Assembly: GCA_008369845.1 (NCBI GenBank)
Contig: MRSU01006640.1
Span: 1 to 39,092 of the forward strand
Direction: 5' to 3'
DNA length: 39,092 bases
Origin: Trichomonas gallinae
Lineage: Eukaryota
Below, piece after piece: positions 1-39,092 of this stretch (position 1 is its first letter; every line of letters starts with the position of its first letter). Both the position numbers and the translations under genes were made by a program. The notes under the pieces were generated by a model. The model worked only from the letters and a program-made list of their open reading frames with translations. It had not been told where the DNA came from and did no database searches.

Positions 1-616
1 GACAAATTTTCTTAGGTTTACATGAAAATTGAGAATATCCCTGGTCTCACTTTTTATCCCTGGTTATTGCTCCACTGTAATCATCTCAATGAAAAAAAAT
101 GAAAGTTTGGCTGATATCAATATTTTATATAAATACTATTATAGTTCATATATTGATTTCATATGTTAATTACGTATAGAGAAATAAATCCATTGGTTGG
201 TTCATAAATTTTTAATTCCATATGCACTGGCAAGCATTAATGATGATCTCATTATCGGCTTATCAAACTATTATTATAACAGATTTTGGATACTGATACT
301 TTTTAAATGAATATTAGAACAAGAATAGCATAATGTTATATTGTAAAAAGTGAAACTTTACTCATATGTATTTTGAACTAATTCATAATTCACATTTTTA
401 AAGAATATATTTCTAATCATAACAAAAGCCAATTGAGGGAAAACATATGTTGATGGACAACTCGTATTTGACATAACAATAACATCTTCTATTTCAGCAA
501 ATACATTGCGAAAGGTAAATTTGACATATTTTATTTACATTGTCAAAAAATTAGACAAAAATAATTGAGCAAGTTTGTTTGTCAAAAAAATAGACAAATT
601 TTTTTTTAATCAAAAA

Positions 617-3208
617 ATGAGGACGCAGAAAGTTCAGCTGCTTTCCACGCGTCGTGGCAATGTTGTTCGTCTCGTTAGAGAGCACTACTTGAGAAATGAC
701 ATTGATTGCAGGCTTCCTGGCGCTTCTGAAAATCCATTCACAACAGAAGACGCAAAATTTGTTCTTGCAATCGATTCAGAGACTGTTTTGAACCAAATTG
801 ATGCATTGCAGCATCCTAAATTCACAAATGTTGTTATTTTACAAACAGTTTACGAAATGGTGAAACAAAAATCGCGTTCTATTCAGAAAAATCTCGATAA
901 ACTTCTCTCTACACCAGAAAAACACTTCATGCTTTTCGCAAACGAGCATTTAATCGAAACATATGTTGGACAATCTGAAGATATGACAATTCAGCAAAAT
1001 CATGATGCTAATATTATCAATGCATTGAACTACCTCAACAATAAATTCCCAGTTACGTTCATTTGCAACTTCGAAAAAGATATTGAACGCATGAAACAAT
1101 ATAACACAATCGAATTCCAAATATTAAACATTCACGAATTTGCTAAAGACGATGATTCTCTTGCCTCTCGTCTCACAACTGAAGATATTTTCTCACAAAG
1201 CCTTCAGCCAATTTATGATGAATATCTTCCATCAATAGATGTTCAAAAACTCTACAAGGAAGGTAAGGTCACAATTGGATACTTCTCAGCAATGCAACGC
1301 CAGCATGATCAAGGCGAATGTAGAAATGATAAGGAAACAATTATCTTAAATGACGCGAAAGCGGTCAACAGAGCCTTAGATGGTGACAGAATTGCCGTTA
1401 TGGTTAATCCAGAGAGCGAATGGATAGGTGGTTATCCAACAGGCAAAGTCGTTTCCATTCTTTCAAGACAAAGTCGCGTAATTTGTGGCACAGTTCTTCC
1501 CCCAAAGGTTCAAACCAACGATTGGCAGTCCCTTCTGGTTGTCCCGCAGCAGGAGAACCTCCCCAAGATCAGAATCCGCAGCCGCCAAGTCCAGGAGTTG
1601 ATAGGAATGAGAGTTCACGTCGCAATAGACAGCTGGGCGTCAAACTCTAAGTATCCTTCCGGCCACTACATATCTACCATCGGCCAGGCAGGCAATTTGC
1701 AGGCTGAATCAGAAGTCATCCTCATGACTAACGAGATTCCACATGATGCCTTCTCGGATGCTGTCTTGAACTGCTTACCGCCAAAAGATTTCGAGCCAAC
1801 GCCGGAAGAAATCAAGAGGAGAATGGATTTGAGGGACAGATGCATATGCTCCATCGATCCTCCTGGATGTACAGATATCGATGATGCATTGCACTACAAA
1901 GATATTGATGAAAATAGGTGCGAAATCGGTGTCCACATTGCTGATGTCTCCTTCTTCGTTAGAGAAGGCACAGCCATCGACTTGGAGGCGAGAGACAGAG
2001 GAACAACAGTATATCTTGTCGAAAAGAGAATCCACATGCTTCCTTCACTTTTGTCAGAAGATTTATGTTCAATCAGAGGCGGAATCGAGAGACTCGCATT
2101 CTCCGTTGTCGCCATCATGGACAAGAGAACAGCTGAAACACTGGACATCAAGTTCGGCAAGTCCATCATCAAGTCAAGGGCAGCACTTAGCTACGGTCGC
2201 GCACAAGAAATTGTCGAAGACGATAAAGATCAGAGCGAGCTGGCTAAAGGCATCAGAGGCTTATTGGCTTTGTCAAAGATAATGAACAAGAAGAGAATGG
2301 ATGCTGGTGCATTAACATTGTCATCTCCACAGCTTCACTTCACTCTTGATTCAGAAACAGCAGAACCACTTGCAGGCGAGTTATATCAGCACTTAGAAGT
2401 CAACAGCCTCGTCGAAGAGTTCATGTTGTACGCGAACATCGAAGTCGCCAAGAAGATCTATGACACTTTCAAGCAATCTGCAATGCTCAGAAGACACGAG
2501 TCGCCAATCGCAGCTCGCTTCGACTTCCTCAACAGGGCTTTGAAGAGATTTGGAATTCAACTGAATCCAGACACAAACAGAACTCTCGTTGACACGTTAG
2601 ACGCTGTCGGAGACAAAGTCAAAGATCTCGACAACATCGTCAGAATCATGACAACAAGATGCATGCAGTTCGCTAAGTACTTCGCGTCAGGAACGCAGCC
2701 TTACGACAATTTCAAGCACTACGGTCTCGCTATGCCAATTTACACTCACTTCACATCACCAATCAGAAGATACGCAGATCTTATCGTGCACAGGCAGCTT
2801 GCTGCTGCGATTGGATATGACATGGCTACAGATATGCTCAGCAGCAAGCTCGCCATGCAGGTTGTCGCAGACAAGCTTAACTTCAGGCATAAAATGGCAC
2901 AGGATGCAGGCAGAGCTTCTTCACAGCTGTTCATCATGGAGATGCTCAGGAGGACGCCAGGAAAGATAGAGGAAGGAAAGGTCATCAAGATCAAGCCAAC
3001 AGTGTTTGTCATATTGCTCGAGCAATACGGCGTCGAGGGACACGTACATGTCGATGGAGAGCAGTGGTCATTCAACGAAACAGAGGAAACGCTCGAGAAA
3101 GGAAATAGAAAGATATGCATATTCGACAAGGTGAAGGTCAGAGTTAACGTCACGCCAATTAACATGCATGGAAGATCAAGATTAGACTTAGAACTCGTAG
3201 AAGAGTGA
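617..3208 (+). CDS. DIS3: Exosome catalytic subunit Dis3/Rrp44 (PIN-CSD-RNB-S1)
   Basis: N-terminal RRGNVVRLVREHYLRNDI, RNB active site SIDPPGCTDIDDALH, HYGLAMPIYTHFTSPIRRYAD. First ATG is at 617, directly after TCAAAAA. Confidence 0.96.
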   Translation: MRTQKVQLLSTRRGNVVRLVREHYLRNDIDCRLPGASENPFTTEDAKFVLAIDSETVLNQIDALQHPKFTNVVILQTVYEMVKQKSRSIQKNLDKLLSTPEKHFMLFANEHLIETYVGQSEDMTIQQNHDANIINALNYLNNKFPVTFICNFEKDIERMKQYNTIEFQILNIHEFAKDDDSLASRLTTEDIFSQSLQPIYDEYLPSIDVQKLYKEGKVTIGYFSAMQRQHDQGECRNDKETIILNDAKAVNRALDGDRIAVMVNPESEWIGGYPTGKVVSILSRQSRVICGTVLPPKVQTNDWQSLLVVPQQENLPKIRIRSRQVQELIGMRVHVAIDSWASNSKYPSGHYISTIGQAGNLQAESEVILMTNEIPHDAFSDAVLNCLPPKDFEPTPEEIKRRMDLRDRCICSIDPPGCTDIDDALHYKDIDENRCEIGVHIADVSFFVREGTAIDLEARDRGTTVYLVEKRIHMLPSLLSEDLCSIRGGIERLAFSVVAIMDKRTAETLDIKFGKSIIKSRAALSYGRAQEIVEDDKDQSELAKGIRGLLALSKIMNKKRMDAGALTLSSPQLHFTLDSETAEPLAGELYQHLEVNSLVEEFMLYANIEVAKKIYDTFKQSAMLRRHESPIAARFDFLNRALKRFGIQLNPDTNRTLVDTLDAVGDKVKDLDNIVRIMTTRCMQFAKYFASGTQPYDNFKHYGLAMPIYTHFTSPIRRYADLIVHRQLAAAIGYDMATDMLSSKLAMQVVADKLNFRHKMAQDAGRASSQLFIMEMLRRTPGKIEEGKVIKIKPTVFVILLEQYGVEGHVHVDGEQWSFNETEETLEKGNRKICIFDKVKVRVNVTPINMHGRSRLDLELVEE

Positions 3209-3502
3209 AATATTATTTTTTATTTTTATAAATAATTGATATAAAGGTTGATTTTGCAAAAGAATTTTTACGTGTACATTATCATTAAGCTGATTTAATC
3301 CTTTGATTATCAAACATTAAAATACATTTGCTAAAAAATCCAACGATTCATAAAAATCACGCAACCATTATTTATTGCGCTATGAATTAAAGCTGTATAT
3401 AAGATTTTAGCGATAGTAATTAAATTTGACATATTTATATTTTACGTGGCAGTTTTAATATTCAATACTTTACGTGTCAATACTTTTTATAAAAATTTAC
3501 AA

Positions 3503-4354
3503 ATGATTTCAGGCGAGTTTTATAATGAAAATCCAAACCAATTCCAAGGAGGAAGGCAAGCTCCACAGCAGCCAAGTCCAATGAACAACTTGATTTCTCC
3601 AGAAATGTTCAAAATGGCGCAGATTTTCACACAGCAAGCACTGCCAGAAGAATTAAAGAATCTCGACCCATCAAAGATCGAGCAGAGGATCAATGCCTCT
3701 CAAGCATTAATTCCACCGTATTTTGCTGTTTCTAAAACATCAATCATTCACAGAATCAAGAATTTAGCCTGTCCATTCATTGTCAAACAGTGGTCTCGCT
3801 CTGTTCCAGATGGCCAGCAGTGCATTCCTCTCTCAAATCCAAACGCACCAGAATTATATACTCCAATCTTGTTCTGCCTTGTTTTCTTCTTACTTTCATC
3901 GCTCATTTCAGGTGTGCAAAACAGTTTCTCGATGGATAGACTCTATTCTAGCATGCTAAAATTCTCGCTCGTTATTACAGCAGAAGTATTCATCTCTAAG
4001 ATGCTTTTCAAGAATGTTGGCGTACAAGGAAACTACCCAATCTTGTCTCTCATCGCAGATTTCTCGTGCATTTCCTTCTACATCAGTCTCGTTACGCTTT
4101 TCTCGTGGAATTCATGGCTTTACTGGATTTCGTTCTTATACTGCGCATTATCTGCCCTCATCTGGACACTCAGAACTCTCAACAGCGAGCAGTGCATGGC
4201 AGGACGCCAAACATCATCAACTTTCATCACTTATATCTTACTTGGATTTGCTGTCTTCCAAATCATTCTTTTATACATCATGGCGCCAACAATATACAAT
4301 ATCGGCTCAAAAACTGTCGTAAAACAAGTACAAGAAGTTACAACTGTTGAATAA
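3503..4354 (+). CDS. YIF1: Yif1/Hrf1-family ER-Golgi membrane protein
   Basis: YFAVS...CPFIVKQWSR and NAPELYTP motifs, followed by about 5 hydrophobic segments. First ATG at 3503. Confidence 0.85.
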   Translation: MISGEFYNENPNQFQGGRQAPQQPSPMNNLISPEMFKMAQIFTQQALPEELKNLDPSKIEQRINASQALIPPYFAVSKTSIIHRIKNLACPFIVKQWSRSVPDGQQCIPLSNPNAPELYTPILFCLVFFLLSSLISGVQNSFSMDRLYSSMLKFSLVITAEVFISKMLFKNVGVQGNYPILSLIADFSCISFYISLVTLFSWNSWLYWISFLYCALSALIWTLRTLNSEQCMAGRQTSSTFITYILLGFAVFQIILLYIMAPTIYNIGSKTVVKQVQEVTTVE

Positions 4355-4634
4355 ATATATAAATTTTCTGTAAAGTCTAATTTATTATTTCTTAACATTA
4401 ACACTATACATTCACAACCAGAGAATTTTAATAGGTAGCTGTTTTTGTCATCAAAGAAACAAATTTTTTTTAATCAATATAATTTTCATTATATATCGCA
4501 AAATTAGAATAATGATGTGTATATATTCGATATAACAATTCAAACTAAAGTCAGATTTGTATGTAAATATTAATAATTTTTTTTTTTCATGATATAATCA
4601 AACATAAATTTTAAGAATTATATGATACATGCAT

Positions 4635-6413
4635 CTATAAGTTTGAAATACCGCTAGAATTAATCAACTTTGACATTCTTTCATCGAAATCATAATCTTC
4701 ATCATTCTTTGTTGACGAGTCAATAGCCCTGCGAAGTGATTTCTGTAGGGCAGCAAGCTCCATATCAATTTTCTGCTCGTCGTCATCATCATCAAGAACA
4801 GGCTCGAATTTGGAAGAACTCGAAGGTTTATTGAGCTGCTGTTTTATCGCCTTCAAGAAGCTATCAACGTCGCCAACTTCGCCATCCTCATCAAGAATCA
4901 CAGCTGCTCGCGATGATGACGTTAAAGCGGAAATTCTGCGCTCAAACTCAGCAATGTCTTCGTCTTCACTCGGGACATTAATCGAGTCAATCATAGAGTT
5001 CGAATTGTTCTTGAGCTCTGTGCTGCCAATTGACTCATTCTTTGAGCTCTCAGGAGAGATCGGCTGAGGAGAATCGAGTATGCTCGACTTAGATGGAGTG
5101 GATTGAGCGGAATTTATTGGTGTTTCGTTTTTGATTTCTTCAACTTTTTCTTTTTCCTCACTTTTTGTTTGAACAGTTTTTTCTTCTCTACTTGGCTGTG
5201 AATCTGACTGTTTGTCAAAAATGAAGTCAGGCTGGTTGTCGTCTATATCGTTTTCGTCTTCGTTGTTTCCTGAAGTGTCCATCAAGAGAGCGTGAGCTTT
5301 GTCAACAAGCGAGTCAAATTTATCTGTTCCTGATGATGTGCTCAAAACTTTGTTCACTTTATGGATGAGCGAAGCAGTTGAGCTCTGCTCACCTGGATAA
5401 GATGGAACTTTGGTAGAGCTGTTACTTGATGCTGTGCTTGGAATCTGAGAATACTGATCAGATGGCGGAAGAGCAAAAAGATTATCGTTCTTGAATGTGA
5501 ATTTTGGAATTGCTTTTCCTCTCGCTGAATCGAAGATTATTGAGCTTGAAACCGAACGATTTGAGCTTCCTGACTCTTGCAGGATCTCCTTGTTTGTGAG
5601 GACTCTGTCTACAGCCTTGCTGAGATCAGCTGGCTTCGTTAATCGAGAGAACTCTGGTCCCGAGCTGATATTTTCTGATTTTTGCTCGATTGATGAAACG
5701 TCTTCTATCTGCATCGGTGATTGTCGTGTTTTAACGCTGTTGTTATGCAGGAATTCATCATCTGAGTCTGTATATTCGAGAGTTTTAGTAACAAGAAATG
5801 GATTCTTAATATTGTGCGTTTCATCAGAGAATAACGCGGATGTTTCGTTAAAATTAGGTTGTGAGCTTTCTTTTTCGTATAAATGCGGCGAGTAAAGTCC
5901 ATCTTCGAAATTTTTCATTTGATTTTTCTTATCTTGGATGATTTTGTTGGCAAAATCTAATATTGCATCTGTATTTTCTTCCTCCTCTTCAAATATTTGC
6001 TCTTTATCGACTTTAGTCGTTTGAACAGGTTTATCTTCAACGATTTTATTTTCCTTGCTGGATTTTGATTTCTTTTTCTGTTTTGGCTTCTTTTCGTACG
6101 TATTTTGATTGCCAAGGCCACGTAAAAGGACCTTTCTTCCAAGTCTCTTTCGCCATAATTTAAGATTTTTCGTTAGCATGATTTTCTTAATTGTATCATA
6201 TAGTTTTTGTTCAAGAAAATAGTTCTCAAACTGATGGCCTAGTTTTTCCTGATCTATTTTTGTGATTTTGGTCTTTTTCGATGAAGTTGGATTAATTGAT
6301 TTCTTTGCTACAGTTTTTTCCTGCTGTGGCTTTTTCTCAACTTTCGGACATGCCCTTTGGATGGCTAATTGCAGCTTATTTAGTCTGTATATTAAATCAT
6401 TTTGTTCATTCAT
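4635..6413 (-). CDS. Hypothetical low-complexity protein (basic N-terminus, Ser/acidic C-terminus)
   Basis: 592-aa ATG-initiated ORF; no recognisable domain. Confidence 0.8.
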   Translation of the reverse strand: MNEQNDLIYRLNKLQLAIQRACPKVEKKPQQEKTVAKKSINPTSSKKTKITKIDQEKLGHQFENYFLEQKLYDTIKKIMLTKNLKLWRKRLGRKVLLRGLGNQNTYEKKPKQKKKSKSSKENKIVEDKPVQTTKVDKEQIFEEEEENTDAILDFANKIIQDKKNQMKNFEDGLYSPHLYEKESSQPNFNETSALFSDETHNIKNPFLVTKTLEYTDSDDEFLHNNSVKTRQSPMQIEDVSSIEQKSENISSGPEFSRLTKPADLSKAVDRVLTNKEILQESGSSNRSVSSSIIFDSARGKAIPKFTFKNDNLFALPPSDQYSQIPSTASSNSSTKVPSYPGEQSSTASLIHKVNKVLSTSSGTDKFDSLVDKAHALLMDTSGNNEDENDIDDNQPDFIFDKQSDSQPSREEKTVQTKSEEKEKVEEIKNETPINSAQSTPSKSSILDSPQPISPESSKNESIGSTELKNNSNSMIDSINVPSEDEDIAEFERRISALTSSSRAAVILDEDGEVGDVDSFLKAIKQQLNKPSSSSKFEPVLDDDDDEQKIDMELAALQKSLRRAIDSSTKNDEDYDFDERMSKLINSSGISNL

Positions 6414-6479
6414 CTGTTTTTTTTATTAATGTACGTTTAAGAAAAATGTAATGGACGAAAAAACCAAATAAAATGATCT

Positions 6480-6981
6480 CAATAGGCCATTTATCCCCTA
6501 CTAATCTCATTTTCGCCCGATTATCTCATAATAACTCACCAATATACTTGATGTCGCTTAGAACAGCAAAATTCTGGATCTTTCGGTGTAGAATGAACTA
6601 AATATGCTTAGTCTGTAAGATTTGTATCCAAATTTTTCTTCTTGATGTAGATTCAGCCGAAGAAAAGCTGACTTATTCTAAAATAACTTCTAGATGATGA
6701 TGAATAGCACAGCATCTACAACCATGCAGTAGATATTCCACATCCTGTTGGAAATGATTCTTATACCAAGATCATCGAAATAATATAGTAATTTTCACAC
6801 TCGGTGCTTACAGATTAATTAATTATTTCACATAGTCGACATTTGATTCAGAAAAAGCCGTTGCAAGCGTTAATTAGATCGAAAATGATATAGAATTATA
6901 TCCGTCTACAGAAATGATATTATTTCCTGAATTTGCTGGACATTGGATGAGCACAGAAGCAGATTCACAGCTGCCAGACAT
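6480..6981 (-). pseudogene. Probable decayed protein-coding gene
   Basis: TCAAAAAATG start context, then MSGSCESASVLIQCPANSGNNIISVDGYNSISFSI*LTLATAFSESNVDYVK*LINL*. Coding-like composition with several stops and an apparent frameshift; 3' boundary is approximate. Confidence 0.45.
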
Positions 6982-7512
6982 TTTTTGAATCTGAAATATA
7001 CGAAAAAGGCGTTTTTCTGCATTTTAAATGTGCTACGAATTCTTTTTAGTGCTATTATTAATGATTTAAAGTGCAAATCAGTCTTATTTATAAACTATAG
7101 CTTGATTTAAAAATCATTGTAAAGTATTATGTAATTTGCATTTTTCTGATTAATGATATATATATAGATAGGAGTTGTGATTCATAATACAATGAAGTTA
7201 AGCATGATTCAACATTATGAATGAACATCCAAAGAAACAAAGAATCAAGTCAAATGAAGGAGTACAACATCATATTCATATCACTTACGTTGTGTTGCAT
7301 GTATGAATAGAAATAGAATTTATTCTGAAGTTCCACTTCTTTCATATCCGTATTCAAACATGATGTTTTTCGATCATTTTTTATCGTGCCAATTATATCA
7401 TGGCATATTTATATAAACTGTATTGCCTTTAGAAAATGATGATATCACAAAATTACATAGTATTAAAATAATAAATTTTGGCAATATCTATATATTACTA
7501 ACAATAATATAT

Positions 7513-10500
7513 TTACAAACAAATAAAATCGGTGTTTTCGGATGTTATCTGATAAGGAGACACTTCAGCCCACATCAGCGCAAATTCGTATGAGATAACT
7601 TTTTTGTCGCATATATATGGCTGCCCTGATGCAACGAAGGAATGTAACTGCGTGTAGTTTGATGAGTTATGCGATTTCCTACCAATTGACTCGATTGTCT
7701 TCGATTTGAAATTTCGAACGACTTCGAGCATGTTTCTGCAAGGATTTAAGCATTTTTCTGTCCATTCCTGTCCTATCTTCTGTGCGAAGAATGTTGCCTT
7801 CTCGACTATCTTTGGCAAAATTACAAAATATTTTCGCCAATATGCTTTGTAGAAGGAAAGAATCAAAGAAAAGAACACGATAGATGACGCGTCATCATTC
7901 GAATATTTGACTGGGACATTTTCTATCAACTTGAACAAGCTTTCTAGTCTACAGAAGTCGAACTCTTCTTCCTGCATCATCTGCTTAGAAGCTGATATAA
8001 AGTTCTGCACATTCTGCTGGTAAACATCGAGTGGATCAAATTTATAATAATTTGAAAACGATTTGACAAATTCTTCGTATGTATCCGGAAACTTGCGAAA
8101 TCCCGTGCTCAGCATCAGGAACCTGCTGATGGAGTTCTTAACGATCTCCAGCTTTGATCCAACAATTTTATCGACGAAATATGCAACAAGAGGAGCTCCA
8201 TGTCTCACAAGAAGGTGGCAAGCTTTGCAGACATCGCCAATGGAAAGATAGCAACAACCCGCCATAACAACCTCGCCTTCTTTCAGTAATTTCTTGGCCT
8301 TCTTTGATGCTATGGAATAAGCTAGATAAAGGTCGCTGTTTTGGAATTGAAGGTCCATGTATTTGAATGTTTGCTCAGTCATTTTATTGTCAACAGCTGC
8401 AATTTCCGGCTTCTTTATCAATCCGTTTATTCCTGCGACACTTAATAGCATTTTATCTTGATAATCGTCGCAATTCTCAACAGCCGTTTCGATATCGCCG
8501 ATGGCTACAGACAGGGCTATTTGTTCCTTCTTCTCGAAATTCTCTAAAGACTGAGAAACCATATCCTTCCAAAACTCGGCGGAAACAGCTGGAGCTGCTG
8601 CCAAAGCTTTCTTCGTTTCTCCAGCTGACATCATCAATTCGCAGTATCTTCTGATATTGCCGGACCTCAGCTCTTCTTTTGCTGCTTCGATTTGCTTGTC
8701 CCTAGTCATGATGACCCTCTTAATTAGTGGTACTTTTTCCGCGCTTTGCAGCATCTTTTCTGCGTACTTCGAAGACATTCTGACCAAATCATTTATATGC
8801 TGAGGCTCTGATTTCTTGAAGACGACCTTCTTGTCTTTCGCAATCCTGTGTGCCAGCTTGATGGTCTGGTTGACGCCTCTCATAGGTGTTATCCACCTTA
8901 TTAAATCGTCGATATCATCTTGAGAATTGAATAAATGCATTATTTGCTTTTTCACGAAAATTCTGTTGATGGCCAGGAATCTCAGTGTTGAGTCCGTGCA
9001 TGTTGTTACCAGTAATAGAGGATGTGTCGGGGAAACACAAATCGTCGGAATCGCAGAGTTGTGTATATTAAACTTGCAAACAATGTTTTCATATTTTATC
9101 GATAAAACGTTGATCGCGAAATCTTCGCCGCATGTTATTAGTATATCATCAAAGAAAGGGTGGAAGATCGCATTGAGGCATGCTCCGGAGTGGACTCCTA
9201 TGTACTGGTGTATAATTGTCATAGCGGCAATGTTGACTGTTATGACTCTTCCGTCGTCAAATGTCAGAGCGAGCATATCTGGATTTTTCGGCGAAAAGAT
9301 TAAATTCGTTGGATGTGTTTCAGGCAGTCTTATAGATACTGTTCCAGTGTCATCGAATATCATTAATATACCGTCAGCTGTTGCTATAGCATAAAGGCCT
9401 GGCTTGTGTGGTGAAAAACCGCCACAAAGAACATTTTTGATTTGTTCGTGATGCGAAAAAGTGTTTTTCTGCACAATGTCGATGATTGCAACCTTCCCGC
9501 TCGTTGATATGCAAAGAACGTGAGATGGTTTATGCCTACACACGGAAATATGCCTGATGTGGCCTGTCGAGAAACACGGAATTTTTGCCGTAACTTGTCG
9601 TCTTTTTTGCGATATCACATAAACGGCACCATCTGTTCCTCCTGCTACAATTGTTTCCCCGTCTGGGTGTAGATCTGAAGAAGAAGTCGCGACTTGGTAG
9701 TTTGTGATTTCAAACCTGTCTATTAGCGAAAAATCGTTCAAATCCCAATAACAGAAAGTTGAGTCGCATGAATTTGTTATTAAAACATCAGGATTCGACT
9801 CCATGATGAACATTCGGGTAATCATGGCTGAATGTGGGGCTGTCGCTTGGAATAGTATCTTCTTTTTGTCAATATTGTAAACACAAACCATTCCATCTTT
9901 AAATGCAGCAAAAATATTCTGATTTTTAAGAGAAATTGCTTGGAATGCGCCTGCTTGTGTTATGTTGAATGAAAATACTGGTGTTTGGGAGCCAGCACTC
10001 CAAATTTTGATTGATCCAATATTTGGATCTGTTGTAATAAAGTGTCCTGGCATCATAGGCAGCCATGATGCTGATGATATCTTGTAGTTTGTATCAACTC
10101 TGTTGATTAAAGTCAATTTGTCTGTGATTTGATATAAAAATATTCCACCATTGAGCGTAGCTATTAAAACATTCTCATTATTCAATGGATCGAACTCTAT
10201 TGAAACAATTTCTTGGTCTATATTAGTTTTGTCTTTTAATTTTAAATTTACGAATAATTGAATTGTTCCAAATCGATTTCCGCCAACAATTTTTGGATCA
10301 GATTCATTACTTACAGCGCAGCATAGCATTGATTCATAAAATGCATTCGCAGGAGTAATTGTTGAAGAACCGCAATCGATTGTGTATGATCTAGTGAATC
10401 CTTTTGAAAAACCAAGTATTTTCTTTGTTCCATATATCCACCCTAAGCTAAATATGGGATCTTCAGTACGAAATGTCGCTAAAACATATTTATTCGATAT

Positions 10501-10764
10501 TGAAAGTATAGTAATGCTACTGTTTGCGAATGAAATAACAAGTAAATCCGGATCTGATTTGCATAAGTCGATTGTTACTGGCGAAACAAAGCTTGTTGTC
10601 GGTATTAAAACTATTTCTAATGTATCGATATCTCTCACAACGCAAGAAGTCGAAGAACAATATGCGAAATAGAGAGAATTTACTGAAAGAACTTGATATG
10701 CGCTAACCTTTACGCCTGGATCTGTCCAAGCAACGATTTGCGCACTGCAAGCTTTCTCCTCCAT
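7513..10764 (-). CDS. WD40-repeat protein, WDR17-like
   Basis: Multiple WD repeats; GNIRRYCELMM..KALAAAPAVSAEFWK and the C-terminal ALMWAEVSPY resemble WDR17 conserved blocks. Confidence 0.85.
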   Translation of the reverse strand: MEEKACSAQIVAWTDPGVKVSAYQVLSVNSLYFAYCSSTSCVVRDIDTLEIVLIPTTSFVSPVTIDLCKSDPDLLVISFANSSITILSISNKYVLATFRTEDPIFSLGWIYGTKKILGFSKGFTRSYTIDCGSSTITPANAFYESMLCCAVSNESDPKIVGGNRFGTIQLFVNLKLKDKTNIDQEIVSIEFDPLNNENVLIATLNGGIFLYQITDKLTLINRVDTNYKISSASWLPMMPGHFITTDPNIGSIKIWSAGSQTPVFSFNITQAGAFQAISLKNQNIFAAFKDGMVCVYNIDKKKILFQATAPHSAMITRMFIMESNPDVLITNSCDSTFCYWDLNDFSLIDRFEITNYQVATSSSDLHPDGETIVAGGTDGAVYVISQKRRQVTAKIPCFSTGHIRHISVCRHKPSHVLCISTSGKVAIIDIVQKNTFSHHEQIKNVLCGGFSPHKPGLYAIATADGILMIFDDTGTVSIRLPETHPTNLIFSPKNPDMLALTFDDGRVITVNIAAMTIIHQYIGVHSGACLNAIFHPFFDDILITCGEDFAINVLSIKYENIVCKFNIHNSAIPTICVSPTHPLLLVTTCTDSTLRFLAINRIFVKKQIMHLFNSQDDIDDLIRWITPMRGVNQTIKLAHRIAKDKKVVFKKSEPQHINDLVRMSSKYAEKMLQSAEKVPLIKRVIMTRDKQIEAAKEELRSGNIRRYCELMMSAGETKKALAAAPAVSAEFWKDMVSQSLENFEKKEQIALSVAIGDIETAVENCDDYQDKMLLSVAGINGLIKKPEIAAVDNKMTEQTFKYMDLQFQNSDLYLAYSIASKKAKKLLKEGEVVMAGCCYLSIGDVCKACHLLVRHGAPLVAYFVDKIVGSKLEIVKNSISRFLMLSTGFRKFPDTYEEFVKSFSNYYKFDPLDVYQQNVQNFISASKQMMQEEEFDFCRLESLFKLIENVPVKYSNDDASSIVFFSLILSFYKAYWRKYFVILPKIVEKATFFAQKIGQEWTEKCLNPCRNMLEVVRNFKSKTIESIGRKSHNSSNYTQLHSFVASGQPYICDKKVISYEFALMWAEVSPYQITSENTDFICL

Positions 10765-11592
10765 GAAATTTGAGCTTTTAATTCGATTTTATGATTATTT
10801 ACGCTTAGCAGACTTTAAACATTTTGTTTTTTCGATCAAAGAATTCGCGATCAATAACGTGCTAATTTCAAAACTCAAAATTTAGGCTCTTAATCATTAA
10901 TAATGCTATATACATTAGCATTATAGTATATATTTAATAGCAAAATTAAAAATTAGCAAACAAGAGAAAGATCTTTTCACAATCAACTCATTATCAATTT
11001 TAAGAATAAATCATATGTATATTTGGATATTTTATGTAGTAGATGATAGCATTATTAAAGTTTCCTCTATCATTCGAATGTTGTTCAATATTGTTAACAA
11101 AACTTGAGTAATAAGCAGTCACCTCGCCATATAAGTATTTATATAGAAAACTAACTATAGCATGTGTTATTTCACATAGTAGTTTTTAATGTTATTTATG
11201 TGTTATAGCATTAATAATATAATAATTTTATTTGGGCTGTGATTTCAGCAACAAGCGTTTAATATTGACTATATCATATACCATCATAAACTTCATGAAG
11301 AAATAATATGAGTTTCCTGTAACATCTTTTGGAAATATCCATCACACAAAGATTTTCCTGCATGATGAATTTTCCTCAAACGCACTTCAAGCATTAAGTT
11401 CAGTACAGAGAAAAGCTTTGAATATCGATGTTAATAGTTTTATAACAATATTTTTATAACATCATTAGAAAGAGAAAGAAAGAAAATGATTTTCTAATTT
11501 ACATGTCAGATATGTTTTGTGATGTCAAAAAATGATTTTTGAAATTTACGTGTCAGATATATTTAGTAATGTTAAAAATTTTGTCAATTTTT

Positions 11593-13014
11593 ATGCATGA
11601 TGAATATAAAGAACCAACAAATTCAACTTGCTTCAACAAACTAATTACAAAGATCAAAGCAATGAACTCAGAAGAACAACAGCAAGCAATAGTTCAAGAA
11701 ATAGAAAGAAGATTTCACACGTTTTTTGATGATTTATTAGACAATTTTGATTTTTTATATAATATATGTCAATCTAACTATGCTGTATCTCTTGACGCTG
11801 TTAAAGAGCTCAATTTCGCAAACTTAATTATTGAAGCATTACAAAATCAATGTACTGATATAAATCAATTATCACAAGGTATGCTAGCACTTGCGCAGTA
11901 TTGTTTAAGATATGCAGATACGATCACTCCCGAAATAATGATTTTTGCAACATCAACTTTTGCTTCAATTGAAAATATCTCACCAGATAACATTCAACTA
12001 GCAAGATCCAATATATTACTTGTGTGCTCTATCTTCAATACTAATACTATTGAACAATTAGATACAGATTTTCCTTTTCTTCTCGATAAAATCTTCTTAC
12101 GGCCAGAGATTATTAGCCTATCTAAGAATATAATACATTTTGCAGACTTAATGATCAAAGTTGCCTGTCCAATTTTGATGGATGAAAATAATGAAATTTA
12201 TAGTCATATTTCTCATGAAATTGCAGCTGATGGAGTGCAATTTGTATTATCATTAGTCGCATGTTCGAATGAGCCAGAAGAAGGTCCTCCAATTCCAAGA
12301 GAAAACTTATTGCTTGAAGAAAGATCATTTTTGCTGTATTCTTTATTCGAGCACAGACTGACCAGCTTTGAAGATGAGGATACAGTGTCTGCTTTTCTTA
12401 ACGTTTTGACGTTTGGCGATGAATTTGTTAAATATGCATTGAAAATTATTGCAATATCAGAAAATTTCGAATTTTTTGATCCAAAATTAATATCTATATC
12501 GCGAGAAAATCTTAAATTTCCTAACTCACCAGATTCTGCTGAACGCAGATTAATTTCAATTCAATTATTCGAGAAATTTATAAAAGTAGACAGTCAAGCA
12601 TTTGCAAACAGTATTTTATGTTTCGACACCCATGAACTATTCGATGATTTCATTGCTATTATAATGATAGGAAGCTCAAAAGAAGTTTCAAAAATTGGAA
12701 ATTTAATTGCATCAATAATGAATTTCTTTCCTGGTATTTTCCATCCGCTGGACTTGTGGGTTCCTCATGGGGACAATGCTGGATTTGCTAATGCGTATTT
12801 GAAGCTTCTTGAAGTGATTGATATCATTCCTGATAACCAGGAACTCATTGTTGGTCTTAAGTTTGTCTATAACTATATTCAAAATCATAATTACGACCAA
12901 ACAGCTGATTTCATTAGGTTATTAAGCGAGTCTGGAATACAGAGTGAATTAGAAGATATGGACTGTGATTTTGATGAAATTGTTCAACAAGTTTATCATG
13001 AAATATTTGAATAA
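11593..13014 (+). CDS. Hypothetical alpha-helical (possibly ARM-like) protein
   Basis: Long ORF rich in Leu/Ile and acidic residues. ATG at 11593 follows TCAATTTTT and was chosen over the upstream in-frame ATG. Confidence 0.75.
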   Translation: MHDEYKEPTNSTCFNKLITKIKAMNSEEQQQAIVQEIERRFHTFFDDLLDNFDFLYNICQSNYAVSLDAVKELNFANLIIEALQNQCTDINQLSQGMLALAQYCLRYADTITPEIMIFATSTFASIENISPDNIQLARSNILLVCSIFNTNTIEQLDTDFPFLLDKIFLRPEIISLSKNIIHFADLMIKVACPILMDENNEIYSHISHEIAADGVQFVLSLVACSNEPEEGPPIPRENLLLEERSFLLYSLFEHRLTSFEDEDTVSAFLNVLTFGDEFVKYALKIIAISENFEFFDPKLISISRENLKFPNSPDSAERRLISIQLFEKFIKVDSQAFANSILCFDTHELFDDFIAIIMIGSSKEVSKIGNLIASIMNFFPGIFHPLDLWVPHGDNAGFANAYLKLLEVIDIIPDNQELIVGLKFVYNYIQNHNYDQTADFIRLLSESGIQSELEDMDCDFDEIVQQVYHEIFE

Positions 13015-13413
13015 TTATATAAAGTGTTTGTTTATCATGATATTATAAGTATAGTTAGATTTTTATTTGTTTCTTTTACACATTATTTAATGTTTCCGAT
13101 TTGATCCAATATGAAAACATAACATTATTGCTAGACAAGAGATGTTTACTGAATGATATTTCGCTCGAGAAATAAACATTATTATTTCGATTAAAAATAG
13201 AGAATACTAAATATTATGCATGTAATTTGTGAATTCAGAGATGTAAAAACAAAATATATTCATCAAAATTAAAATTACATATTAGATTTATTTAGAATAC
13301 TGTAGGAGTATGATAAGGACCTTCTTGATATTAATATGAAAGAAATTAGCTGATTATAATTTAAAACATAAAAATGATAAAAATTTACAAAACAATTACA
13401 TATAATTACTAAA

Positions 13414-14763
13414 TCATTCAAGTGGAATTGGCTCCAAAGTAAGAATTGAAGACGGAGGAATGTCATCAGGAGCGTTTGCAATTTCCGATGAAGTGAAAGA
13501 AAATCCTGTGACTTCTTGGGTCTGAGATCCAAATGAAATTGGTGTAGCTGGTGAATCTTGAGCTGGTTCTTGTGTAAATTCCTGATCAAAATTGGAATAT
13601 GGATTTGGACCGACTGGAGGAACAAAAAATGGTGTATATTTCTTCTGCTTGACTAATTCGAAGTCCAACTCGCCCCAGAACGGATGTCCTTTCAAATCAT
13701 TGAAATTTGCACGCTTAGATGGATCTTTTGCGAGCAATTTCATGATGAAATCCTGCACAAAGTCTGGGCACCTCGGAAATTTTGGATTCGCTGAGATAAT
13801 TGAAGTCATTGTAATTCTCTGATTTGGATTTACAAAAGGAGTCTCTCCAAATAGGATTTCGTACGTAAGGATGCCCAATGCCCACCAATCTACAGGATAA
13901 CTATATGTCTTTAACTGGATAATTTCTGGCGCGATATATTCAGTTGTTCCGCAAAACGTTTTTGTTTCAGAACTGAACGTGAGTTCCTTTGATAAACCGA
14001 AATCGCAAAGTTTTACATGTCCTTCCTTATCAATTAAGACATTTTCAGGTTTCAAATCGCGATAAACAACTCCAATCGAGTGTAGATAGTCAAGAGCAAG
14101 AGAAATTTCAGCAATATAAAGTCTGGCAGCGTCAAGTTTAAGTGTTGTGTATTGATCTAATATATGGAATAAATCGCCGCCAGATACATATTCCATTCCT
14201 AGATAGAATTTGGTAGGGTTTTGGAACGCAAATTTCATTTTGACTATGAAATCGTTGTTTGCCTTGAATAAAATGTTTCTTTCAGCTAAAATTGTTCCTG
14301 TTTTGCCATTATCGATTAAATATTTCTTTTTTACGACTTTAATAGCATACAACTCTGGATTTCCTGGCATAGAGACAAGCAAAACCTTTCCGAAATAGCC
14401 GCGACCTATTGTTGCAATAATGTTAAAGTTGTTCATGGATAATCCATTGGCTTTGTATGTATCTGCTCTCAGCGCTTGGATCCACGCAATAGTAAGCTCC
14501 TGATCATCAGATGTTAATAAAATTGGTTCATGATTTGGCTGAGTTATGGTGAATTTTCTTGTGGTGCCATCTGGTGTATAGGCTATTTCGACGTACGCGT
14601 TGATTTCGATCTCATGTTTGTCGGATTTTTCGGTAGTTCCATTGTAAATTGTGAAAATTCCGTCGATGTAAGTGCATAAAACGCTCTTCCACATGCCAAG
14701 GAACCCTGTTTTCCTCTTGAGGATGGAACTCATTGAAGGATAAACGTGTTCTTGATGACTCAT
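13414..14763 (-). CDS. AGC-family Ser/Thr kinase with N-terminal PH domain (Akt/PKB-like)
   Basis: PH-like LKRKTGFLGMWK...WIQAL; kinase motifs GRGYFG, YAIK, YRDLKPEN, DFG, TFCGTTEYIAPE; AGC tail NFDQEFT and GFSF. Confidence 0.93.
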   Translation of the reverse strand: MSHQEHVYPSMSSILKRKTGFLGMWKSVLCTYIDGIFTIYNGTTEKSDKHEIEINAYVEIAYTPDGTTRKFTITQPNHEPILLTSDDQELTIAWIQALRADTYKANGLSMNNFNIIATIGRGYFGKVLLVSMPGNPELYAIKVVKKKYLIDNGKTGTILAERNILFKANNDFIVKMKFAFQNPTKFYLGMEYVSGGDLFHILDQYTTLKLDAARLYIAEISLALDYLHSIGVVYRDLKPENVLIDKEGHVKLCDFGLSKELTFSSETKTFCGTTEYIAPEIIQLKTYSYPVDWWALGILTYEILFGETPFVNPNQRITMTSIISANPKFPRCPDFVQDFIMKLLAKDPSKRANFNDLKGHPFWGELDFELVKQKKYTPFFVPPVGPNPYSNFDQEFTQEPAQDSPATPISFGSQTQEVTGFSFTSSEIANAPDDIPPSSILTLEPIPLE

Positions 14764-15237
14764 TTTTTGAGAATGAATTCTGATTAAACTTTATCGTACT
14801 GATTGTGTTTATCTTATCATATGTAATATGATTTTAAAATTTGTTTTTTGAAAATAAGGTTTTGAAAAGTGTCAATAAGGTTAATATTCCACAGTTTTGT
14901 TGTTTTTTATATATACAGGGAAACAATGATTAACTCCATGTGAACATTAGTTTAATAGTTATATCGATTAATACAATTGCGATTATATTATAATAAAACA
15001 ATTCTATTCATGAATTATATGCGATTTTCATTTTTGATTGCATGAGTCGTTATATTATAAATAAATTCTTATATACAAAGAGACATATTAATGTAATTTC
15101 ATATCCAATATAATCATATCACTTATTGATTTTATATTTTTAAATTTATGAAGAATTTGGGTATATTGCAATCATAAATTATAAAAACATAATAAGATTA
15201 ATATAGTATTATTTTACAAAAACATAAAAATAAACAA

Positions 15238-17898
15238 TTATAAATTAAATTGTTTCAAAGAATCGTTTTTCCGACGAACCATTGCTCGTGCTGCCTTAAC
15301 CTTTTCAAGTGCTGTTGTTTTATTACGACTGTCTGCGAAGTTCCTGTCAAGCCATGTAATAACATTCTTTAATGAATCTTTCTGCTTGATATGGTACATG
15401 AATTCATCGACATGGCGAGAAATACATTTTTCGATGTTATTATAGTCATAGTTAACTTTCGTGCAGCTGAATTTTGTGGTATTTTCAATATCATTCAGAG
15501 AAATCTCAGTATCATTAAGTTTTTGCTCGAGGAGAGAAACCGCTTTTGTCATCATTTCCTGTTGATTGTAGACAACTGATAGTCTCTTAGATTCAGCCTT
15601 CAGGTCGTTGTAGAGAGAAATATCAGCATTCCCGTTTAGTTTCTGCATGCATGAGTTATATTCTTCAGTAAGTTTTTCTCGTTGAGATGTAAAAATTTCA
15701 GGCATCTGTTGTAATGTTTTTTGGATGCTTAACATGTTCTCCATCAGCGCCATCTTTTCGTCAAAAAGTTCTCTGTTTATTGGAGTATGTTTCTTTAATA
15801 ATCCAGGTACTTGCAATTTGTTAACTTTCTTGATTTTTTGCTGCCATTTTTCTACTTCTTCGTGTAATATTTCTATTCTAGGATTTGGCTCGTTGAGGAC
15901 TGCTTTCATTCTATTGTTGATATTATCTATTTCTGCTTGAATTGCAAGCATCTCTGATGTGATGTCTTCTGCTTCTGCGTTGATGTTTTTTGTTGATGTC
16001 ATCAAAGAATATTGTGCCATATCATTAACATCTTTTCTTGTATTGATTATACTGTTATTCAATTTATTAATTTCTCTTTTGATTCTGTCATTGCTAAATT
16101 TCACTGTCATGAAGTTCTTCTCACCTGATGATAATATGTGTGATATTTCTGCATTTATTGTATTCATGTCTTCAATCTCTTTTTTAAGTTTGCGATTATG
16201 ATCATTTACTGCTGTTGTTAGTGCAAATAAATATGAATTCACCGATTCCATGACTATACCTTGGAACCTTGTTATTAGTGTGATCTCTTCATCTGTCATG
16301 GTAGAAAACTCTGATTGCTTAAGCTCGAGGTTATTTATTTCGCGCTCTAATAATTCTTTTTGATTCAATAGTTGTATATAATCTGGTGAAATCTGATTTT
16401 TAGATTTTGGTTTCATTCCTTCAGAACTTGATTCATCTGTTGCTGCGCGTTGAGGAATGTTGTTCATATGGAATTCATCATTATACTCTCTGTAAGGAGA
16501 TTTTCTGACTGGTGATGATAGCCTTTCTGGGGATGAAGTGTTACTTTTTGCTGGAGATTTTCTGAATGGTGATGATAATCTGTCAGGAGATGAAGTGATG
16601 CTCTTTGTTGGAGATTTTATGATTTTTGATGGAGAAAATTTGTCTGGTGAAGGAATTCGTGAATTTATAGTATTATTTGGTGTTCTTGATCTGTTTGCTG
16701 ATGATGGTTGAGGAATTTTGCTTGGACTTGGAGATTTGATTTCATCTGATATTTTCTTATGAATAATATTTTCTATATTTCGATATTTCATTTCTTCTAA
16801 TAGTTTCTTTCCATTAATATTATCTCTACTTGCTGCTTTATTGATTTTTGGTGGAGAAAAATATTTATTAGGCGACAAACCTCGAGATGATGAAGGTGGA
16901 GATGCATATCTGCCTTGTCGTGGAGTAGAATATTCCCTGTTTTTCTTGGCTGAGTAGATTTGACTTTGAATATCTTCGATTAAATCTTCAAATTTATTTT
17001 TAGGATCTTCTTTTGTTGGAGAGCTGTGCTCATCTGGTAAATCTATTGGTTTTATGGGATGCTCTCTTATAGGCATAGTTTTAAATGGAGATAAAATTTT
17101 CGGTGGAGACAAGTATTTCTTTGGTAATTGAGATGTTTGTACTGTATTCATTTGTGTGGCTTGATTTTTAATTGAAGATTCTTCTTCTGTTTTTTGATTC
17201 ATTTTTGAATTATTTGTTTTTTGCTTTGTACGAGATTTATCTGATGTATTATTGTTAATTGCGGTATTTGTGGAAATATTTTGTCGTTTAACTGGTACTT
17301 TTGCAGTAGATTTGCGTTGTTCATTATTTATTGTTGGATTTGTTTGTGCAGCATTTGTAGGAGATGTTTTTGGAACACTTTTTGGTCTTGTTTTGATGTA
17401 TTGCTTCGTTGTTTTCGAGAATTTATCGTATAAAGCTTGATCATCAGGTAATCTATTTGGTTTTCTTGGTTTTCTAGGTTCATGAGCTGATTTTTCTGGT
17501 TTTTTGATTTCAATTCTTTTATTATCGTTGAATGATTCTGAGACTGAAGAAACATCAATATAAGCACTGTCATCATTTTCGGTATAATCCGATAAAAGTC
17601 TTCTACCTTTCGGTTTTGTTGGCATTACATCTGATTCTGGGTCTGTAAGCATGTAAGAATCTTCAGAATCGAAAACTGGAGGTTTTTGTTTTCGTTCGAT
17701 CATAAATTCAGAGTCTGATGATACAGTCATATCGTATTGTATTGGTTTGTGTGCATGATTTGAAGATTTTAAATCTCTTTTTTTTGAATTTCGTTTGTTT
17801 GAGCGTGTTTCGTTATCAAACGTGTCATCACCATCTTCTGTTGATGATAGTTTCCTCTTTTTGCGCAGTCTATCAGGCTTACTATCATTTTTTATCAT
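15238..17898 (-). CDS. Hypothetical protein: disordered SP-rich N-half, coiled-coil C-half
   Basis: About 886-aa ORF with many SP/SPxK motifs and a heptad-like C-terminal region. Confidence 0.82.
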   Translation of the reverse strand: MIKNDSKPDRLRKKRKLSSTEDGDDTFDNETRSNKRNSKKRDLKSSNHAHKPIQYDMTVSSDSEFMIERKQKPPVFDSEDSYMLTDPESDVMPTKPKGRRLLSDYTENDDSAYIDVSSVSESFNDNKRIEIKKPEKSAHEPRKPRKPNRLPDDQALYDKFSKTTKQYIKTRPKSVPKTSPTNAAQTNPTINNEQRKSTAKVPVKRQNISTNTAINNNTSDKSRTKQKTNNSKMNQKTEEESSIKNQATQMNTVQTSQLPKKYLSPPKILSPFKTMPIREHPIKPIDLPDEHSSPTKEDPKNKFEDLIEDIQSQIYSAKKNREYSTPRQGRYASPPSSSRGLSPNKYFSPPKINKAASRDNINGKKLLEEMKYRNIENIIHKKISDEIKSPSPSKIPQPSSANRSRTPNNTINSRIPSPDKFSPSKIIKSPTKSITSSPDRLSSPFRKSPAKSNTSSPERLSSPVRKSPYREYNDEFHMNNIPQRAATDESSSEGMKPKSKNQISPDYIQLLNQKELLEREINNLELKQSEFSTMTDEEITLITRFQGIVMESVNSYLFALTTAVNDHNRKLKKEIEDMNTINAEISHILSSGEKNFMTVKFSNDRIKREINKLNNSIINTRKDVNDMAQYSLMTSTKNINAEAEDITSEMLAIQAEIDNINNRMKAVLNEPNPRIEILHEEVEKWQQKIKKVNKLQVPGLLKKHTPINRELFDEKMALMENMLSIQKTLQQMPEIFTSQREKLTEEYNSCMQKLNGNADISLYNDLKAESKRLSVVYNQQEMMTKAVSLLEQKLNDTEISLNDIENTTKFSCTKVNYDYNNIEKCISRHVDEFMYHIKQKDSLKNVITWLDRNFADSRNKTTALEKVKAARAMVRRKNDSLKQFNL
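16496..16618. repeat. 57-bp in-frame tandem repeat (about 2.2 copies)
   Basis: GGAGATTTT recurs at 16496, 16553 and 16610; encodes TSSPDRLSSPFRKSP / TSSPERLSSPVRKSP. Confidence 0.85.
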
Positions 17899-18228
17899 CA
17901 ATAAAAATTTTGAATAATTAACTGTTGAAAAAAGTTCGAAATATTGTTTAACATATCATTATTAGTATATTTTGAATTTTACAAATTAATCGATTTTACA
18001 TGACGTATTTTAAATTTACGTGTCATATTGATCAAAATTTTAAATCATGAGTTTTCCATGTTTTACCTGTAATAATTTATAACATAAAAATATGTATTTG
18101 TTTAGGTATAATATGATTAATATCTGTGTTGAAATCATATTATATTGGTTGCATGTCTGATTCTTGTAAAGAAGATGCTAGCTAAATGAACGAATTTAGG
18201 TATGATGATAATGAGTAAAAGGTTAGTA

Positions 18229-18236
18229 AAAGTGAC
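18229..18236 (+). promoter_or_regulatory. AAAGTGAC trichomonad upstream motif (M2-like)
   Basis: Exact AAAGTGAC about 110 nt before ATG 18346. Other copies at 28680-28687 (-), 34990-34997 and 35007-35014. Confidence 0.5.
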
Positions 18237-18345
18237 AATAATCGTACTTAAAAATCAATCAAATTAAAATCGTGATGATAATGATGTAATAACTCAAAAT
18301 AACACGAAAATAAATACTCATTCAAAATTTTCCTTCAATTTTTAT

Positions 18346-19092
18346 ATGGAAATTTTGGATAAATTCACTGCCCCGCTGGCTTATCCAGAAGCAGACAACG
18401 ACGACTCATCTTTCCCTGTAAACGCTGTCCTTCCTGATGGTACAAGAAAATCATATAATTTTACTAAAGATACTAAAATTGGTACCTTGGTTTCATTGAT
18501 CCAGAACGATCCATCAGTCACCGTCCCACAGGACAAGTCCATATGTGTCATTTATCATGGAAGAATACTAAAGTCAACAGAAAAATTCTCAGAAGTTGAC
18601 GATACTCCAGATTATACAGTAACAGTCATGTTCAGACTGCACAAATCAAATGAGGCACTCAGTAATGAAGACTTGGAATCAGAATTACGCGGCTTTGACA
18701 GACTTAAAAGGATGAATTACACGGAAGAACAAATTGCTAATATCAGAGCACACTTTCACTTGATGATAGGAGATGAAAACATGCCAGAGGATCAGAAAAA
18801 TGAAGCAGAAGAAGAATGGCTTCCCGCTATTTTTAACACAGAAAACCCACTTCAAGCATTTGAAGCTATTGATGCTGAGAGGCCGGTACAAACTCAAAAT
18901 ACAACTAGGGAACATGGTCACAACATTCATGTATCTGAAAATCATTTCTTTATTTTTGCGGTTGTATTTGGATTGATTTTCGGCCCTGCTTCATTATTGT
19001 GTCTTCTTATATCCTTCCAGGATGTCTATGGAGTATCTGGAATTTTGCTTGGAACAGCACTCAATCTTCTCATATATTACTTTTTCAAGTGA
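18346..19092 (+). CDS. Dsc3/DUF2407-like protein (ubiquitin-like domain + C-terminal TM hairpin)
   Basis: UBL-type VIYHGRILK; Dsc3-like RGFDRLKRMNYTEEQIANIRAHF and EEEW; two C-terminal hydrophobic helices. Confidence 0.8.
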   Translation: MEILDKFTAPLAYPEADNDDSSFPVNAVLPDGTRKSYNFTKDTKIGTLVSLIQNDPSVTVPQDKSICVIYHGRILKSTEKFSEVDDTPDYTVTVMFRLHKSNEALSNEDLESELRGFDRLKRMNYTEEQIANIRAHFHLMIGDENMPEDQKNEAEEEWLPAIFNTENPLQAFEAIDAERPVQTQNTTREHGHNIHVSENHFFIFAVVFGLIFGPASLLCLLISFQDVYGVSGILLGTALNLLIYYFFK

Positions 19093-20396
19093 GAGCATGA
19101 TTAATGCATTGCCTTATTTTAGCATATTATATATTGTTTGAATTTTTAATATTTATGAAAATTTATTAACCATAATTATCACTCTTCATGATTATTACTT
19201 TAAACATTTCTATTCTTCACCCACCACACATGATGCATTCATTTTCACTATTATTAATTAAATTTTAATAAGAGATATATGCATCCAAATGATTGAATAT
19301 CATTCAGATCTAATGGTAGTGATTATAGTGATATAATTCTTATATTTGAGCTGCTGTGTTAATCTAGACCATAATGATCTTAAATCATAAGATATGGAAT
19401 TTTTATTGTTTGCTTATTTAACGCGAGACAATGATAATTCAATGCATATTCTATAATTAAATGAAAATCCATTCAAGGTTAGTGTTTAATGCATTATTGT
19501 TTGATATTGCAATTGAATAACAATTTAAATTAATATGTTATGCATCATAATGAATCAATCTATATGACTTGATTTCGATAGAAATGTCACTATTGTTCTA
19601 AACAATAATTCATGAATGTTTGAACAAATCGATCGTTCAAAACTATTATTTTCCGATGCGTTTCTTCAGCATTGAATTCTATAGGAACTATTTTAACGAT
19701 TTCAATTGTTGTTATTCATTAATTTTGATATTTTTTACTTATTGAATGTCAGAAATACATAAAATAAACAATTAAGAGTTTGATTTGTATTCCTTTCGAT
19801 CCATATATCAATGCTATAACTGAAATTTAGCCGGACATATACTGTGAGAAAAAAAAACAAAAATAAGGTTTTTCTAATCAAACAATCAACGGCCATCGAA
19901 AATTTATAATTGATGTTTTCGGCGTAATAACACATAAATATTGCGATTTCATCATGAATAAATCTTCAAAAATCAAATCTGGAAAAAAGAAATCGATTTC
20001 GTTGAGTAACCAAACAAAATGAACGAATAAAGTGTTCAATATAGGACAGCGAACGATGCGGTAATACTAAAATAAAGCTGGATAATATATTGATCTGAAC
20101 GGAATTCAATTATAACTGTCACTTTTATATTATATTGTCGCGAACTCTCTATTTAATGATATTGATTGTAATAAATGAGTAATATTAATTTTGTCACTTT
20201 TTATTAATAGTGTAATATTAATTTACTAATGATATATTTATGATCTATAAAAACTGTAAACTTTTGAATATGTATTAATTTTTGAAATATTGTATTATTT
20301 GAATTAAAATTACAAATTCATGTTATTCTTTCAAAATCTTTAACAATGCTAGATAAGTAATAGATTTGTCTTTGAATTCAAAATTTTTTTAAAATT

Positions 20397-21773
20397 ATGC
20401 GAAGTCGGAAATCTAACCATAGAAGTTCTTCCTGCAACTTCGATTTTTACTTGCTCTTGGCCATTACGCTTGGTGCTATCATATGGTCACAGTACAAAGG
20501 ATATAAACTGCAAAACGAGGCAGATGGAACGATTGCTAATGTCTGTCGAAGTACGCGGGTGAATATTGAGCAAATGCACAATAAACTCTGCTTCCATTTG
20601 TCATTACCAGGAATGTCTTCATATCCATCTTATGCACATCATCGTTTAATTACTGTAGAAATTGAAAATTCCAAATTTTTTGAACGATTCAATGACTCTT
20701 CATTTGTTGACATACAAGGACATTACCCGGATACATCGTTCTGTTTATACGCCCACTTCCCAGATGAACTCAGAGTGACAACAATTTGTGAGTTTGATCA
20801 GATCGACCAACAAATCATGCATGTCAAAGATGTTGACCTAACAAATAACGCTGAGACAAATATAAGGGTTGATGACGGCACAATGTTCGTCGCATCAGAT
20901 TTCTGCGTCGATAAGAACGACAATGTCATGTTTACGACCAACAATGAGATAATCTCAAGGCAAATCCTTCTTTCCGAAACAAAATCTTTTAACCTTATTC
21001 CTAAATCTTCGATTTTTACAAGCGATTGGCCTGTTGAAGATTGGACAACAGTATTTGTTACTCCGCCAAACTCTGTGCCATGGCTTTCAACTATATCCAG
21101 CCTACTTCCATTATGGAAAGGCAATGTAATGGTAGATACTGGAGTGAAAATCAGGAGATTCCAAGTTAGAAAAGAAGATCAGGAGACATATGAAAGACTT
21201 GTTCCTGGATATTCAATGCTCTATCAAGATTATTGTTACAAATTTGGTGTGTTTCCAAAAATCCAGAACAACAAGGAAGACATCTACTTCGAATACATAT
21301 ATAATTTGACTATTGGATATTCACCAGATGTTATTCAAGGATTTAGAGACAGATTATCAAAATCAAAATTTAATCCGAACTTAATTGTCGTTGACAAGTA
21401 TCTTGCAAACGACGTCCAAAAGATAGAAGAAATAATAGGTTACACTGTGGCTGTTGTCGATGATAATATGCCAGTTCATCAAATAGCAGATTTGGTTCAC
21501 AGTGCAATGTACTACATTTGCTCGCATTTAACCACAGGAATTTACGGTATTTTCTTGCAACGTCAAGGTACTTTGATTGAAAGAAAAATTGCGAACGCTG
21601 GAAAGTTTGAACATGTTCAAAAGCTTGCCCAACTCACTGGCTGCAACTATGTGGAGATTGGTCACAGTGAAATAAGCGAAGAAATGACGTTGCAAGATTA
21701 TTATAATATGAATATCGAATTCCCAGATATAGACTATTTCAGTGAGATCAATGGTCTCATTAATCATGTTTAA
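20397..21773 (+). CDS. Type II membrane protein with divergent glycosyltransferase 61 (DUF563)-like C-terminal domain
   Basis: N-terminal TM anchor; QIADLVHSAMYYICSHLTTGIYGIFLQRQGTLIE resembles the GT61 EQ...HGAGLTN..F......VIE block. Confidence 0.6.
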   Translation: MRSRKSNHRSSSCNFDFYLLLAITLGAIIWSQYKGYKLQNEADGTIANVCRSTRVNIEQMHNKLCFHLSLPGMSSYPSYAHHRLITVEIENSKFFERFNDSSFVDIQGHYPDTSFCLYAHFPDELRVTTICEFDQIDQQIMHVKDVDLTNNAETNIRVDDGTMFVASDFCVDKNDNVMFTTNNEIISRQILLSETKSFNLIPKSSIFTSDWPVEDWTTVFVTPPNSVPWLSTISSLLPLWKGNVMVDTGVKIRRFQVRKEDQETYERLVPGYSMLYQDYCYKFGVFPKIQNNKEDIYFEYIYNLTIGYSPDVIQGFRDRLSKSKFNPNLIVVDKYLANDVQKIEEIIGYTVAVVDDNMPVHQIADLVHSAMYYICSHLTTGIYGIFLQRQGTLIERKIANAGKFEHVQKLAQLTGCNYVEIGHSEISEEMTLQDYYNMNIEFPDIDYFSEINGLINHV

Positions 21774-21978
21774 TCACATTTTCTCATAGAGATTTTTTAT
21801 TTGTTTTTTATTTTTCTAAAATATACATTTATTTACATCATACTAACTTTCATAATGCTACTGATGAAATTATAAAATTAAAATTCTTATAATTTATAAT
21901 CAAAATAAAAAAAATAACAAATATCATATTATTCTTTAATATACAAACACATATAATCTATATAAGTAAAATATATTA

Positions 21979-23610
21979 TTATTCAAGCCTAGTTATTGTC
22001 TCTGTTGCTAAATCGATTTGACATTTATGCAAATCAGCGATAAAAACAGAACACTGAGCGCTTGTATTGAACTGCAGCACGTATTTAACCTTTTCATTGA
22101 GTGTTAGACTCTTTCTTTTGGCTATTTGCGAATTATACCAAATTGTTACAACTTTTCCTAATTTAGACGTAGATGACTCAGCATACAAATCCCACAATTT
22201 TAATATTTTTGCTTCATCCATCTTCAATTCATTCGCTGTTAACGTTATTGTTGTTCCATTCGCTAGATCATAATCTTGTTTGAAATCAGAGTCAATTGTA
22301 GCAAGATTAAACCAAACAAATGATTTCTTCTGGAATCTGGCAAGCGATGCCTCGATTTCTGCCAATTGAACAACAAGATAATAAAAATCACTTTTTCGTT
22401 GTTCGCGTCTAGGAGCTAAAATGTAATCGATATCTGTCCTTTGTCGTGATGGAATTCGTTTTGCAAGCAATTCGAAGATTTCTATTGAGATAATTGGCTT
22501 TAATTGATAAATTATATCATTTTTTACGCTATTTATGATATTAGGAGCTCCCAATGATATACGCTCGAATATTCTCAAGATTATTGCCAAAACAGTCGTT
22601 GAATCCCTTTGAGAAAGAACGTAAGCCAATTCTTGAAGAAATTTCGCTTTTGTTGGGGTTCTTTGGCTTTTTAATGCGAATCTTTGTATTGCAGGATACT
22701 TTCCAGGAAGAATTAAACCCAGTTTAATAATGTCATCATATATAATTAGCTTCTTTTCTAAACAAAATAAAATTATAGAAAGAGTTATTGGACTTCTGAT
22801 ATCTTGGCGTGGTAAAATCATTGGTATAGTCTCCATAATCATTGCTCGTGCAGGTGAATCAGCTAGAAATGTTAACGCGCGGGCTACATAAGAAATATCA
22901 GATTTTAGTAAGACTTTTTGTATAGATTTCAATGTGTATTCGCGTAAATCTAGCGGGATAACGTTAAGGAAATCAACGATAAACGAAAATCCATCGGAAT
23001 CTAATTTCGCAAGAGAATGATCAATATGATTCTTAATAGGCTTGCTTGAAATCGCTTCAATTATCTGCGGTATTTTCGATGTGAATAAATTTAAAACAAC
23101 AAATCTCGCTGCAGCGACAGTTGTTGAGTCATGATGGTTTATGTATGGAATTGCATGATCAAAAAGTGGACATCTATCTAGTTGTTCGTAGTATATATAC
23201 TTGAGAGGTATTTTTTTGAGATGTATTGATAATCCTTTGAGGATCGTCATATAACTTTGTAAAATATCAATAGATGGCAAATCGAATGGGTATGTTAATA
23301 AACTGTTAATGATACCATCCCTAAATAGTAGATCAATTTCCTTTTCTGTTCCACATGTTTGGAATAGAAAATCAAAGAACTTGAGAAACTCAAATTGGAG
23401 ATGTGTATCTATCGGCTTTTGAAGAATTACTATGTATGCTGCTATAAATTTGATATCAATCAGTTTTTGAATTTTCTTGATATATGGATCTTGGGAGTTC
23501 GATATGTAATCCTTAACAAAATCGAAACAGTTGGCGAATATAGGCTGAAGGTCATCCGAATATGAATGTATAATCGTGTAGCATAAACTTCCTAAATCAT
23601 CCAAATCCAT
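21979..23610 (-). CDS. FPL-domain protein (CLEC16A/TT9-like)
   Basis: INSLLTYPFD...YMTILKGLS...CPLFDHAIPYINHHDSTTVAAARFVVLNL matches the FPL domain pattern. First ATG at 23610. Confidence 0.75.
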   Translation of the reverse strand: MDLDDLGSLCYTIIHSYSDDLQPIFANCFDFVKDYISNSQDPYIKKIQKLIDIKFIAAYIVILQKPIDTHLQFEFLKFFDFLFQTCGTEKEIDLLFRDGIINSLLTYPFDLPSIDILQSYMTILKGLSIHLKKIPLKYIYYEQLDRCPLFDHAIPYINHHDSTTVAAARFVVLNLFTSKIPQIIEAISSKPIKNHIDHSLAKLDSDGFSFIVDFLNVIPLDLREYTLKSIQKVLLKSDISYVARALTFLADSPARAMIMETIPMILPRQDIRSPITLSIILFCLEKKLIIYDDIIKLGLILPGKYPAIQRFALKSQRTPTKAKFLQELAYVLSQRDSTTVLAIILRIFERISLGAPNIINSVKNDIIYQLKPIISIEIFELLAKRIPSRQRTDIDYILAPRREQRKSDFYYLVVQLAEIEASLARFQKKSFVWFNLATIDSDFKQDYDLANGTTITLTANELKMDEAKILKLWDLYAESSTSKLGKVVTIWYNSQIAKRKSLTLNEKVKYVLQFNTSAQCSVFIADLHKCQIDLATETITRLE

Positions 23611-23792
23611 CACACGATTATTAAAAACTGACAAAATCTCAATAAATATAATTTTTACTTGAAAATTATCATTTTTTAGTTTTAAAAATCATTAATTTGC
23701 AAAAATTTATAATTCAACAAAATGTAATTTAGAAATATATTAATGCTGTGCTCTTCAAATTTGAAATTTCGAGCATTTTTCTTATTCAGGAA

Positions 23793-24939
23793 ATAGTAAA
23801 TTTACCTACAGCGAAATTTAATAAGGTAAGGACACCTTTTTATTATTACGATACTGATTCACTACGTCAAACATTGTCACTGGTTAAGTATGAACTCTCT
23901 AAGTACAAAAATTACAAAATGCATTATGCGATGAAAGCGAATTTCAACAAAAAACTACTAAATATTATCAAAGACTACGGATTTGGCCTTGACTGTGTTA
24001 CTGGATGGGAGATCGAAGCAGGAATTAAAGCTGGTTTCGATCCAAAAAATTTTGTTTTCGCAGGAGTTGGGAAAACAGACGATGAGATCGAGTACGCCAT
24101 AGAAAACGACATATTTTGTTTCAACGTCGAATCTCTGCAAGAAATCGAAGTTATTAATCAAATTGCAGAAAAGAAAGAGAAAACAGCGAGAATTGCCATA
24201 AGAGTCAATCCAAATATAAGCACTCATACGCATGCGCACATACAAACAGGATTATCAGAAAATAAATTTGGAATTCCTCTTAGAGACTTAGATACAGCAA
24301 TATCAATGGTTCAGTCATCAAAAAATCTTGAATTCAACGGTTTTCACTTCCATATTGGATCACAAATCCTTGATTTAACAGATTTTAAAAATTTATCAAA
24401 TTTCGTCGAAAAATTGTTAGAAACTTATAAAAACAAAGGCATTACTATTAAAAATATCAATGTTGGAGGTGGATTAGGCGTAGATTACTCAAATCAAAGC
24501 AAATTCCCTGATTTTGAAAATTATTTCAAAGTTTTTGCAAATATTTCGCCATTAGTTGATGCAGTTCACTTCGAATTAGGCAGGTCAATCATAAACTAAT
24601 GTGGAAACCTCGTCACAAGACTTCTATACACGATACAAGGAGAAACAAGAAACTTTGCGATTGTCGACGGAGGAATGACTGAGCTGATTCGTCCTGCTTT
24701 ATATGGCGCACAGTACATCATAGAGAATATCAGCAGAAATGATCCTAAACAAGTTTTCGATGTTGTTGGACCTGTTTGATGAATCTACTGATGTAATTAA
24801 AAGAGATGTGAAATTAACTGGAGCAAAAAGAGGAGATTTTATAGTAATAAGATGTGCAGGAGCTTATGGAGAGTCAATGGCATCAAACTATTTATGCAGA
24901 AATCTTCCCATAGGATATATTACTGAAGATTTCAAATAG
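23793..24939 (+). pseudogene. lysA: Diaminopimelate decarboxylase (bacterial-type LysA) pseudogene
   Basis: Motifs TPFYYYD, YAMKAN (PLP Lys), HFHIGSQ, NVGGGLG, HFELGRS, LIRPALY, GAYG. Lesions: ATA at the expected start (23793), in-frame TAA at 24597-24599, and a +1 insertion at GPV-C-ES (TGA at 24777-24779). Confidence 0.92.
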
Positions 24940-25861
24940 AAAATTTTTTTTGTATGATAAGTATAGATTAAAAGCTTAAATTATTGATCCAAACATTTTT
25001 GTATATCCATTGAATATATTTTTAGTGCCAAAATTGCATAGAATACATTTCAATAAAATAAATTATTGTTTTTTCTCATAAACAATGTGATTAATGAATT
25101 GGTTGAGACTTTTCAAGTGACATATTACAACTATAATATATCAAAAGCCAATATTAATCCAAAACAATATCACTGTTTTAATGACGAAATCATTGGTGAA
25201 TTCTATATAACCCATATATTCATTTCCCACATCGCAATCATTGAATATTTAGTTTCATCTGACAGTTGATTTTTTTGTCATGGTCTAGGATCTTGTTGTG
25301 GGTTCCATTGATCTAAAGCACAAAAACAGAATATAAATTTGATATTTACGTTGGCAATAAGACACATTTTGGATCGCAAATTTTCATCCCTTCAGATTTT
25401 GGAATTAGGAGATAAGATAAATATCAGGATCGATGACAAATATAATATTCCATATTAGAAAAGACAACTTTCTCATTATCTGAAATGGCGCCAATCACAA
25501 TTAACCAAATTACCGAATGAAAACAAATTTCCAACCATCTGCAGTCGACCTAGATTATTCATTAAGTAGTGGCTGGCGCAAACGAAAAAACCAACGCTAG
25601 GGAAAACAATATATTTATTATTTTTTTGATAAAACAATATGATTTTTGGTTAAGATAAGGAATAATAGATTAAAAATCTAAAACTGGAAATTTCATAATT
25701 TTGATAAGTTTACGATTTATTTCCAATTTTATTAAAAATTTATGCTCATAACGAAGAAATTATGCAATTGGTATTAATGTCAAACCGAAAAAGTATTGTG
25801 AAAATCCCGCCAAATTTTTCTTAGAGTTTTGGCGCCAAAAATTTTTTTTTTCATCACATAT

Positions 25862-26371
25862 ATGAGTGAACCAAAGTTCGAACGCGTTGAAGATCACCAA
25901 TTCAAGGAAGGAGAGGATATCTATATGATTGATCCTAACGGCTTTGATATCTATAAAGCACAGATTGTTAAGATCGAAGGAACACAATATAAGATTCATT
26001 ATCCAGAGTACCCAGAAGACGATGAAACAGTCGAAAACACAGAACGTATCTTAGCACTCTCTAGAGTTAACACAAGAATTTTCAACACTCAAGAGGCAGC
26101 CCGTGCTACAAAGATTGGACAGAACTCAGAAGAGGAAGAATATTATGATGAACCAGAATATGATGATGGTGAAGATCAGGAACCAGATTTCAGACCAAAC
26201 GGCCAGATTCCTTTAGATAGAACTAACAAGAAGAGACGTGGCCGGAAGATGAGAAAAGGTAGAGTAGGCGCTCGTCCAGAGAACGCCCGTTCTAATCCTC
26301 CAAGAGTGTCTCGCAAGAGCTATCAGGAAGATGAATATGATGACGATGAAAACGATGAGGACTGGAAGTAA
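25862..26371 (+). CDS. Chromo-barrel/Tudor-knot domain protein with acidic and basic tail
   Basis: FKEGEDIY...IYKAQIVKI...YKIHYPEYPEDDETV...RIL resembles MRG15/Esa1-type barrels; NLS-like KKRRGRKMRK. Confidence 0.75.
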   Translation: MSEPKFERVEDHQFKEGEDIYMIDPNGFDIYKAQIVKIEGTQYKIHYPEYPEDDETVENTERILALSRVNTRIFNTQEAARATKIGQNSEEEEYYDEPEYDDGEDQEPDFRPNGQIPLDRTNKKRRGRKMRKGRVGARPENARSNPPRVSRKSYQEDEYDDDENDEDWK

Positions 26372-26716
26372 ATTATCTTTATTATTTTTTATGGTTGATT
26401 GCACGTAAATTCTCATTATTTAGTAGCCGCTGTTTTTGCATACAAATCGCCATCAACTAATATTGGTTTTTCATTTATTGATTTTTTATCACCGGAGAAA
26501 AGACTTTAATTTGCGTGTTTTTGTGCAAGGAAACTCGAAATATACTGCTTTTCCTGCTTAAAGACCATTATTGACGAGGTCATTATTTTTTCGATTTCAC
26601 AGTCATTATTTTTTATGCTTTGAACCAATATCAACTATCAGCAAATAGAAACGTGTGAGAAAAATTATGTGGCATAAACAGTTTTTCGAAATATCAAAAA
26701 AAGTCAGAAATATTAT

Positions 26717-27172
26717 TTATTTGCAAAGACCGCCGCAAAGTGTCTTGATAGCTGTCCAGCCACCTGGGAAGGCGCAGATGCAGTAGAAGATCTGAGCGGC
26801 CCACTGAAGGAAGACAACAATGACGCAGAGAGCTCTTGACTTTGTGAGGTTTCCAACAACAAGAAGGAGGATGATGCAAGCGCAAATGCAGATAGCAGCG
26901 ATGAGGCATGGAACGTTGGACTTGAGTAACTTCATTTGCTTCTTCCAGCCAGCGAAGAAGAATGTAGAGCAGATGGCACCGATAGAGCCGATAGCATAGA
27001 CAATGGAGAATGTAACCATGTCGCCGTCCCAGAATGGGATGAAAGAAAGGAAGCAGAAGAGGGCAGAAATAGCAGCGCAAACGACACCGCCGATGATTCT
27101 GACCTTGAAGCTGCACTTGCATAATTCGCAATCATCATCGCTGCCTTTGATCTCGTCGATCAATGCTGACAT
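26717..27172 (-). CDS. SFT2: Got1/Sft2-family vesicle transport protein
   Basis: SFKVRIIG, FSIVYAIGSIGAICSTFFFAGWKKQMK, FPGG; four TM helices; GC-rich codon usage. Confidence 0.88.
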   Translation of the reverse strand: MSALIDEIKGSDDDCELCKCSFKVRIIGGVVCAAISALFCFLSFIPFWDGDMVTFSIVYAIGSIGAICSTFFFAGWKKQMKLLKSNVPCLIAAICICACIILLLVVGNLTKSRALCVIVVFLQWAAQIFYCICAFPGGWTAIKTLCGGLCK

Positions 27173-27180
27173 TTTATAAA

Positions 27181-27188
27181 AAACCGCT
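27181..27188 (-). promoter_or_regulatory. M3-like (Myb-type) core promoter element
   Basis: AGCGGTTT on the - strand, about 9 nt upstream of the SFT2 ATG; fits the trichomonad M3 consensus DRCSGYTD. Confidence 0.45.
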
Positions 27189-27416
27189 GTAATAAACTTT
27201 CTACGATAGAAATTATCATAGCCATTCTCCTTTTTCTTCTCTTATATATACTATTTACATGATTTAACGCATATTTGCCGTAGAAATGTTCATTAAACTC
27301 TGATTTCTAAGAGATCCAATTAATTCAATCTCATTTTGTTACGTAAAAATCATTGACATATAACATATAATGCTATAAAAATTCATCTCTATGTCAACAA
27401 ATGAATAACTCAATCG

Positions 27417-27620
27417 ATTTTTGATAAAAATTATAATCGCTCACTAGTTTGATGAAATGAATACAAAATATTCAATGTTTATAATCTGTATTATATATTC
27501 TTTTGATATTAATCAATAAAAAACTATTTTTGATAAAAATTATAATTATTCAATAATATGATGATTTGAATACAAAATATAGAATGGATAGGCTTTGTAT
27601 TATAAATATTTCTAATATTT
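27417..27620. repeat. Diverged about 109-bp direct duplication
   Basis: TTTTTGATAAAAATTATAAT..TGATGA..TGAATACAAAATAT..AATG..TGTATTATA occurs twice (TGATAAAAA at 27422 and 27531). Confidence 0.7.
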
Positions 27621-27739
27621 GTAAATAATTTACTTTTCATTAAAATCTGTGTATATGTGTTATTTAGATATGTAATTTATGAGGTTGGAAAACATACTAT
27701 AGGATTAAATGGGCAATTTATCGATACAATAATATATGT

Positions 27740-28663
27740 TTACATTCCCAGTGGAATTGTTGCTGGAAATTGCATAGGCATAGGCATTATAGGGCCAGCA
27801 AAATAACCAAATATATTATATTCTACTGGAATGCTTGCAATTTCTACTGGAAGTAATAATAGAGGGGCGCTTGACTGACTCTTATGTTGCTGAGGAGCAA
27901 CATCAGGTGCTATTATCTGGTCTGGCTGTGAATATTGTTGGAAACCAGGTGGTGGGCCATTAACAACTGATCCAAATGCATTTTGATAAGGATTTTGCAC
28001 TACCTGTGGCTGTGGTGGTGGAGTTGATTGTTTTTGAAGTTGTGGAGGCATTGGTGGCTGTTGAAGCTGTGGTCTTGATTTTTGCTTTAAAACCGGTTCA
28101 GCTTTTTCTACAGCTGGTGCTGGCGCTGGTTGAGGCTCTTCCTTCTTGTTCTGATACCTCTGATTTACAGGCTTTTGAGAAAATGTATTTGTATTTTCAA
28201 CTTCTTTTTGAACATCTGTCTTTGGCTGCGCTGTTTGACGACTACGATTTTCCTGTAGTTGTTCTGGTGTAGTTGACGCTGCAAAATCAGGATCTAAACT
28301 TCCCCATGTATTTCCAATAAATTCGGTATTTTCTTGTTTTGGCGCCTGACGCTGTTGATTGAATTGTCTTTGTTGTCTGTTGCCACGGGGCCTCTGATTG
28401 AAGTTTCTTTGTTCTCTATTTTGATAATGATTGAATTGTTTAGATTCTTGCACCGGCTGTTGTTGAGTAGCTTCTTGTTGCACTGGCTGTTGCTTTGATG
28501 GTGGTGTTTTTGTCTTAGATTTAAACGAGTGAAAATCTCCCCTTAAAATTCGATCAATGACTTCTTCATCTGTGCGAAGCTCCATAAGCAAGTCTTGGAT
28601 TGTGAGCTTGTCAACATCCGGGAAAAGCTCTGCTATTTGATCAACTCTTCTTGCTAAACTCAT
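27740..28663 (-). CDS. CUE-like domain + Q/P-rich protein (Def1/UBAP2-like)
   Basis: VDQIAELFPDVDKLTIQDLL...VIDRILRG (FP motif of CUE), followed by Q/N/P-rich low-complexity sequence. Confidence 0.7.
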   Translation of the reverse strand: MSLARRVDQIAELFPDVDKLTIQDLLMELRTDEEVIDRILRGDFHSFKSKTKTPPSKQQPVQQEATQQQPVQESKQFNHYQNREQRNFNQRPRGNRQQRQFNQQRQAPKQENTEFIGNTWGSLDPDFAASTTPEQLQENRSRQTAQPKTDVQKEVENTNTFSQKPVNQRYQNKKEEPQPAPAPAVEKAEPVLKQKSRPQLQQPPMPPQLQKQSTPPPQPQVVQNPYQNAFGSVVNGPPPGFQQYSQPDQIIAPDVAPQQHKSQSSAPLLLLPVEIASIPVEYNIFGYFAGPIMPMPMQFPATIPLGM

Positions 28664-29015
28664 TTTAATTAGAGAAACTGTCACTTTTTATCATAATGTT
28701 TAGCCAAACTCTTGTTTTTGTATATAATCCATATGCTATCATTCACAGATGACTCTAGTAGAACGTTTCAATGCTCGATACATGTTTAATAGACTCATAA
28801 TATATTTGATCTACGCATGATTTAATAACAAATAAAGACACGGCTTTTAATTCCTGACAATCAACTTTACAATATCAAACTTTTATAATTAATTTTGACA
28901 ATTTTACTTTACATTGTCAAAAATAATATATAATTTCAAAAATATCTAAGACTAAGTGTTTGCATTAAAAAAATTCATATTTTTGGTTATAACAAACATT
29001 ATTTTAGTCGTATAT

Positions 29016-30581
29016 TTAATTCTCAGCGAATTTCAAGAATGAAGATTTGAAATTCATGTACTGAGAATTTGTTATAAGAGGTTCTGTAACAAAACTAGTG
29101 TGATTACGTTCATATAAAGCTATCGCAAGGCCAATGGCTTGCTCAATATCAATTTTTCTGATGAAATCATCCATGAAGTTCATAACATCTTCAATGAGTC
29201 CGTCTGTTTTAACAATTAGATCTGGGAATGCCATTATCATTATCGCTGCACAGAAATATCTAATGAAAACATAAGGCTTTTCGTGTGCGAGGATTGAGTC
29301 CCATAGTCTGAGAACACCAGGCAGAGGAAACTCTCTCTTGAACAATAGAATGATGTGGCGATAAAGGAAAAGCAAATTTTGGAGATTATTAACTTGGAGC
29401 CATTCTGCAAGTTGTGGATGGACTTCCGTGATGATGCCAAACACACGCTCGAATGCAAACTCTTGCTGCTTTAGTAAATCAGTGAACATTCGATCATGTT
29501 GTGTTACTGACATAAAACGACAAAGAAGCTGGAAAATTAGATCTTCAGCGCTTTCTTTATTGACTTTACGACCATCAACAAGCGTGCACTGGCTTCCTTT
29601 CCATTCTTTGAGATATAAAATTATGAATAATGCGACAATATCTGCCATTCCTTGAACAAATCCAGTATCCTTGCAGTAAATAGCGTAAGCAATCAATACA
29701 TTGTTTAAAACAGAAAGATTTGGATTTTCATTTCCAGCAAATTGCTCGAGATTTCTATCTGTTCGTAATACATCCTTCATTACATCTACTGGTAGTTTGT
29801 AAACTGCTTCAACATTCTTTTTTTGTATTTCTAAAATATTATCCCAAGAATTTTGGATTGATTTGTATATGTACTTGCTGTTCTCGATGGATGCAATATT
29901 CTCATCATATGATTTTGTTGGAGAGTAAAGGCCAAGTAAATATAACCAAATAAACCATCTTGACTCTTCAGAAAGGCCTTGTTTTATGATGGATGACTTC
30001 AACTGTCCGATATTGTTTAGTGCTCGTTTTGCATCACTAAAGTTCAATGATTTATTATGAATCAAAATTTCTGGATGAAGATTTTGCATTATTTTAAGAT
30101 GCTCTGAAATATAAACGATTTCAGCATGCTTAATATAGTTATTCTTCGGTAATTTTCGTTCATAAAATCGTAAATTTATATAATAATGGTTTGTCTCTGG
30201 TTTTTCGATGATTGCTTTGGATTTAAAGAATTGGAATAGATTTTTAAGTGATGCTAAGGCAATGCTGGATCGAAAAGTAATAAGTGGAAGTTGTGATGAA
30301 TCTTCGAATAAAAATCGAAGGGATGCTGCTTCCAAACTAATAATTTCTTTAACTATTTCGACTACTTCACACAATCTCCACGCAACATGGAATGATTCCG
30401 GTGAATAAGTTTGCTCTGATATCGTGATTTGCTCTTTCGGCATCCATTCGCAGAAAATTTCATTGAAAGTCCTGGAAACTATAAAAATTCCTTCCGTTTG
30501 CTGCTCCGGAATCACCTGAAAATAAGCATTTGGGACAGAATAAATTACCAAACGATTCATTTTATAATACATAGGGTCCAT
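29016..30581 (-). CDS. TBC-domain Rab-GAP (Gyp7/TBC1D15-like)
   Basis: RWFIWLYLLG, Arg finger KDVLRTDR, Gln finger GFVQGMAD, LFKREF...LRLWD. Confidence 0.92.
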   Translation of the reverse strand: MDPMYYKMNRLVIYSVPNAYFQVIPEQQTEGIFIVSRTFNEIFCEWMPKEQITISEQTYSPESFHVAWRLCEVVEIVKEIISLEAASLRFLFEDSSQLPLITFRSSIALASLKNLFQFFKSKAIIEKPETNHYYINLRFYERKLPKNNYIKHAEIVYISEHLKIMQNLHPEILIHNKSLNFSDAKRALNNIGQLKSSIIKQGLSEESRWFIWLYLLGLYSPTKSYDENIASIENSKYIYKSIQNSWDNILEIQKKNVEAVYKLPVDVMKDVLRTDRNLEQFAGNENPNLSVLNNVLIAYAIYCKDTGFVQGMADIVALFIILYLKEWKGSQCTLVDGRKVNKESAEDLIFQLLCRFMSVTQHDRMFTDLLKQQEFAFERVFGIITEVHPQLAEWLQVNNLQNLLFLYRHIILLFKREFPLPGVLRLWDSILAHEKPYVFIRYFCAAIMIMAFPDLIVKTDGLIEDVMNFMDDFIRKIDIEQAIGLAIALYERNHTSFVTEPLITNSQYMNFKSSFLKFAEN

Positions 30582-30719
30582 AAGTTTCACCCCTTAAATT
30601 TTTCACCCCCTAAATTTATTTCAATTTCAATGAAATTGCAGGGGGAGACGACCATGTATATTTAAATGTTGAATATTCTACAAGAATAACGAATATATAG
30701 GATTTAGCTTTACTCATGC

Positions 30720-30902
30720 AATTAGGGCGTATAGTATACTATCATGTTTACTTTTAGGTTAGTTCAGTTCTCATCACCTTAGCTAATACGCGCTGAAAAT
30801 TAAACTGGTGAATTTTTGACCAATGACAGATTTTGAAGAGGCAAGAAAATACCCTTAATATTTTTATTAACGAGGGGCTGACACGCCTATAACCCCCTAA
30901 TT
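30720..30902. mobile_element. Candidate MITE-like element (imperfect terminal inverted repeats)
   Basis: AATTAGGGCGTATAG (30720-30734) is an imperfect inverted repeat of CTATAACCCCCTAATT (30887-30902). Confidence 0.3.
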
Positions 30903-30998
30903 AAAAATTCTTCTAAAACAGACTAGATATGAATTTATTAATACTTCGTGCGACTTGTGTTGTAAAATTTTGCGTCAATTTTATATACAACAACTTTG

Positions 30999-31763
30999 AT
31001 GACGAATGTAGAGCAGCTTGGGAAGATTCCAAAGCATTGTGCCGTTGGCAAAAACGAACTACTAGATTGGGTCAACAGAATATGCGGTGTTAACTATACA
31101 AAAATTGAAGATTGCTCCAATGGCGCTGCTTTTTGTCAGATAATGGATGCTATATACCCGGGGAGTGTGCCTCTAAATCACGTAAATTATGACCCTTTAT
31201 ATGAAAATGATGTTGTTAACAACTTCAAAATATTGCAAGAATCGTTTTATACTAATAACATACAAAAGAATCTAGATATCAAAGAAATAATACGAAAAAA
31301 AGCTTCTTCAGCATTAGAAATCATGCAATGGCTTTATAATTATTCTGAATATTATGGAAACATAGATGCATACGATCCTTATGAAAGAAGAAGAGAGGAA
31401 GGATGCATAGAACCAAGAAAATCCAAACAAAGTAATACCCCTTCACCAATTCACAAACATCGAGACAACGTAAACTTTTCACCAAGACGAATAAGGAAAA
31501 GCTTAAACGATGTTCGTTCGCCTGATAACAAAGGATCTTCTGGATCTGATTCGGAGCAAAAAATAGGAAAATTAGAAAGGAAATTAGATCGGCTTGAGAA
31601 AGAACTTATGGCGACCACAAAAGAGCGTGAGTTCTACTGGGAGAAGCTGCGTGTCATAGAGATATATTGCAACGAGCATAAGAACGAATCAACCAAAGAA
31701 ATCTTAGATTTGCTTTATGATTTAGACTCGCAGGGGGAGTTCATCCACCCAGATACTCAATAA
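30999..31763 (+). CDS. EB1: EB1/MAPRE microtubule plus-end binding protein
   Basis: CH domain ELLDWVN...KIEDCSNGAAFCQIMD; EBH motif EREFYWEKLRVIE. Confidence 0.94.
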   Translation: MTNVEQLGKIPKHCAVGKNELLDWVNRICGVNYTKIEDCSNGAAFCQIMDAIYPGSVPLNHVNYDPLYENDVVNNFKILQESFYTNNIQKNLDIKEIIRKKASSALEIMQWLYNYSEYYGNIDAYDPYERRREEGCIEPRKSKQSNTPSPIHKHRDNVNFSPRRIRKSLNDVRSPDNKGSSGSDSEQKIGKLERKLDRLEKELMATTKEREFYWEKLRVIEIYCNEHKNESTKEILDLLYDLDSQGEFIHPDTQ

Positions 31764-32509
31764 ATTGTTTTGTTACTGTTTGATATCAAACCAACACGTT
31801 TTTTTGTTTTGGTCGGGAATCAAAAATTGTAGAATGCCGTCATTCTCATTAATACCTCGCACATATACAAGGAAAGAGATGCGATAATAGCGAAAAATCA
31901 CATTTATATTTAGATTCGAAATTACAAATTAATTTTGCAATTGCGCAGATACCCATGGTCATTATTTATGTAATCTATGCCATGGTAATATGAAGGAGAG
32001 TAAAATATACTCGTTATTACGCGCCGCGGTTATTTTTGTTTTCAAACAAAAAATCAATTTGATCAGATTATATTTACAGACATTATCTTCATGCTACAAG
32101 GGGTTTATATATAGATATAATATCTCTTTTTCAAAAAAATCAATATTTAGAGAAAAATGTTTGGTCTTCTTAAGAAGATTATATGTTCAAATAATGGTAA
32201 AAAAATTTCACACTACATCTACCTACATCTTATTGAAATTAATGGCGATTATTCCGCTTTTTCTATGTGTTCGAGACGGAATTGAAAGCTTATTGAAATA
32301 TATCAGTACATTATATATATAGACAATGTTTTAGTTGTTTATATTTTTCAATGAGTTTTTCGATTTTTGAATGTTTACAATTTTCAATGAGAATTCCTAA
32401 GTTTTTTTTAATTGATTTATGTTGTCTGTAAGATGTGTAGCAAACATTCACGATTTTTTACGATATTAAAATTGAATGAGATTTTTTGAATCATTATTTT
32501 CAAGTTTGT

Positions 32510-32854
32510 ATGTCAATGAGTCTCCTGAATCAAATCATCAGCGAGAGTCAGAGCAGTAGCGGAACATGGTCATACACGTTCATGTTTGAGGTCAGAAACA
32601 TGATGAAAAAGCTACATCAGAAAGATAAAATGAAAGTTTTCTCCGGTTTATTTGACGTTATACTGCAGGATCCAGTCTCTGAACTACAGCAATTCAAGAT
32701 CTGCCAGCTGATTTGCTACATCTACAACAGCTATCCAGAAATCTTTAAGGATTCTCTCAACACTTACAAAGTATCCGCAGAAAAAGCTTCCCACACAAAG
32801 AAGGTTGACTCCGAGCTATCCAGAGCTTCTTTCAACCTCATCAAAAATTTATAA
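32510..32854 (+). CDS. Small hypothetical helical protein
   Basis: About 114 aa with coding-like GC and codon usage; ATG at 32510 or 32516. Confidence 0.65.
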   Translation: MSMSLLNQIISESQSSSGTWSYTFMFEVRNMMKKLHQKDKMKVFSGLFDVILQDPVSELQQFKICQLICYIYNSYPEIFKDSLNTYKVSAEKASHTKKVDSELSRASFNLIKNL

Positions 32855-33390
32855 CGAAGAAAATTCTATACAGTCTTATTTTGTGCGGTATTATATTGTA
32901 TTGTTTGTATAAAGTTGTGTATATATATTCTTTCATTCGAGTCTTTTTGTCGAACTTCAAATCATTTCATTTGATATTATATTTTAACTGGAATTCACAG
33001 ATTTTTAACTTTGTTCTCTGCAAATGTGCAAATAACTCAAACGATTCTCACCATTTAAAATAAGCAACTCTCAAAATAATTTGGGAAAAAATTATTAAAC
33101 CGAAAGTAACTGCAAGGTTGCTACATAAATAGAAAACACATCGGTATTAATGAATTCCTAACAGAAGTTTTCTCATATCTATACCACACATATCGAAATA
33201 AAAATTTCGAATTTTCCCTTTTCTTATCAAAAAAAAAAGAAAAAATCTATACGAGGTGAGAGAAGAATAAACATCATTGTGCCAGAAACCTTTAAATAAT
33301 TGGCACGTCAAAATGATATTTTTTTTCTTCACAGATTATATTGAAATATATATTATCTTATGGTGTGTTATATGAAAAAACTAAAAAAGA

Positions 33391-33967
33391 ACGACTGGGT
33401 GCCCAAAGGGTACTTATTGACTTATATTAATCTATAAGTTCCTCTGAGCGTTGGGTGGAACGGGTCACAAGTTGCCCTATGGCTTGGTCATCCCCTATCC
33501 AATTCGCAAACGCATTTCTGCGTAAACTTATTTAACCCTCCAGTCCGCCCTAAGAGCATGAGCAGTCGGTCCTACCGCAAAGGCTTGTTGAGGGCCTTTA
33601 GACCTATTACAAGACACCGGTCACCCTGATGTCTGGGTCGCGCACATCAGTTTCCAAAAAAATAAGTCGCAATTTTTGTAAAGACAAAAATTCGCAATGT
33701 TCTACGTCCGGATGCCTTCGTTAGAAGACACCTGTTAAGGAGAGAACTACACAATCGCAAACAGAGGCAAAACTGCACTGATGGACTAGATCAGGAACGG
33801 ACCTCGTTTGAACGATCGATCACCAATACTACAGTCTGCAAAAGGTTGAAACCTTTTTATAGCCATCATGGAACCGCACATATCAAAAAATTGAATATGT
33901 TTGAGGAACCAGTGGGGCTAAATTCTTATCAGCTAACATTAATAGCATCAATTAAGAATCCAGTCGT
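33391..33967 (+). ncRNA. Large structured non-coding RNA candidate, family unknown (may extend to about 34097)
   Basis: GC-enriched, with no credible ORF. Terminal helix ACGACTGG(33391-98)/CCAGTCGT(33960-67) encloses more than 12 nested helices; non-WC pairs are G-U on the + strand. Confidence 0.65.
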
Positions 33968-34107
33968 AATAACAAAACAGCTGTTCATACCATCGACAAA
34001 AAAGATCTTTCGAAATTTTTGTCTGCTGGCGATTGGCCTGGAAACTATGGATAAACCGACAGTCCCCTCGGGTCGTTGGACGATCCTTAATTGGGTAAAG
34101 TCAAAGT

Positions 34108-34845
34108 TTAAATAATAAAATCTGCGAAAACTTGATTAAGATCATCCGTTTGTGTAGTATACTGATAATCATCGACACTATATGTATCATATGTCTCATA
34201 ATCATCTACAACTAACGGATCAAGAATATCACTAGGAGGCATTGCGTCAGGGACTATTTGTGGTCTAACTTCAGTATGCTTTTCACTAGAAGCTAGACAC
34301 TTCTTAGTTTGTGCTTTCTCAACTCCAATGAAATCATTGATGATTTCGCAGAATTTTGGACCAGGTTCAAACTGGCTTATTACCGATGAAGGATCTTCCT
34401 TTATCGTGTCTGCATTCGAGAGGAGCTGCTCAATTTGTGTGATATGTAATGCTAAAAATATTCCAATATTTGGATGTGTTAGAGTTGATTTGTATTTCTC
34501 CCAATTCTTGTAGATGAACATCACGAACTTGCGATTAAGGAGTAATGTGTCTAATTGGGAAAAATGCAAGCAAAACCATTTGAAAAATGTATCATGAATA
34601 ATTAATTCTTTGAGTTGTGGCCAGATGTCGGCGAGATATGAAAGCATTCCCTTCCTTGTTCGCCAATCATAGCGAACAGTTGGAATATTGAATTCTTGTG
34701 ATGACATTCTCACTAATAAATACAAGAAATCTCTTCTTAAGTGTTTGGAGAATTTGCGAAGATATTTCTTCATAGGCTCAACAACGTGAGAGTTTTTCTC
34801 TAGCTTTTCATTGACAAAGGCTCGCGCTTTCGCTTCTTTGTTCAT
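34108..34845 (-). CDS. Hypothetical protein (basic helical N-terminal domain, acidic tail)
   Basis: 245-aa ATG ORF; basic segment KKYLRKFSKHLRR...YDWRTRKGMLSYLADIW; Asp/Tyr/Thr-rich C-terminus. Confidence 0.8.
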   Translation of the reverse strand: MNKEAKARAFVNEKLEKNSHVVEPMKKYLRKFSKHLRRDFLYLLVRMSSQEFNIPTVRYDWRTRKGMLSYLADIWPQLKELIIHDTFFKWFCLHFSQLDTLLLNRKFVMFIYKNWEKYKSTLTHPNIGIFLALHITQIEQLLSNADTIKEDPSSVISQFEPGPKFCEIINDFIGVEKAQTKKCLASSEKHTEVRPQIVPDAMPPSDILDPLVVDDYETYDTYSVDDYQYTTQTDDLNQVFADFII

Positions 34846-35487
34846 CGCTTAGTTTTAAAATATAAAAGTCGGTTTTTGTAAATCAAAATTTTTTAAAAAT
34901 TGAGAGGGACAAAAAATTCGCATTCAAAAATTCGGTTTGACACTTACTCGTTTCATCATTTTAAGCATTATTGTAAAATTTTGTATTTAAAAGTGACAGA
35001 TATATAAAAGTGACAAATCATCAACATTTTTTTACCAACATTTTTTGATTCTTTATGATTTTTATTACAAAAAACAAATATTCAGCGTCATATGTCAAGG
35101 AAAACACAAACGAATCGTTCTATATTTATTAAAAATTATTATCAAAAAATTGTTAATGAGTTTTAGATAAAATTAAATATACCAATATATTATCTACGTT
35201 TTAAGAAATTTATCCATCTATTGAAAAGCTCCAAATCTGATTTATTATTTTTTCAAAAATATTAAAGATATTGTTTTAGTTTGTTTGAGACAGAATAGAT
35301 TGTACTGTATGCAGTCATTTTATATTTTAATGGAAATTAACAAACAGCTATTTTTTTTTTTCAATTTCGATTTTGTATCTGGTTGTTAGAGATTTTGTAT
35401 TACATAATTAGTATTTTTAGAAAACAAAAGAACAAATTTTCATTCCACAAATGAAAACTATTAATATTTTCCGCATAAATTTTAAGC

Positions 35488-36069
35488 TTAACATGAGCAT
35501 TTCTTTTTTTGAATATCACTTCCGATTTGGAATTGGTGTAGTGGATCTTCGCGCATAAGAGTAGCTATGGAAGAGTCATTTGCAAGTAAATCGAATAATT
35601 CAGTTACGCCTTCACCTGTTTTTGAGGAAAGTTCTATGAATATTTTTGCATTTATTTCCTTTGCGAATTCATTTCCTTCGTCGTAAGAGACTGCTCGCTG
35701 ACTTTCCAAATCCTTTTTAGCGCCAACGACTACAAGCATTATATCGTCCTTGGTGTTTTTAACTAAAAGTGTATGGAATTCCCTCAGTTCATTAAAGCTG
35801 TCTTTGTTTGTTATATCGTATACAAAAATTGCGATCTGAACATTTCTGAAGTAAATTGGCACGATGGACCTATATTTTTCTTGTCCAGCAGTGTCCATCA
35901 ATGCAAATTTAATTGTTTCGTGCTGGCCATTTAATACGCTGACTGTTGCTGTCGTTGCGCCAATTGTTGGCGAGTTTAAATCGCTGAATGTGTGATCTAC
36001 GGCATAGTAAACAAGGCATGTTTTTCCGACACCGCTAGCGCCCAAGAAAATGGTTTTCAGCGGATCCAT
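35488..36069 (-). CDS. Divergent Rab-family small GTPase
   Basis: GASGVGKT, PTIG, DTAGQEKYRS, GAKKD, SSK; C-terminal CSC prenylation motif. Confidence 0.93.
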   Translation of the reverse strand: MDPLKTIFLGASGVGKTCLVYYAVDHTFSDLNSPTIGATTATVSVLNGQHETIKFALMDTAGQEKYRSIVPIYFRNVQIAIFVYDITNKDSFNELREFHTLLVKNTKDDIMLVVVGAKKDLESQRAVSYDEGNEFAKEINAKIFIELSSKTGEGVTELFDLLANDSSIATLMREDPLHQFQIGSDIQKKKCSC

Positions 36070-36667
36070 AAAAATATAATATAAATTACCGATTTGCTTA
36101 TTTTCTGTTATTGATGTCCATTAGACAACATATTTTTCATATTTTTCTTGAATTTTGATTAGTCGCGATTTTTTGCCAATTCAGGAAAACCTGACAATAA
36201 AATTTGCCATTTGACATTTTCGTTTTACAATTGTAAAGCATTGAAACAAGACAAAATCACTTTTTAATTATTAATAATCAACATCTTGCCATTCAGCACT
36301 GTATATTGAAATTAAATAATCTTGTTTTTATTGTCTTTTTATTTTGTTTTCAAAAATCTAAGATTTGAATTAATAAAAAATATATTATAAATTAATGCAA
36401 TACAATTATTTATCATGATTTTTCAAAAAAATAATTTCAAGAAATAATACATTCAAAAATCTCAGTTATGAATTTCGGAAAATAATTTATAAAATAACGC
36501 AATCCATAGTATTATCATTGTATGTCAAAAAAAAAAAAAAAAAATAAAGCATTCAAAATTCTCAGTTTTGTATTTTCAAATAATTTGTTAAATATATCAG
36601 ATATATGCATTTAGACTAAAATATTTTTGAATTCCTCTGAAAAACATAAAAAAATTAAAAATTTATA

Positions 36668-38578
36668 ATGTTCGTTTTCCTTTTTGCTTCTTTTTCTTTC
36701 TCTGAGATTGTGACATGCTTTCATGATTACTATGAGCACAAGTCATTAAGAGAGAGAGAACCAGAGCCAATTCGAGTTTTGCAAGAAACAAATATTAATA
36801 ATGATACAAATATTACATCATTTGATGATCCCAGGGCCAAACCTTTTAAACTATTGTTCAAATATGGTAAAATAGATGCTATCGGTGAAAAAAAGGGAAT
36901 TATAGAAGATACTTTTAAATTTGTGCAAGATTTCCTCAATGACAGAATAAAATTGTATCCATCAGATGCTGGAGAACTTACCATCACAGTTGTGGCAATA
37001 TCTGACGAATTTAAAAAAAATCCTAATGGCCTTGCATATGCCTTTACAACAGGTACTTATCCTTCTGGCAGACCTAAGACAGGAGAAATCCATCTAAATA
37101 TTGACAAGCTCCCAGATGCAGCTCAAACCCTTTCTTCAGGAAACAGACAATTCATTATGACTGTAATTCACGAATTCAACCACATTTTATCATTTAGCAA
37201 GACCCATTTTGGAAAATATAAAGATGAGAATGGCAAACCTGCACTAAAATTCACAGACCAAGATGGTAATGTCATTCAAAATGCGGCTAAATTAGATGAT
37301 TTAAGCAGCTACGACATTGGACACATTTTCTTGAATACTCCAAGACTTACCAAATACGTGAACGAACACTTCCATGTTAAGAAACACACTAATTTGGGTC
37401 TTGAAATTGAAGATGGTGGCGGTAGTGGTACGGCCGAATCACATCCTAATGAAAGACTTTTCTTCACCGACCTTATGCAGGGCAGAACATACGGCCCAGG
37501 CTGGTTGAGTCCTATTTTCTATAACACACTTTGGGATACTGGTTGGTATATACCATCTCCAAATTTAATCGAAGAGTTTGTTTATCTTAACGATGAATTG
37601 AATCCTAAGATTGAGGTCACAGAAGATATTCTATTAAAGCCTCCACAGCATTCATTTCCACCTTCATATCTTTGCACATCAGAAGCTCTCAACGCCTGCT
37701 TCTATGATTACACATATACTGGTGTTTGCTCTCTGAAAAGCTGGACCGAGATTCAAAATGAAAAAAATGGTGAAAAATTTAAACAACACGAAAAATGGTA
37801 TAATCCAGATAATCAAAACAAAGTCGGATCAGATGATCTTCTTGATTTTGCAAACCTCGTTTTGCCATGGTATTCTTGCAGAGACATTGGACCAGGAGGT
37901 CTTAAAAGAAGAATAGACTTAGGAGATGACTATGATTCTAATAAATACGGCGAAATTTTCGGTCCAAACTCAACATGTGCTCTTTCAACGCTTCAAAAGG
38001 CTACAACAGGGGGTTTAATTGCCGAGCCAAAATGTTACGATGCATGGTGTGGCACAGATAGGAAAGTCAGGCTCATGGTTCCCAATGTATCGAAAGAATT
38101 TTTCTGTAAGAGAGACGGCCAGCAAGCGACATTCGAGGGCTATGCAGGCTCAATCACATGCCCACCTGCAGCGGTTGTTTGCGCAAATAGGGAACTTAGA
38201 GAAATTTTTGGTGTTGCAAATATATTCCCAGACAGAGGACCAATTGATGGCCAAAACTTCGTCGCCATTACTGGTAGTGACTTCCTTAAGTATCAACCTG
38301 AAGATGTTACTATTCGACTCGGTACTGTTAATTGCGATATCAAAATTTACAAGGACAACTACATCCTCTGTAAACTAGAATCAGTAGACGATAAAAGACA
38401 GGAAGAAATTCTTAAAGGATCATTCAAAGTCTTAAAAGGTGTATCAGACATTAATATATATAGACAGTTTGAAGCTAATATATCTTCAAACCCTCAAGCA
38501 AATACAGTGCTTCCAGACATGTATGTTTTCACAAACAGATGGTACACAACAGGCACGAAAAATAAAGAAAATAATTAA
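36668..38578 (+). CDS. GP63/leishmanolysin-like (M8) metalloprotease with C-terminal IPT/TIG-like domain
   Basis: Signal-like N-terminus, CFHD Cys-switch-like propeptide, HEFNH, EDGGGSGTAESH, DLM Met-turn, Cys-rich domain, IFPDRGPIDGQNFVAITGSDF. Confidence 0.9.
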   Translation: MFVFLFASFSFSEIVTCFHDYYEHKSLREREPEPIRVLQETNINNDTNITSFDDPRAKPFKLLFKYGKIDAIGEKKGIIEDTFKFVQDFLNDRIKLYPSDAGELTITVVAISDEFKKNPNGLAYAFTTGTYPSGRPKTGEIHLNIDKLPDAAQTLSSGNRQFIMTVIHEFNHILSFSKTHFGKYKDENGKPALKFTDQDGNVIQNAAKLDDLSSYDIGHIFLNTPRLTKYVNEHFHVKKHTNLGLEIEDGGGSGTAESHPNERLFFTDLMQGRTYGPGWLSPIFYNTLWDTGWYIPSPNLIEEFVYLNDELNPKIEVTEDILLKPPQHSFPPSYLCTSEALNACFYDYTYTGVCSLKSWTEIQNEKNGEKFKQHEKWYNPDNQNKVGSDDLLDFANLVLPWYSCRDIGPGGLKRRIDLGDDYDSNKYGEIFGPNSTCALSTLQKATTGGLIAEPKCYDAWCGTDRKVRLMVPNVSKEFFCKRDGQQATFEGYAGSITCPPAAVVCANRELREIFGVANIFPDRGPIDGQNFVAITGSDFLKYQPEDVTIRLGTVNCDIKIYKDNYILCKLESVDDKRQEEILKGSFKVLKGVSDINIYRQFEANISSNPQANTVLPDMYVFTNRWYTTGTKNKENN

Positions 38579-39013
38579 TTTGATTTTCAAATTTTTGACA
38601 AAGAACTTTTTACACGGCATAAAAATATTTACATGACAAATATCTAATTTGTCAAAGTTATTACATCAAAGCTACAATACAAATTGCAAATGTTTTCATG
38701 AAGAAACACATGCATTAAGGCGAATTGAATCCATTATAGTCAATAATTATGAACTCACTCGGTTCGAGCTCATGATATTTTTTTTAAAATTTACCATGTA
38801 GTATGTAAGGTTGGTAATTTTACTAATATATTAATTCAGGATAAATAACCAAAATAAATGGTTTATAATTATCAAAATTGAGCATTCATTTTTGATCTAA
38901 TTTAGTCAAAATAGAAAAGAAAGCCAATACACAATGAATCCTTGTTTTCTTGTTTTCTGTGGATAACCTAATAATATCACATACTATTTTAACTTTAGAT
39001 TTCAAAAATAATT

Positions 39014-39092
39014 AGTAGTATATGTATGGGGGTTATTTGCCAAAATTTGCAAATGCCTCTATGACCCCATTTTTGAAGGATTTAAGTCAATA
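39014..39092 (+). mobile_element. Possible start of a Maverick/Polinton terminal inverted repeat (truncated by window end)
   Basis: Starts AGTAGTA, matching the (AGT)n-type Polinton terminus, with a shift to GC-richer sequence and an internal GGGGTTAT...ATGACCCC inverted pair. Confidence 0.3.

Follow-up and report, generated by a model that had tools for sequence, protein, structure and literature searches.

An element that is non-coding, GC-rich, conserved in one relative, single-copy in the assembly of that relative and without a match in Rfam is found in a spacer of the window (i.e. the whole stretch of 39,092 nt of DNA that was analysed). The element is real and uncatalogued; the RNA that it probably specifies is read from the minus strand and measures about 700 nt, in place of the 577-nt plus-strand RNA proposed in the first-pass annotation. 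The interpretation put forward here, to which we give somewhat less than an even chance, is that positions 33383 to about 34090 would form a folded minus-strand RNA of about 700 nt, cut from a read-through transcript at the poly(A) site of the upstream gene and serving as the scaffold of an RNP. A protein scaffold is preferred over a guide because the predicted fold has many arms and little unpaired sequence, and neither a guide nor a template was found in it; nuclear RNA processing is our best guess for the task of the particle.

The window is eukaryotic DNA, AT-rich and densely packed with genes. The spacer holding the element measures 1253 bases and lies between a 114-aa open reading frame (ORF; 32510-32854, plus strand) and a 245-aa gene on the minus strand, with an EB1 gene and a Rab gene farther out. 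The 114-aa ORF, which is without a Pfam family and is covered by a contig of sequencing run X2 (9 differences in 410 bases), is probably a real gene. The product of the 245-aa gene is 48% identical to Trichomonas vaginalis TVAG_406860, 43% to TVAG_499040 and 97% to P0019; it matches no Pfam family, its matches in Atlas are weak leads only, and scans of related loci with this protein gave one weak bacterial match (27%, L012) and no viral match. The identities to the two T. vaginalis proteins place the source of the DNA among the trichomonads, but outside T. vaginalis. A short inverted repeat with 8-bp arms lies at 33278-33307, about 80 bases past the predicted 3' end of the element.

Several other features of the window were noted along the way. 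A high-copy interspersed repeat at 30656-30835, between the TBC and EB1 genes, is matched in run X1 by at most 36 contigs, with a summed depth above 30,000 and many loose ends, and is also present in X2; no second copy of it lies in the window. The TBC gene is on the minus strand, and its start codon is immediately preceded (30585-30617) by two tandem 16-mers with a C-run, possibly a promoter motif. A 226-aa ORF (23919-24599), presumably a truncated PLP-dependent decarboxylase as judged from its motifs and possibly a broken gene, is followed by a spacer, extending to 25861, with GC content up to 0.45. The gene at 36668-38578 encodes a leishmanolysin (peptidase M8) that carries an IPT/TIG domain at its C-terminus, and two-copy tandem repeats of 109, 102 and 47 bases are found at 27417-27619, 36377-36575 and 11483-11578, respectively.

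The element stands out by its composition. The first-pass annotation had remarked on a GC content above that of the neighbouring spacers and, indeed, the most GC-rich 100 bases among all 19 spacers of the window are found in the spacer of the element (0.57, against at most 0.45 in the other 18). The whole element is 43% GC, with 0.44 in 33391-33967 and 0.54 in 34022-34090, right past the stop codon of the 245-aa gene, and the value falls to 0.27 past the 3' U6 runs. The earlier remark that the sequence fits no familiar snRNA, SRP, tRNA or rRNA signature was borne out by Rfam at the cut-offs and at E <=10: no family reached its gathering threshold anywhere in the window, and the 5 and 3 matches obtained at E <=10 all had E >=4, far under the cut-offs and at chance level. 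No tRNA or tRNA-like fold was seen in the element. A hidden coding frame was not found either, with at most 6 of the 12 changes in the relative being synonymous in any of the six frames. One plus-strand frame, in which four consecutive changes (33533-33623) are synonymous, was rejected: its ATG-initiated ORF has just 23 codons, and the frame has at most 6 synonymous changes out of 12. Blastn searches of phage and plasmid sequences with the element gave no match, no second copy was found within the window, and a pattern scan of metagenomes returned 11 loci, none of which extends past 18-19 bases.

Conservation was evaluated against a single relative, represented by one contig of run X1, the alignment of which spans 31785-35391 and contains 185 substitutions and 54 gap letters; runs X1 and X2 share alleles, so that X2 is not an independent relative. 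In 33391-34000, 12 of 610 positions differ, as compared with 173 of 2997 in the rest of the contig, a comparison set that includes two protein-coding genes (Fisher P 3e-5), and none of the 54 gap letters falls there. In the slightly longer interval 33336-34000, 14 substitutions and 2 gap letters (both at 33381-82) were counted; the positions of 13 of these substitutions are given, with 12 falling in 33391-34000, a count that would become 13 if the remaining one also fell there. Only one X1 contig lies on the element at >=80% likeness, which makes the element single-copy in that assembly. No two-sided compensatory change occurs among the 12 substitutions, as counted in one relative that is about 98% identical in the element. 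In X2, 3 substitutions and 7 gap letters fall somewhere in 34001-34049, and could hit the spine described below. Taken with the blank result in Rfam, the conservation in the relative supports the initial proposal of a functional structured RNA.

With respect to folding energy, the comparison with shuffled controls that the first-pass annotation had suggested shows a fold better than that of the shuffles: the 577-mer 33391-33967 has z -3.24 on the plus strand and -3.30 on the minus strand, with none of 100 shuffles as low on either. The two values are nearly equal, and energy does not, therefore, pick the strand. For the extended interval 33383-34090, the minus strand gave an MFE of -220.4 and z -4.3 (1 of 400 shuffles as low) and the plus strand z -2.4 (1 of 150 shuffles as low). 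The extended minus strand ranks first among the 58 window-strands tested (29 of about 55 windows), a position in which it is tied with the neighbouring coding window. Indeed, the coding part of the 245-aa gene at 34091-34798 (minus strand) folds 30 kcal/mol under its shuffles, level with the element and far past other coding windows (-30.1 and -30.2 for the coding window and the element, respectively, with 7 shuffles each), and the coding strand of this gene reaches z -3.35 in 200-nt windows. As a result of this tie, energy by itself does not mark the element out.

The strand was addressed through the substitutions of the relative. Each strand was folded from the window alone, and the summed pairing probability destroyed by the substitutions was compared with that lost when substitutions of the same types were placed at random, 20,000 times. 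On the plus strand, the strand that had originally been proposed, pairs are broken at the rate expected by chance, both in the 577-mer (4.97, expected 5.08+-1.17, P 0.46) and in 33383-34090 (4.97, expected 5.01, P 0.48); on the minus strand they are avoided (1.67, expected 4.31+-1.01, P 0.0036, and 0.62, expected 4.39+-1.16, P 0.0005, respectively). Four T>C changes cannot break minus-strand pairs, the minus-strand signal being that of the other 8, and three A>G changes are likewise silent on the plus strand. At the level of single sites, the T>C changes at 33846 and 33883 and the change at 33718 keep their minus-strand pairs as G-U, the change at 33696 turns a G-U into a G-C pair, and the substituted positions 33418 and 33433 lie opposite one another as a 1x1 loop within a long hairpin. 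Hairpins capped by GAAA and UAAC are further features of the minus strand, as is a U6 run past its last helix. A version of the test in which the MFE of the whole mutated sequence was computed was not significant (15/150), and a strand-neutral count of wobbles favours the minus strand by 11 to 4, as compared with a background of 59% in shuffles (P 0.19); it found 13 helices, as compared with 11 in the shuffles. The RNA very likely comes from the minus strand, since the changes in the relative spare the minus-strand fold and not the plus-strand fold.

The earlier model, in which the terminal helix 33391-98/33960-67 closes a 577-nt RNA of the plus strand, is very improbable. The helices on which it was built do exist: all 12 that were tested base by base are present, with the plus-strand G-U pairs attributed to them, and are nested; the z of -3.24 is favourable, and the terminal helix has a pairing probability (p) of 0.96 in the plus-strand 577-mer, or 0.65 with the extension. 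The GTTCT/AGAAC stem and the long hairpin 33860-920 were also recovered in computed folds, as was one of the two capped hairpins (33716-27), the other (33731-40) reaching p 0.44 at most. However, all 5 substituted sites that pair at p >0.5 on the plus strand (33433, 33605, 33718, 33846 and 33883) lose their pair in the relative. The size of about 580 nt, closed by the terminal helix, is probably wrong as well: the GC-rich sequence runs on past 33967 to 34090, as does the fold approximately, and an X2 contig crosses the junction 33967/33968, extending over 80 bases to either side of it. Once the extension is included, the terminal helix drops to p <=0.01 on the minus strand, and with it are lost CCTCTG/CAGAGG, ACTTATTT/AAATAAGT, GTGCCC/GGGTAC, TTGGGTGG/CTATCCAA and CTGATGT/ACATCAG. 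The helix 33419-40 is re-registered, and the local hairpins 33922-59, 33860-920, 33840-57, 33716-27, 33699-747, 33671-92, 33579-99 and 33510-23 are kept.

In the minus-strand model (table 1), three nested long-range helices, A, B and C, take the place of the terminal helix, and the fold reaches about 120 bases past 33967; the 3' partner of the old terminal helix on this strand now closes the 3' domain 33545-33393. On neither strand of 32860-34215 (1356 nt) was a helix found that is stronger than helix A (-20.3 kcal/mol), and helices A and B were predicted at p >=0.94 in all three other contexts in which the sequence was folded. An energy control of the 5' extension gave a gain of -7.4, as compared with -4.4+-3.6 for shuffled extensions, 37 of 200 of which gain as much. 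On balance, we consider it fairly likely that the modelled fold extends to about 34090.

Table 1. Predicted features of the minus-strand element and of the gene upstream of it. Positions are those of the window; p, pairing probability.
Feature	Positions	Strand	Remarks
Candidate host transcript (245-aa gene)	34108..34845	-	directly upstream of the element, same strand
Predicted poly(A) site of the 245-aa gene	34089..34110	-	UAAA overlapping the stop codon; AAUU 14 nt on, 34092-89
Predicted large structured non-coding RNA, ~690-710 nt	33383..34090	-	both ends predicted; MFE, conservation, pair-breaking test
5' hairpin	34073..34083	-	directly past predicted cleavage site; p 0.79, 0.45 in wider context
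5' spine strand, GC-rich	34022..34060	-	three successive segments pair with distant segments, nested order C, B, A; no variant positions available here
Multi-hairpin domain inside helix A	33767..34021	-	hairpins 33960-21, 33920-860, 33857-40, 33839-767; weak AT-rich hairpins 34021-33966
Helix A, 3' arm	33752..33765	-	pairs with 34035-34022; 13/14 positions pair, 1 G-U; p 0.87-1.0
Two branches between A and B	33667..33747	-	three-way stem with 9-bp UAAC-capped hairpin (33732-33711), hairpin 33697-33667; p 0.83-0.99
A-U7-G stretch, putative Sm-like site	33655..33666	-	mostly single-stranded; 33666-33658 unpaired at >0.7
Helix B, 3' arm	33648..33658	-	pairs with 34047-34037; 11 bp, 3 G-U; p 0.91-1.0
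Two branches between B and C	33578..33639	-	33639-33601 and 33600-33578; p 0.88-0.91; rival pairing of 33622-33601 in relative
Helix C, 3' arm	33565..33572	-	pairs with 34060-34053; 8 bp (+2), 2 G-U; p 0.84, 0.35 in widest context
3' domain, 153 nt	33393..33545	-	closed by 33545-40/33398-93; p 0.92-0.97
Two U6 runs, predicted 3' end	33375..33388	-	directly past last helix; changes in relative lie between the runs

Within the 3' domain, a GAAA-capped hairpin (33523-10) and an irregular 49-nt hairpin (33449-33401) are predicted, and the fold of its interior (33540-33453) differs between the window and the relative. Near-identical repeats are present at 33499-33510, 33689-33697 and 33752-33761, so that the 5' arm of helix A could also pair near 33505; this second site may represent an alternative conformation. 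Single-stranded stretches are few on the minus strand, and the longest ones include the A-U7-G run between two helices, which resembles an Sm site. Three A-U5-7-G occurrences are found on the minus strand where 0.7 are expected; as candidate Sm sites, that at 33663 is predicted to be largely unpaired, and the other two would sit inside hairpins. The pentamers UUGCG and GACUG occur 5 times each on the minus strand, where 0.5 and 0.4 are expected from the rest of the window, an excess that is overstated, since the background is more AT-rich and the two were chosen after having been seen.

Transcription of the element is hinted at by run X2, which is taken for RNA by automatic guess. Eight X2 contigs lie in the window, four of them on coding genes, three on a repeat and one inside the element (33879-34049, depth 2.18); none joins the 245-aa gene to the element, and gaps in the cover of X2 prove nothing. 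Two further runs, X3 and X4, gave no aligned contig, which does not bear on expression. The element might also be a feature of the DNA alone, either the remains of a mobile or viral insertion bearing inverted repeats or a spacer that is GC-rich by chance, and give rise to no functional RNA. Helix A would be, in this case, a near-perfect 14-bp inverted repeat, the neighbouring coding window folds as well as the element, and the element may not be transcribed. However, the element is single-copy in the relative and conserved above its surroundings, the strand-asymmetric tolerance of changes is unlike that of DNA repeats, and phage and plasmid matches are nil, so that a DNA-level origin has, in our estimate, a slim chance.

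How a minus-strand RNA might be produced at this locus is suggested by its close neighbourhood with the 245-aa gene. About 20 nt separate the stop codon of this gene from the first hairpin, which leaves no space for a separate upstream promoter, and Inr, A-box and B-box patterns were absent from the minus strand of 33383-34107. A promoter within the last codons of the 245-aa gene is possible by analogy with the U6 gene of T. vaginalis, the promoter of which works within 131 bases upstream (PMC5762654). Internal U-runs of the minus strand (U6 at 34003, U6 at 33890 and U7 at 33662) argue against Pol III, in keeping with the first-pass annotation, which had doubted such an origin for its plus-strand RNA. 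The succession of UAAA and, 14 nt later, AAUU at the predicted poly(A) site is consistent with the rule for T. vaginalis, in which cleavage takes place 11-30 nt past the signal (PMC13515687). The U-rich downstream element of T. vaginalis poly(A) sites is absent, its place being taken by a GC-rich hairpin, and a loose poly(A) pattern matched 9 of the 20 gene ends in the window.

Release of the RNA by cleavage would be the simplest route, although each of its steps is one that we infer. Pol II would read on beyond the 245-aa gene, and cleavage about 14 nt past the UAAA would set free a new 5' end; the 5' hairpin and the spine would then block 5'-3' decay, the U6 tail may be held by La or Lsm-type proteins, as for U6 snRNA (PMC6619189), and the unpaired U-rich stretches and the repeated pentamers would bring in proteins.

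The explanation that ranks next after the scaffold RNA, and which we regard as unlikely, is that the element acts in cis as a structured 3' extension of the mRNA of the 245-aa gene, that is, a long alternative 3' UTR tuning stability, localisation or translation when the proximal poly(A) site is skipped. The element adjoins this gene on the same strand, the proximal site is weak and without the U-rich downstream element, the coding part also folds strongly, and tandem alternative polyadenylation has been reported in T. vaginalis (PMC13515687). However, no UAAA is found in the 30 nt ahead of the U6 end, the first 45 nt at each of the 19 remaining gene ends of the window look AT-rich, and the single T. 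vaginalis 3' UTR measured, in the portion of that report available to us, is 55-56 nt long (PMC13515687). The lack of an X2 contig joining gene and element points in the same direction, with the above proviso on gaps in cover.

If the scaffold RNA is, instead, released as proposed, a parallel with respect to the route is offered by mascRNA, a stable RNA cut from the longer Pol II transcript MALAT1. Both would be structured downstream cleavage products that evade decay; unlike mascRNA, however, the element would be cut by the poly(A) machinery, and its product would be about 700 nt long and without a tRNA-like fold. Like U6 snRNA (PMC6619189, PMC5762654), the RNA would end in a stem and a run of uridines, a candidate site for La or the Lsm ring, but the element is far longer, has internal U6-U7 runs and no A- or B-box patterns, which speaks against Pol III, and does not match U6 in Rfam. 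The intergenic lncRNAs of T. vaginalis are, like the element, intergenic and non-coding, and they come from the same lineage (PMC4223856). They are described as having an average GC content of 30.5% and as being expressed independently of their neighbours, and the term 'secondary structure' does not appear in the text of that paper (PMC4223856), whereas the element is 43% GC, conserved and folded.

In a further explanation, the element would belong to a known class (U17/snR30-like, SRP, U3, or large Sm snRNAs of the yeast U1 kind), but as a member so diverged or expanded that covariance models miss it. The size class is right, A-U5-7-G is found in excess, the 3' end is oligo(U), and trichomonad RNAs are far from those of model eukaryotes (PMC3268645); even so, this is quite improbable. 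None of these families appears in Rfam at E <=10, nor do the U1, U2, U4, U5, U11 and U12 models. Among the exact motifs sought, U17 m1 and m2, SRP helix 8, box C and those of RNase P/MRP are absent from the minus strand; CUGA is internal only, and the 3' end is oligo(U), not ACA, unlike that of snoRNAs. SRP helix 8 with a GNRA loop was found on neither strand, and no SRP match was given by Rfam. The RNAs of RNase P and of MRP in T. vaginalis resemble the element as structured, conserved, housekeeping-type trichomonad RNAs, but the element is about three times longer (P and MRP have 251 and 222 nt, respectively; PMC3228867) and lacks CR-I and CR-V, which form the P4 pseudoknot, on the minus strand, as well as a match in Rfam. 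On the plus strand, a CR-V-like stretch (33907-33921) and a CR-I-like stretch (34058-34067), judged by the MRP patterns, could pair, but their order is reversed and the strand is unsupported; the CR-I-like 10-mer at 34058, with 1 mismatch, is at chance level (0.78 expected) and lies after the CR-V-like stretch. Other look-alikes were set aside as having no support in Rfam: two stretches, near 33836 and near 33790, that recall the P7 strands of group I introns, one near 33645 that recalls a group II 5' end, snippets of U2 and U12, and a look-alike of SRP helix 8 near 34041.

Telomerase RNA deserves separate mention. Fungal telomerase RNAs of the TLC1/TER1 type are large, single-copy and multi-arm RNAs, likely made by Pol II, with an Sm-like site and a U-rich 3' end. 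The element recalls them in these features and in its long-range core helices, but differs from them in that no template for three known repeats is present on the supported strand, no triple-helix-type pseudoknot was seen in 33391-33967, and the Sm-like site is internal. Indeed, a template of one repeat plus alignment region was found on the minus strand for none of TTAGGG (7- or 8-nt), TAGGG and TTTAGGG, which makes a telomerase RNA unlikely, although the repeat of the host itself may differ. A single TTAGGG-type 7-mer occurs on the plus strand (33533-39), and the relative alters both of its end bases; the sole C-rich candidate predicted to be single-stranded (33594-87, repeat TTGAGGG) lies in a hairpin loop, and its alignment region is 1 nt long. 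A scan of 33391-33967 for H-type pseudoknots gave 9 candidates (3 on the plus and 6 on the minus strand), none with the telomerase layout of a U-rich first and an A-rich last loop. On the other hand, the parabasalid repeat was given as unknown in 2013 (PMC3622300) and is not named in the available parts of PMC13735942 and PMC12289875, the telomerase RNA of Giardia is stated to be still unknown (PMC10999387), and the oxymonad repeat is TTAGGG (PMC6759080). We thus assign a small likelihood to a parabasalid telomerase RNA templating an unusual repeat; if true, it would fill a gap, since no metamonad telomerase RNA was found described in the literature searched.

The preferred reading remains that of a scaffold RNA of an RNP. 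Large, conserved, single-copy structured RNAs are few in eukaryotes, and the known ones run core machines: telomerase, RNase P/MRP, SRP, 7SK and U3. None of these fits the element, which would, therefore, belong to a new particle or to a barely recognisable parabasalid form of a known one. It is conceivable, though rather unlikely in our judgement, that the element stands for a class of large RNP RNAs new to eukaryotes, about 700 nt long, with a one-sided spine of nested long-range helices, promoterless and freed from an mRNA end by poly(A) cleavage; a description of such an RNA was not found in the mainly open-access literature searched. If so, a stable RNA would be released by poly(A) cleavage, an event by which the fragment downstream is normally condemned to decay. 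The folded RNA that the element likely makes would add a large RNA to those of a little-studied branch of the eukaryotes. It is also an accessible one: since T. vaginalis has a relative of the upstream gene (TVAG_406860), published genomes give access to the corresponding spacer, and knockouts are possible in that species.
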